Part shown: piece by piece, positions 1 to 32,000 of the stretch
Layout of the letters: each line of letters starts with the position of its first letter
How positions within the stretch are numbered: position 1 is the stretch's first letter
From: Promethearchaeota archaeon
GTDB taxonomy: Archaea > Asgardarchaeota > Lokiarchaeia > Sigyniarchaeales > SOKP01
Direction: 5' to 3'
Length of the DNA stretch: 32,000 bases
Assembly (NCBI GenBank): GCA_030606485.1
Contig: JAUWGH010000002.1
Span: 457,667-489,666 of the forward strand
Position numbers and translations under genes: made by a program
Notes under the pieces: generated by a model
Told to the model about the DNA's origin: nothing
Databases searched by the model: none
What the model saw: the letters and a program-made list of their open reading frames with translations, nothing else

Positions 1-1
1 A

Positions 2-1150
2 AATTCTATAAAGATAGCGAATCTGAATGTTCCGATCTTAATTCAAGCCTCATCTGATGATATAAACCAAATGGATCGAAAATTTAGAAGAGATGCTTTT
101 TGTGGAAAAATTTCGGTCTGCAATAACCTATATCAATATGCAATTCCTTTTACTTTAACTAAATCTCACACATGTCCAATTAATTCAAAAGATTTCAAGA
201 ATGATATTATAAAGTTTGAAGCAATCTGTAGAATCGTTTATAAAGTAAAAAATGCGAGATTGGGACAAATTGGAACAAGACCAGCGGCTTTCAATACGGT
301 TCGATATAGTGAAAAGATTTTAGAAAAAAATGGAATTTCCGTAGAACCGATAGATTTATCAGAAATTCTGGCTGCAATAAATACCTTAAGCAATGATGAT
401 ATATATGTAAAAGAGACAGTGGAATATATAAAAAACTATACAGAAACTAAGATATTCCCTGAAGAAGGTATAATAAAATTAGCCAAATTAACTGTAGTTA
501 TAAAAAATTGGGTAGAGGAGAATGATTTAGATGGTTTTGCATTTCAATGTTGGCCTAGCATTCAAGATAATTTTGGGATTGTGCCTTGTGCAGTATTAAG
601 TATGTTTAGTGAAGGATTAATACCAGGAGCATGTGAAGTAGACATTTCTGGTTTAATAGGAATGCTTATATTACAATTAGCTTCGGGAAGCCCTTCAGCA
701 ATACTGGATTGGAATAATAATTATAAATATGAAGAAGATAAAATGGTAACATTTCATTGTTCAAATCTACCGAGATCATTTTTAAAAGAAGCAGAAATTA
801 CAACTCATCCAATTATTTCTGATGGAAAAGGTGCAGAAAAATCATTCGGCGCTATACAAGGTAGAATTCCTGCTGAATCTTGTACTTTTCTTAGAATTGA
901 AACCGATGACATCAATGGAAAAATAAAAGGAATATTAGGTGAGGGAAGATATACCGAAGATCCTCTACAAACTTTCGGTGGTTATGGCGTTCTTCAAATT
1001 TTACATTTACAGAAATTATTAAAGAAATTATGTAAGAATGGATTTGCCCATCATGTTGCAGCTACTTTAAATAAAGTAGGGGATATAGTATATGAAGCGT
1101 TAACAACATATTTAGGATGGGATATTGATTATCATACCGGAAATCTGTAA
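2..1150 (+). CDS. L-fucose/L-arabinose isomerase family protein, 5'-truncated by the window edge
   Basis: The frame is open from base 2 (NSIKIANLNVPILIQASSDDINQMDR...), so ATG 71 is internal. Family-type motifs: RRDAFCGKISVCNNL, GTRPAAFNTVRYSE, QCWPSIQ, ACEVD, FHCSNLP, GFAHHVA. Confidence 0.8.
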   Translation, partial: NSIKIANLNVPILIQASSDDINQMDRKFRRDAFCGKISVCNNLYQYAIPFTLTKSHTCPINSKDFKNDIIKFEAICRIVYKVKNARLGQIGTRPAAFNTVRYSEKILEKNGISVEPIDLSEILAAINTLSNDDIYVKETVEYIKNYTETKIFPEEGIIKLAKLTVVIKNWVEENDLDGFAFQCWPSIQDNFGIVPCAVLSMFSEGLIPGACEVDISGLIGMLILQLASGSPSAILDWNNNYKYEEDKMVTFHCSNLPRSFLKEAEITTHPIISDGKGAEKSFGAIQGRIPAESCTFLRIETDDINGKIKGILGEGRYTEDPLQTFGGYGVLQILHLQKLLKKLCKNGFAHHVAATLNKVGDIVYEALTTYLGWDIDYHTGNL

Positions 1151-1155
1151 TTTTT

Positions 1156-2238
1156 TCATTTTCCTCTTAGGATTTCTATCGTTTTATTAAAGAATCCTGA
1201 ATTAAAAACTTTCAAAGTCTTTTCATTTTTTATAGCCAACAATTCTATTGGATAATAATCATTATCTCTGGAATTTCTAACTCTTTGTTTTAAAAATTTT
1301 TGTATGGCAATTGAGATAGCATATTTTGAATTATCACATCCAATCCATTTACGATTTAACTTCTCTGCCACATGTAAAGTTGTTCCAGAACCGCAAAAAA
1401 AATCTGCAATTAAATCACCCTCATTACTCCCTATCTGAATTAATCGCTCTAATAACATTGGATGTTTTTGAGTAGGATATCCAGTCCATTCTGAAGAAGC
1501 TGGTTGAATACATGGTATCCGCCAAACATCATCGGCTTTTTTATCATGAACAATTCTGTATTTTACATGACCATTTTCATCCTTTACATTCTTTAAGACA
1601 CCATTTACCGATTCTCGCATTAATTGTTTTACAGGTTTATCTCTAAGAATGCGGAATTCATTAAAAGTATAAGATTTTCCTTTAGAATAAATTAAAATAT
1701 TATCATGAGCTCTTGGAAGATTTTTCTTTCCAGCTGAATATTTATTGTAGTAATACCATATAATTTCATTAACAAATCTATCCTTTCCGAAAATTTCATC
1801 CAATATTGCTCTTATGTAATGTGAAACGTGCCAATCTAAATGAATAATAATAAGACCATTACTTGTTAAAAGTTCTTTCATTAAAATTAAACGTTCATAC
1901 ATCATTTGGAGATATATGTCTAAATTCTTTCCCCAATTATCTTTATACCCAAATTCCTTAAGTATATTTCCATCCATCCGAATTTTTAAAATATAATCAG
2001 AACCCGTTGCAAAGGGAGGATCAATATAAATTAAATTAATTTTATCTGTAAATTTTGAGAGTAAATAGAAAATTACAAGCTTATTATCCCCCCAAAAAAG
2101 TTTATTAGACCAGACATTAATCATTTCACCGGAAGAATTAATTGGTCTAATTAACTTTACTCTCTCGAAGGTTATGCTATTATCCTTTAATTCATTAACG
2201 TCTAAATCTTTTTTATTAGTCCAAGAGAGTCTAACCAT
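1156..2238 (-). CDS. N6-adenine/N4-cytosine DNA methyltransferase, beta class (Mod-like)
   Basis: Catalytic motif IV IYIDPPF lies N-terminal to SAM-binding motif I DFFCGSGTT; GDNK and YPTQKH motifs also present. Confidence 0.9.
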   Translation of the reverse strand: MVRLSWTNKKDLDVNELKDNSITFERVKLIRPINSSGEMINVWSNKLFWGDNKLVIFYLLSKFTDKINLIYIDPPFATGSDYILKIRMDGNILKEFGYKDNWGKNLDIYLQMMYERLILMKELLTSNGLIIIHLDWHVSHYIRAILDEIFGKDRFVNEIIWYYYNKYSAGKKNLPRAHDNILIYSKGKSYTFNEFRILRDKPVKQLMRESVNGVLKNVKDENGHVKYRIVHDKKADDVWRIPCIQPASSEWTGYPTQKHPMLLERLIQIGSNEGDLIADFFCGSGTTLHVAEKLNRKWIGCDNSKYAISIAIQKFLKQRVRNSRDNDYYPIELLAIKNEKTLKVFNSGFFNKTIEILRGK

Positions 2239-2288
2239 TTTATTATTCCTAAATAGTAGATAATATTTTCAAAAATTTGCATTTGAAT

Positions 2289-5200
2289 CTAATAATTATA
2301 AGAGCCTTGATTTTCAGGATAAATAAACTCGAATTTATTAGTGAGTGATTTATGATTAAGCCATTTTTTTATGTTTTTATCCCAGAGATGACAATCCAAT
2401 GGATTCGGATGTTTGAATTTATCAAATAAATTATTAACAAAAAGATCTCCTTTAACTAAATCAAAAAATAAAAGATAATGTTCTATTTTAAAATAATTGA
2501 ATAATTGAGTAATAATTTTCTTAAAATGATTGAAAGCGGAATCTGGTAAATAAAATTTCAAAAATAATCCATTTTCAAATTTAATCATTTTATCTTCTTC
2601 TTTAAAATAATATTCCCCCTCTATTTCATAAATGAATCCATAATTAAGGAAATTAAAAATCTTAATAATTATTTCGATTTGTTCGCGTGTCAAATCTGGA
2701 ACAATTGCATAAAATTTAAATTTAAGACCCGTATTTTCTCTAAGTTTTATTTGGGGAAAAATTAATTTTTTATTAATCAAATCTTTAATGTTATTTAATC
2801 TGGATTTATGTCTTAATTTTATCATATCCAAAAAATTTTGACCATTTAAATCTATGATATTTTGAAAATCTTGGTCGAATTTTCCTTTAATATTTTTTTC
2901 ATCTCTTTCAGAAACATTAAAAACTTTACAATCTATAGAAGGATCAAAATTTTTATCAAATAATATTTTTTGAACAAATATTTCAAAAGTTTGGTATCCA
3001 AAATAAAAGCCATCAGGGCTAATATTAAAATTAAAATTCAAAATTGGAATGATTTTTTTAACTGAAAATGATAAATATTCATCAATTTCTCTTTTACTTT
3101 TTAAAACCCAGTTCAAATATGAGAAATTAGGATTTTTGGAAGGAAATATATATTTAAAAAGATAAGAATTTGCACTTTCCAATGAACAAGTGTATTTTAT
3201 GCTCTTGAATCCTAATGGAAATAGCATCTTCCATTCAATTTCATTAGGAATACTTGGTTTTATGTATAAGTAAAAATTTTCTAAACCGAATTTTTGATAC
3301 GAAGGAATAAGTTTAATATTTTCAATATTTTTTGAATGTTTAATAATGTTTGAAAGATCATCACTTTTTACAAGTTTTTCTTCAAGATTATTGTGTAAAT
3401 CTTCAATTTCTTGAGAGATTTCTAAATTTAATGTTATTTCTTTTTTTAATTTTAGATTTTTTGAATAAGTTTCAAAAGAAATTTTTTTAACCAAATCAGT
3501 GTTAAAATTAGTGAGTTCTATACTCTCTTCCTTATGATATGAAGATATTTTGCGATCTTTAATAAGAGAGATACTAAATTTTGATAATTCATCAAAAAAA
3601 TCTTTACTATAAAAGAAATCATTATTTTCAACATCAAAGAAATTTTCTAAGCTGAAAATTGAAATTATGTATGAATCAATAAATTGTTTAAAGAGAATGA
3701 GATCATGATTAAATAATTTGTAAATTAGACCCAATAAATTTATTTTTTCATTGTCATTTAACTCAATACAATATAAATATAGAAAAGTGTATTTTTCCCC
3801 GGAAATTAGGTCAATGCTTCTATTTATGACTACTCTTGGAAAAATATCCTTAAGAGAATTAATCTTTTTTTCTGTTGTTACAGAATCCTTTATTAATAAA
3901 GTATAAAAAATTGGGCAGATTTTTCTGGCAGAAATGGAAGTAATTAAAAATGGAACTGCTCCTGGAGGGTCAGATTGAACAGTTTGAGTTAATCTCGCAT
4001 CAATATCTTGAAAAGTAATTTTTTTTAATCTATACTCCTTTAGGATTTTTTGGATTTTTTGAAATTTTGTAGTATAAATATTTTCTGCTAATTCTTTTTT
4101 TGTTAAAATGGCTTCAATCACTTTTAAATTAAATATTTTCAGATTCTCTGATGTTTTAAGTAATTGTAAAAAGTTTTCATATTCACTCTTCTCATGCAGA
4201 AAATTAGAATTGTTCATAAAATACACTGAAAATAAGTTAAATAAATTCTTCTTGAACTGAGAGTAATTATATTCAATATTTTCATCAAACTTTGGACCGA
4301 TTCCGTTTTGTTCAATGAAATCAAATAGCATAATTTCATTTTTTAGTTCTGGGTGAGTTTTTAGAATTTTTTCTGTGAGATCTATTAATTTTAAAAAGAA
4401 AGAAATTTGTTCCTTAATATAAAAAAATCCGAAATTTTTATTTGAATCGATTAATGTGAGGAATTTTCGTTTTAATTCCGGGTCTTCGTAAAAAATATTC
4501 AAAATCTTTTTTAAATCCTTAATAATATTTTTTTGAGTTAATAAATAACTAAATACATCACTTTTCACTTTCTGTAATTGCTTCCATTTTTCCTCAAAAC
4601 TAAAACCAGTTGTTGCAAACCATCTAATCCTATTGAGGAGTATAATATCAAATAGATCCATAACCTTTTCTTCTTTAGAAGTGTATTTTAAAGAAGGAGA
4701 AAATATTAAATGTTCGTTAAAATCCTTATCTCCTCTCAGTAATAACTTTTTATTCAAAATATTTTTTTTAAAGTAATTTAGGTTTAGGAAATTTTCATGG
4801 AAAACAAATTTTAACAAAAAAAATTTCTTGATAATTCCATAATTAATTAAGGTTTTAAAAAATTTTTTTAAATCATCAATATATTTCATAGGGATTACAA
4901 AAATTCCTGTAACTTCAACCCCAAACTTTGATTCTTGAGTTCTATTTACCCAATAAAATGGTAAATGTTGTAGAATTTTTTGTACCTTATAATTTCCAAG
5001 TTGAGGGTTAAAAAATATATAACAATAAACCATATTACAAAAATAATACTGCCAATTAATTTGATAATTTGGGGAAATCACATTTTGAGGTAAAAAAGTC
5101 TTAAAATACCGATTAAATTTCTTTGGAGTAAAAGAGGTATTAATTTTTTGCTCTAATTTTAATTTTTTAAACATATTTTCAAAATCCGCTCTTCTCGTAT

Positions 5201-5831
5201 AGCGTTTTGTTATTTGAAAAATACCGTATATTAATGAAAAGAATTCTAATTCATCTTCATTCTCAAAATAACCTTGTATTATGTTTTGTGTCATAATATC
5301 GCGAAATAGATTATATTCCACATCGAGATTCAAAAAAAGAGATGAATGTTTATGAATGTAATCAAATAGATTTTTTAAATTTTTTATTATAAAATCGCCA
5401 AATCTAAATTTCCACCATGCATATAAAGGATCTGTTTTGAAGTAATTTTCCCATTCATTAAAATTCGGAAGTCTATTTAATAGATCTGAAACCTTTACTA
5501 ACACTATCGTTTTTAACAATGAATAATTCTGTAAAGGGATTGGTATAAAAAGGTAAAATGACTCTCGTAGGAGAATAAATTTTATTATTTTCTGCATATC
5601 TGAATGGATCTGCAGAGTAATTTTTTTATTTTGTTTGGAAGTTCTTTTAACACCAAAATCAAACCTTTCATTTTCAAAATTTGCTAAGTAATCAATTTTT
5701 GAAATAAAAACTTTTTGAGGGTGAATTGATGGTTTTCTTTTTAGATATTCTTCTAATTCTTCCAAACAATAATTAAACCAATATTCTACATTGTCGGGAG
5801 AAATCGTATTTTTAATAAATTCTTCTAGCAT
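2289..5831 (-). CDS. Large hypothetical protein (1180 aa), possibly with repeated Lrp/AsnC-like alpha/beta modules
   Basis: Long uninterrupted ORF with no clear enzyme motif. Several segments begin with a P-x-Y/W-xx-(F)GL-like linker followed by alternating beta/alpha patterns. Confidence 0.75.
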   Translation of the reverse strand: MLEEFIKNTISPDNVEYWFNYCLEELEEYLKRKPSIHPQKVFISKIDYLANFENERFDFGVKRTSKQNKKITLQIHSDMQKIIKFILLRESFYLFIPIPLQNYSLLKTIVLVKVSDLLNRLPNFNEWENYFKTDPLYAWWKFRFGDFIIKNLKNLFDYIHKHSSLFLNLDVEYNLFRDIMTQNIIQGYFENEDELEFFSLIYGIFQITKRYTRRADFENMFKKLKLEQKINTSFTPKKFNRYFKTFLPQNVISPNYQINWQYYFCNMVYCYIFFNPQLGNYKVQKILQHLPFYWVNRTQESKFGVEVTGIFVIPMKYIDDLKKFFKTLINYGIIKKFFLLKFVFHENFLNLNYFKKNILNKKLLLRGDKDFNEHLIFSPSLKYTSKEEKVMDLFDIILLNRIRWFATTGFSFEEKWKQLQKVKSDVFSYLLTQKNIIKDLKKILNIFYEDPELKRKFLTLIDSNKNFGFFYIKEQISFFLKLIDLTEKILKTHPELKNEIMLFDFIEQNGIGPKFDENIEYNYSQFKKNLFNLFSVYFMNNSNFLHEKSEYENFLQLLKTSENLKIFNLKVIEAILTKKELAENIYTTKFQKIQKILKEYRLKKITFQDIDARLTQTVQSDPPGAVPFLITSISARKICPIFYTLLIKDSVTTEKKINSLKDIFPRVVINRSIDLISGEKYTFLYLYCIELNDNEKINLLGLIYKLFNHDLILFKQFIDSYIISIFSLENFFDVENNDFFYSKDFFDELSKFSISLIKDRKISSYHKEESIELTNFNTDLVKKISFETYSKNLKLKKEITLNLEISQEIEDLHNNLEEKLVKSDDLSNIIKHSKNIENIKLIPSYQKFGLENFYLYIKPSIPNEIEWKMLFPLGFKSIKYTCSLESANSYLFKYIFPSKNPNFSYLNWVLKSKREIDEYLSFSVKKIIPILNFNFNISPDGFYFGYQTFEIFVQKILFDKNFDPSIDCKVFNVSERDEKNIKGKFDQDFQNIIDLNGQNFLDMIKLRHKSRLNNIKDLINKKLIFPQIKLRENTGLKFKFYAIVPDLTREQIEIIIKIFNFLNYGFIYEIEGEYYFKEEDKMIKFENGLFLKFYLPDSAFNHFKKIITQLFNYFKIEHYLLFFDLVKGDLFVNNLFDKFKHPNPLDCHLWDKNIKKWLNHKSLTNKFEFIYPENQGSYNY

Positions 5832-5871
5832 ACTATAATATTATAAAACTTAATCTTATTTTTATTTTAAT

Positions 5872-6396
5872 TCATTTTTCTCTTAGGTCTAAATCATAAT
5901 ACTCCAAATCTTCTAAAGTATTACTGACCTTTACAAAATCTTTTACAACACATCTAAATTTAAAATTTAGTTTATTGAGAAGATATTTCATATTTAAATT
6001 TCTTGATAAAGTATTACAAGTAATCCATTCAAAACCTTTATCTTCAATTTGTTTTATTGTTTCTGAAAAAAAATGCGTACCGATTCCTTTTTTTCTATAT
6101 TTACTCTTAATAATCACTCCCATATTAACAGATTTTGGAAATATCGGGTTAAAATCGTTTATTACCGCATATTCACAAATACCAATAATATCTTTCTTAT
6201 AATCTTTATTATTAGAGTAAATTACATTAACATAATATTTCGGATTTTTCAGTTGCTCGAAATAGATGTTTTGGGGTATCTTAACTGCAAATGAATCGGA
6301 GTAATAGTCTTCAAAAAGTTCCCATAACAAATCCCTTAATTCAAATTTTTCTTTATGTTCTAAAGTTTTGAATTTTAATGAATCAATAATTGCCAT
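5872..6396 (-). CDS. GNAT family N-acetyltransferase
   Basis: Acetyl-CoA binding motif A (IIKSKYRKKGIGT) and motif B (NLNMKYLLNKLNF). Confidence 0.85.
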   Translation of the reverse strand: MAIIDSLKFKTLEHKEKFELRDLLWELFEDYYSDSFAVKIPQNIYFEQLKNPKYYVNVIYSNNKDYKKDIIGICEYAVINDFNPIFPKSVNMGVIIKSKYRKKGIGTHFFSETIKQIEDKGFEWITCNTLSRNLNMKYLLNKLNFKFRCVVKDFVKVSNTLEDLEYYDLDLREK

Positions 6397-6627
6397 TGTA
6401 ATATTCTCATTATAATGAATAAATGAATTCTAAGATATTGTTATTCATTAGATGTATTAAAACCATCTATTTTCAATAATTTTTTCTATATCTTAAGAAT
6501 TTTTAATATTTTAAAGTTTTATTAAGAGTAAGAGTTATAATTTAATTTTTCTTATTAAAAAATTATTTAAATTCCGGTATTATATTCAAGATTAAGTTTA
6601 ATAAAAAAAAAATTTAAACTGATAATT

Positions 6628-7608
6628 ATGGGATTTATTTCTGGATTAAAAGAATTATTAAAAAAAGGAATTTTTGCTTTTATCTTATTATCGTTTATTC
6701 TAGCTTGGTTTCTAATCTTGTTCGGAATAACTTTTATTCCTACTGCAAATTTTCACATTTTTGCAGGGTGGTTTATTGCCATTTTAATTGGATTTAACAT
6801 TGTTTTATTTATTTTTTCATTTTTTAAATCTGTTGATAAAATGGGAACAGCTTTAATAATAATTGCATTTATAATTTCATTACCCTTATTAATTATTTTT
6901 ACTTCAATCGTTGGATTTTTTTTTATATTTTGCTTCTTCGCAAATCTCATTTTAACATCATTTTTTTACTTTAAAGTTTCAATAGACTCCGCTACTAAAG
7001 TAGATGATTATTTATATAAAAAGAAAGGCTCCAGAAAAGTAACACGAACACTAGAATTTTTAATTTTTGGAATTCTTGATTTTTGGTTATTAATAATCAC
7101 AGCTAATTTTTTTGTGAGTTTAAACCCAGCAAGCTTTATCATATTCCAAATTATTTTCTATGTAAATTTAATATTAATAGTCTTTGTAATATTACAACTT
7201 TTATTTACAAAAAAATTCGCTGCATATATCACCTTATTTTTTCTATTATCATTATTTTATATTATTTACATATTTGTTGATATATTAGCTGAATTAATTT
7301 TCACTGGTCTTGGAACCTATACTTGGATTTCATTCTTCATTGATTTAATTCTATTTTTATATATTATTGGGGCGATTTACGACAGAGTTGATTACTTAAA
7401 AGAAAAACTCAAAATATTTAGAGCTGATACGATTGCTTTATTCGTTATAATAATAAAGCTCCTCGTTCAAATTAATGAATTATTGAATTTAGGGGCTCCA
7501 CCAAATGTCGCTGAAGAATTGATGGTGTTATATGTATTTATTGCGTTTAATTTGCTGATTGGAATTTATTCGATTTTTGCTCATAAAGAGGGAAAAACTG
7601 GAAAATAA
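6628..7608 (+). CDS. Polytopic membrane protein of unknown function
   Basis: 326-aa ORF with roughly 9-10 hydrophobic segments. Confidence 0.8.
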   Translation: MGFISGLKELLKKGIFAFILLSFILAWFLILFGITFIPTANFHIFAGWFIAILIGFNIVLFIFSFFKSVDKMGTALIIIAFIISLPLLIIFTSIVGFFFIFCFFANLILTSFFYFKVSIDSATKVDDYLYKKKGSRKVTRTLEFLIFGILDFWLLIITANFFVSLNPASFIIFQIIFYVNLILIVFVILQLLFTKKFAAYITLFFLLSLFYIIYIFVDILAELIFTGLGTYTWISFFIDLILFLYIIGAIYDRVDYLKEKLKIFRADTIALFVIIIKLLVQINELLNLGAPPNVAEELMVLYVFIAFNLLIGIYSIFAHKEGKTGK

Positions 7609-7678
7609 TATATTTTATTAATTCACTATTTTTTTATATATCTAATATTTAAATTCTCGGTAGATCACAAAGCTTTGT

Positions 7679-8182
7679 ATGGATGATAGAATTGATGATC
7701 TTTACAATAAACTTGGACAATTATTTGTAGCAGTGGAAAAAATAACTGATGATGTTGCATTAATAAAAAATAATCTTGATACGATTTCTAAGACTAAGGG
7801 ATCATTTGGTTTAAAAGCGATTGCAAAATCAAGCCTTCTAAAAGATTTTGAACCTATTGAAGGTATAGGGACTGGAACTAAAAGATATAAATTATTTTTC
7901 AGATTTATTAAGGATGAGTGGAAATCAACTGTAAATGATTTTCTGATTGGCGTAAAACAACAAGATCGTAGTTCTAATTATGATTTAAAAGCATTGGGTA
8001 TAAGAATTCATATTAATGATACACGAAAATTACGACAATTAGCTAAACAAGTTATTTCACTCCTCCATATTTCATGTGAGATTAATAGTATTGATAGTAC
8101 TACTATTTTACGTGAGATTATCCAAGAGATAAACGCAAAAAGTGATGCTATGGTTAGAGAGATAAGGGAAAAAATTCATTAG
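7679..8182 (+). CDS. Hypothetical protein (N-terminal coiled coil, small alpha/beta domain)
   Basis: 167-aa ORF with ATG start, preceded by an AT-rich tttatata element about 45 nt upstream. Confidence 0.7.
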   Translation: MDDRIDDLYNKLGQLFVAVEKITDDVALIKNNLDTISKTKGSFGLKAIAKSSLLKDFEPIEGIGTGTKRYKLFFRFIKDEWKSTVNDFLIGVKQQDRSSNYDLKALGIRIHINDTRKLRQLAKQVISLLHISCEINSIDSTTILREIIQEINAKSDAMVREIREKIH

Positions 8183-8806
8183 CACAAGTAAAAATCTATA
8201 TATATAATTACAATTTTAGATTCTCTTTATATATGATTACTACACTGGAAATCTTAGAATGGCATCATTATTGCACAACATCAATTTGTATTAGCCATCC
8301 TTTTGAGATATTGAATTCCATTCTTAGATGATGCCAAATATTTTTAGCAAATATATCTGAAGTACATATTTAAAGGTCTTAGTTGCCGAGAAGAAGATCA
8401 ATAAAAAACAAGACTTTTTAAAAAGAATTTTCTTTAGAGTATCATTTTGAGTTATTTACTACGTCATTTCTTATAGAATATAAAGAGTTTAAATATTATC
8501 TGAACATAAATAAAAATTATCAAAGTGAATTTACAATATTGTTAACAAAATTATCATGAATAAAATTTTAAAAATTCTCTATAAAGAAATTATAAAACAA
8601 TAATACTATTCCTTATATCAATTAGTCATTTTATAGATCGAGGTTTTTATTAATTTTTTAAATTTTTCACTATTTCTTTCATTGAAATGAAAGATTTTTA
8701 TATTAAAAAACCGAATATATATCAAAGTTAAAAACGAGATTTTAAATAGATTTCCTCTAAGAACTAATTAATCCAATTATAAATTCATCTTAAAAATAAT
8801 TTAATA

Positions 8807-11800
8807 ATGCCTGATTCGAAGCGTAAAATAAGGCGCAAATATGTTTTATCTTCAATTATAATTGTTTTCATATTGTTTTCTTGTTTTTATCAGATTAAAA
8901 ACTCTTATTACTATTCCAGTGAGAATTATAGACCTATAAACACAAGTAATGGCCATGAACGGATTTTTATTGATGGAGATGCTACTGGAGTAGGTGCCCA
9001 AAATTGGACTTATGCGTTACAGCAAAATTGGTGTACTGGATCTGGAACTTGGGATGAACCATATATTATAGAGAATAAAAGAATAGATGGTCAGGAAATA
9101 GGAAACTGTATTGAAATAAGAGATTCCATAGCTTATTTTCAAATAAAGAATTGCACTCTCTATAATTCTAGCATAACGACGTCGGGAATACAATTAACAT
9201 ACGTTGATAATGGAATCATATTAAGCAATAATTGTTCTTTTAATAATGGTAATGGTATAGATATTTTTATGTGTGATAACAATACCGTAATAAATAATAC
9301 TGTGAGCAATAACACACTTTCAGGCATAAATTTGACTACCTTTAGCCACGATAACAACATTACCGGTAATCTTGTTAAAAATAATTTAAAAGATGGTATA
9401 AAAATTGGAAAAGAATTATTTTCAAACTGTAATGACAATATCCTTTCTAATAATTCAGTGATATCAAACGATGGTAATGGTATATCGATATTAAGTGATT
9501 ATAATGATCTTCTTAACAATAGCGTTTTATATAATAAATTAAATGGTATTTTTTTGAATCAAAGCCGTTATGGAAATATATGGAAAAATAATTGTTCTTA
9601 CAATTATGACTCTGGAATTTTAATTGATCGAGGTGATTATAATAATATTTCAGGTAACGAAATCAGTTATAATTACAAAGGTATTGATATTTCAGGGTTG
9701 TGGTTTTGGGAAGAATGTTTAGATAATGAGATCTCTAATAATAATATACATAATAATAGGGGAGGAGGGATTGAACAAGATTATTGTAAAAATACAATAA
9801 TTTCAAATAATAACTTTACTAACAACAAATTATATGGGGGATATAATAATAATAATACAAAGATTTATAAAAATACTTTCGAAAATAGTGGGATTTACTC
9901 ACATGATAGCAATTACTCAGTTATCTATGACAATAAAATAAACGCTAGTGATGATTATTGTATAAATATAAATCGGGCTTATTATTCCAATATAACGGGA
10001 AACACGATATATAATGGCGGCATATATTATGGAGGTATTCGCATTAATGAATGTAATTCTTCAATTCTTTCTAATAATACTTTAGACTTGAATACAAAAA
10101 AGGGAATTTATATATATTTAAGTAATCACACGACTTTGACTCAAAACAAAATGTATAATTGTGGTATCAAATTCGAGGATTCGTTAGAAAGCGCTTCTAC
10201 TTCTAATATTGATGCATCGAATACCATTAATGGTAACCCTGTGTATTTTTATTATAACAAATCCAACTTAAAACCAATTAATTTTACTGACGCAGGGCAA
10301 GTAATAGCGATTTATTGTAATGATTCGATTTTATCTAATTTTAACATCAGTTCTATTTTAAGCGGAATTTCAATGCATTTTTGCAAAAACATCTCTATTT
10401 CAGAAGTAAATATTAGTGAAAACGATTATGGTATTTATCTAAGCCAATGTATTAATATTACGATGAATAATATCACTCTTTCAGATAACGAATATGGAAT
10501 CTACCTTCCAAACAGTAATAATACAGTCATTTCAACGATCACATCTTTATTTAACGAGTACGGTATTATTTGTTATAGAAACCACAATATTACTATAAAC
10601 GAATGTAATATTAATTATAGCGAATATGGAATTATATCATCGGCTTGTAATAATATCAATCTTACTGGCAATACTATAGTCAATTGTGATTATGGTATTT
10701 ATACAACCTCAAATCGTAATGTCACTTTATGTTCAAATAGATTATTTAACTGTGGAGTAATATTAAATGATGTTATTTCAAATTTTTTAACTTATAAAAT
10801 AAATACCTCTAATAAGGTTAATAACAAACCTTTATATTTTTATACCAATAAACTTGGACTAAAACCTTTCAATTTTTCTAATGCGGGTCAAATAATATTA
10901 GTTAATTGTAATAACTCACGTATTTCGGATGTAAAAATGTCAAATTGTTCTCGTGGTGTTTCATTACTTTCTTGTAAAAACATTTCTATTTACAATGTTA
11001 CTTCAATAAATAATATAGATAGGGGTTTTTACTTAGGTGGAGGTTTTAACAACACTGTTCAAAAGTGTAATTTTTCATATAATTTAATTGGATTATATCT
11101 GGGAAATACACATAATAATACAATTTTAGAAACAAATACATCTCACAACACACAAGTGGGGATATATATTTCTGGAAGTAGAAATATCACTCTTATAGGA
11201 AATAGACTAAGTTACGACCTAGTGGGTATTAAGCTAGATAATAGTTATGATTGCAATCTTACAGATAATAATATGAAAAATTGCGGCATAGAAATTAAGG
11301 AATCTATTGACTGGGAAACTTATTCAACAAATTCTATTGATACAACAAATAAAGTAAATGGAAAAGATGTTTATTATTATTTTAATAAAACTAATCTAAA
11401 TTCAAATGATTTTATTAACGCAGGTCAAGTGATCCTTGTCAAATGCAACGACTCCTTAATAAATAACTTAAATATTACAAATATTTCTAATGGAATTTAT
11501 ATGTATTATTGCAATAATCATATTATTTCAAATTGTCAAATTACAAATAATAATTATGGAATTTATCTATATTTTGGGAATAATTTTTTACTAACAGGAA
11601 ATACCATAAATCGAAATTTTGTTGGTTTATCGTTAATCTCTAATAATAGTACAATAACTCAATGTGACTTTATAGAGAACAATCATTCCATTAGTGGAGA
11701 AGGAAGCAATAATCTAATTTATAACAATTATATTGACGGTAGTGCGTACCTTTGGCCTTCCAACAATTGGAATAATTCTTATGCAGGTAATTATTGGAGC

Positions 11801-13876
11801 AACTATAGCGGCGTTGATTCTGATAATGATGGAATTGGTGATACCCCTTATTTAATTTATGTGACTGGAGCGCCAGAAGTCTATTATGATTATAAACCCC
11901 TTATGAATCCACCAAATATAGATACAGACGGAGATGGATTATTAAATTCAGAAGAATATGATTTAGGAAATGATGGATATCTAACAAATGTAACCAATCC
12001 AGATTCGGATTACGATGGATTAAGTGATTATGACGAATGGATAAATCTAGCAAATCCATGGGATAATGACACAGATAATGACAGTATGCCAGATGGATGG
12101 GAAGTTTTAAATAGTTTAAATGTTATAGATGGTAATGATAATATAACAGACGCAGATAACGATGGAATATCAAATCTTAACGAGTTTTTTTACGGGACCA
12201 ATCCTCAAATGGCGGATACAGATCTGGATGGAATGCCAGATGGATGGGAATTAGATAATTCTTTAAATTTATTTGCAAATGATGCCATGGAAGATCCTGA
12301 CCTAGATACAATACTAAATTATTACGAATACTTGAATGGAACAGATCCAAGGAACAACGATACAGAATTTGATGGGATGCCTGACGGATGGGAGATTAAT
12401 AACTCATTAGACCCTTTAAATAATGACGCTATGAGCGATGCGGATAACGATCAGTTGGAAAATATTTACGAATTTTTGAACGGGACAGACCCTCATAACG
12501 ACGATTCTGATGGTGATACTATACTAGATGGTATTGAGGTTGGTTTACACACAGATCCTTTAGACGGTTTCTGGTTTCCGATGCCAAATTTGAAAATTTC
12601 AAGTTTTAGTGTAAGTGATGTTTACGAGGGTCAGGCATTTATTTTAAATTTTACGATTACTAATAATGGTATCTGGAAAGCAAATGGGATTATACTTTCG
12701 ATTCGATGTGAAGCGCTGAATTTAACGCTATATGAAAATATGGCTGAGCCATTTGATTTAGAAGTTAACAAGTCAAAAAATTTCCTCATAGATTGTACCT
12801 CAATATCTACAGCTGGAATTTTTGTACTAACATTGGATCTCGATCCAGGAAATTTATTAAACGAAACCTATAGTTCTCCTGATGGTTCGTATCGTTCTGA
12901 TTGGACAGAGGACAATATAAAACAAATAGAAATGCAAATTATCGAGGGGGATGGAGGTATTGCAGTAGAGATGTTTATCATTGTTGTTTCTGTAGCAGGG
13001 GTTATTATTGGTATGATAGGTCTTACAATTTTAGTAAGACCAAAAATAAAAAAAATCATATATTCAAAAAACCAACGGAACAAAGCTAAAGCAGAACTCG
13101 AAGACTTCGAGTTTAAAGTTCGAAATTTTATAAGAGAACAACTGGAAGAATTCTACGGAGCAGAATGGTGGGAAAAAGGAATACCAGAATATATTAGATT
13201 AGGTGTAGAAAATAAAATAAGAACCGAACAAATTAAAGCGCCAAAAATGAAAGTTCAAAATATTAATTATCTCGACTTCAATCATTATTTTCTAATTATT
13301 AATGAAAAAGAAAATTGGGACAATATTTTTTCAGATGTTTTTCAAGATAAAAATAAACTCGCAGAAAATTTCGAGAATTTAAGAGTATTTAAGAACAATA
13401 TTTCTCAAAATGTAGCTACTTCCCAGGAAATAGATGCGTATCTGTTTTATATTTATGGCATAACAACCTTTTTTACTAAAGGTTTTAATGTATTTCTTAG
13501 TTATTCGACATTGGATTCAGAATATTTTCAAATCTCAGAGATCGTGTCCCGCCTTGAGACTTATCCAAAAATGGATAAGATTTTCTTTTGGGAAGCAGAT
13601 AGTGGAGAAAATATTGTTGAATATATGGAAAGGATTTTAAACATTAGCAAAGTGTTTGTTATGTTTTGTTCTGAAAACTCTATAAAATCAAAAGCGGTAG
13701 AAGATGAATGGCAAGCTGCTTTTCAATTAAGAAAAAAGGGATTGATGAAAATAGTACCCGTGTATGAAGATGACCAATTTATCCCTAAATTATTAATGCC
13801 ACTTTTAAATGTGAAATTTTCTAAAGACGATTTTGATGGGTTTATCGACAAACTCTATGAAGAAATATTAAGGTAA
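8807..13876 (+). CDS. Receptor-like protein: signal/anchor, NosD/CASH right-handed beta-helix, DxDxDG Ca-binding repeats, CARDB/Ig-like domain, TM helix, Swt1-type HEPN-like domain, TIR domain
   Basis: N-terminal KRKIRRK plus hydrophobic stretch; many GI-x-L...NN-x-I-xx-N repeats; DTDxDGMPDGWE repeats; PNLKIS...FTITNNG...LDPGNLLNET (CARDB-like); TM at ~12971-13036; EFKVRNFI...WWEKGIP...YLDF (Swt1-like); VFLSYS...FVMFCSENSIKSKAVEDEW...IVPV (TIR). Confidence 0.9.
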   Translation: MPDSKRKIRRKYVLSSIIIVFILFSCFYQIKNSYYYSSENYRPINTSNGHERIFIDGDATGVGAQNWTYALQQNWCTGSGTWDEPYIIENKRIDGQEIGNCIEIRDSIAYFQIKNCTLYNSSITTSGIQLTYVDNGIILSNNCSFNNGNGIDIFMCDNNTVINNTVSNNTLSGINLTTFSHDNNITGNLVKNNLKDGIKIGKELFSNCNDNILSNNSVISNDGNGISILSDYNDLLNNSVLYNKLNGIFLNQSRYGNIWKNNCSYNYDSGILIDRGDYNNISGNEISYNYKGIDISGLWFWEECLDNEISNNNIHNNRGGGIEQDYCKNTIISNNNFTNNKLYGGYNNNNTKIYKNTFENSGIYSHDSNYSVIYDNKINASDDYCININRAYYSNITGNTIYNGGIYYGGIRINECNSSILSNNTLDLNTKKGIYIYLSNHTTLTQNKMYNCGIKFEDSLESASTSNIDASNTINGNPVYFYYNKSNLKPINFTDAGQVIAIYCNDSILSNFNISSILSGISMHFCKNISISEVNISENDYGIYLSQCINITMNNITLSDNEYGIYLPNSNNTVISTITSLFNEYGIICYRNHNITINECNINYSEYGIISSACNNINLTGNTIVNCDYGIYTTSNRNVTLCSNRLFNCGVILNDVISNFLTYKINTSNKVNNKPLYFYTNKLGLKPFNFSNAGQIILVNCNNSRISDVKMSNCSRGVSLLSCKNISIYNVTSINNIDRGFYLGGGFNNTVQKCNFSYNLIGLYLGNTHNNTILETNTSHNTQVGIYISGSRNITLIGNRLSYDLVGIKLDNSYDCNLTDNNMKNCGIEIKESIDWETYSTNSIDTTNKVNGKDVYYYFNKTNLNSNDFINAGQVILVKCNDSLINNLNITNISNGIYMYYCNNHIISNCQITNNNYGIYLYFGNNFLLTGNTINRNFVGLSLISNNSTITQCDFIENNHSISGEGSNNLIYNNYIDGSAYLWPSNNWNNSYAGNYWSNYSGVDSDNDGIGDTPYLIYVTGAPEVYYDYKPLMNPPNIDTDGDGLLNSEEYDLGNDGYLTNVTNPDSDYDGLSDYDEWINLANPWDNDTDNDSMPDGWEVLNSLNVIDGNDNITDADNDGISNLNEFFYGTNPQMADTDLDGMPDGWELDNSLNLFANDAMEDPDLDTILNYYEYLNGTDPRNNDTEFDGMPDGWEINNSLDPLNNDAMSDADNDQLENIYEFLNGTDPHNDDSDGDTILDGIEVGLHTDPLDGFWFPMPNLKISSFSVSDVYEGQAFILNFTITNNGIWKANGIILSIRCEALNLTLYENMAEPFDLEVNKSKNFLIDCTSISTAGIFVLTLDLDPGNLLNETYSSPDGSYRSDWTEDNIKQIEMQIIEGDGGIAVEMFIIVVSVAGVIIGMIGLTILVRPKIKKIIYSKNQRNKAKAELEDFEFKVRNFIREQLEEFYGAEWWEKGIPEYIRLGVENKIRTEQIKAPKMKVQNINYLDFNHYFLIINEKENWDNIFSDVFQDKNKLAENFENLRVFKNNISQNVATSQEIDAYLFYIYGITTFFTKGFNVFLSYSTLDSEYFQISEIVSRLETYPKMDKIFFWEADSGENIVEYMERILNISKVFVMFCSENSIKSKAVEDEWQAAFQLRKKGLMKIVPVYEDDQFIPKLLMPLLNVKFSKDDFDGFIDKLYEEILR
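11921..12568 (+). repeat. Coding tandem repeats: thrombospondin type 3-like Ca-binding DxDxDG units
   Basis: About ten units such as DTDGDGLLNSEE, DTDNDSMPDGWE, DTDLDGMPDGWE, DSDGDTILDGIE, separated by GTNP/GTDP linkers. Confidence 0.85.
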
Positions 13877-14068
13877 AAATTTACAGTATTCTATTACAAT
13901 ACTTTTTGCTTCATTGGATTTTTATTTTATCCAAAATATGTAAGATTTTTATAATAAATCGACCAATATTTTCATAAATAAATAAAGCGATTTCAATAGG
14001 ATTTATATTAAGAAATCAAATGGGTATTTTACAATTGGAAATTAAGAAACTGATTTAAAAATGTTAAA

Positions 14069-14255
14069 AAATTAATAGATTATTATGAAGATGATTGGTG
14101 GGATAATGGGATTCGTAATTTGGAAAGTAGACAGTGGTGAAAGTGTTGTTAAATTGATGAAGGAAGCTTTAACCATAAGTTATGTGTTTATACTTTTTTG
14201 TTCAGAAAATTCAAAAAAGTCTGAGGCTGTAAAAGGTGAATGACAAGCAGTTTTT
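14069..14255 (+). pseudogene. Relic of a HEPN-TIR gene paralogous to the 3' end of the 1689-aa gene
   Basis: 14121-14255 reads WKVDSGESVVKLMKEALTISYVFILFCSENSKKSEAVKGE*QAVF, gap-free against WEADSGENIVEYMERILNISKVFVMFCSENSIKSKAVEDEWQAAF (26/45 identical), with TGA at 14241 in place of Trp. In another frame just upstream, KLIDYYEDDWWDNGI resembles QLEEFYGAEWWEKGI. Confidence 0.85.
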
Positions 14256-14299
14256 GATTATGGAGGAAATGGATAATTTTCCTATTTTACTGCCATTTT

Positions 14300-16816
14300 T
14301 TAAATATTCTCAAAGAATTTTAAAATTTCTTGCCCAAAAACTCTAGACATGATTTCCGCCATTCTTTTTTCATTTCTATAACTTCTAACTTGTTGAAGAT
14401 TTTTAAAATCATCCATTAATTCTTCTTCACATATTTTAGTATAATCTTCTATTTTTTTTGTTAAAGATTTTGAAGGTTTTTCAAAAAGAAAAAAGAATAT
14501 TCTAAAATCTTCTGTTCTAAAAGGAGTCATCGTTATAGCACCTCCTTCAGCGGATAGGATAGGAATCTCTCCAAATCCAATTTCACTAGCAAAACTTTGA
14601 ATTGCTGATAAAAGACCAGACATTAAATCACCTGGTTGAGATATATCTGAGAAATCCTTTTCATAGATACTTGCTCCATAAATATGTTGAATTAAAAGTT
14701 TTCGAAGATTTTCGATATCAGGATCAGTAGTAAATGGTTTTGTAAGAAACTCATGGATTTCTTCTGAAGTATTATTGATTACTTTAAATAGTCTTTTAGG
14801 TTTTTCAAGATGCTTAATGTTATTCTTTTCTAACCAATTTTTATCATTAATCAATTCTGATGCTTCGCGTCCACTATTTTTTATAATAGCCACTTGTGCT
14901 CCAAAAGCAATTGCCATTCGATATTCAAGTGCAGCAATTTTTCCTCCATTAATTCCAATTAATTTTACATTACTATGATCTAATCCAGATTTTAAAATAT
15001 CATACCAATATTGTAATGCTTCAAGAATACTAAAATCTGTTCCTATTGTTGAGTGAATCTTTTTATAACGTTCGTCAATCTTGATATCATAAGGTAGTAG
15101 ATGTGGAATGTATCCAATAGTTTTTATAGTTTCGGGATATTTTTCTTGAATATCACCAACAATTCTACAAATTCCTGATTTAGTACCTCCAGATATAATT
15201 GTTCCTTTAAAATCACAAAACCCATCAGTAAGAGTATTTTTGTAGTTTTGGAGCAGTTTTTCTAATCTTGCATCAGTCCCACCTGCTATAATTACAATGG
15301 GTTCTTTAAGATCATTTTCTTTTATTTCCATACAATTATCCAATTTCTTTAGAGCATCACTGTACATTTTTTGATTGTATGAGAGATTTTTATTAGGATG
15401 AAACAGTATCCCTAATAATAATAAACTTCTGATTAATTCAATCCCAGGCATTTGGTTATGAATATTTTTAAGTTCATCTAAAGTATTTAGAGTTGTATCA
15501 ATCATCCACATATTCTGACTATGATTTATTCCATTTAAGTAATAAATAAGACTGTCGTCTAACTTACCAAGAAAAAACGAAAAAAGTCCCATATCAAAAA
15601 ATGCCCAAGGTATCTCAACTTTAACTTCTATTTGATTTAATCTTCTTTCAATACCTTTTTGAATCAATTCTTTATTATATTTAATATGTTTTAAATTTCC
15701 AGTTTTCTGAATTTTCATTATTAGGTAATTTAATAAAGGATATGGATGCGAAGGATCAGCCTTTAAAGCTTTTTTGTAATATTTATATGCTTTTTCATAA
15801 TCTTTAAGAATTTTATAAGATCCACCTAAGGAAGCAAAAGCATCTGAATCCATTGGATTTTTTTCAACTGCTGTTTTCAAATATGATTGCCCCTCTACAT
15901 ATCTTGAACTTCTTGGATTATTTTTATTTTTTTTATATAATGCTATTCCAAGATCTCGTAAAACGGACGCTTGTTTTAAATCAGGATACTTTTTCCATTC
16001 ATCTATTTTTAAAATATTTTCAATAATCACTATAGTTTTATCCCATTCATTAATTGCCATTGCTAACTTAGCGATTTTATGAGCAATATCGAAATCGTTT
16101 TTATTCGCAGAATATACTAATTCTAATTTTTTTATCTCATCTTTAATTCTTTCATTGGACATGTAAGCTCCATAGCTAGATTCGTAATCACGCATTTTCT
16201 TTATTAGAGTATTTAAGGATATATCAGCAGTCTCTAAAAGCGCTTTTATTCGATTAAATTCTCGAATATATGGTTTAGGGATTTTAAATTCAGTTTTATA
16301 AAGACTTCCATATTTATTTACTTCCCAGCCATGTTGCAAGAAAGTACGTATTTGAATTTCTGCTTTTAAACCAAAAATTTCGTCGGGAACATGTAATTCT
16401 AATCTCTTATAGAGATCTGATTTGGGATTGAGTTCTACAATAAAATTTTTCAGTAATTCTTGAAGTTCTAATTTATCGGTTTTACTTTTTTCATTTTCTT
16501 CAATTATAATAAAATGTTTTTGCATTAACTTGCTGACAGTATTTAATTCGTCCAAATTGGGTAATATTATTTTTAATCCAATTAAATCATTCATTTCTTC
16601 AGTTACATTTGAATTATTTATATTTGAATTAAAAATTTCATCAATAAAACCATAAATAGTCTTTGTCTTTCCCTCAATCATGAATTCAGAAGAATAACTT
16701 CCAATAATATGAGTCAGAATTTTTTCTAATATTTCACAATATTGTTCATAAAGAGGAAGTGAGTAACAGTAAGAATTTATTTGACTTTTGATAAAATTAA
16801 GCGTTTTTTCATCCAT
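14300..16816 (-). CDS. Multidomain protein: degenerate RelA/SpoT-like nucleotidyltransferase, TPR repeats, SLOG-like domain, C-terminal longin-like domain
   Basis: DLIGLKII and EIQIRTFLQHGW...LYK (RelA/SpoT-like); TPRs such as DAFASLGGSYKILKDYEKAYKYYKKALKADP; IIAGGT, IISGGTKSG, GINGGKIAALEYRMA (SLOG-like); LLIQHIYGASIYEKDF...DLMSGLLSAIQSFASEIG (longin-like). Confidence 0.8.
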   Translation of the reverse strand: MDEKTLNFIKSQINSYCYSLPLYEQYCEILEKILTHIIGSYSSEFMIEGKTKTIYGFIDEIFNSNINNSNVTEEMNDLIGLKIILPNLDELNTVSKLMQKHFIIIEENEKSKTDKLELQELLKNFIVELNPKSDLYKRLELHVPDEIFGLKAEIQIRTFLQHGWEVNKYGSLYKTEFKIPKPYIREFNRIKALLETADISLNTLIKKMRDYESSYGAYMSNERIKDEIKKLELVYSANKNDFDIAHKIAKLAMAINEWDKTIVIIENILKIDEWKKYPDLKQASVLRDLGIALYKKNKNNPRSSRYVEGQSYLKTAVEKNPMDSDAFASLGGSYKILKDYEKAYKYYKKALKADPSHPYPLLNYLIMKIQKTGNLKHIKYNKELIQKGIERRLNQIEVKVEIPWAFFDMGLFSFFLGKLDDSLIYYLNGINHSQNMWMIDTTLNTLDELKNIHNQMPGIELIRSLLLLGILFHPNKNLSYNQKMYSDALKKLDNCMEIKENDLKEPIVIIAGGTDARLEKLLQNYKNTLTDGFCDFKGTIISGGTKSGICRIVGDIQEKYPETIKTIGYIPHLLPYDIKIDERYKKIHSTIGTDFSILEALQYWYDILKSGLDHSNVKLIGINGGKIAALEYRMAIAFGAQVAIIKNSGREASELINDKNWLEKNNIKHLEKPKRLFKVINNTSEEIHEFLTKPFTTDPDIENLRKLLIQHIYGASIYEKDFSDISQPGDLMSGLLSAIQSFASEIGFGEIPILSAEGGAITMTPFRTEDFRIFFFLFEKPSKSLTKKIEDYTKICEEELMDDFKNLQQVRSYRNEKRMAEIMSRVFGQEILKFFENI

Positions 16817-17218
16817 AAAATTCTCATCTTTTAGAATAAAATTTTTTAAATTTTAATTGAATCTCCTTTTTAATAAATCTTTAAGATATTATAAATTTCT
16901 TACAATATAATTGAGAATGACTAATTATTAAATCTTTTCTTCAAATGAAATCATGTAAATAACGCACTCTTAAGTATATATTTATGATATCCAAATAATA
17001 CATGTTTATGTTCTTTTTCTCCACATTTTTTCAGAAACTCGTAAACACGTTTAAGTTATGTTGAAAATATAAATAGCAAGAAATTTGATATCTTAAATAT
17101 TTTATAATTTCAGAAAGGAAATAAATTCTTAATCAACTCTTTTTTGGCAGAAATTTTTAAATGCCTACAATAAGTTGTAAATCCAATTTTTTTAGTGATT
17201 AAAAAGGATAAGAAGACC

Positions 17219-17252
17219 GAAATAAAAAAAAATTAAAAAAAAAAGTAAAAGT
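17219..17252 (-). terminator. Oligo(T) terminator-like tract on the minus strand
   Basis: Plus strand is almost pure A (gaaataaaaaaaaattaaaaaaaaaagtaaaag), i.e. long U runs downstream of the minus-strand GTPase gene and TIR relic. Confidence 0.4.
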
Positions 17253-17301
17253 TAAAAGCTCGAACTTTCAAGTCACCGTTTTAGTAAATTTCTTTAGCAT
17301 T

Positions 17302-17379
17302 CTACCATAGAAATTCCTTATAGAGTTTCTTAATAAACCAATCGAAATCATCTATAGTAAACTCAACATTTAAAAGCGG
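17302..17379 (-). pseudogene. Relic of a TIR gene C-terminus
   Basis: Reads PLLNVEFTIDDFDWFIKKLYKEFLW* against PLLNVKFSKDDFDGFIDKLYEEILR* of the 1689-aa protein: 17/25 identical, no gaps, same stop position. In-frame TAA at 17395-17397 upstream and no start codon. Confidence 0.8.
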
Positions 17380-17463
17380 CCAGAAAAAAAACTCTTAGAA
17401 CTAAAGAATGAATAAATGTTATTATTGATTGCAATACGGTTGTTTTTATTATTATGGTTATTA

Positions 17464-18024
17464 TTATTGTGAGATTGAACGAGACTTATTAAATTTATTA
17501 TATAACTCTTTAATAATTGCATGGAATCCTTGGGAAACTCGAGTCCCTGTTAATGCTGATGTTCTGTAATATCCAAGAAAGTTTCGCTTTTTTACTATTT
17601 TCAGAACCTTATTATCGTTTAAATTTTTCTCATCAACTAAATCAACTTTATTGCCAAATAATACGGTAGGTATATTGCCACAATAATTTTTAATATTATC
17701 ATGCCAATTCGTAATATGTTTAAAACTTTCTTGACCAAGATCATTTTCTTCAAGAGAATATACGATAATAGCAGCTTTACTCTCTTTATAGAAAGAGGGG
17801 CGTAAAAAATTAAAATCATCTTGTCCGGCTATATCCCAAAATAAAAGTTTGAAATAATTGCCATCTATTTCCTCTTCATAGCTAAAAAATTGCGCTCCTA
17901 TGGTTTTAATATATTCCTTTTGAAACCTACCTTTTGTAAATTTAGTAATTAATGATGTTTTTCCTACTGCTCCGTCTCCTACAACTGATATTTTAAATGT
18001 AAATTTATCGCCGCCTTTATTCAT
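17464..18024 (-). CDS. Rab/Ras-like small GTPase
   Basis: G1 GDGAVGKTS, G2 TIGAQF, G3 WDIAGQ, G4 GNKVDL, G5 TSAL. No C-terminal prenylation cysteines (ends SRSISQ). Confidence 0.95.
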   Translation of the reverse strand: MNKGGDKFTFKISVVGDGAVGKTSLITKFTKGRFQKEYIKTIGAQFFSYEEEIDGNYFKLLFWDIAGQDDFNFLRPSFYKESKAAIIVYSLEENDLGQESFKHITNWHDNIKNYCGNIPTVLFGNKVDLVDEKNLNDNKVLKIVKKRNFLGYYRTSALTGTRVSQGFHAIIKELYNKFNKSRSISQ

Positions 18025-18278
18025 TAAATTGCACTTTAAAAATTTTTTTATATAATATTTTGGTTATTTGTAAATAATTTAATTTTTTCTAAATTTAAAT
18101 TTGTTTCTTACATTGTTAACAAAAAATACAAAACAAAACTAAAAAATCATCAAAAACATAAGAAATCCATGAGTATAGAAGTTAAAAATCAGAATTAAAT
18201 AATTTTCAATAATAAAAGGACGAAAAAATTAAATGCTATAGAAATTGATATAGGTATAAAGCTTAAAGTGTTGATTTA

Positions 18279-19058
18279 ATGGTCGAAAAATTAGAAAGTA
18301 AAATGGAAGTCGTATTTGGATTTTTTGGTATAATTTTTTCTAATGTTTTTATACTTATGGCTGTATTTTTCACTCCAGGATATAATCCATTATTCAATAC
18401 TGTAAGTTCATTAGGGGAAGGACCAGCAAAATCATTATTCAGTATTGCTTTTGTAGTAGCTGGTACATTAGGTATTCCATTTTTCATATATCTCGAAAGA
18501 GAATTAACAAATATAAAAGAAAGTATTAGAAGACTTGCAACAGGTGTGTCAATATTTACATGTGTTTGTATTGCTTTAGTTGGAATAATTCCAGACGAGA
18601 CCTATCCTGCTATTTGGCTTGCATTTCATGGTTTTGTAGCGATGGTTAGTTTTATAGGAAACTGTATTTATATTGATCTTTACAGTTATTTATTTTATAA
18701 AGGTCTTAAATCTAAAATTTATACAGGTCCAAGATTTAAAAAATATCTAGCATACTTTGGTTTCAGTATCAGTATTGTGTTAATTACTTTAATAATTACG
18801 ATGCAACCAATAGTAGAATGGATATTGACTATACTTATACTTTTGTGGATTCTAATAACATCTTGTCAAATGATTATATTCAAATTTTTTAACATTCCAG
18901 GGATTTATTATCGACGATCTAAATATCCCGAAGCGCTAACCCGGTTTGAAGAGGCGCTCCAGATTTTAGATCGACTTGATATGAGTGAAGATCCAATAGC
19001 AAAAACTCTAAAAAAAAATATTGAATTTCTAAAGAGTGAATTGGAAAAAAAAACATAA
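18279..19058 (+). CDS. DUF998-like membrane protein with a C-terminal TPR-like tail
   Basis: TPGYNPLFNTVSSLG motif, about 6 TM segments with WLAFHGFVA; soluble tail GIYYRRSKYPEALTRFEEALQI. Confidence 0.7.
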   Translation: MVEKLESKMEVVFGFFGIIFSNVFILMAVFFTPGYNPLFNTVSSLGEGPAKSLFSIAFVVAGTLGIPFFIYLERELTNIKESIRRLATGVSIFTCVCIALVGIIPDETYPAIWLAFHGFVAMVSFIGNCIYIDLYSYLFYKGLKSKIYTGPRFKKYLAYFGFSISIVLITLIITMQPIVEWILTILILLWILITSCQMIIFKFFNIPGIYYRRSKYPEALTRFEEALQILDRLDMSEDPIAKTLKKNIEFLKSELEKKT

Positions 19059-19208
19059 AATGAAATTTTAAAAGTGTCAATTTAACATTCTTTTGGAAAT
19101 ACCTTTTAATCTATATTATAAAGAGAGATTTTTTTAAATATATTAATCTCATTTTAAGTGATAAATCATAAAAAATGAAATTATTATAATATAATAGATT
19201 TGAAAATA

Positions 19209-19997
19209 ATGAGTTATGAAGATATAATTTATGAAAAAAAAGAGGGTGTTGCTCGTATAACTATCAATCGGCCTCAGCGTTATAACGCGTGCACACAGCA
19301 CACCGTTCATGAATTGATCGACGCTTTCAATCGGTGCATGGACAATGAAATTGGCGTCGTGGTATTCACCGGTGCCGGGGACAAGGCGTTTTGTACCGGT
19401 GGAGATCAAACAACCCGCGAGAAGGGCGGATACAAGGGAGAGTATATATTACCGTTAGAAGTAGGCTGGCAACGCGTGACGCATTTGATCCGCACCCTAC
19501 CCAAACCGGTCATCGCTCGAGTGAACGGGTACGCGATCGGGGGAGGTCATGTATGGCACGTTAATTGTGATCTCAGCATTGCAGCAGAGCATGCGCAGCT
19601 TGGGCAAGCAGGTCCTCGCGTAGGTTCTTTTGATCCAGGATATGGAACTGGTGACTTAATGCGTGCCGTAGGCATGAAACGTGCCAAAGAAATTTGGTTT
19701 CTATGTCGCCGATATACTGCGCAACAAGCATTGGAAATGGGACTTGTGAACGCTGTTGTACCCTATGAAAAATTGGATGAGGAAGTGGATAAATGGTGTC
19801 AAGAACTGTTAGAAAAGAGCCCAACGGCGCTGAAAATGCTGAAATATGCTTTCCTGGCCGAGACTGATGGAGTAACAGGCATCACACAGTTAGGAGTTGG
19901 GGGACTGGGTCTTTATTATGGCACCGAGGAGGCTGTGGAAGGAAAGAATGCATTTTTAGAAAAACGTAAACCTGATTTTAATAAATTCAGAAAATAG
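19209..19997 (+). CDS. menB: MenB-family crotonase (1,4-dihydroxy-2-naphthoyl-CoA synthase or BadI-like ring hydrolase)
   Basis: AFCTGGDQ, PKPVIARVNGYAIGGGHV, GQAGPRVGSFDPGYG, KEIWFLCRRY, EGKNAFLEKRKPDF. ATG 19209 preferred over TTG 19200. Symbol given at family level only. Confidence 0.85.
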   Translation: MSYEDIIYEKKEGVARITINRPQRYNACTQHTVHELIDAFNRCMDNEIGVVVFTGAGDKAFCTGGDQTTREKGGYKGEYILPLEVGWQRVTHLIRTLPKPVIARVNGYAIGGGHVWHVNCDLSIAAEHAQLGQAGPRVGSFDPGYGTGDLMRAVGMKRAKEIWFLCRRYTAQQALEMGLVNAVVPYEKLDEEVDKWCQELLEKSPTALKMLKYAFLAETDGVTGITQLGVGGLGLYYGTEEAVEGKNAFLEKRKPDFNKFRK

Positions 19998-20866
19998 TGA
20001 GGATTATGGATATTAAAAAAATTTGTGTAATTGGAGCAGGTATTATGGGTCATGGGATTGCTCAATTAGCTGCAACTCATGGGTATGATGTAAACCTTGT
20101 AGATGTAGATGATGAAGTTTTAAATAAAGCCAAAGCCTCTATTGAAAAGAGTCTTAACAGATTTTTTGTAGCAAAAGATAAGATTACTACTGAAGAGGCT
20201 GAAAAAATTCTTGATAGGATTAGTTTAAATGTTAATAGGGATGAAGCTATTAAAGACGTACAAATGGTAATTGAGGCTGTGTTTGAAGACATGAATTTAA
20301 AGCAACAATTATTCTCTGAGCTGGATGCAATATGCGATAAAGATGTAATTCTTTCGTCTAATACCTCTTCATTAAGTATAACAGATATTGCCTTAAAATC
20401 TAAAAATCAAGAAAGGATCATAGGAATTCATTTCTTCAATCCGGCTCCAGTTATGAGATTAATAGAATTGATAAAAGGGAAGAATACATCTGACGAAGTC
20501 TTAGAAACGTCAAAAAAGTTCTCTGAGAGCTTAGATAAAACTGTAGTAATTGTAAATGATGCTCCTGGCTTCGTAACAACTCGGCTTATTTATGTATTAT
20601 GTAATGAAGCTGCAAACATGAAAATGGAAGGAATCGCCAGCATAGAAGATATTGATATTGCTTGTAAATTGGCATTCAATTTTCCCATGGGTCCTTTAGA
20701 ACTCAGTGATCTCGTAGGGAACGATATTTATTTGCATATTGGAGAATATTTAGAAAAGGAACTTGGAGATAAATATAAACCGTGCCCTCTTCTAAAAGAA
20801 ATGGTCGAAAATAATTTATTGGGAAGAAAATCAAAAAAAGGGTTTTATAATTATAATAAACCATAA
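19997..20866 (+). CDS. 3-hydroxyacyl-CoA (3-hydroxybutyryl-CoA) dehydrogenase
   Basis: GAGIMGHGIA NAD-binding motif, EAVFEDMNLK, SNTSSLSIT, HFFNPAPVM, PMGPLELSDLVGND. GTG 19997 overlaps the upstream stop by 1 nt; ATG 20006 is an alternative start. Confidence 0.93.
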   Translation: MRIMDIKKICVIGAGIMGHGIAQLAATHGYDVNLVDVDDEVLNKAKASIEKSLNRFFVAKDKITTEEAEKILDRISLNVNRDEAIKDVQMVIEAVFEDMNLKQQLFSELDAICDKDVILSSNTSSLSITDIALKSKNQERIIGIHFFNPAPVMRLIELIKGKNTSDEVLETSKKFSESLDKTVVIVNDAPGFVTTRLIYVLCNEAANMKMEGIASIEDIDIACKLAFNFPMGPLELSDLVGNDIYLHIGEYLEKELGDKYKPCPLLKEMVENNLLGRKSKKGFYNYNKP

Positions 20867-20965
20867 AGAAAATTCTTAATTTCCAAAGAATTATCCTATA
20901 ATTCTTCTTTTATTTTCTTTAAGCGGGAGATATACATATTTTGATTAAAATTAAAGGATAAAATC

Positions 20966-21646
20966 ATGAAAAGATATTATAAAGATAAACTCTCGGCTGA
21001 AAGATTAAAACAATGTTATGATATTGCTCCATCCCGAGTTCAGCGATATTTAAAAGCAGAGATCGACTATATTCAGCAAAAATTCAGTCCAGGGGATCTA
21101 ATTTTGGATTTGGGTTGCGGTTATGGGCGAGAACTCCAACAAATCACTAATAATGATGTAACAATAATTGGAATTGATATATCATATTCCAGTTTAATTT
21201 TTGGAAAGGAACTGCTCCATAATATTGCTAATTGCTTTTTAATGAAGATGAATGCAGTTGAACTAGCCTTTCAGGACCAATTTTTCGATATTGTACTATG
21301 CATTCAGAATGGGATTTCTGCCTTTCACGTCGATCAACGAGAATTAATAAAAGAAAGTATTCGAGTTACCAGACCTGGTGGAATTATTCTATTTTCAAGT
21401 TATAGTGATAAATTTTGGAAGGACCGATTGGAATGGTTTCAATTGCAGTCTGAAAACGGACTTTTAGGGGAAATTGACTATGAAAAAACTCGTAATGGGG
21501 TAATCATATGTAAAGATGGTTTTAAAGCGACAACAATTCGACCGCACCAATTCTTATTACTGACTTCTGAGTTTAATGTAGAAACGAATATTATGGAAGT
21601 TGATGAATCAAGCCTCTTTTATGAGATAAAAACAAAAGAGAAATAA
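20966..21646 (+). CDS. Class I SAM-dependent methyltransferase
   Basis: ILDLGCGYGR motif I, IGIDIS, FDIVLC, RVTRPGG. Confidence 0.9.
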   Translation: MKRYYKDKLSAERLKQCYDIAPSRVQRYLKAEIDYIQQKFSPGDLILDLGCGYGRELQQITNNDVTIIGIDISYSSLIFGKELLHNIANCFLMKMNAVELAFQDQFFDIVLCIQNGISAFHVDQRELIKESIRVTRPGGIILFSSYSDKFWKDRLEWFQLQSENGLLGEIDYEKTRNGVIICKDGFKATTIRPHQFLLLTSEFNVETNIMEVDESSLFYEIKTKEK

Positions 21647-21691
21647 GATTTACAGGCGACAATTTTTAACTTATAATAAATATTTTTAAAA

Positions 21692-22834
21692 TTATTTTAA
21701 TTCTTCCCGTGCAATAATTAGGTTCTGTATCTCGGTAGTGCCTCCCCCAATCATAAAAAATTTCGCATCTCTCATATATCTCTCAACTGAATAGATATCT
21801 GTATATCCATCTCCACCGTGAATCTGAACTGCTTCTGATGTAATTTCTACAGCAGTTTTACTTGAGAAAACTTTTGCCATTGAAGCTTCCTTGGTTATAT
21901 TCATGTTTATTTCATTTAATTTTGCGGCATTATAAGTTAATAATCGTGCAGCCTGTAGTTTTGTAGCCATTTCTGCAATTTTTAATTTAATAAGTTGAAA
22001 TGATGAGATTGGTTTATTAAATTGAATTCGATTTTTTGCATAATATTTAGAATCCTCTAAAGCCGCTAGAGATATACCATTACTCTCAGAACTCAAGGTC
22101 AATCTTTCAATATTAAAAGTTGCCATCAAACTTTTAAATCCACTTCCCTCTTCACCGATAAGATTCTCTTCTGAAACTTCTATGTTATTAAGTTGAAGAG
22201 TTCCATTATAAATTCCATTTATTCCCATTAAATCATAAGGATTTTCAATCGTTAAGCCGGGACTATCTTTTTCCACTAAGAATACGCTCATCCCATTCCG
22301 AGAATTAACATTCTGATTTGTAATACACCAAATAAAATAATAATCTGCAATTCCAGCATTTGTTATAAATTTTTTAGAACCGTTTAAGAGATAAATATCT
22401 CCCTTTTTCGTTGCTACGGTCTTTATTCCCGCCACATTAGAACCGGCACCTTCTTCAGTAACACAAATACTGCATATTTTTTCTCCGGTTGCAATTTTTT
22501 TTAGATAATTTTCTTTCTGATCTTCATTTCCAAATTTATTAAGAAGATATCCATCTAAAATACAAGGCGTTCGAGTAACCGAAGCAGCTACATTAATTTT
22601 GGAAATCTCTTCAGTTATCATACAATGAGCAATCATTCCAAGCTCCGAACCATTGTATCTTTTTGGAATTAATGGTCCAAATAATCCCTTTTTTCCAATT
22701 TCTTTAATCAAAGAAAGAGGAATTTTTTTATTCTGATTAATTTCATTCTTTATCGGTTCTAATTCTGTTAATAGAAATTTTCTTACATCTTCTTGTAATG
22801 GGTAGTGTTTCTCTGTAAAAAATAACTCGTTCAT
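21692..22834 (-). CDS. Acyl-CoA dehydrogenase
   Basis: ICVTEEGAGSN, LNGSKKFITN, RIQFNKPISSFQ, QIHGGDGY, ERYMRDAK, IGGGTTEIQ. Confidence 0.95.
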   Translation of the reverse strand: MNELFFTEKHYPLQEDVRKFLLTELEPIKNEINQNKKIPLSLIKEIGKKGLFGPLIPKRYNGSELGMIAHCMITEEISKINVAASVTRTPCILDGYLLNKFGNEDQKENYLKKIATGEKICSICVTEEGAGSNVAGIKTVATKKGDIYLLNGSKKFITNAGIADYYFIWCITNQNVNSRNGMSVFLVEKDSPGLTIENPYDLMGINGIYNGTLQLNNIEVSEENLIGEEGSGFKSLMATFNIERLTLSSESNGISLAALEDSKYYAKNRIQFNKPISSFQLIKLKIAEMATKLQAARLLTYNAAKLNEINMNITKEASMAKVFSSKTAVEITSEAVQIHGGDGYTDIYSVERYMRDAKFFMIGGGTTEIQNLIIAREELK

Positions 22835-22975
22835 CTTATCATCCTTGCTTTGTTTTTTTCTAATATTTTATGTTAAATATTTAATTTTTAATTAATTAAA
22901 ATATTCGTCTATTAAAACAATTCTGCAAATCATATACATAATCACAAGGAAAAATATAACAATTAAAAATTTAAA

Positions 22976-23371
22976 ATGAAAGGAACTTATATTTTAGAAA
23001 TTAGCCTTCAAAATGATATTGAATTGTCAATTGGAAGTTTAGGGTTAATTCATTTTAAAAAGGGTTTATATTATTATATAGGATCAGCAATGGGACCTCA
23101 AGGATCTTCTACTTTATTAAATAGAGTTAAACGACATCTGAAAAAATCACATGAAAAGAAAAGATTTTGGCATATAGATTTTCTTTTAGAAAATAATAAT
23201 GCTCTTTTAACCAAAATTATTCTTATCCCCTGTAAAATAAAATTAGAATGTAAGTTTGCAAGATATTTCTTACAATTGGCAGATAATTTTATACCAAACT
23301 TTGGAAGTAGTGATTGTAATTGTAAAACTCATTTATTATATTTTAAGAAATCCAATAATTTGTTCAAATAA
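22976..23371 (+). CDS. DUF123 / GIY-YIG (Uri) superfamily endonuclease
   Basis: KGTYIL, YYYIGSA, RVKRH, WHIDFLL, FGSSDCNCKTHL. Confidence 0.85.
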   Translation: MKGTYILEISLQNDIELSIGSLGLIHFKKGLYYYIGSAMGPQGSSTLLNRVKRHLKKSHEKKRFWHIDFLLENNNALLTKIILIPCKIKLECKFARYFLQLADNFIPNFGSSDCNCKTHLLYFKKSNNLFK

Positions 23372-23453
23372 TCAGTTGTAAGAAAGAAAAAATCAAAATT
23401 AATATTTAATTTTTCATTTATTTTTAGAAAAGAAGAATACTATTGATTTTATT

Positions 23454-23942
23454 ATGCAAATGATTACTCACTTTTTAGTCGGAATTATCATACAAAAATT
23501 TCTTTTTGGAATAATTCCATTTCCCTTTGATATCATATTAATATTAATATTAGCGTTTTTATCCCATATCCTTTTAGATTGTCTCGCTAGATTAACGTAT
23601 CATACCCCCGACCCACAAAAAGGAGATAAAATCTGGCTGGGGTGGCACATTGTTATTTATGTGACAAGTTTTCTAGTTTTTATAATTTTTTGTAATCCGT
23701 ATTGGCTGGTTATGATTATATCGATTCTATTCGATATTTGGGACTGGTACACATTAAGGATGATACAGCGTCATATTAAAAAGGATCCAAACTGGGGAAA
23801 AAAATATTTTTTACACCCGATAATTGATAAAGTGCGAAGTAAATTCTTCATGTGGCTCCCAGATCTTACCTACAACCATAAAGGTATATTAGTTGAGATA
23901 TTTATCATAATTTCCTTATTGTGTATTATCTTATTTCTCTGA
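23454..23942 (+). CDS. Small membrane protein, possibly a metal-dependent hydrolase
   Basis: About 4 TM segments with THFLVG and SHILLD...YH His/Asp motifs. Confidence 0.6.
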   Translation: MQMITHFLVGIIIQKFLFGIIPFPFDIILILILAFLSHILLDCLARLTYHTPDPQKGDKIWLGWHIVIYVTSFLVFIIFCNPYWLVMIISILFDIWDWYTLRMIQRHIKKDPNWGKKYFLHPIIDKVRSKFFMWLPDLTYNHKGILVEIFIIISLLCIILFL

Positions 23943-24043
23943 AATAATTTCGTTTTTAAATACAAATAATAAGATCTGTTTATTCTAATTATTTATAGTT
24001 AAATTTTAAAACAAAATTTGTTTCACAAAAAGGTACTGACAAA

Positions 24044-25528
24044 ATGGAAAATATAACCCAAAAAGAATTGAGAAAGATACAGAAACTGGAGAAACGTCAA
24101 GGAATTTTGACAGGATATGTTAGCAAAATAGGAAAATTGCTGCTGTATATTCTTCCACTGGTGCTTGTGGTAATTACAATACTAACAATCTTTCAGATTT
24201 CGCAAGATGCAATTTTATACGCTATTTTTTATATAGTCTTAGTTATTTATGGAATAAATTCATTGATCTTATTCTATGGCGCAAGTCTAACAAAGAAATC
24301 ATTTCAATCCAGGTTAAAATTTGAAAGAAAGCGGGGTAGACCCATTGATTCTCTTGATGGCTTTGATTTACTCTCTTCTAAAGTACAAAGAGTAATAAAT
24401 CTACTCAAAATTATTGCTCTTGTGGGTATTGTCTCATTGGTACTATTTATAATAATGTTGGCGTTTAATACAGTCGAATTAGGTTATGCTGCGATTGGGT
24501 TTACTATGGTTGGATTAGGTTTAGCACTAATAATCAGAAGTTTGAATTTAAAAGTTTCAGAGGTAAATGGTCTGCAAGATTTTTATAAACCAACAACACA
24601 TCAAATCTTTTTAGATAACTTCTTCGCAGAAATCTTCTCCAATCATTTGGACCCTGTAACATTTCTTAAATGGGATGATTATATGCTAGGGCTCCAAAAG
24701 ATTTTGAATCCCAATTTCGTTCAAAAAATTAAAACGCAAGAACCAGATGAGATGCCGATCACGTTTGCAATAGAAAAAATACTCTTTCTATTTTATTTGA
24801 AATATCAAAATGTATTATCTGATGAATTATTTGCCCAGGAAATGAGAGAAGTATTAAATATTGATGATGAAATTTTCAATATTGAAAGAGGGTTATTAAT
24901 GGAAAATAATTGGTATTTTTCTAAAAAGGATATCTATAAAATATTTCTTTTTATTAAGAAATATAATCCAGGTTTTTTCAATATTATAGATCGGCTTCAG
25001 TTAGAACTCGCAGATAACATTGAACGTCTTGCTAAAGACCCAATATATATGGACTCATCATCCCAAGAAATCGTGTATGTTAACGACGAACTTAATATTA
25101 TGATTTACCTATTTAACAATGCACCAGAAAATAGAAAATATTCGGTTAGAATAATTGCCCCAGGTTTTGATCCGAAGGAGCTTGTCTTAGATATTGAAGT
25201 TGAGGGGAGAGGAACTTTTAGGATCCCTGAAAAGCCAATTCCATTAACAGCAATGGGCGATACTGTAGATATATGCGGTGTCTTATCTGTGATGTTAGAA
25301 AACGGCGACACAACATGGATTACACTCGAACCCCGCGAGGTGGGTGAGCAGACCATTCAGATATTTTTAGAATCTATAGATGGAACAATTATTGAAGGAA
25401 AAACACGTAGTGTAAAAGTTGTTAAAAATTTTAAGGATAATCTTAAGAAAATAACTTCAATTGGCTCACTTTTGGGGGGTCTAGCTGTTCCTCTTTCAAA
25501 AATGCTTTTACCAACCTTAATGCCTTAA
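24044..25528 (+). CDS. Membrane protein with 4 N-terminal TM helices and a large soluble C-terminal region, function unknown
   Basis: 494-aa ORF; hydrophobic segments confined to the first ~170 aa; helical then beta-rich C-terminal region. Confidence 0.8.
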   Translation: MENITQKELRKIQKLEKRQGILTGYVSKIGKLLLYILPLVLVVITILTIFQISQDAILYAIFYIVLVIYGINSLILFYGASLTKKSFQSRLKFERKRGRPIDSLDGFDLLSSKVQRVINLLKIIALVGIVSLVLFIIMLAFNTVELGYAAIGFTMVGLGLALIIRSLNLKVSEVNGLQDFYKPTTHQIFLDNFFAEIFSNHLDPVTFLKWDDYMLGLQKILNPNFVQKIKTQEPDEMPITFAIEKILFLFYLKYQNVLSDELFAQEMREVLNIDDEIFNIERGLLMENNWYFSKKDIYKIFLFIKKYNPGFFNIIDRLQLELADNIERLAKDPIYMDSSSQEIVYVNDELNIMIYLFNNAPENRKYSVRIIAPGFDPKELVLDIEVEGRGTFRIPEKPIPLTAMGDTVDICGVLSVMLENGDTTWITLEPREVGEQTIQIFLESIDGTIIEGKTRSVKVVKNFKDNLKKITSIGSLLGGLAVPLSKMLLPTLMP

Positions 25529-25574
25529 TTTAAAATTTTTTTTTTTTCTTTTTTGAAGGATATTCATATTAATT

Positions 25575-26153
25575 TCAATTTTCTTCGATTTTAATTTTCC
25601 TTTTTTTAAAACCATGTTCGATTAAATTTTCAACTATTGGTTTCATCGTTGGGCATACCTCCCAATTTCCCTTATATTCACACTGCTCACACTCTTTAGT
25701 TATATGGTTGGCTCTAACGTAAGCTATTACTCCAGTATAGAAATTAACAAGAAATAACGATAATATTTTTAATATAAGAAATATCGGAAGATATAATACT
25801 GCAACAATATAGAATCCCGTTCCAATTCCTATTGAAACTTTTGTAAGAATTTTAAGAATTTTAAATTTTGTTAGATGGAATATATTTAATAAAAATGCCA
25901 AAAAGAATAGAAATGAGAGAAAATATAAAATGATAAGATTTTGTAAACTCAAATCTATGAAGAGAATTGAAAAGATAATTGTAAGAATAATTGTAGGGTA
26001 ATATGTAAAGCACCCTATACAAAATCTATGTTTTCCAATATGATACACATGATCAGAGAAATGTTCACAATTGGGATGGTGAGATAAAACTATAGGTTTT
26101 ATGTCAGAAAAAAACAAGGCGACTCGTTTGAATTTTATCTTTAAACTTGTCAT
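25575..26153 (-). CDS. Membrane protein with Cys/His motifs (DUF2085-like)
   Basis: HHPNCEHF...HVYH...CIGC, 4 TM segments, C-terminal CEQC...C cluster. Confidence 0.6.
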   Translation of the reverse strand: MTSLKIKFKRVALFFSDIKPIVLSHHPNCEHFSDHVYHIGKHRFCIGCFTYYPTIILTIIFSILFIDLSLQNLIILYFLSFLFFLAFLLNIFHLTKFKILKILTKVSIGIGTGFYIVAVLYLPIFLILKILSLFLVNFYTGVIAYVRANHITKECEQCEYKGNWEVCPTMKPIVENLIEHGFKKRKIKIEEN

Positions 26154-26234
26154 TCTTTTACTTATTCTTGATTTAATATAAAAGGAAAAAAAAGATAATT
26201 AAAAAATTTAATTTTTTCTTAGCAGAATCTCTTA

Positions 26235-26450
26235 CTACTTCCGTACAATCAGGTAAATGATACATCCTATACAACCGGTGAGAATTACAATAATGAGCCA
26301 GACAGCTCCACCCATATCGCGCTTCTCGGCATCCTTGTAAACCCAGACGGCTAAGGCTATACCAATTAAGCAGTAGATAACAAAAAAAATAACTATGAAT
26401 ATCAACATTCCGCCTAATAATATATCAAGATCAGGGGGCATCATAAGCAT
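26235..26450 (-). CDS. Small 2-TM PLDc_N-like protein, paralog of 26737-27150
   Basis: WVYKDAEKR...WLIIVILTGCIGCIIYLIVRK, ending in TAG TAA. Confidence 0.75.
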   Translation of the reverse strand: MLMMPPDLDILLGGMLIFIVIFFVIYCLIGIALAVWVYKDAEKRDMGGAVWLIIVILTGCIGCIIYLIVRK

Positions 26451-26736
26451 TTTTTATCACATTGAATTTTTTATTTTTTTGTATTAAAAATTTTTAATTA
26501 TTGAATTGGTATTCAATGTATAATAATTATGCATAGTAATTATTTAAAGTTTCATTATTAAATAAACATTAATCATATTATTATTGGTAAGATAAGTAAA
26601 TCTTAACTGATTCTATGAAACCATTGATATTTTTAAATTTTTAGCGACAAAAATGATTCTTTTAAAAATCTAAGAAAAAAATATAAAATAATAGAAGAAT
26701 TTTTTAAGTTTTCTTATTTTAAGCAGTATTGACGCC

Positions 26737-27150
26737 TTATAACTTACTACCACAATGGGGACAGAATGTAGCTTGCTCTGGAATGGAAGCGCCGCAAGTA
26801 GGACAAAATTTTTTGCCCTTTTCTGTTGGTTTTTCAGTTTCAGGTGGTATGGGAGCTCTCTCCTCATATGGGGTTGTTGCTTGGGCAGTTGTTGGAGCGG
26901 TATAACTGGAAGGAGCTTTTGGTTCTCCCCCAATAGGCTTTCTTACTATCAAGTAAATAATGCATCCAATACACCCGGTTAAAAGCACTATGAGAAGCCA
27001 TATAGTATTATCCATCCCGCGCTTTTCTGCATCTTTATATACCCATACACATAAAATAATTGGAATAATACAGCCAAGTATAATGATGGGAATCAACATC
27101 AGCATCAGCATACTCATAACGGCACCAGTTGGATCATAATCAATGAACAT
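26737..27150 (-). CDS. PLDc_N-like membrane protein with Pro/Thr linker and C-terminal double zinc ribbon
   Basis: WVYKDAEKRGM...IIYLIVRKP; low-complexity PSSYTAPTTAQATTP linker; CPTCG...CPHCG. Confidence 0.85.
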   Translation of the reverse strand: MFIDYDPTGAVMSMLMLMLIPIIILGCIIPIILCVWVYKDAEKRGMDNTIWLLIVLLTGCIGCIIYLIVRKPIGGEPKAPSSYTAPTTAQATTPYEERAPIPPETEKPTEKGKKFCPTCGASIPEQATFCPHCGSKL

Positions 27151-27339
27151 TTTTTAATTCACTTCAATTTTGTATTTTTTTTTTAATTTTTTTTAATTTT
27201 GAATTTCAATTAAATTTATTGTAATAAGATTATATAAAAATATAAAAAGATTTTGAAAGTTTATTTCATTAAGATTTTTTTAGTTATAATAATACTAAGA
27301 ATTAAAGGGATTTTGATTAATTTAGGTTTTTAATATAAA

Positions 27340-27705
27340 ATGAAAGATATATTAGGAATAAAGAATTTAAAAGCCGATTTATCTGCAATGAAAAATGAGA
27401 TGACTAAGATCAGTTCAGAAATTTCCAAGATGAGCGAAAACATAATACATCTTAGTAATAAAACATCGCAGAGCATGGAAGGAGTATCCTCGGAGATTCA
27501 TGAAATGAATTTAACAATAAGGGAAGCAATGAAAATAACTTCTGAGACAATTAAAGAGATGAGTGAAAACTTTTCAAAAGCATTAAAAGATGCGTTGAGA
27601 GATATGTCTGAAATGAAAGTCAAGGTTGAGGTTAGAGATTCGATTTTGAAAACTCTTGGAATTGATGGACTTATTCCAGAGTTTTTAAAAAAATCTAAAA
27701 AATAA
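27340..27705 (+). CDS. Hypothetical coiled-coil protein
   Basis: 121-aa ORF with heptad-like Met/Ile periodicity; stop lies 11 nt from the convergent MFS stop. Confidence 0.65.
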   Translation: MKDILGIKNLKADLSAMKNEMTKISSEISKMSENIIHLSNKTSQSMEGVSSEIHEMNLTIREAMKITSETIKEMSENFSKALKDALRDMSEMKVKVEVRDSILKTLGIDGLIPEFLKKSKK

Positions 27706-27716
27706 AAATAAAAAAA

Positions 27717-29129
27717 TTATAAATTTTTAAGTTTTTCTTCATGCAATTTTGTCAATTTTATTCGATTTTCCTTTAATTGTTCCCCTTTGATGGGATAGAA
27801 ATATAATCCTATGACACCGATCAATAGAACAATGAATGGAAAAATTCCTATTAGAAATTGAAGCCCTGCGATTACATCAGCTCCTGGGTTCGGTGTGTAA
27901 GTTGACCATTCAGTGCCAGAAAAAACCAAGCCAATTGCTATAAAATTAATGACCGCCGAGAACCGTATAAGGAAATTGATGATTCCATAGTAAATACCAG
28001 CTCGTCGTGTTCCATGCTTGATTTCATCTTCATCAATGATCTCCGCAAGACATTGATCATAGAAATAAATAGTTCCACCCAATCCGACACCAGTGAATAT
28101 CATCACAAAGAGACCTACAACATAATCTGGTGTGATCATGTAAATCAACATACCAAATCCCCAAATTATCATTCCTAGCATTCCAACTATGCGAGCGCCT
28201 TTTTTTTTACGCAATTTTTCCCAGAAAGGTATCGTAAAAAAAGCTGTTATAAAAGCCGCAGCCAAAACATATCCTATTAGTTCTGAATCTACAACTTTAT
28301 GTACGTGTGTCTCAAATAGAGGGATTAATGTAGGTAATAGATTAACACAGATCCAATAAGTAAGTCCAGGGATAAGAAATACTAGAAATGACTTATTTTT
28401 AAATGTAAATTTCATTGTGTTTATAAAAGACGGTGCGGTTTCAGCATCTTTTACAAATATTTTAGGTTCTCGAAGACCCCATTTCACTGCGATGAAAAGA
28501 AACACAATAACTATAATTGCAATAATGATTCCTGTAAGTTGATATTGACCTAGTGTATAAGAATAACCAAATTTATTAGTCATATCTTCAATAATAAATG
28601 TAGGCATAGTAAAAGCTAAAATTAATGAAATAAGTACGAACATTACACGGGTTCGCCCTACTTCACTCCTTTCTTTCACAGAAACGAACATTTCCGAAAA
28701 AATTGCATTATAATTTAAATTAAATGCCGTGTAAACCGTGTCAAATATCATAAGTATAATCAATAAATAAATAAGATTGACTACATCGGAGTTAGCATAG
28801 ATGGGGGGTGTAAATAGTAAAATCATTATAATCGCTAGTGGAATAATAGCACCGACCATCCATGGAGTTCTGCGTCCCCACTTAGATCGAGTCCGATCAG
28901 AAAGATAACCAATGAGGGGATCATTAATACTATTCCATATACTCCAAAAGATAAAAGTTAGACTAATCCATAGAACTGGCAATCCAATCACAGTAAAATA
29001 GAAAAGAAAAATCAAAAATGAAAAGCTCTGGTAGGCAACATTATCTCCTACTTCAGCAAGAGAGTAAGCCAATTTCATACGAGAATCTTTTCGAGATTTC
29101 ATTTCGTTCTTAGAGTTCATATCGTTCAT
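27717..29129 (-). CDS. MFS transporter, glycoside-pentoside-hexuronide (MelB/MFS_2) family
   Basis: WNSINDPLIGYLSDRTRSKWGRRTPW, SVKERS, RRAGIY motifs; about 12 TM segments. Confidence 0.92.
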   Translation of the reverse strand: MNDMNSKNEMKSRKDSRMKLAYSLAEVGDNVAYQSFSFLIFLFYFTVIGLPVLWISLTFIFWSIWNSINDPLIGYLSDRTRSKWGRRTPWMVGAIIPLAIIMILLFTPPIYANSDVVNLIYLLIILMIFDTVYTAFNLNYNAIFSEMFVSVKERSEVGRTRVMFVLISLILAFTMPTFIIEDMTNKFGYSYTLGQYQLTGIIIAIIVIVFLFIAVKWGLREPKIFVKDAETAPSFINTMKFTFKNKSFLVFLIPGLTYWICVNLLPTLIPLFETHVHKVVDSELIGYVLAAAFITAFFTIPFWEKLRKKKGARIVGMLGMIIWGFGMLIYMITPDYVVGLFVMIFTGVGLGGTIYFYDQCLAEIIDEDEIKHGTRRAGIYYGIINFLIRFSAVINFIAIGLVFSGTEWSTYTPNPGADVIAGLQFLIGIFPFIVLLIGVIGLYFYPIKGEQLKENRIKLTKLHEEKLKNL

Positions 29130-29161
29130 TTTTTTAACCTTAGGTTTTTTTAATAAATATT

Positions 29162-29180
29162 TTTAATCGTATAGATTAAA
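29162..29180. promoter_or_regulatory. Possible operator palindrome in the MFS/GH5 divergent region
   Basis: tttaatc-gtata-gattaaa: perfect 7-bp arms with a 5-nt spacer. Could easily be chance in AT-rich DNA. Confidence 0.2.
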
Positions 29181-29257
29181 TTTTAAAAATTAACTATGAT
29201 TTAACTCTTTGTTTAAAATCAATATAAATATTTGCTTAAAAAAATATAAGAATTTAA

Positions 29258-31180
29258 ATGACATTAAAAATTAAAAATGAATGGTTCATTGATGATAAAG
29301 GACGATCAGTGTTATTAAGAGGGGTTAATTTAGGAGGGAGCTCAAAAGTTCCAGTTAAACCTAATGGTGCGACTCATATTAAGACTGATTTTAATAATCA
29401 TAGAGATGTTTCTTTTGTAGGGCGTCCGTTCCCAATAAATGAAGCCGCTGAACATTATAAGCGCTTAAAATATTGGGGTTTTAATTGTTTAAGATTTATT
29501 ATAACTTGGGAAGCCATAGAGCATGAAGGTCCAAAACAATATGATAATGGATATTTAGACTATATAGAAGAAATATTAAAAATTGCTGAGAGTTATGGAT
29601 TTTTTGTATTTATTGACCCCCATCAAGATGTTTGGAGCAGAATGTCGGGAGGGGATGGCGCTCCCGGTTGGATTTTTGAAAAAGTTGGGTTAGATTTCAC
29701 TAAATTTGATGCGGCGGAAGCAGCATTTGTTATGCAATATAGATATGACCCTAAAGATCCGAAAAAATATCCTTCAATGTATTGGGTAAATAATGCACTT
29801 AGATTTGCCAACGGACATATGTGGACATTATTTTTTGGGGGTAGAGATTTTGCGCCGTCCTGTAAAATCGATGGAATTAATGTTCAGGATTATTTACAGA
29901 ATCATTATTTTGAAGCAATTAAGCAAGTAGCCCAAAGAGTTAAAGATAATCAGAATGTTATCGGATTTGATACATTAAACGAACCGGAACAAGGCTGGAT
30001 TGAAAAAAGTGTGGATGGGAGTTCTGAGGATTATTCTCAAGAATTAGGATACAAATTCACTCCAATTGATGCGATGCTGACAGCTTCAGGATTTTCTAGG
30101 GCTATTGGATATAATGAAATTAAGCGATTCGGCATAAAGGAAACGAGGAAAGATGAATTAAATCCTGAAAAAATTTCAGTGTGGCTTGAAGGTTATGAGG
30201 ATCTATGGAGAAAAGAAGGAATATGGGGATTAGATGATAATGGAGGCCCAATTATTCTAAAAAATGATTATTTTATAAGAGTGAAAGGGAAAAAAATTGA
30301 TTTTTATCGAGATTATTTATCCCCATTTATAACAAAATATACTGAAGCCATTCGAAGTGTAATCCCTGATTCAATAATTTTTTTTGAGGGGCCATCCGAA
30401 AGAATGATGAAAGAAGATAAGTTTAACTTTATTGTTCCGAAAAATGCAGTAAATGCTGCGCACTGGTATGATGTAGCTACTTTAGGTAAAAAACAAGCAA
30501 TGTTAAAGGGAAATTTTGATAGAAGAACAGGAAAAATCGTTGTTGGGAAAAAAAATATTCAAAAAATGTTTATCAGTCAATTAAAAACTATTAAAGATGT
30601 TGCTAAATCTATACAGGGAGGTATTCCAACTTTAATAGGAGAATTTGGATTACCTTATGACCTTAATAAAAAAGAAGCTTATGGGAAATATAAAACAGAA
30701 CCAGAAACAGCATGGGATTCACACATAAATGCTCTCACGATGTATTATAACGCATTAGATGCAAATTTATTACATTCTTTTCAGTGGAATTACACGGCAG
30801 ATAATAATAACGTGTGGGGAGACTTATGGAACTTGGAGGATTTATCAATCTTTAGCAAGGATCAACAGATCGATCCAGCTGATATAAATAGCGGAGGAAG
30901 GGCAATTAATGGTTTCTGTCGTCCACATTTCATTCGTTGTGCTGATATTCCGTTAAAAATGGAGTTTGACATTGAAGAAGGAACCTTTTCTTTTGATTTT
31001 GATGGGAATCCGTCAATTAATGCGCCTTCAATTCTTTATATTCCCAAAATCCAGTATCCAAAAGGTTTTGACATAATTATTTCTGAGGGAGAAATTGAAA
31101 AAAGAGAGGACGAGCAATTAGTATACATAAAATCCAAAACAGAGGGAATTCATACAATTAAAATTGTAAAAAAAGCCTAA
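29258..31180 (+). CDS. GH5 glycoside hydrolase, endoglycoceramidase/steryl-beta-glucosidase-like
   Basis: GRSVLLRGVNLGG, TWEAIEH, DPHQDVWSR...GGDGAPGW, acid/base TLNEP, nucleophile IGEFG, WNY...GDLWNLEDLSIFS, C-terminal beta domain. Confidence 0.9.
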   Translation: MTLKIKNEWFIDDKGRSVLLRGVNLGGSSKVPVKPNGATHIKTDFNNHRDVSFVGRPFPINEAAEHYKRLKYWGFNCLRFIITWEAIEHEGPKQYDNGYLDYIEEILKIAESYGFFVFIDPHQDVWSRMSGGDGAPGWIFEKVGLDFTKFDAAEAAFVMQYRYDPKDPKKYPSMYWVNNALRFANGHMWTLFFGGRDFAPSCKIDGINVQDYLQNHYFEAIKQVAQRVKDNQNVIGFDTLNEPEQGWIEKSVDGSSEDYSQELGYKFTPIDAMLTASGFSRAIGYNEIKRFGIKETRKDELNPEKISVWLEGYEDLWRKEGIWGLDDNGGPIILKNDYFIRVKGKKIDFYRDYLSPFITKYTEAIRSVIPDSIIFFEGPSERMMKEDKFNFIVPKNAVNAAHWYDVATLGKKQAMLKGNFDRRTGKIVVGKKNIQKMFISQLKTIKDVAKSIQGGIPTLIGEFGLPYDLNKKEAYGKYKTEPETAWDSHINALTMYYNALDANLLHSFQWNYTADNNNVWGDLWNLEDLSIFSKDQQIDPADINSGGRAINGFCRPHFIRCADIPLKMEFDIEEGTFSFDFDGNPSINAPSILYIPKIQYPKGFDIIISEGEIEKREDEQLVYIKSKTEGIHTIKIVKKA

Positions 31181-31204
31181 ATTGATAAATTCTTTTTATT
31201 TTTT

Positions 31205-31942
31205 CTACTTCCCCCTACGCCGTGTTCTTCTTAAATATTCTCTAATGTCTTCTATTAACATTTCTTCATTATAATCGGGCCAATAATCGTCGCGAAATCT
31301 AAACTCTGCGTATGAAGCATCCCACAATAAAAATCCCGAAATCCTTGCTCCATCTTCCATTCCTGTTCTTATAATATAATCGACTTCAGGAAAATCTCGA
31401 GTATAAAGATGATTCTTAATAACTTCTCGATTAATATCTCCTGCTTTAACACCATTTTTAATAATTTCTTTCACAGCATCTACGATTTCTTCTTGTCCAT
31501 CATACATTATACATAAATTGATAAAGTTTTGATCGTTTTCTTTTGTAAATTCAATTAATTCATTAATTTTTGCCCTAACATCCGCCGGTAATAGATGCAC
31601 TCTTCCTATTACATTAAAATTAACTTTTTCTTCTTTAACTGTTGCTTCCTTTATCACTGCATCGACTGCGTCTAATATTATGCGAAAAATGTATTTAATC
31701 TCTTCTTCGCTTCTTTTTTTTAAATTCTCAAGCGATAAGGCGTAGATACTTAAATAATGAACCCCAGCTTCAAAAAAGTCAAATAATCTCTTTTTTAAAT
31801 TTTGATAGCCAATAAGATGGCCAACATTTGCACCAAACAGATTTTTGGCAGCCCAACGGCGGTTAACGTTTAAAAGCGGTAATCTCTTCTAATTTCCGTC
31901 CAATATCAAACCAACATGTTTGGGTAATTTATTTTCTGATAT
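31205..31942 (-). CDS. uppS: Cis-prenyltransferase (UppS-type polyprenyl diphosphate synthase), interrupted by a 30-nt insert; intron-containing gene or pseudogene
   Basis: One frame reads (I)SENKLPKHVGLILDGN[*KRLPLLNVN]RRWAAKN...YALSLENLKKRSEEEI...IIRTGMEDGARISGFLLWDASYAEF. Removing 30 nt gives a 235-aa protein. The ORF track's 31657 start is internal. No canonical start in frame; ATA 31940-31942 used as the 5' limit. Confidence 0.85.
31864..31893 (-). other. Candidate bulge-helix-bulge intron in uppS mRNA (30 nt)
   Basis: Insert AUUAGAAGAGAUUACCGCUUUUAAACGUUA contains an in-frame UAG. Fold: outer UGG/CCG, central ACGG/ACGU, bulges AA^A and UA^A, inner UUAGAAG/CUUUUAA. The predicted cuts give GAC GGA AAC CGC CGU UGG (DGNRRW). 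Confidence 0.6.
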
Positions 31943-32000
31943 ATCTTTTTGTTATTCCAATATGATGTGAATATTTAAGATATTTTTTCAATTACTCCGA

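Follow-up and report, generated by a model that had tools for sequence, protein, structure and literature searches.

A predicted surface receptor with a terminal TIR domain, and a RelA/SpoT-SLOG gene linked to its family, in a Loki-type Asgard archaeon

Prokaryotic TIR domains are known as cytosolic phage sensors or effectors, and to our knowledge signaling from a surface receptor through a TIR domain had been recognized only in animals. The locus described here, which lies in a 32,000-nucleotide stretch of a Promethearchaeota genome (the window), raises the question of whether an archaeon has such a receptor and, if it does, what its TIR domain would pass on to the cell. The sequence-only reading of this DNA had claimed a large ectodomain, one transmembrane (TM) helix, a HEPN-like domain, and a terminal TIR domain, and this layout is borne out by Pfam searches, hydropathy, and fold comparison. 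The parts of the gene are as follows.

8807..13876, + strand: receptor gene, 1689 aa (P0001), an uninterrupted reading frame
8807..8899, + strand: N-terminal signal peptide or signal anchor, aa 1-31, predicted from hydropathy and charge count
8954..11815, + strand: right-handed NosD-type β-helix head, aa ~50-1003 (Pfam NosD and Beta_helix)
11816..12541, + strand: calcium-binding TSP3-type repeats (DxDxDG), aa ~1004-1245 (Pfam TSP3_bac and motif positions)
12584..12871, + strand: CARDB-like Ig-type membrane-proximal domain, aa ~1260-1355 (weak Pfam CARDB match)
12959..13036, + strand: single TM helix, aa 1385-1410, followed by RPKIKK (Kyte-Doolittle peak of 2.76)
13037..13465, + strand: juxtamembrane helix and Swt1-type HEPN-like helical bundle, aa 1411-1553 (near-cut-off profile match)
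13484..13873, + strand: TIR domain, aa 1560-1689 (TIR_2, AF2 model, and fold comparison)
13706..13708, + strand: codon of Glu1634, which occupies the place of the catalytic Glu in NAD-cleaving TIRs (alignment with Cat1 and AtTIR)

The order of parts is a variable β-helix head, a conserved TSP3/CARDB-like stalk, a TM helix, a HEPN-like bundle, and a canonical TIR domain. A chimeric assembly of this reading frame is ruled out by the presence in a separate ENA assembly of P0002, also of 1689 aa and 95% identical to P0001 over its full length, and by contigs of studies P2 and P3 that cross the junctions of the receptor locus, spanning positions 12300-13043, 13004-13858, and 12674-14299. P0001 is best explained as what its layout predicts, a single-pass cell-surface receptor of a Promethearchaeota/Loki-type Asgard archaeon.

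The domain-by-domain profile and structure check that the earlier reading had suggested gives matches to NosD/Beta_helix, TSP3_bac, and TIR_2 and a model of the TIR fold. NosD matches eight stretches of the protein (198 bits, 1.7e-58, above the Pfam cut-off) and Beta_helix matches seven (193.7 bits, 2e-57), while the same Pfam profile search finds no leucine-rich repeat (LRR) in the P0001 ectodomain. The β-helix head is the least conserved part of the receptor: identity to relatives is 28-39% in the head, 39-56% in the stalk, 35-54% in the HEPN-like bundle, and 56-79% in the TIR domain. Within the stalk, TSP3_bac matches P0001 with an E value of 1.8e-8 (and 8 of 13 relatives as well), and six DxDxD[GN] motifs lie between aa 1004 and 1142. 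The CARDB-like domain that had been proposed is weak in P0001 itself, where an E of 0.05 and 14 bits fall short of the cut-off of 22.7, yet CARDB matches the stalks of 8/13 relatives, with a best E value of 4.7e-5. The stalk is retained even in relatives with a propeller head. The region from aa 31 to 1384 contains 69 NxS/T sequons, compared with 35.7 ± 5.1 in shuffled sequences, and 34 of the 35 cysteines of P0001 are in the ectodomain.

P0001 has only two hydrophobic segments, aa 12-30 and aa 1385-1410. The first is preceded by six Lys/Arg within the first 12 residues, a signal or anchor feature also found in most relatives, and the second is followed by eight Lys/Arg in 20 residues. Based on the Lys/Arg distribution around both segments, the TIR tail is predicted to be cytoplasmic, which would be a type I topology with the ectodomain outside the cell. 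The earlier claim of one TM helix with the TIR domain inside thus agrees with hydropathy and charge counts, which are themselves predictive; the helix is present and RPKIKK does follow it, but it starts at 12959 rather than at 12971. In the AF2 model, aa 1383-1458 form one unbroken helix, the TM segment running on into a long cytoplasmic stretch.

The TIR domain is matched over aa 1562-1683 by TIR_2 (PF13676), with 58.7 bits where 28 is the cut-off, as it is in 24 of 24 relatives, and its AF2 model has a pLDDT of 85. Compared by VIA-align, this model gives Z 15.4 to Cat1 (rmsd of 1.7 Å over 116 residues) and Z 13-15 to RPS4, MyD88 (14.6), Hydra TRR-2 (14.0), AtTIR, and SARM1. A Foldseek search with the tail model places the filament-forming MyD88 and MAL TIRs on top. 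The Z scores to bacterial, plant, and animal TIRs lie within ~1 unit of one another, and these ties in the fold scores of a model favor neither affinity to nor distance from animal Toll-like receptor (TLR) TIRs. Glu1634, the second Glu of AVEDEW, aligns with the D-E-L Glu of Cat1 (9mud) and AtTIR (3jrn), which we take to be their catalytic Glu. It is invariant in 30/30 HEPN-TIR relatives and present in 191 of 194 family members; strain variants in which Glu1632 has naturally changed to Thr keep Glu1634 constant. The assignment of 13706-13708 to the catalytic position is therefore upheld by both the alignment and the conservation. Four residues before Glu1634 the receptor has an Ala, where Cat1 and AtTIR have the Trp of their S-x-W-C-x-D-E-L stretch. 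Protein-protein contacts, and not catalysis, could be the reason for the unusually strong conservation of the TIR domain. A complex prediction with two copies of the tail (aa 1411-1689, alignment A1) scored 0.00 and is uninformative on dimerization.

The Swt1-HEPN-like domain that the earlier reading had placed before the TIR is present as a profile similarity but appears catalytically degenerate. HEPN_Swt1 scores 26.8 bits in P0001, just below the Pfam cut-off of 27.5, and matches 20 of 24 relatives at E<0.01. PADLOC, which offers only the candidate families PDC-M34B and PDC-S33, matches the HEPN-like region with PDC-M34B at 1e-11, and the sequence similarity to Swt1-type HEPN RNases and PDC-M34B extends over receptor aa 1429-1533. 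In contrast to those proteins, the receptor lacks the R-x4-6-H RNase motif (the site reads LRVFKNNISQN), and 30 relatives show no conservation of an Arg or a His there either. Both fold searches with the tail model return matches in the TIR region only, so that the HEPN region was barely probed by them. Judged from its sequence, the bundle is probably a structural or dimerizing spacer and not a nuclease.

The receptor family is confined to Asgard archaea among the sequences searched. We found 72 long homologues, which belong to an Asgard group wherever the source name or record title states a lineage, and 51 loci among 185,579 species genomes, whose lineage-bearing titles are Promethearchaeota/-archaeia, Odinarchaeota, or Hermodarchaeota and whose remaining titles are "uncultured archaeon." At E≤1e-30, the family comprises 126 clusters. 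The same TIR domain is joined to β-helix, FG-GAP/PQQ propeller, SBP_bac_5, Peripla_BP_6/ANF_receptor, and PKD ectodomains, and further forms carry LRRs or four TM helices (4-TM), which agrees with the ectodomain swapping on a shared tail that had been anticipated. One highly conserved TIR domain thus carries many swapped extracellular or cytosolic sensors. Since small-molecule-binding ectodomains occur in many relatives, general environmental sensing is as likely a role as immunity. Among the genomes of the genus, an intact receptor copy is found in the present genome only, which indicates that the gene is dispensable; this genome has one other TIR locus. A conserved 526-aa coiled-coil gene lies 3' of receptors in four loci of other genomes, but we rejected it as part of the present locus because in the present genome it sits on another contig.

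What might read a product of the TIR domain is suggested by the sequences downstream of the receptor, which are as follows.

14030..14273, + strand: decayed relic of a second HEPN-TIR tail (genome search, translation, and tblastn E of 2e-12)
14300..16816, - strand: convergent neighbor P0076, 838 aa, with RelA/SpoT nucleotidyltransferase, TPR, SLOG, and longin domains (Pfam and folds)
17308..17370, - strand: relic, the last 21 codons of a TIR (tblastn E of 0.003, 67% identity)

Pfam matches in P0076 are RelA_SpoT (38.8 bits), TPR, and LSDAT_prok (29.7 bits). Its SLOG fold gives Z 18.4 to TM1055, 16.1 to TRPM2, and 11.1 to the BcThsA SLOG domain with 3'cADPR, and its longin fold gives Z 12.3 to synbindin. 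TRPM2 is an ADPR-binding protein. The RelA/SpoT core is kept: D77 does not vary, and the EIQxRT motif varies hardly at all.

In a sample of 201 genomes of the phylum, RelA-SLOG genes occur in 9 and family TIR genes in 26. Seven of the nine RelA-SLOG genomes have a family TIR gene within 16 kb and four of the nine have one directly adjacent, although the linked genomes all come from one family, in which they represent three genera, and this kinship makes the counts overstate independence. The distance is <1 kb in G000, G186, G174, and G071 and 2-16 kb in G177, G129, and G168. Outside the window, all three directly adjacent TIR partners are 4-TM proteins and not β-helix receptors. In GCA_048937405, an orthologous receptor lies two genes upstream of a 46%-identical RelA-SLOG gene. 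Most family TIR genes have no RelA-SLOG gene nearby, and in the window the receptor and P0076 are convergent and do not form an operon. Beyond the Asgard archaea, a TIR_2-NACHT gene directly follows a RelA-SLOG-RyR gene in Methanobacterium, and a bacterial RelA-SLOG homologue is flanked by NUDIX and DUF4062 genes; DUF4062 has been reported to be a TIR-like NADase (bioRxiv 10.64898/2026.05.01.722283). In type I Thoeris, SLOG effectors are activated by TIR products (bioRxiv 10.64898/2025.12.03.692087). The repeated position of TIR genes beside RelA-SLOG genes suggests signaling from outside to inside by way of an NAD-derived messenger, and we propose P0076 as the receiver of the TIR product. Of the two outputs that had been inferred earlier, NAD cleavage or second-messenger synthesis, the latter gains independent support from this recurrent linkage to a SLOG-domain protein.

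The two relics flank the RelA-SLOG gene on both sides. The one at 14030..14273 consists of a fragment of the HEPN start and then the middle of a TIR, with a TGA at the Trp after the Glu. Together the relics are consistent with an ancestral co-directional order, TIR followed by RelA-SLOG; the former immediate upstream neighbor of RelA-SLOG is not the present receptor but the TIR gene now reduced to a relic. A Ras-family GTPase gene (17464-18024, - strand) was considered as a member of the module and rejected, since tblastn found no homologue of it in the compared loci, whose flanks are short. A classical defense island is not evident in the window, which contains β-oxidation, sugar-use, and methyltransferase genes and one DNA methylase. 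Genes for a GH5 cellulase and an MFS sugar transporter also lie within it.

The explanation that we favor, with some reserve, is a surface receptor, a TIR-derived messenger, and a SLOG-RelA reader, which is the logic of Thoeris with its sensor relocated to the outside of the cell. A ligand outside the cell (a glycan, a particle, or a cell surface for the β-helix; small molecules for relatives with solute-binding domains) would bind the head and alter the packing of the helix and HEPN-like spacer, bringing TIR domains together. The assembled TIRs would cleave NAD+ to an ADP-ribose-derived messenger, which would bind the SLOG pocket of neighboring P0076 and turn on its RelA/SpoT-type pyrophosphokinase, which would make alarmones or carry out a related pyrophosphoryl transfer. 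A stress, dormancy, or abortive response may result, and the longin domain might provide a link to small GTPases. We advance more tentatively a wider version, in which the Asgard TIR is a general output module: dozens of interchangeable surface and cytosolic sensors would feed one conserved NAD-cleaving TIR, and SLOG proteins such as P0076 would turn its product into alarmone responses and possibly small-GTPase/membrane-traffic responses.

Other explanations account for part of these data. The receptor could be a stand-alone suicide sensor, in which a surface insult or virus causes the TIR domain to deplete NAD+ in abortive infection, as SARM1 and SPARTA do, with RelA-SLOG as an independent accessory and no dedicated messenger. 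The conserved Glu at the catalytic position, the NAD-depleting SARM1, SPARTA, and Cat1 among the structural matches, and the many family members without a RelA-SLOG neighbor are all compatible with this, and the patchy presence, relics, and inversion resemble defense-gene turnover. We nevertheless consider it unlikely, given the adjacency of TIR and RelA-SLOG genes in several Asgard genera, the RelA-SLOG genes of Methanobacterium and of a bacterium, which adjoin other genes of TIR type, and the solute-binding-type heads of relatives, which are a poor fit to virus-only sensing. In the classical view of animal TLR/IL-1R signaling, the TIR is a non-enzymatic assembly domain, and the Asgard TIR could likewise be a scaffold that recruits other TIR or adaptor proteins, e.g., the 526-aa coiled-coil protein. 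Identity of 56-79% among TIRs of paralogues that sense differently suggests a shared partner surface, the top Foldseek matches are filament-forming TIRs, and the 526-aa gene follows receptors in four loci. However, a pure scaffold has no need of the Glu that 191/194 members retain, the genome has one other TIR locus only and its 526-aa gene on another contig, and TLR TIRs have themselves been reported to be catalytic, making cADPR (bioRxiv 10.64898/2026.04.20.719644), all of which makes a scaffold quite improbable.

We give very little weight to the idea that P0001 serves chiefly as an enzyme or adhesin of the cell surface or as an envelope protein, with a lyase-like or binding β-helix and a tail for anchoring or turnover. 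β-Helix/NosD domains are frequent in archaeal surface proteins and carbohydrate-active enzymes, and the nearby GH5 cellulase and sugar-transporter genes and the many sequons of the ectodomain would suit such a protein, but a conserved HEPN-TIR tail of 279 residues exceeds what an anchor needs. In addition, the tail is constant while the heads are exchanged for unrelated folds, a pattern that marks a sensor coupled to an output.

The Asgard receptor resembles animal Toll-like, IL-1, and Hydra Toll-related receptors in that a signal sequence precedes a large ectodomain built of repeats, which is followed by one TM helix and, on the predicted cytoplasmic side, by a TIR domain of the same fold; both groups have diversified by changing their ectodomains. 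The animal receptors have an LRR or Ig head rather than a β-helix and have no HEPN-like bundle between the TM helix and the TIR; conversely, the host here is an archaeon, and we identified no MyD88-type adaptors. The description of the protein as a convergent TLR analogue therefore holds for the order of domains but not for the TIR itself, which is homologous to TLR TIRs and is tied in fold scores. With Thoeris (a ThsB TIR sensor and a ligand-domain effector, which in type I is the SIR2-SLOG protein ThsA), the locus shares a TIR with Glu at the catalytic position that is genetically linked to a SLOG protein. In contrast to Thoeris, the predicted sensor is a 1689-aa surface receptor rather than a small cytosolic TIR protein, the genes are convergent in the window, and the place of the ThsA SIR2 domain is taken by a RelA/SpoT nucleotidyltransferase with TPR and longin. 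P0076 therefore does not match the known effector types (such as SIR2-SLOG ThsA and TM-Macro).

The literature that we searched describes no Asgard membrane TIR receptor and no system of a TIR with RelA/SpoT-SLOG (Burroughs et al. 2015, with a possible mention of SLOG-RelA contexts, lay outside its coverage), and the main text of a survey of 29 predicted Thoeris types does not mention SpoT, ppGpp, or RyR. The pairing of this TIR family with a RelA/SpoT-TPR-SLOG-longin gene is new here. If the favored explanation is true, outside-in TIR signaling is present in the prokaryotes most closely related to eukaryotes, where it could be either a forerunner of Toll-like receptor signaling or its independent invention. 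TIR/Thoeris-like signaling would then gain a new effector class, an alarmone-type RelA/SpoT synthetase that carries a longin domain, which would tie NAD-derived messengers to the chemistry of the stringent response, and the receptor and P0076 offer a concrete two-protein pair for identifying such a messenger.

The nearest known counterparts of P0076 are the RelA/SpoT-SLOG-RyR proteins of bacteria and methanogens, which share its RelA/SpoT, TPR, and SLOG domains with 36-57% identity over SLOG. Two of the three genes of this type with inspected surroundings have as neighbor a gene for a TIR protein or for a DUF4062 NADase. They differ from P0076 in having a C-terminal RyR domain, whereas P0076 ends in a longin domain, and the TIR partners in Asgard archaea are membrane receptors. 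Some sources name these proteins ppGpp synthetase/RelA/SpoT-type nucleotidyltransferase.

The open reading frame at 8807-13876 (+) encodes a 1689-aa protein, the receptor, in an AT-rich window (G+C ~27%). Its Pfam features are as follows.

~aa 50-1000, +, NosD and Beta_helix repeats (NosD 198 bits in 8 stretches, Beta_helix 194 bits)
aa 1004-1142, +, TSP3_bac calcium repeats with six DxDxD[GN] motifs (E 1.8e-8)
C-terminus, +, TIR_2 (58.7 bits vs a cut-off of 28)

The sequence-only reading had proposed an anchor, a beta-helix, calcium repeats, a CARDB-like domain, a TM helix, a Swt1-HEPN-like domain and a TIR. Pfam and hydropathy bear out this architecture, with HEPN_Swt1 just below its cut-off (26.8 vs 27.5 bits; seen in 20 of 24 relatives) and CARDB a weak match (E 0.05). 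Since the stalks of 8 of 13 relatives match CARDB (best E 4.7e-5), this assignment is credible at the level of the family. Only two segments are hydrophobic, aa 12-30 and aa 1385-1410 (nt 12959-13036), and K/R residues number 6 in the first 12 positions and 8 in the 20 positions that follow the second helix. This placement therefore predicts that the N-terminus and the HEPN-TIR tail are cytoplasmic and the 1350-residue middle is outside, which agrees with the earlier proposal of a single TM helix and an intracellular TIR. The ectodomain holds 34 of the 35 cysteines and 69 of the 71 NxS/T sequons, about twice the expectation from shuffles (35.7 +/- 5.1), while the tail has no such excess; the Asn-rich consensus of the beta-helix repeat may be partly behind the surplus.

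A chimeric assembly of this open reading frame, which the sequence-only reading had named as a possible refutation, is ruled out. A separate ENA assembly carries a copy, P0002, that equals the receptor in length and shares 95% identity with it from end to end. Two further studies (marine sediment and cold seep) supplied contigs that bridge 12300-13043, 13004-13858 and 12674-14299, spanning every junction from the stalk through the TIR to a relic downstream.

An AlphaFold2 model of aa 1378-1689, built from a 24-sequence alignment (pLDDT 85), has an unbroken helix at aa 1383-1458 (TM plus juxtamembrane), then a helical bundle, then the TIR. The modelled TIR matches Cat1 with a Z of 15.4 (rmsd 1.7 A, 116 residues), RPS4 with 14.7, MyD88 with 14.6, Hydra TRR-2 with 14.0, AtTIR with 13.9, SARM1 with 13.7 and ThsB with 12.4. 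Solved TIRs of all kingdoms match it and, because these matches are tied, they speak neither for nor against a closer relationship to the TIRs of animal TLRs. The codon at 13706-13708, earlier read as a glutamate at the catalytic position, is E1634, which phmmer aligns with the D-E-L glutamate of Cat1 and AtTIR. All 30 HEPN-TIR relatives have it, as do 191 of 194 members of the family that shares this TIR. Six bases before it, E1632 (GAA, 13700-13702) is replaced by Thr (ACT) in P0002 and in strain variants recovered from further sediment samples, all of which leave E1634 unchanged; this natural variation points to E1634 as the glutamate that matters. The HEPN-like region matches PADLOC PDC-M34B (1e-11). 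In the receptor and its relatives this domain has no R-x4-6-H motif, which makes a role as a structural spacer the most likely one.

With the tail as query, 72 long proteins were recovered, and all lineage-bearing source names among them are Asgard (Promethearchaeota/-archaeia, Odin-, Hod- and Hermodarchaeota). Scanning two family-specific TIR motifs over 185,579 species genomes gave 51 loci, whose lineage-naming record titles are likewise all Asgard, the remainder being titled "uncultured archaeon"; an exhaustive search at E<=1e-30 gave 126 clusters at 50% identity. Nearly all long members share an N-terminal anchor, an ectodomain, one TM helix and a C-terminal TIR. The ectodomain swapping for which a survey had been proposed is borne out, as the same TIR lies under different ectodomain types (beta-helix, FG-GAP/PQQ propeller, SBP_bac_5, Peripla_BP_6/ANF_receptor and PKD) and is also C-terminal in cytosolic LRR and 4-TM proteins. 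Identity is 56-79% in the TIR, 39-56% in the stalk, 35-54% in the HEPN and 28-39% in the head, a gradient characteristic of a fixed output with exchangeable sensors. The distribution is patchy: among 201 genomes sampled from the phylum, 26 carry these genes (for the taxonomic family to which the window belongs, 21 of 40), and within the genus this genome alone has an intact copy, two genomes have relics and one has nothing.

The neighbour of the receptor gene is a RelA-SLOG gene.

14300-16816, -, P0076 gene, 838 aa, convergent with the receptor gene (Pfam RelA_SpoT, TPR and LSDAT_prok, a SLOG family)

In a model of its aa 495-838 (pLDDT 86), the SLOG part matches TM1055 (Z 18.4), ADPR-binding TRPM2 (Z 16.1) and the 3'cADPR-bound ThsA SLOG (Z 11.1), and the last 140 residues match the longin domains of synbindin (Z 12.3) and sedlin (11.6). 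These predicted folds confirm the SLOG and longin assignments structurally, and the window physically links a surface TIR receptor to this gene. The RelA/SpoT core is retained, with D77 invariant and the EIQxRT residues E153, Q155 and T158 nearly so. A Ras/Rab-like small GTPase gene (17464-18024, -; Pfam Ras 5.9e-43) adjoins the longin-ending gene; the other RelA-SLOG loci retrieved show no homologue of it.

RelA-SLOG occurs in 9 of the 201 sampled genomes; a family TIR gene lies within 1 kb of it in four (the window's own, G186, G174 and G071) and 2-16 kb away in three more (G177, G129 and G168), counts that overstate independence because the linked genomes are kin. Chance proximity would amount to a few percent per genome, given a handful of TIR copies in 3-4 Mb. 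In GCA_048937405, a 526-aa coiled-coil gene separates the orthologous beta-helix-HEPN-TIR receptor from a 46%-identical RelA-SLOG further downstream. In Methanobacterium, a TIR_2-NACHT gene directly follows a RelA-SLOG-RyR gene, and a bacterial homologue has a NUDIX gene on one side and on the other a gene for DUF4062, which is reported to be an NADase of TIR-like type (bioRxiv 10.64898/2026.05.01.722283). Both neighbourhoods support the linkage from unrelated lineages; the surroundings of a third homologue hold no TIR-type or NADase neighbour. The Methanobacterium MAG locus (L015 178-10970; RelA_SpoT-TPR-SLOG-RyR, then TIR_2-NACHT) has a CHAT protease-TPR gene nearby and is likely a conflict island.

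In type I Thoeris, a SLOG-bearing effector is activated by a TIR product (bioRxiv 10.64898/2025.12.03.692087), and even TLR TIRs are reported to make cADPR (bioRxiv 10.64898/2026.04.20.719644). On these grounds we propose that a ligand bound outside the cell would rearrange or cluster the TM and juxtamembrane helices and the HEPN-like spacer, so that TIR domains would assemble and cleave NAD+; an ADPR-derived messenger would then reach the SLOG domain of P0076 and switch on its RelA/SpoT domain. We lean somewhat toward this full chain. That the receptor is a stand-alone suicide sensor, depleting NAD by itself, seems unlikely to us; a purely scaffolding TIR is slightly less likely still, and it is improbable that the protein is an adhesin or surface enzyme whose tail is accessory. 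The patchiness, the relics and the PADLOC candidate matches point to a conflict role, and the relatives' solute-binding ectodomains and the metabolic genes around the receptor in this window point to environmental sensing. We class the system as a TLR-like architecture joined with Thoeris-like logic, each of a known kind; our literature search found no published account of Asgard membrane TIR receptors or of a TIR plus RelA/SpoT-SLOG system.

On each side of the RelA-SLOG gene is a relic of one and the same HEPN-TIR gene, the two lying on opposite strands.

14030-14273, +, decayed second HEPN-TIR tail downstream of the receptor, in which the Trp following the catalytic-position Glu has become TGA
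17308-17370, -, last 21 codons of the TIR, on the far side of RelA-SLOG

Both are explained if the segment comprising the TIR 3' end and RelA-SLOG was inverted, and the pair is the footprint of this ~3.1-kb inversion, which broke the second TIR gene. Undoing it restores a co-directional TIR-then-RelA-SLOG order, as in G186, G174 and G071; the TIR partner once next to RelA-SLOG is thus dead here. The intact receptor is the sole remaining family TIR in this genome.

Elsewhere in the genome, a 185-aa ThsB_TIR protein (L019, on G000:C4, 3338-3895, +) is encoded directly 5' of a 686-aa TIR_2 plus SLOG-cluster2 protein (3917-5977, +; LD_cluster2, E 4.5e-83). The pair has the look of a separate Thoeris-like locus, outside the receptor family. 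In three other genomes, the TIR genes directly 5' of RelA-SLOG (L007 13-2514, L008 2675-5200, L009 13467-15476) encode ~840-aa proteins that begin with a 4-TM module and continue through an ArnB_C-like region, a coiled coil and a PCI-like domain to the family TIR, and these are a second, multi-pass membrane sensor class. The 25-kb contig G168:C38 (L010 15615-19285, L011 2383-4887) holds two tandem cytosolic TIR-LRR proteins (~590 aa), an 835-aa LRR-PCI-like-TIR protein and two RelA-SLOG paralogues, combining LRR and TIR in an archaeon without an NB-ARC or NACHT domain.

The conserved 526-aa coiled-coil protein, P0074, belongs to no Pfam family; four further Asgard genomes encode it directly 3' of TIR receptors. 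This genome's copy (39% identity) is on a different contig from the receptor. P0074 is possibly an adaptor or effector.

L001 15547-17127, P0074 copy
L002 14904-16484, P0074 copy
L004 15225-16805, P0074 copy
L009 8809-10428, P0074 copy
L006 1501-3093, this genome's own copy

At 1156-5831 (-) of the window, a 360-aa N6/N4 DNA methylase adjoins a 1180-aa open reading frame that has no Pfam or PADLOC match; the two may be a restriction-modification-like pair.

Follow-up and report, generated by a model that had tools for sequence, protein, structure and literature searches.

A probable Thoeris-like TIR-SLOG gene pair with a longin-ended putative sensor protein and a flanking Rab-like gene in a Lokiarchaeial genome

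The window (the whole stretch of 32,000 nucleotides of Promethearchaeota DNA that was analysed) contains three neighbouring genes, which encode a membrane TIR receptor (8807-13876, + strand, 1689 aa), a SLOG-longin protein (14300-16816, - strand, 838 aa) and a Rab-like GTPase (17464-18024, - strand, 186 aa). We read the locus, with a probability of about 0.6, as a two-part Thoeris-like TIR-SLOG signalling cassette in which a longin interaction module has taken over the output from alarmone synthesis, with the Rab as a flanking gene; the role of the cassette is probably in immunity or conflict. An earlier note on this DNA had described the same three genes, and open reading frames, Pfam and fold comparison agree that all of them are real; the open reading frames also confirm that the longin and GTPase genes are on the same strand, 647 nt apart. 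The TIR gene and the SLOG gene converge from opposite strands.

The TIR and SLOG-longin genes as one block

Three contigs of close relatives (L191, L192 and L250, 95-98% identical to the window at the nucleotide level) lack positions 8246-17447: position 17448 is joined to 8245 over an 11-nt spacer, and a DUF998 gene and the Rab gene run directly into window position 8245. Comparison with these empty alleles delimits a variable cassette of 9.2 kb (8246-17447) that consists of the TIR gene, two TIR remnants and the SLOG-longin gene; TIR and SLOG are thus absent together and the Rab stays. Two genomes of the same genus (G001 and G002) lack a wider stretch (~8230-19090) and have other genes at this site, which is therefore a variable slot. 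Inspection of the cassette ends by eye showed no target-site duplication, so that insertion and deletion both fit. The genes for the TIR receptor and the 838-aa protein are a genuine pair, and gain or loss affects both of them as a single block.

The two remnants are traces of further TIR genes. The first (14030-14270, + strand) is a decayed HEPN-TIR copy with an internal deletion and an in-frame stop: it has a PF13676 match at 14118-14258 that contains one TGA, and tblastn aligns it to the receptor with an E value of 6e-16, the best 45 aa being 58% identical. The second (17302-17379, - strand) is all that is left of another TIR gene, its 3' end with the final 25 codons (24 aa aligned by tblastn at 71% identity, E 2e-8); it is co-oriented with the SLOG gene, and its end is separated from the SLOG start downstream by 485 nt, a spacing that is usual in homologous loci (467-532 nt). 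An oligo-T tract (17221-17250, - strand) lies 50-80 nt after the stop of this remnant. The earlier note had rightly seen a T-tract between the GTPase and the longin gene, but its position inside the cassette, after a TIR remnant, rules it out as a terminator of the Rab gene; it probably served the lost TIR gene as its terminator. A scan of the window for sigma-70 promoters and terminators, with a model that is unsuited to archaea, gave matches at chance level. As the intact TIR gene runs towards the SLOG gene and only a remnant is left of the co-oriented partner, the window copy may be decaying.

Homologues of the 838-aa protein have a core of synthetase, TPR and SLOG in common and come in three forms. 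RyR-ended forms are mostly bacterial and also occur in Methanobacterium, tail-less forms (~669 aa) are from Lokiarchaeia and from some bacteria, and longin-ended forms are from Lokiarchaeia. Within ~5 kb of the SLOG gene, 18 of 18 other Lokiarchaeial genomes (one genome per species, each with at least 1.5 kb of upstream flank of a main-clade SLOG gene) have a TIR gene or its remnant, often more than one; these genomes are mostly from two genera and hence not independent. The chance of finding a TIR within 5 kb is ~1% in the window genome and 1-5% across genomes, given ~3 TIRs per genome (up to 15). When all proteins are clustered at 75% identity, a TIR is present within 5 kb in 7/14 RyR, 4/6 longin and 1/3 tail-less clusters, and a GTPase within 5 kb in none of them; these counts are based on open reading frames and are slight undercounts, as the TIR of L146 is seen only by Pfam and six-frame search. 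The window TIR falls into a clade of 25 sequences (support 95), 21 of which are SLOG-linked, the tail-less SLOG proteins pair with a separate TIR clade and, altogether, three separate SLOG clades show the linkage, each to different TIR clades.

TIR and SLOG genes could also merely share the slots of conflict islands, with the TIR as a lone NAD-depleting effector and the SLOG protein sensing another nucleotide or being a relic. We regard this as improbable, even though several observations fit it: many genomes of the class, some of them TIR-rich, have TIRs but lack this SLOG family, three TIRs from the clade of the window TIR come from genomes in which no SLOG homologue was found (G005, G023 and G030, 91-99% complete), and no TIR is present in the flanks examined of the closest relative (P0002, L142/L143), of L062 and of L144. 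Broken copies are also frequent (G002, G003, G024, G103), and the slot is filled by other genes in G001 and G002. Mere sharing of slots is, however, difficult to reconcile with the direct adjacency and the repeated spacing of ~480 nt, with linkage in three SLOG clades to different TIR clades and with the strict conservation of the SLOG pocket. We therefore keep to the TIR-SLOG cassette: linkage, the joint insertion or deletion, matching clades and retained residues all support the first half of the chain proposed in the earlier note, in which the SLOG protein would read a TIR messenger.

Domains and family of the SLOG-longin protein

The 838-aa protein has four parts: a degenerate RelA/SpoT synthetase fold (aa 1-200; Pfam RelA_SpoT, E 1.3e-9), a TPR block that resembles the regulatory region of ASK1 (aa ~215-470; Pfam TPR/TPR-S), a SLOG domain of the LSDAT/TRPM type (aa ~505-660; Pfam LSDAT_prok, above cut-off) and a longin (aa ~703-835), which escapes detection by Pfam and is seen in a separate predicted model of the tail. 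The designation as a SLOG-containing longin protein was thus correct for these two domains and overlooked the N-terminal RelA/SpoT domain and the TPRs. In VIA-align comparisons, the AlphaFold model of the entire protein (pLDDT 82) matches the LOG-family protein TM1055 (Z 17.4), ASK1 (Z 16.6) and TRPM2 (Z 15.3) and, with its synthetase fold, Rel (Z 14.2) and RelP (Z 13.3); Foldseek with the whole model returned mostly TPR proteins, and all domain-level matches come from VIA-align and the separate longin model. The tail model (pLDDT 85.7) is closest to longins of TRAPP, SRX, AP and VAMP7, with Z 11.6 for synbindin (rmsd 3.3 over 119 aa) and Z 11.0 for sedlin. The predicted structure confirms a longin fold for the C-terminal domain: a sheet of five strands, flanked by a single helix on one side and by two helices on the other.

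The SLOG domain belongs to the LSDAT clade, with a LOG-like Rossmannoid fold, Gly-rich loops and a motif of the GGxxxxxE type. PF18171 is present in 26/26 family members, G624, G625 and E631 of the motif are invariant, and the longin forms have kept the Gly loops and Glu631 in 43 of 43 cases. A SLOG profile searched against PDB sequences gave only a weak match to TRPM2 (E 0.058) and none to ThsA; the ThsA residues for 3'cADPR can therefore not be mapped one to one.

Conservation of the synthetase differs between the forms. The window protein has 4/10 core residues left and has lost the Arg, Ser and Lys of Syn1, the Arg of Syn2 and both His residues, and thus lacks the motif set of an active RelA/SpoT (SAS) enzyme (RxKxxxSxxxK, DxxxxR, YxxxH, ExQxRT and a downstream His). 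Bacterial RelA/SpoT-TPR-SLOG-RyR proteins are 31-35% identical to it across the first ~690 aa. The His of Syn3 (YxxxH) is retained in 47/47 RyR forms and 17/18 tail-less forms and in only 4/43 longin forms, most of which still hold the residues of Syn1, Syn2 and Syn4 (7-8/10). The ancestral output of the family is an alarmone-type synthetase. Of 25 RyR loci, 12 have a Nudix gene no more than 1.5 kb away, as against 0 of 29 longin loci (counts that include kin and are not independent), and its absence from the longin loci would fit the loss of the synthetase product. Trees of the family, one of them a quick tree of 83 sequences, were rooted at the midpoint only; the longin forms make up one side of a branch with support 99, and members with intact synthetase are nested among decayed ones. 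From these sequences, the longin was apparently gained once and decay of the enzyme followed, probably more than once.

Could the longin instead be a movable docking adaptor, with a degenerate synthetase that binds or makes another nucleotide or with the whole protein regulating an active paralogue elsewhere? In L241 and L087, an active-type tail-less gene is followed by a synthetase-less SLOG-longin paralogue; the Syn1, Syn2 and Syn4 residues that most longin forms still hold point in the same direction, as does the frequent fusion of longins with signalling proteins that is known from Asgard archaea (Liu et al., bioRxiv 10.1101/2020.10.19.343400). In tail-less systems, the TPR-TIR partner has a longin-like segment (E 1e-7 to 1e-5), but this match depends on an HMM trained on these genomes and hhalign gave no confirmation. 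Nor do the four core residues left in the window protein favour a working synthetase, an active-synthetase paralogue was sought in the window genome and none was found, and the longin tail is conserved like the TPR block (mean identity 0.56 vs 0.58). We consider a docking adaptor unlikely, if still worth keeping in mind, and prefer the cassette in which output has moved to the longin: as the synthetase active site has decayed in the longin lineage, output is most likely through the longin.

The SLOG family is present in 28/134 genomes of the family of the window genome, in 1/4 genomes of one sister family and, outside the class, in 1 of ~239 Asgard genomes (numbers are genomes searched, many of which are incomplete). 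The family is thus patchy and nearly confined to one family of archaea, which argues against a proto-eukaryotic pathway and leaves it with little direct bearing on the ancestry of eukaryotes. Our literature search, which did not reach key papers on SLOG and Thoeris, found the longin-ended form in no paper; the RelA-TPR-SLOG-RyR architecture was also absent from the literature searched, and an earlier computational description of it is possible.

The Rab-like gene beside the cassette

The Rab-like protein is a member of the Ras family with intact G1, G3, G4 and G5 motifs and a short C-terminus without Cys, one of ~64 Ras-family matches in the window genome. The GTPase had been described as unprenylated: the C-terminal Cys is indeed absent, but this is no special trait, as only 1/32 stand-alone GTPases of the window genome has a Cys within the last five residues and the other 31 are likewise without; Thor-Rab also has none (PMC10933270). 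The gene has a divergent partner that encodes a DUF998 membrane protein (18279-19058, + strand), and this DUF998-Rab pair recurs in L191, L192, L250 and L193 (74% Rab identity in L193).

According to the earlier note, the three genes may form one complete signalling chain within 9 kb, in which the longin of the SLOG protein would be a GEF or GAP of the adjacent Rab. Some evidence is in line with this: the longin fold is nearest to TRAPP subunits, which act on Rab1, longin genes of the window genome are within five genes of a GTPase gene in 11 of 22 cases (against 16% for all genes), relatives of the window Rab adjoin other longin-fusion genes in L193 and L185, and the decayed synthetase leaves a need for another output. 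The locus itself argues otherwise. A stand-alone small GTPase within ~5 kb was found at 0/18 other SLOG loci, although chance alone would place one there at ~19% of loci in the window genome; a dedicated GTPase partner that is kept together with the longin gene is thus not what we observe. The comparison of gene neighbourhoods that had been proposed as a check therefore upholds the TIR-SLOG link and does not extend to the Rab. The cassette boundary is 16 nt past the Rab stop and the empty alleles hold the Rab without the cassette, the broken end of a TIR gene separates the Rab from the SLOG gene and, in MK-D1, GTPase genes are generally outside operons with longin genes (Tran et al. 2024, PMC10933270). 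We consider the chain through the adjacent Rab very improbable. The warning that adjacency may be accidental, given in the same note, holds for the Rab only, which is outside the joint TIR-SLOG block and probably an accidental neighbour: with a TIR remnant between the two genes and alleles that have the Rab and no cassette, its adjacency is a product of the junction, best explained by whatever event formed or disrupted the cassette.

It is possible that the longin acts on some GTPase. The clustering of longin genes with GTPase genes and the position of Rab relatives beside longin fusions hint at a GTPase output at the level of the family; a complex prediction of longin, Rab, GDP and Mg (score 0.01, mark 0.32) carries no weight either way on binding. 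The corresponding reading, in which the NAD-derived messenger of a Toll-like receptor would reach a SLOG-gated longin that activates or inhibits a small GTPase encoded elsewhere, with the alarmone output replaced, would, if true, wire an immune-type nucleotide signal to a eukaryote-type GTPase switch; we regard it as doubtful.

Proposed signalling and comparison with known systems

The TIR receptor has an N-terminal hydrophobic segment (aa ~12), a NosD/beta-helix ectodomain identified by Pfam, nine acidic TSP3-type repeats (aa 1039-1245), a trans-membrane segment (aa ~1388-1410; both hydrophobic segments from hydropathy), a Swt1-like HEPN domain (aa 1436-1526, Pfam) and a TIR domain (TIR_2, aa 1562-1683, Pfam, E 2.6e-14). 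The histidine of the RxxxxH motif is missing from the HEPN domain when the motif is read in the sequence. Glu1634, the catalytic Glu of the TIR, is shared by 98% of 78 related TIRs and, by analogy to the TIR family, the domain would cleave NAD to an ADP-ribose-type messenger. SLOG-linked TIRs are frequently membrane proteins with diverse ectodomains (NosD, LRR, DctP, propellers, HEAT), in archaea as well as in bacteria, which supports a role as receptors; in Asgard archaea, membrane TIR receptors with varied ectodomains amount to a Toll-like layout.

The preferred TIR-SLOG cassette would work as follows. A cue from outside would bind or cluster the beta-helix ectodomain, and the clustered TIR, which has the catalytic Glu, would cleave NAD+ and release the messenger. 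The messenger would bind to the SLOG pocket, the residues of which are present, and free the TPR clamp, as may be expected from ThsA. In bacterial and tail-less relatives, with their intact motifs, the messenger-bound SLOG would turn on the RelA/SpoT-type synthetase; in the longin lineage, the longin would serve as the output module, for protein interaction or dimerisation, and may contact another longin protein or an unlinked small GTPase.

The locus is thus a likely case of a prokaryotic TIR-nucleotide system that was rewired in an Asgard archaeon: a longin of the eukaryotic type was apparently added once, the enzyme then decayed and the sensor pocket was kept. New here are the comparison with empty alleles, the decay of the synthetase by tail type, the loss of Nudix and the narrow distribution. 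With RyR forms, tail-less forms, longin forms with intact enzyme and longin forms with dead enzyme, the family comes with its own natural controls and allows tests of the role of Asgard longins in signalling and of the ligand of TRPM-type SLOG domains.

In Thoeris, an ADPR-type signal made by a TIR is passed to a SLOG sensor (10.1101/2022.05.07.491051; 10.64898/2025.12.03.692087), and the window locus has, as far as its sequence tells, the general features of such a system, a TIR with catalytic Glu and a conserved adjacent gene for a putative nucleotide-sensing effector. Like type I Thoeris (ThsB, a TIR, and ThsA, a SIR2-SLOG protein), it places a catalytic-Glu TIR next to a multidomain SLOG protein and would follow the same logic of signal and then sensor. 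Unlike ThsB, the window TIR belongs to a membrane receptor of 1689 aa that has an ectodomain, and this extracellular part suggests a trigger of another kind than that of ThsB. The partner has no SIR2 domain and starts with a RelA/SpoT fold instead, its SLOG is of the LSDAT/TRPM type with no match to ThsA in PADLOC (2023) or among PDB sequences, and its output is a decayed synthetase plus a longin. The window system is therefore Thoeris-like, but not type I. Type III Thoeris, as cited in 10.64898/2025.12.03.692087, combines multiple TIRs with a SLOG effector and its signal is given as uncharacterised; the grouping of several TIR genes with one SLOG effector is alike, and it is by this description only that we set the window system beside type III. 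In that citing paper and its supplements, no RelA, RyR or longin was found, and a survey of Asgard defence (PMC13700489) does not mention SLOG systems.

The individual domains have counterparts elsewhere. The small alarmone synthetases RelQ and RelP (PDB 5DEC, 6FGK, 6EWZ, 2BE3) match the N-terminal fold with Z 13-14 and match the intact homologues also in sequence (E 4e-8); they differ from the window protein, in which the 10 core residues are reduced to four and the fold is fused to sensor domains. The TRAPP longins (synbindin/Trs23, sedlin and Bet5, part of a GEF for Rab1) have the same fold (Z 9-12) at 6-12% identity, but the window longin is a single fused domain with neither a TRAPPC3 partner nor a linked Rab; longins also act as adaptors other than GEFs (PMC10933270). 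The TPR block is similar to the central regulatory region of ASK1/MAP3K5 (Z 16.6), with no kinase here, and the SLOG to the N-terminal SLOG of TRPM2 (Z 15.3), with no channel here; these shared folds say nothing on shared ligand or descent. The bacterial RelA/SpoT-TPR-SLOG-RyR proteins encoded beside TIR and Nudix genes, finally, are true homologues with the same TIR linkage, and the window system differs from them in that a longin has taken the place of the RyR tail, the synthetase has decayed and Nudix is lost.

Other genes in the window

A DNA methyltransferase gene (360 aa) and an adjoining unannotated gene of 1180 aa occupy positions 1156-5831 on the minus strand; the unannotated gene has only about 66% identity in same-genus genomes in which the flanking genes exceed 90%. 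The locus may be of restriction type or evolve fast for some other reason. A further methyltransferase gene (20966-21646, plus strand) has no counterpart at the equivalent position of the same-genus genome G001 (locus L183).

Longin-ended homologues and ubiquitin-type clusters

In the longin-ended homologue P0046, the synthetase is replaced within the N-terminal ~200 aa by a segment that, by eye, resembles HEPN plus a PD-(D/E)XK nuclease; this region has no Pfam match. After P0044, which is longin-ended but keeps its synthetase intact, comes a DUF4062-LRR gene instead of a TIR_2 gene (L248:9381-12959). At L193 (6103-14780), the gene after the Rab orthologue encodes a longin-Arf-like-nitrilase fusion; farther along lie a second longin-GTPase gene and a ubiquitin-type cluster with JAB, E1 and E2. 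At L249, a JAB/ThiF/UFC1-like cluster likewise adjoins a TIR gene and a SLOG-longin gene.

Tail-less SLOG genes and their TIR partners

The genome G025 has at least seven divergent TPR-SLOG family paralogues with differing N-termini (L003, L035-L040). Two loci pair an apparently active tail-less gene with a following synthetase-less SLOG-longin paralogue (L241:3929-8072; L087:4593-7599). In four others, soluble TPR-(longin-like)-TIR genes (~795 aa) stand in tandem immediately upstream of tail-less SLOG genes with intact synthetase (L236:1258-8698; L148:2311-9948; L234:10748-15840; L237:2195-4570). L148 also has a SLATT_4 two-TM gene immediately after the tail-less gene (12131-12772) and a Nudix gene upstream of its three TIRs. 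The longin-like segment of the ~795-aa proteins lies immediately N-terminal to TIR; these tail-less systems carry the segment on the TIR partner, an arrangement complementary to that of the window system.

What the first reader, a model, noticed from the sequence alone, without database searches (positions are those of the whole stretch)
14300..16816. RelA/SpoT-like, TPR, SLOG and longin domains fused in one protein, with a degenerate synthetase site
Seen: the N-terminal domain keeps D77 and EIQIRT but has GKTK for GRxK, DLIGLK for DxxGxR, no GYxSxH motif, and WEVNKY for WAEIEH. TPRs, a SLOG-like nucleotide-binding domain and a longin-like tail (SGLLSAIQSFASEIG) follow. Established: RelA/SpoT synthetases make (p)ppGpp/(p)ppApp; SLOG domains sense or process nucleotides in conflict systems (e.g. 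ThsA); longin domains regulate small GTPases (TRAPP, Mon1-Ccz1, DENN) and are expanded in Asgard archaea. Inference: a nucleotide sensor, probably not an active alarmone synthetase, wired to small-GTPase control.
Basis: partly seen in the sequence, partly recalled or inferred. Interest (0 to 1): 0.7.

Follow-up and report, generated by a model that had tools for sequence, protein, structure and literature searches.

The report
Asgard TIR-partnered RelA–SLOG–longin protein
This intact 838-residue archaeal protein joins a worn-down alarmone-synthetase-like domain, a TRPM-type nucleotide-sensing (SLOG) domain and a eukaryote-like longin domain. Its conserved partner is a neighbouring TIR signalling gene, not the small GTPase next door, so it looks like the receiver half of an Asgard version of a bacterial immune-type nucleotide signalling pair.

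Summary
Window 14300-16816 (-) is one intact 838-aa ORF with four parts:
- a RelA/SpoT domain (Pfam 38.8 bits);
- a TPR / TPR-S region;
- an LSDAT-type SLOG domain (AF2 pLDDT 92; TRPM2 MHR1/2 Z 16);
- a C-terminal longin-fold domain (pLDDT 86; TRAPP Trs23 Z 11.2).

The motif readings (GKTK, DLIGLK, no GYxSxH, WEVNKY) are correct. Comparison shows stepwise erosion. Bacterial relatives keep every synthetase motif, the main Asgard clade has lost the G-loop, and this copy's subclade has lost more.

In 11 of 12 informative Promethearchaeota loci, a TIR gene of the same subfamily as the window's convergent 1689-aa receptor lies upstream on the same strand. Bacterial relatives sit with TIR, NUDIX and RyR genes. 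No homologous locus has a GTPase next to the gene (0 of 24 GTDB loci within 7 kb). The neighbouring Rab is a broadly conserved Asgard gene, and co-folding gave only weak support.

Best reading: the SLOG-bearing receiver/effector of a Thoeris-like TIR signalling pair. In Asgard archaea a longin domain stands where the bacterial forms have a C-terminal RyR domain. In this window a ~3.1-kb inversion broke the cognate upstream TIR copy.

Other readers of this scan had already flagged the TIR link and the inversion on this same stretch.

The parts
14300..16816 (-). Whole gene: 838-aa RelA/SpoT - TPR-S - SLOG - longin protein (called RSL here)
   Evidence: Intact ORF. About 50 homologues with the same architecture. 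Single copy in its own genome.
16121..16816 (-). Residues 1-232: RelA/SpoT-type nucleotidyltransferase domain, nearest to the small alarmone synthetases RelQ/RelP, with a degenerate active site in this copy
   Evidence: Pfam RelA_SpoT 38.8 bits. The family profile hits RelQ/RelP structures at E 1e-14 and CapRel at 5e-7. Motif table. K52, D77 and T158 are invariant.
15332..16120 (-). Residues 233-495: TPR region of the TPR-S (sensor) type
   Evidence: TPR_2 33.5 bits; TPR-S 27.2 bits against a 27.6 cut-off. Invariant motifs PYPLxNYL and PWAxFDxG.
14726..15331 (-). Residues 496-697: SLOG domain of the LSDAT (TRPM N-terminal) type, the predicted nucleotide-binding module
   Evidence: LSDAT_prok 29.7 bits. 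AF2 pLDDT 91.7. TRPM2/TRPM4 are the top Foldseek hits. VIA Z 18.8 to LOG-like, 16.4 to TRPM2, 11.2 to ThsA SLOG. It is the most conserved domain.
14303..14725 (-). Residues 698-838: longin-fold domain, an Asgard-specific addition
   Evidence: AF2 pLDDT 86.1 with b2-a-b3-a2 topology. TRAPP Trs23/Bet5, AP mu/sigma, VAMP7, SRX, sedlin and Mon1-Ccz1 at Z 9-11. Absent from the bacterial relatives. 518 related clusters found.
8807..13876 (+). Convergent 1689-aa beta-helix - HEPN - TIR protein. Its TIR domain (13460-13873) belongs to the subfamily that is the conserved partner of RSL genes.
   Evidence: Pfam TIR_2, HEPN_Swt1, NosD/Beta_helix. The TIR is 64-69% identical to the upstream TIR genes of L003/L004/L007 and 53-68% to 12 partners, with an invariant Glu in the DEW motif.
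14085..14273 (+). Relic of the middle of a second TIR copy, ending 27 nt before the RSL stop codon
   Evidence: tblastn E 3e-12 to 6e-10. The Pfam TIR_2 genome search finds it with an in-frame TGA.
17279..17380 (-). Relic of the TIR 3' end, about 490 nt upstream of the RSL start. This is the same spacing as TIR stop to RSL start in intact loci.
   Evidence: tblastn hit on the last 21 TIR residues, E 2e-4. 102-nt inverted repeat, 73% complementary to 13798-13899. Gaps of 475/476 nt in L003/L004.
17464..18024 (-). Rab-like small GTPase, 186 aa. It is a neighbour only in this genome and is probably not part of the system.
   Evidence: Pfam Ras 146.7 bits. 65-74% identical across Asgard phyla. Absent from all homologous loci.

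Best explanation
The protein is the SLOG-bearing receiver/effector half of a two-gene TIR signalling pair of the Thoeris kind, which Promethearchaeota share with scattered bacteria.

Shown:
- The gene family sits directly downstream of a TIR gene of one conserved subfamily.
- That TIR keeps the catalytic-type Glu.
- The receiver carries a TRPM/LSDAT-type SLOG domain, a TPR-S region, an N-terminal RelA/SpoT-type nucleotidyltransferase and, in Asgard only, a C-terminal longin domain. The 830-aa bacterial forms have a RyR domain in that position.

Inferred:
- The partner TIR converts NAD+ into an ADP-ribose-derived signal when its variable N-terminal sensor is triggered. In this window the sensor is a large beta-helix ectodomain.
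- SLOG, possibly together with TPR-S, binds that signal and switches the outputs.
- In bacterial relatives the output is probably pyrophosphokinase activity, with a NUDIX gene as the off-switch.
- In the Asgard clade the acceptor-binding G-loop is lost, and in this copy two phosphate-binding Arg are Lys. The N-domain here more likely binds a nucleotide than makes (p)ppGpp.
- The longin domain then serves as a dimerisation or docking output.

In this genome a ~3.1-kb inversion has destroyed the immediately upstream TIR copy. The intact receptor-TIR remains next door.
For: Conserved linkage to TIR:
- A TIR_2 gene lies directly upstream on the same strand in L003, L004 and L007.
- It does so in 11 of 12 informative GTDB archaeal loci, 9 of them within about 710 nt.
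- These TIRs are 53-85% identical to the window's receptor TIR.
- DUF4062-LRR/TPR giants lie directly downstream in L005 and L008.
- Bacterial relatives sit with TIR, NUDIX and RyR genes.

TIR is rare in this genome: two intact genes, one next to RSL and the other itself a TIR-SLOG fusion.

The SLOG fold matches ADPR-binding TRPM2 MHR1/2 and the 3'cADPR-bound ThsA SLOG.

From the literature: SLOG senses TIR-made cADPR isomers in type I Thoeris, and a TPR domain of the type predicted by Aravind is proposed as the cADPR sensor in ThsI (preprint 10.64898/2025.12.03.692087).

The family is patchy, found in 9 of 201 sampled genomes of the phylum.

The components resemble PADLOC candidate defence families PDC-S33, PDC-S07 and PDC-M34B, and weakly ThsB.

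Motif erosion is documented.

Inversion: the relics, their spacing and the inverted repeat.
Against: - No biochemical datum exists for any family member. Signal identity, SLOG ligand and output are all inferred.
- Some copies have no TIR in the flank available: L001/L002, L006, L021, L039.
- This copy's direct upstream TIR is broken, and the remaining TIR gene is convergent rather than co-transcribed.
- The partner here is a huge membrane receptor, which looks more like environmental signalling than cytosolic phage sensing. 'Defence' is therefore uncertain.
- The role of the longin domain is not explained by the Thoeris analogy.
Confidence: 0.6

Rival explanations
1. One reading: a nucleotide sensor whose longin domain regulates the neighbouring Rab-like GTPase, acting as a GEF/GAP-like platform.
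For: - The longin fold is closest to the Rab-GEF subunits TRAPP Trs23/Bet5.
- The same longin type is fused to Arf/Ras GTPases in an Atlas cluster of 376 members and in one protein of this genome.
- Co-folding of two longin copies with the Rab gave weak support: score 0.45, best control 0.00. That mark was reached by 58 of 80 solved complexes and 2 of 110 mismatched pairs, but scores of 0.60 or under came from only 7 of those 80 solved complexes and from both mismatches. Runs agree in at least 82% of contacts, and partner pLDDT is at least 77. Solved longin/roadblock-GTPase complexes exist, so this pass may be memory of the fold pairing.
Against: - 0 of 24 GTDB loci have a Ras-type gene within 7 kb, and none of the 13 other loci has one adjacent.
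- The genome has 64 Ras-type hits, so I estimate a chance neighbour at a few per cent.
- The Rab is a broadly conserved Asgard gene.
- The orientation before the inversion was convergent.
Confidence: 0.12
2. This copy is still an active RelA/SpoT-type enzyme, either an alarmone synthetase or a toxSAS-like pyrophosphokinase. It is switched on by the SLOG ligand and arrests growth.
For: - K52, D77, E154 and T158 are retained, and the two Arg changes are conservative (Lys).
- The domain is kept at full length in all ~50 members, at 40-53% identity.
- Bacterial relatives have a complete motif set and an adjacent NUDIX, a possible product hydrolase.
- The profile also hits CapRel, a toxSAS.
Against: - The G-loop GYxSxH, whose Tyr stacks on the acceptor base in known RSH enzymes (my knowledge), is absent.
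- The His of WAxxxH is Tyr.
- The Ser and second Lys of RxKxxxSxxxK are Tyr and Glu.
- The nearest relatives P0003, P0008 and P0015 have lost even the Glu of EIQxRT. That argues that catalysis is dispensable in this subclade.
Confidence: 0.15
3. The gene is an orphaned remnant. After the inversion killed its cognate TIR it lost function and is drifting.
For: - Broken TIR copies lie on both sides of the gene.
- This copy has among the most degenerate synthetase motifs in the family.
- Related loci contain broken copies: L024 has a 616-aa ORF, and L036 has only a short 109-aa ORF at the matched start.
Against: - An 838-codon frame is open in a 28% G+C genome.
- All invariant SLOG, TPR and longin residues are kept.
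- A 99%-identical full-length copy occurs in other samples.
- An intact TIR of the partner subfamily is still adjacent.
Confidence: 0.08

Closest known systems
Type I Thoeris: ThsB (TIR) + ThsA (SIR2-SLOG)
   Same: A TIR gene is paired with a gene whose product has a SLOG domain. The SLOG model aligns to the 3'cADPR-bound ThsA SLOG at Z 11.2. The TIR keeps the catalytic-type Glu. The distribution is patchy.
   Different: The SLOG is of the LSDAT/TRPM clade, not the ThsA clade. The enzymatic domain is RelA/SpoT-like, not SIR2. TPR-S and longin domains are added. The TIR partner here is a 1689-aa membrane receptor. No defence phenotype is known.
TRPM channel N-terminal MHR1/2 (LSDAT SLOG), the ADP-ribose site of TRPM2
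   Same: These are the best Foldseek matches, with Z 15.6-16.4 over the whole 202-residue model. Pfam LSDAT_prok scores above its cut-off.
   Different: There is no channel. Identity is only 14-18%. Ligand-contact residues were not compared.
Small alarmone synthetases RelQ/RelP and the toxSAS CapRel
   Same: The family profile hits them at E 1e-14 to 5e-7, with motif-for-motif alignment. Bacterial relatives keep all motifs.
   Different: This copy has R50K and R82K, no G-loop Tyr or His, and H-to-Y in the last motif. It is fused to sensor domains rather than standing alone.
Longin domains of the TRAPP core (Trs23/Bet5, TRAPPC1/C4), Mon1-Ccz1 and AP sigma/mu
   Same: Same topology, with Z 9-11.2 over about 120 residues including the C-terminal helices.
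   Different: About 9% identity and no Pfam Longin hit. The domain is embedded at the C-terminus of a nucleotide-signalling protein. No partner longin or GTPase gene is conserved nearby.
Bacterial RelA/SpoT-TPR-SLOG(-RyR) proteins with NUDIX, RyR and TIR neighbours (Anaerolineales, Omnitrophota, Planctomycetota and others)
   Same: 27-36% identical over residues 1-~670 with the same domain order, and linked to TIR.
   Different: They keep a complete synthetase motif set. They have a C-terminal RyR domain or none, instead of longin. A NUDIX gene lies directly upstream.

Membership tests
RelA/SpoT (RSH) synthetase-type nucleotidyltransferases | Sequence match to the family model | tested here: met
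   Pfam RelA_SpoT 38.8 bits against a cut-off of 27. The family profile hits RelQ/RelP at E 1e-14.
RelA/SpoT (RSH) synthetase-type nucleotidyltransferases | ATP-site motifs RxKxxxSxxxK and DxxGxR | tested here: not met
   This copy has GKTKTIYGFIDEI and DLIGLK. K52, D77 and G80 are kept, both Arg are Lys, and the Ser and second Lys are lost.
RelA/SpoT (RSH) synthetase-type nucleotidyltransferases | Acceptor G-loop GYxSxH | tested here: not met
   Absent here and in the main Asgard clade. Present as FGYRSxH in all bacterial relatives and as FGYLSxH in deep Asgard members.
RelA/SpoT (RSH) synthetase-type nucleotidyltransferases | Catalytic EIQxRT and HxWAxxxHxxxYK | tested here: inconclusive
   AEIQIRT is intact. 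The second motif reads HGWEVNKYGSLYK, with A-to-E and H-to-Y but YK kept.
RelA/SpoT (RSH) synthetase-type nucleotidyltransferases | Pyrophosphate transfer from ATP to a nucleotide or tRNA | not testable with these tools
   This needs an enzyme assay.
SLOG superfamily, LSDAT clade | Family model match and Rossmann-like SLOG fold | tested here: met
   LSDAT_prok 29.7 bits against a cut-off of 25.4. AF2 pLDDT 91.7. TRPM2 Z 16.4, LOG-like Z 18.8, DprA Z 13.5, ThsA Z 11.2.
SLOG superfamily, LSDAT clade | Conserved glycine-rich loops and an acidic residue (LOG-type GGxGTxxE-like) | tested here: met
   AGGT, SGGTKSG and GINGGKIAALE are invariant or nearly so across 23 members. The comparison with the LOG motif rests on my knowledge.
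SLOG superfamily, LSDAT clade | Binds a nucleotide or ADPR-derived ligand | not testable with these tools
   This needs binding assays.
Longin domain | b1-b2-a1-b3-b4-b5-a2-a3 topology, with no N-terminal roadblock helix packing in place of a3 | tested here: met
   DSSP of the model. Longin proteins align over residues 7-136, while roadblock proteins align only over 4-108.
Longin domain | Sequence membership in Pfam longin families | tested here: inconclusive
   This protein has no Pfam hit there. The A2 profile does hit a longin-GTPase fusion in the same genome (E 7e-4) that scores 25.1 for Longin and 23.6 for Fuz_longin_1, both just under their cut-offs.
Longin domain | Acts as a small-GTPase platform | tested here: inconclusive
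   Co-fold score 0.45 against a best control of 0.00, rated weak and possibly memory of solved complexes. No GTPase neighbour is conserved.
Thoeris-type TIR signalling systems | A TIR gene adjacent to a gene with a signal-sensing domain | tested here: met
   11 of 12 informative GTDB archaeal loci, plus L003, L004 and L007. In this window the TIR gene is convergent, and a broken upstream copy is also present.
Thoeris-type TIR signalling systems | TIR with a catalytic Glu | tested here: met
   The Glu in the DEW motif is invariant in 13 partner TIRs. Calling it the catalytic Glu rests on my knowledge of TIR motifs.
Thoeris-type TIR signalling systems | A TIR-made signal activates the effector, and the system protects against viruses | not testable with these tools
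   This needs biochemistry and an infection model.
TPR-S (PF20308) | Family model match | tested here: inconclusive
   27.2 bits against a cut-off of 27.6. Several homologues carry PF20308.

The most novel reading that the evidence does not exclude
In Asgard archaea a membrane receptor's TIR domain makes an NAD-derived second messenger. A TRPM-type SLOG domain reads it and passes it on through a longin platform to a Rab/Arf-like GTPase or another longin-bearing protein. That would be a receptor to nucleotide messenger to longin/GTPase relay, assembled from parts that eukaryotes later used separately in immunity, ion channels and membrane traffic.
Probability: 0.12. Interest if true: 0.85.

Novelty: new variant of a known kind. 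Interest (0 to 1): 0.62.

Why it matters
TIR-to-SLOG nucleotide signalling is established in bacterial Thoeris defence, and LSDAT-type SLOG domains sense ADP-ribose in animal TRPM2. Here both themes occur in the closest prokaryotic relatives of eukaryotes. They are joined to a longin domain, a fold otherwise tied to Rab/Arf regulation and regarded as a eukaryotic signature.

The family offers three things:
- a tractable test of what ligand an LSDAT SLOG binds in prokaryotes;
- a natural series from a fully motif-bearing RelA/SpoT enzyme to probable pseudo-enzyme, useful for asking how effector domains are repurposed;
- a concrete protein with which to ask what Asgard longin domains bind.

If the TIR partner really is a surface receptor, this would be transmembrane TIR signalling with a soluble nucleotide relay in an archaeon.

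Tried and rejected
- **Sequence route to the C-terminal domain.** Pfam gave nothing. A profile search of PDB sequences gave only noise, with transaldolase at E 0.01 as the best hit. Only the fold search identified the domain.
- **Pfam on longin-bearing proteins.** A scan of 79 other proteins carrying the same longin type left most unannotated, with one Ras fusion and a few TPR proteins. Five of the seven other longin-type proteins of the own genome that I scanned also had no Pfam hit.
- **GTPase linkage.** tblastn with the window's Rab found no hit in 24 loci within 7 kb. In the 13 other loci, only L011 has an Arf-like gene about 5 kb away and a Roadblock gene about 3 kb away. I take that as chance, given 64 Ras-type hits per genome.
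- **Co-fold of two longin copies with the Rab.** The verdict was weak support only, so I do not use it as positive evidence.
- **Prior description.** Full-text searches for SLOG/LSDAT/RelA/TPR-S/TIR/longin/Asgard combinations found no paper describing this architecture. The supplements of the 2025 Thoeris survey contain no PF04607, PF18171 or PF20308. Burroughs et al. 2015 (NAR), which defined SLOG/LSDAT and may show the bacterial RelA/SpoT-TPR-SLOG form, is not held. Prior art for the bacterial core therefore cannot be excluded.
- **Degenerate synthetase tracking loss of TIR.** The evidence is mixed. P0003 has no TIR nearby. P0008 has a TIR-LRR gene 3 kb away. The window still has an adjacent TIR.
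- **Not done.** No expression data were sought.
Full report
**The gene.**
- GKTK (residues 49-52);
- DLIGLK (77-82, with D77);
- AEIQIRT (153-159);
- HGWEVNKY (162-169);
- SGLLSAIQSFASEIG in the C-terminal part.

Pfam gives RelA_SpoT at 51-168 (38.8 bits, cut-off 27) and classical TPRs at 325-357. It gives TPR-S at 271-367 (27.2 bits against a 27.6 cut-off) and LSDAT_prok, 'SLOG in TRPM, prokaryote' (29.7 bits against 25.4). It finds nothing on the last ~140 residues.

A word-indexed search found about 50 relatives.
- About 35 have the same length and architecture (35-59% identity, one at 99%). Those with source names are labelled Lokiarchaeota or Promethearchaeota.
- The rest are shorter (~600-700 aa) forms or ~835-aa forms carrying a RyR domain.

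The gene is single-copy in its own 3.75-Mb genome.

**The two C-terminal domains.**
An AlphaFold2 model of residues 496-697, built from 23 aligned members, has mean pLDDT 91.7. The top Foldseek hits are all N-terminal MHR1/2 regions of TRPM4, TRPM2, TRPM8 and TRPM7. The Foldseek-independent search gives:

| Match | Z |
|---|---|
| LOG-like TM1055 | 18.8 |
| TRPM2 (full-length) | 16.4 |
| TRPM2 domain | 15.6 |
| LOG enzymes | ~14-15 |
| DprA | 13.5 |
| ThsA SLOG bound to 3'cADPR | 11.2 |

The glycine-rich loops (AGGT, SGGTKSG, GINGGKIAALE) are invariant or nearly so. This is the best-conserved domain of the family, at 54-66% identity to most Asgard members.

The model of residues 696-838 has pLDDT 86.1 and pTM 0.83, with the element order b-b-a-b-b-b-a-a. 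Its best matches are:
- TRAPP Trs23 (Z 11.2, 119 residues);
- AP-2, AP-3 and AP-4 mu/sigma N-domains (10.3-10.8);
- the VAMP7 longin domain and synbindin (both 10.1), and SRX (9.8-10.0);
- sedlin, Fuzzy and Mon1-Ccz1 (8.8-9.9).

All of these align over residues ~7-136. Roadblock/MglB/LAMTOR proteins align only over the shared core, residues 4-108. The fold is therefore longin rather than roadblock.

**The synthetase site in context.**
A profile of the N-domain hits the small alarmone synthetases RelQ/RelP at E 1e-14 and the toxSAS CapRel at 5e-7, aligned motif for motif. I tabulated the motifs over 46 members:

| Group | State of the motifs |
|---|---|
| All bacterial relatives | Canonical set: RxKxxxSFxEK, DLxGxR, FGYRSxH, EIQxRT, HAWAxxxHxxxYK |
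| Deep Asgard members (P0033, P0034, P0037, L026) | Most of the set kept |
| Main Promethearchaeota clade | Both ATP-site motifs and EIQI(R/C/G)T kept; G-loop lost (H(F/Y)QTY) and the last His lost (WAANQY) |
| Window's subclade | Eroded further: here R50K, R82K and loss of the Ser/Lys pair; in P0003, P0008 and P0015 even the catalytic-motif Glu is Lys |

K52, D77 and T158 stay invariant everywhere, and the domain is never truncated. 'Degenerate synthetase site' is correct. It is the end of a stepwise trend rather than a property of the whole family. Nucleotide binding may well persist, but canonical (p)ppGpp synthesis by this copy is unlikely. That last step is inference.

**The conserved partner is a TIR gene.**
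The lead came from earlier notes of this scan, and I tested it here.

In contigs encoding homologues:
- A TIR_2 gene lies directly upstream on the same strand in L003, L004 and L007, with gaps of 475, 476 and 196 nt.
- A DUF4062-TPR or DUF4062-LRR giant lies directly downstream in L005 and L008. As I recall, DUF4062 is a TIR-like family; I did not test this.

The TIR domains of those upstream genes are 64-69% identical to the TIR at the C-terminus of the window's convergent 1689-aa beta-helix/HEPN/TIR protein.

Among 24 species-representative genomes with a relative, 15 are archaeal and 12 of those have usable upstream flank. Of the 12, 11 carry this TIR subfamily upstream on the same strand, 9 of them within about 710 nt. 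Thirteen partner TIRs share an invariant Glu in a DEW motif, at the position of the catalytic Glu of enzymatic TIRs (the assignment rests on my knowledge).

The nine bacterial loci come from Anaerolineales, Chloroflexia, Omnitrophota, Planctomycetota, Pseudomonadota and Desulfosudis. They show a related gene set:
- a NUDIX gene directly upstream;
- a RyR-repeat protein upstream;
- a RyR domain at the C-terminus of the ~830-aa forms;
- TIR or DUF4062-NACHT genes beside them.

In the window's own genome the Pfam TIR_2 model finds only three places:
- the receptor;
- a relic with an in-frame TGA just after it;
- one gene on another contig, which is itself a TIR-SLOG (SLOG cluster2) fusion.

The SLOG type is patchy. 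It was found in 9 of 201 sampled genomes of the phylum and in 7 of 41 of the same family. PADLOC sees the components only as candidate-defence families: PDC-S33 for the RelA domain, PDC-S07 for the NUDIX, PDC-M34B for the HEPN, and a weak ThsB hit for the TIR.

**Local rearrangement.**
- A mid-TIR relic lies at 14085-14273 (+), ending 27 nt before the gene's stop codon.
- A copy of the TIR 3' end lies at 17279-17380 (-). It matches the last 21 residues of the domain. It also forms a 102-nt inverted repeat, 73% complementary to 13798-13899.
- That second relic sits about 490 nt upstream of the gene's start, the spacing seen between TIR stop and gene start in L003, L004, L014, L015 and L027.

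An inversion of about 3.1 kb, with one break inside a second TIR copy and the other downstream of the RSL gene, explains both relics and the present convergent arrangement. Before it the order was receptor, TIR copy, RSL (all on the + strand), then the Rab gene on the - strand.

**The GTPase.**
The upstream neighbour at 17464-18024 is a bona fide Ras/Rab-family GTPase (146.7 bits). The case for it as a partner is weak:
- It is 65-74% identical to proteins of Promethearchaeota, Hod-, Thor- and Hermodarchaeota, so it is a widely conserved gene.
- The genome has 64 Ras-type hits.
- No relative's locus has such a gene within 7 kb or adjacent.

The longin type itself does associate with small GTPases elsewhere. 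An Atlas cluster of 376 Promethearchaeota proteins combines it with Arf/Roc/Ras. One 294-aa protein of this genome is a longin-GTPase fusion whose longin part scores just under the Pfam Longin and Fuz_longin_1 cut-offs.

The longin profile finds 518 representative clusters in very varied and mostly unannotated architectures, and ten places in this genome. That spread would also fit a general docking or adaptor module.

Co-folding two longin copies with the Rab scored 0.45 against 0.00 for the best control. The verdict was 'weak support', meaning more often wrong than right unless the pairing was likely beforehand. It may also reflect memory of solved longin/roadblock-GTPase complexes.

**Reading.**
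- Shown: a conserved TIR + RelA/SpoT-TPR-S-SLOG gene pair, with a longin domain in Asgard archaea where the bacterial forms have RyR.
- From the literature: in type I Thoeris a TIR-made cADPR isomer binds the SLOG domain of ThsA. A TPR of the type predicted by Aravind is proposed as the cADPR sensor in the ThsI effector (preprint 10.64898/2025.12.03.692087). Several TRPM2 entries among the top SLOG matches were solved with ADP-ribose (titles).
- Inferred: the partner TIR makes an NAD-derived signal, SLOG/TPR-S reads it, and the N-terminal nucleotidyltransferase and C-terminal domain are the outputs. In this copy the enzymatic output is probably lost.

The Asgard literature I could read describes longin, roadblock and GTPase fusions but not this architecture (PMC10933270). 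Searches for a prior description found none. The paper that defined SLOG/LSDAT (Burroughs et al. 2015) is not held and may already show the bacterial core.

**Verdict.**
The functional context is a TIR-SLOG signalling pair rather than control of the neighbouring GTPase. I class it as a new variant of a known kind of system. The biochemistry is untested, and the role of the longin domain is open.

Noticed in passing
window 14085-14273 (+), 17279-17380 (-), 13798-13899 (+): Two relics of a second TIR copy bracket the gene on opposite strands. The 3' relic forms a 102-nt, 73% inverted repeat with the end of the intact receptor gene. Together with the conserved ~480-nt spacing, this indicates a ~3.1-kb inversion of [TIR 3' end + RSL gene].
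   Followed up: partly
L048:2417-4474 (+) = G000 contig 4: The only other TIR gene of this genome encodes a 686-aa TIR_2 + SLOG cluster2 (PF18163, 279 bits) fusion. This is a second, independent TIR-SLOG link in the same organism.
   Followed up: partly
L046:920-1801 (-) = G000 contig 10: A 294-aa protein fuses an N-terminal longin domain to an Arf/Roc/Ras GTPase. The longin part is hit by the A2 profile and scores near-threshold for Pfam Longin and Fuz_longin_1.
   Followed up: partly
L009, L010, L029-L037: Bacterial relatives form a recurrent gene set: RyR-repeat protein, small NUDIX (PADLOC PDC-S07-like), RelA/SpoT-TPR-SLOG with or without a C-terminal RyR, and TIR or DUF4062-NACHT/WD40 genes.
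   Followed up: partly
L038:2692-5482, L039:961-3751, L006:1403-4229: A ~601-aa protein with a C-terminal HEPN (PDC-M34B-like, related to the HEPN in the window receptor's tail) and a Band_7/SPFH gene recur beside RSL genes whose synthetase motifs are most degenerate (P0008, P0015). They also occur near P0005.
   Followed up: partly
L005:4896-13563: Two paralogues of the family lie on one contig, one of 837 aa with longin and one of 667 aa without. They flank a 1221-aa DUF4062-TPR gene.
   Followed up: no
L024:2098-4668; L036:6785-7114: Apparently broken copies. In L024 the upstream TIR match is split in two pieces and the RSL frame ends at 616 aa. In L036 the frame at the start of the match gives only a 109-aa ORF.
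   Followed up: no
window 17464-18024 (-): The Rab-like GTPase is unusually conserved, at 65-74% identity across Promethearchaeota, Hod-, Thor- and Hermodarchaeota. This suggests a core Asgard Rab orthologue.
   Followed up: partly
A2 alignment; P0001, P0003, P0027 versus the rest: The longin domain comes in two sequence subtypes. The PGDLMSGLLSAIQSF type is 65-70% identical among P0001, P0003 and P0027. The DNTIFSGFLTALD type is only 34-41% identical to the window copy (27-31% for the deeper P0033-P0035). Longin is therefore the most divergent domain between subclades.
   Followed up: no

What the first reader, a model, noticed from the sequence alone, without database searches (positions are those of the whole stretch)
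31864..31893. Candidate bulge-helix-bulge (tRNA-type) intron inside the catalytic motif of uppS
Seen: on the minus strand uppS reads ...ATA TTG GAC GGA AAT TAG AAG AGA TTA CCG CTT TTA AAC GTT AAC CGC CGT TGG..., a 30-nt in-frame insert with a stop codon splitting the conserved DGNRRW motif; the rest of the frame is intact to 31205. Folded by hand, the RNA gives a 7-bp inner stem (UUAGAAG/CUUUUAA, 9-nt loop), two 3-nt bulges (AAA, UAA) on opposite strands, a 4-nt central helix ACGG/ACGU (3 Watson-Crick pairs plus one G.A mismatch) and an outer stem UGG/CCG extended by a long G.U-rich helix. Established: the archaeal splicing endonuclease EndA cuts BHB motifs after the 2nd nt of each bulge and RtcB ligates; the classic protein-gene example is cbf5 in Crenarchaeota. 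Applying that rule removes exactly 31893-31864 and rebuilds GAC GGA AAC CGC CGT TGG = DGNRRW. Inference: an mRNA intron in a lipid-carrier synthesis gene of a probable Asgard archaeon. I know of no described uppS intron, and it hints at overlooked BHB introns in apparent pseudogenes of this lineage. Caveats: a competing register (central GACG/CGUU) would remove 32 nt and shift the frame, and the gene lacks a canonical start.
Basis: partly seen in the sequence, partly recalled or inferred. Interest (0 to 1): 0.92.

Follow-up and report, generated by a model that had tools for sequence, protein, structure and literature searches.

The report
Spliced micro-intron inside archaeal uppS gene
A 30-base insert with a stop codon in the catalytic motif of a lipid-carrier synthase gene of a Lokiarchaeon (Asgard archaeon) is very probably a tRNA-type intron cut out of the mRNA, because 23 related species keep it in their only copy of this gene.

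Summary
On the minus strand, 30 nt (31893-31864) with an in-frame TAG split the DGNRRW motif of a PF01255 (UppS) gene.

The same 30-nt insert sits at the same site in 23 other species-level Lokiarchaeia genomes of two genera. In all seven genomes tested it lies in the only uppS gene. Removing exactly these 30 nt gives intact 241/245-aa ORFs under strong purifying selection (median dN/dS 0.08).

The bulge-helix-bulge fold is conserved, with compensatory changes in the outer, central and inner helices. Every genome tested has two EndA paralogs, and G000 has RtcB. No RNA data were available, so splicing is inferred, not seen.

Two caveats apply to this assembly:
- The window's last ~660 nt end a contig and are one half of a reciprocal chimera with the genome's second uppS. 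This is most likely a mis-join with a rarer co-occurring relative.
- Codon 3 is TAA here but GAA in three metagenomes.

The scan had already flagged similar introns elsewhere in this genome. I confirmed dnaG (widespread in the family), moxR and GH38. The find is a new member of a known kind (cbf5-type pre-mRNA intron) and, as far as the searched literature goes, undescribed for Asgard mRNAs.

The parts
31894..31960 (-). uppS exon 1. TTG start at 31960-31958. In this assembly only, a TAA at codon 3 (31954-31952). Ends ...GAC GGA A.
   Evidence: the start codon varies TTG/GTG/ATG among relatives; at 31954 the contigs of X1, X3 and X4 all read C on the + strand, which gives GAA (Glu).
31864..31893 (-). 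30-nt bulge-helix-bulge intron with an in-frame TAG at 31891-31889
   Evidence: The same 30 nt are found in 23 other genomes. Removal restores DGNRRW and a full ORF in all of them.
31205..31863 (-). uppS exon 2 (AC CGC CGT TGG ... to TAG 31207-31205), PF01255
31900..31902 (-). Outer (exon-exon) helix, 5' strand UGG. It pairs with 31862-31860 (CCG).
   Evidence: 100% paired in 22 distinct sequences, with G.C to U.A covariation at the middle pair. RNAalifold predicts this helix independently.
31896..31899 (-). Central helix, exon strand ACGG. It pairs with intron 31869-31866 (ACGU).
   Evidence: the two middle pairs are always Watson-Crick (C.G to U.A covariation, and G.C). The end pairs are weak (A.U in 9/22; G.C in 4/22, otherwise G.A).
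31893..31895 (-). 5' bulge AA|A. The cut falls after 31894. The third base is A, U, G or C in relatives.
31870..31892 (-). Intron hairpin: stem 31892-31884 with 31878-31870, loop 31883-31879. This copy has an A.G mismatch at 31885/31877.
   Evidence: 92% of cells paired, with compensatory changes at 4 of 9 pairs. The loop varies freely.
31863..31865 (-). 3' bulge UA|A. The cut falls after 31864.
31311..31336 (.). 26-nt stretch identical in both uppS types. It is the crossover point of the reciprocal chimera between contig ends C1 and C7.
   Evidence: Upstream of it (31337-32000) the sequence is 86% identical to genus-g2 genes and 67% to g1. Downstream (31205-31310 and beyond) it is 98-100% identical to g1 genome G003.
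29258..31180 (+). Convergent neighbour, a GH5 glycoside hydrolase. It is native to the host genus.
   Evidence: PF00150, PF18564; 94.7% aa identity to the gene next to the intron-less uppS in G003.

Best explanation
The 30 nt at 31893-31864 are a tRNA-type (bulge-helix-bulge) intron in the pre-mRNA of the cis-prenyltransferase gene uppS.

Proposed mechanism:
- Fold: a 3-bp exon-exon helix and a 7-9-bp intron hairpin flank a symmetric 7x7 internal loop. Each side of the loop is 4 helix positions followed by a 3-nt bulge.
- Cleavage: the heterotetramer-type splicing endonuclease (two EndA paralogs) cuts after the second base of each bulge.
- Ligation: RtcB joins ...GACGGAA to ACCGCC..., which restores DGNRRW. 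The 30-mer is released, probably as a circle.

Shown here: the DNA insert, its conservation, selection on the gene, covariation of the helices, and presence of the enzymes. Inferred: the cleavage and the ligation themselves.

The intron belongs to a clade of Lokiarchaeia (genera g2 and g11 of one family). It was probably gained once and then lost precisely several times.

The copy in this window is not a good representative of the host genome. Its body (31337-32000) comes from a g2-like organism and is joined to the host's own uppS tail at a 26-nt identical stretch. I judge this about 70-75% likely to be an assembly mis-join with a rarer co-occurring population, and otherwise a real recombinant.
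For: 1. Same insert elsewhere: exactly 30 nt at the same site in 13 g2 and 10 g11 genomes.
2. Sole copy: PF01255 hits only the interrupted gene in G024, G113, G126, G066 (a one-contig 3.34-Mb genome), G068 and G083. The intron-less G017 also has a single gene.
3. Function retained: all 23 give intact 241/245-aa ORFs once the 30 nt are removed. Pairwise dN/dS has median 0.08 and maximum 0.23 at median dS 1.3, against 0.14 for intron-less genes.
4. Not read as protein: the inserts carry TAG, TAA and/or TGA at varying places. G061 has no stop at all, yet keeps the pairing through a G.U.
5. Structure: 86.9% of cells are paired, against 28-55% for slid controls. Six pairs show compensatory changes, including exon-intron C.G to U.A (GAC/GAU Asp codon with intron G/A) and exon-exon G.C to U.A. 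RNAalifold independently returns the outer helix and the hairpin around a 7x7 loop.
6. Register: pair 12-50 holds in 22/22 sequences. The rival 32-nt register's pair 12-47 holds in 9/22. Only the 30-nt register keeps the frame.
7. Intron-less alleles at the exact site in close relatives.
8. Enzymes: two EndA paralogs in G000 and in five intron-bearing genomes, and one RtcB in G000. Asgard EndA is the broad-specificity (alpha-beta)2 type (PMC5829648).
9. The same cutting rule restores Walker A in moxR, GAIFGQ^TEGLL in dnaG and HWDRE^WY in GH38 of this genome. The dnaG intron is present or absent across the family, with a covarying central helix.
10. The insert is present in DNA contigs of three metagenome studies.
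Against: - No spliced transcript, circular intron or cleavage assay exists.
- The central helix is relaxed. Only 2 of its 4 pairs are always Watson-Crick, and the end pairs are mostly A.G/A.A and G.A.
- The single-sequence fold is no better than shuffles, and the MFE is a different pairing.
- Much of the covariation separates the two genera, so the number of independent events is small.
- In this assembly the gene also has a TAA at codon 3 and a second uppS exists.
Confidence: 0.85

Rival explanations
1. The insert is a disabling insertion and the gene is a pseudogene. An intact paralog does the work.
For: In this assembly the copy has a TAG in the insert and a TAA at codon 3, and an uninterrupted uppS lies on C7.
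Against: - The two copies are reciprocal chimeras at contig ends.
- Metagenome contigs link the g2-type body to a g2-type tail and the host tail to a host body, at 3-10 fold different depth.
- The TAA reads GAA in all three runs that cover it.
- In 7 of 7 tested relatives the interrupted gene is the only one.
- All 23 are otherwise intact, with dN/dS 0.08.
Confidence: 0.03
2. The 30 nt stay in the mRNA and are skipped or read through by the ribosome. This would be either a T4 gene 60-like hop from a take-off codon followed by a stop and a hairpin, or stop-codon suppression giving a 10-residue insertion.
For: In this copy AAU-UAG-hairpin is followed 27 nt later by AAC, a possible Asn-to-Asn hop. 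In some relatives GGA ... GGA would fit as well.
Against: - Candidate take-off and landing codons do not match across relatives. The codon after GGA is AAU, AUU, AGU or ACU. The three bases before AAC are GUU, GGU, GGA, GUA, AUA, AAA, AUU or GAA.
- Up to two stops of different kinds occur in one insert.
- Covariation preserves exon-intron and exon-exon pairs, which a hop does not need.
- A 10-residue insertion would sit inside the DGNRRW motif.
Confidence: 0.04
3. The insert is removed at RNA level, but not by EndA/RtcB. Some other nuclease or an unknown ribozyme-like activity would recognise the hairpin.
For: The central helix departs from the canonical 4 Watson-Crick pairs, and no biochemical data exist.
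Against: - The geometry (3-nt bulges, 4 helix positions, flanking helices) is exactly that of EndA substrates.
- The EndA cutting rule gives the right product here and in three other genes of the genome.
- 30 nt is far too small for a group I or group II intron.
- Relaxed motifs are typical of pre-mRNA introns cut by hetero-oligomeric EndA (PMC2738675).
Confidence: 0.07
4. The insert is an assembly or sequencing artefact.
For: It lies about 110 nt from a contig end, in a chimeric stretch.
Against: It is present without indels in contigs of three separate metagenome studies and in 23 independently assembled genomes.
Confidence: 0.01

Closest known systems
cbf5 pre-mRNA intron of Crenarchaeota (Watanabe et al. 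2002; Yokobori et al. 2009, PMC2738675)
   Same: [quoted passage not shown]
- Often a relaxed motif.
- Linked to a hetero-oligomeric splicing endonuclease.
- Patchy distribution with gains and losses.
   Different: - A different gene (cis-prenyltransferase) and a different lineage (Lokiarchaeia, Asgard).
- The intron lies inside the catalytic motif.
- It has a fixed length of 30 nt.
- Splicing of cbf5 is shown experimentally. Here it is inferred.
Archaeal tRNA/rRNA BHB introns, including the intron-rich tRNA genes of Asgard archaea (PMC11291895; bioRxiv 10.64898/2026.10.13.758758)
   Same: - Same motif geometry and cutting rule.
- Same enzymes.
- Similar size (about 25-50 nt).
- A-rich bulges.
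   Different: - The host RNA is an mRNA, so the exon halves of the helices are built from codons and covary through synonymous changes.
- Those papers report no mRNA introns.
HAC1/XBP1 unconventional mRNA splicing in eukaryotes (own knowledge)
   Same: Non-spliceosomal removal of a short intron from an mRNA, by endonuclease cuts in paired stem-loops followed by ligation. The ligase is RtcB in metazoa.
   Different: The endonuclease is IRE1, not an EndA/TSEN homolog, and the event is a stress-regulated switch. No regulation is known here.
Translational bypass in phage T4 gene 60 (own knowledge)
   Same: A stop codon right after a conserved Gly/Asn codon, followed by a hairpin and a short untranslated gap.
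   Different: The matching take-off and landing codons are not conserved among relatives. This is a look-alike only.

Membership tests
Archaeal BHB (EndA-dependent) intron | [quoted passage not shown] | tested here: met
   A symmetric 7x7 loop lies between two conserved helices. The middle two helix pairs are always Watson-Crick and one covaries. The end pairs are weak, so the motif is relaxed.
Archaeal BHB (EndA-dependent) intron | Flanking helices: exon-exon outside, intron hairpin inside | tested here: met
   The outer helix is 100% paired and the inner stem 92%. Compensatory changes occur in 1 outer and 4 inner pairs. Slid controls give 28-55% paired.
Archaeal BHB (EndA-dependent) intron | Cutting after the 2nd base of each bulge yields a functional product | tested here: met
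   DGNRRW is restored in all 24 sequences, and the 23 relatives give full ORFs. In this copy the spliced frame is open from the junction to the stop, but the TAA at codon 3 remains. The rival register shifts the frame.
Archaeal BHB (EndA-dependent) intron | Host encodes the splicing endonuclease and the RtcB ligase | tested here: met
   PF01974 hits twice in G000, G024, G113, G066, G068 and G125. PF01139 hits once in G000.
Archaeal BHB (EndA-dependent) intron | Spliced RNA and excised (circular) intron observed; cleavage by EndA | not testable with these tools
   No RNA run holds the sequence.
UppS / cis-prenyltransferase (PF01255) | Family profile match, and the DGNRRW motif near the N-terminus | tested here: met
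   189 bits over model positions 5-219. The motif is complete only after the 30 nt are removed.
Pseudogene | Relaxed selection, further lesions, functional copy elsewhere | tested here: not met
   For the lineage: dN/dS 0.08, no other lesions in 23 genes, sole copy in 7/7 genomes. For this copy alone the test is inconclusive, because of the TAA at codon 3 and the chimeric contig end.
Programmed translational bypass (gene 60 type) | Matched take-off and landing codons conserved across homologs | tested here: not met
   The codons on both sides of the gap vary without matching.

The most novel reading that the evidence does not exclude
Lokiarchaeia routinely splice messenger RNAs. A population of ~30-45-nt EndA/RtcB introns sits in conserved single-copy protein genes, and these introns are gained and precisely lost over time. 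Examples are uppS, dnaG (including a second intron site in one genome), moxR and GH38. Further candidates flagged by the scan are ychF and a B12 mutase subunit. The four introns read here lie 19-51 codons into their open frames. Gene callers turn such genes into truncated ORFs, pseudogenes or proteins with false insertions. That would make protein-gene splicing a regular feature of the closest archaeal relatives of eukaryotes.
Probability: 0.6. Interest if true: 0.85.

Novelty: new member of a known kind. Interest (0 to 1): 0.74.

Why it matters
- BHB introns in archaeal protein genes are known essentially from one gene (cbf5) in Crenarchaeota. Here one sits in the sole cis-prenyltransferase gene, and others in dnaG and further genes, of Asgard archaea. 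Eight full-text searches of the held library found no report of this.
- It affects annotation. These genes are called truncated or broken, or, as in G061, given a false 10-residue insertion. Completeness and metabolic reconstructions of Lokiarchaeia inherit that error.
- It gives a directly testable system for how a tRNA-splicing enzyme is used on mRNAs in the lineage nearest to eukaryotes.
- It also gives a system for intron gain and precise loss: some intron-less alleles carry the exact spliced junction AAC-AGA.

Tried and rejected
- Single-sequence folding gave z about 0, and the MFE is not the BHB. It is uninformative for a 30-nt AT-rich hairpin.
- A genome-wide scan of G000 for BHB-shaped inserts whose removal fuses open frames gave 3036 hits, equal to the frame-shifted decoys (2807-3337). 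Stricter structure filters and lower ORF thresholds did not help. Gene boundaries swamp the few true introns, and the true ones lie too near 5' ends for my thresholds, so there is no genome-wide count.
- A regex search for intron-like hairpins gave 1210 chance hits.
- A covariance model of the intron (R1) found only the uppS intron in each genome. The weak hits at G000 C12:158599 (E = 0.11) and G041 C285 (E = 2.5e-5, antisense inside an intact ORF) are chance. The intron is therefore not a multi-copy element.
- Rfam found nothing at 31000-32000.
- No RNA holder was listed for the stretch.
- The contigs laid do not bridge 31311-31336 in the assembled configuration among the records shown. 60 records were not shown, so this is not proof.
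- Searching our earlier findings by sequence found nothing.
- Literature searches found no description of mRNA BHB introns in Asgard archaea. The library does not include most subscription journals.

Full report
**What is in the window.**
- On the minus strand a PF01255 (UppS, cis-prenyltransferase) gene runs from a TTG at 31960-31958 to a TAG at 31207-31205.
- Thirty bases, 31893-31864, interrupt the DGNRRW motif and carry an in-frame TAG. Removing them rebuilds GAC GGA AAC CGC CGT TGG.
- On its own the fold is not remarkable (z = +0.19 and -0.55 against shuffles), and the minimum-energy fold pairs differently.
- Base 32000 is the last base of contig C1.
- The genome (3.75 Mb, 13 contigs, 29% G+C) holds a second, uninterrupted uppS near the end of contig C7.

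**Relatives.**
- A search of 135 species-level genomes of the same family found uppS genes whose frame is cut just before NRRW in 13 genomes of genus g2 and 9 of genus g11.
- A tenth g11 genome (G061) has the insert without any stop codon.
- In all of them the insert is exactly 30 nt at the same site.
- A covariance model of the element finds one copy per genome. It hits 23 of 126 sampled genomes of this family and none of 24 genomes of six other families of the class. One weaker hit was an antisense chance match.
- Record titles identify the relatives as Promethearchaeota/Promethearchaeia MAGs, that is Lokiarchaeia. The metagenomes that hold the sequence are cold-seep, marine-sediment and subsurface samples.

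**The interrupted gene is functional.**
- In seven of seven intron-bearing genomes tested with the Pfam model, the interrupted gene is the only cis-prenyltransferase gene. One of them is the single-contig 3.34-Mb genome G066.
- After removal of exactly the 30 nt, all 23 non-own genes give intact ORFs of 241 (g2) or 245 (g11) residues with a start codon.
- Pairwise dN/dS among them has a median of 0.08 and a maximum of 0.23 at a median dS of 1.3. This is at least as constrained as the intron-less genes, whose median is 0.14.
- The inserts themselves are not constrained as coding sequence. They carry TAG, TAA and TGA in different places, sometimes two in one insert.

**Structure.**
- I counted the BHB structure on a gapless 66-column alignment of 23 sequences.
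- 86.9% of cells pair, against 28-55% when the 3' partners are slid by 1-3 columns. Six pairs show changes on both sides.
- The outer exon-exon helix pairs in every sequence. Its middle pair switches G.C to U.A, involving the third base of a Leu/Val codon and the first base of an Arg codon (CGN to AGA).
- In the central helix, exon C (GAC, Asp) with intron G switches to exon U (GAU) with intron A. The neighbouring G.C is invariant.
- The two end pairs of the central helix are weak: A.U in 9 of 22, and G.C in 4 of 22 with G.A otherwise. The motif is therefore relaxed.
- The 9-position intron hairpin is 92% paired, with compensatory changes at four pairs and a freely varying loop.
- RNAalifold, which knows nothing of BHB motifs, returns the outer helix and the hairpin and leaves a symmetric 7x7 loop. 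That loop is exactly four helix positions plus a 3-nt bulge on each strand.
Its distinguishing pair holds in only 9 of 22 sequences, against 22 of 22 for the 30-nt register, and it would shift the frame.
- Much of the covariation separates the two genera, so the count of independent events is small. G082, a g11 genome with the g2-type states at both covarying pairs, adds one more.

**Machinery and precedent.**
- G000 and five intron-bearing genomes each encode two EndA-domain paralogs of about 200 residues. G000 encodes one RtcB.
- Asgard archaea are reported to have the (alpha-beta)2 endonuclease with the L1 insert that confers broad substrate range (PMC5829648).
- The known pre-mRNA introns in cbf5 'frequently contain the relaxed cleavage motif' and are tied to hetero-oligomeric endonucleases (PMC2738675).

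**The same rule works elsewhere in this genome.**
- I followed notes from earlier readers of the scan and read three further genes directly.
- moxR: removing 31 nt gives GEPG^TGKT (helix CUGG/CCAG).
- dnaG: removing 32 nt gives GAIFGQ^TEGLL (helix GGGC/GCCU).
- GH38: removing 30 nt gives HWDRE^WY (helix CGUG/CACG).
- These removals open ORFs of 290, 410 and 930 residues.
- For dnaG I looked at 60 family genomes. Judged by frame length, a large share carry an insert at this site, and the 30 loci read show the junctions directly. Length and sequence vary, the central helix covaries (GGGC/GCCU, GGAC/GUCU, GGCC/GGCU), the rest have a clean GQ-TEG junction, and one genome has an intron six codons upstream instead.
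- My own genome-wide screens could not count such introns, because gene boundaries produce as many hits as decoys.

**History.**
- On a maximum-likelihood tree of 73 UppS proteins, the g2 intron-bearers form one clade (support 100/97).
- The g11 intron-bearers are scattered among intron-less genes, and well-supported branches force at least four changes.
- The introns of the two genera are clearly homologous. One gain followed by several losses is therefore the simplest reading.
- Five intron-less g11 genes carry AAC-AGA/AGG, the junction that splicing would produce, which looks like precise loss.

**The copy in this window.**
- The C1 gene body (start codon to 31337) is 86% identical to g2 intron-bearers and 67% to the host genus.
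- Its last 106 nt and the downstream flank, including the GH5 gene, are 98-100% identical to the same-genus genome G003.
- The C7 copy is the mirror image: body 97.8% to G003, tail and 1.27-kb flank 86-90% to g2.
- The switch lies in 26 identical bases (31311-31336), and both contigs end within 0.7-1.3 kb of it.
- In four metagenomes the long, deep contigs carry GH5 joined to a host-type uppS (X1 13.5 kb at depth 16; X2 14.8 kb at depth 67).
- Contigs matching the g2-type body are 3-10 times shallower. Loose ends at 31293/31302 run on into a g2-type tail.
- I conclude that the last ~660 nt of the window most likely belong to a rarer g2-like Lokiarchaeon and were mis-joined. A real recombinant is not excluded.
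- The TAA at codon 3 reads GAA in every run that covers it, so it is private to this assembly or a contig-end error.

**Rivals.**
- A dead gene is excluded for the lineage by sole-copy status, intact frames and dN/dS.
- A ribosomal hop or readthrough is unlikely. Possible take-off and landing codons do not match across relatives, stops vary in kind and number, and the covarying pairs are RNA-structural.
- An artefact is excluded by independent assemblies and metagenome contigs.
- An unknown RNA-level mechanism other than EndA cannot be excluded without biochemistry. The geometry, and the success of the EndA rule in four genes, argue against it.

**Verdict.**
Splicing itself remains to be shown.
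- It is a new member of a known kind, the cbf5-type pre-mRNA BHB intron. It is the first I can find for uppS and for Asgard mRNAs in the literature searched.
- It is part of a wider set of mRNA micro-introns in this family.

Noticed in passing
G000 C2:142590-142621 (L130:291-322); relatives L133-L162: dnaG carries a 32-nt BHB intron between GAIFGQ and TEGLL. By frame length a large share of the 60 family genomes sampled have an insert there. In the 30 loci read, it is 29-45 nt long and the helix covaries (GGGC/GCCU, GGAC/GUCU, GGCC/GGCU), while the others have a clean junction. G052 (L147) instead has an insert six codons upstream.
   Followed up: partly
G000 C1:76174-76204 (outside the window, same contig): A 31-nt canonical BHB insert (helix CUGG/CCAG, bulges AA|A and AG|C, 11-bp hairpin) splits the Walker A motif of a MoxR-type ATPase. 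Removal gives GEPG^TGKT and a 290-aa ORF.
   Followed up: partly
G000 C7:23173-23202: A 30-nt canonical BHB insert (helix CGUG/CACG, 8-bp hairpin) lies between HWDRE and WY near the start of a 930-aa GH38-like gene.
   Followed up: partly
window 31311-31336 and G000 C7:104989-106265: The contig ends C1 and C7 are reciprocal chimeras of a host-type and a g2-type uppS locus, crossed over in 26 identical bases. This is probably a mis-join of two co-occurring Lokiarchaeia, which would account for part of the 4.65% contamination estimate.
   Followed up: yes
L089 (G061 C29), relatives: In G061 the intron has TGG instead of TAG and no stop codon. Gene callers will report a UppS with a false 10-residue insertion (DGTWKRFPLLDINRRW).
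   Followed up: partly
L074, L075, L076, L079, L090 (genus g11): Intron-less uppS genes that read AAC-AGA/AGG at the site, the junction that splicing produces. Most intron-less genes read AAT-CGN there. This looks like precise intron loss.
   Followed up: partly
G125 C121:211-867 and C173:18189-18845 (L036, L070): One MAG holds two intron-bearing uppS copies (85-89% identical to the window's protein), both near contig ends. This may be strain mixture rather than duplication.
   Followed up: no
uppS, dnaG, moxR, GH38 of G000: All four mRNA introns read here lie 19-51 codons into the open frame and share an AA|N 5' bulge. A 5' bias would be worth testing once a census exists.
   Followed up: no
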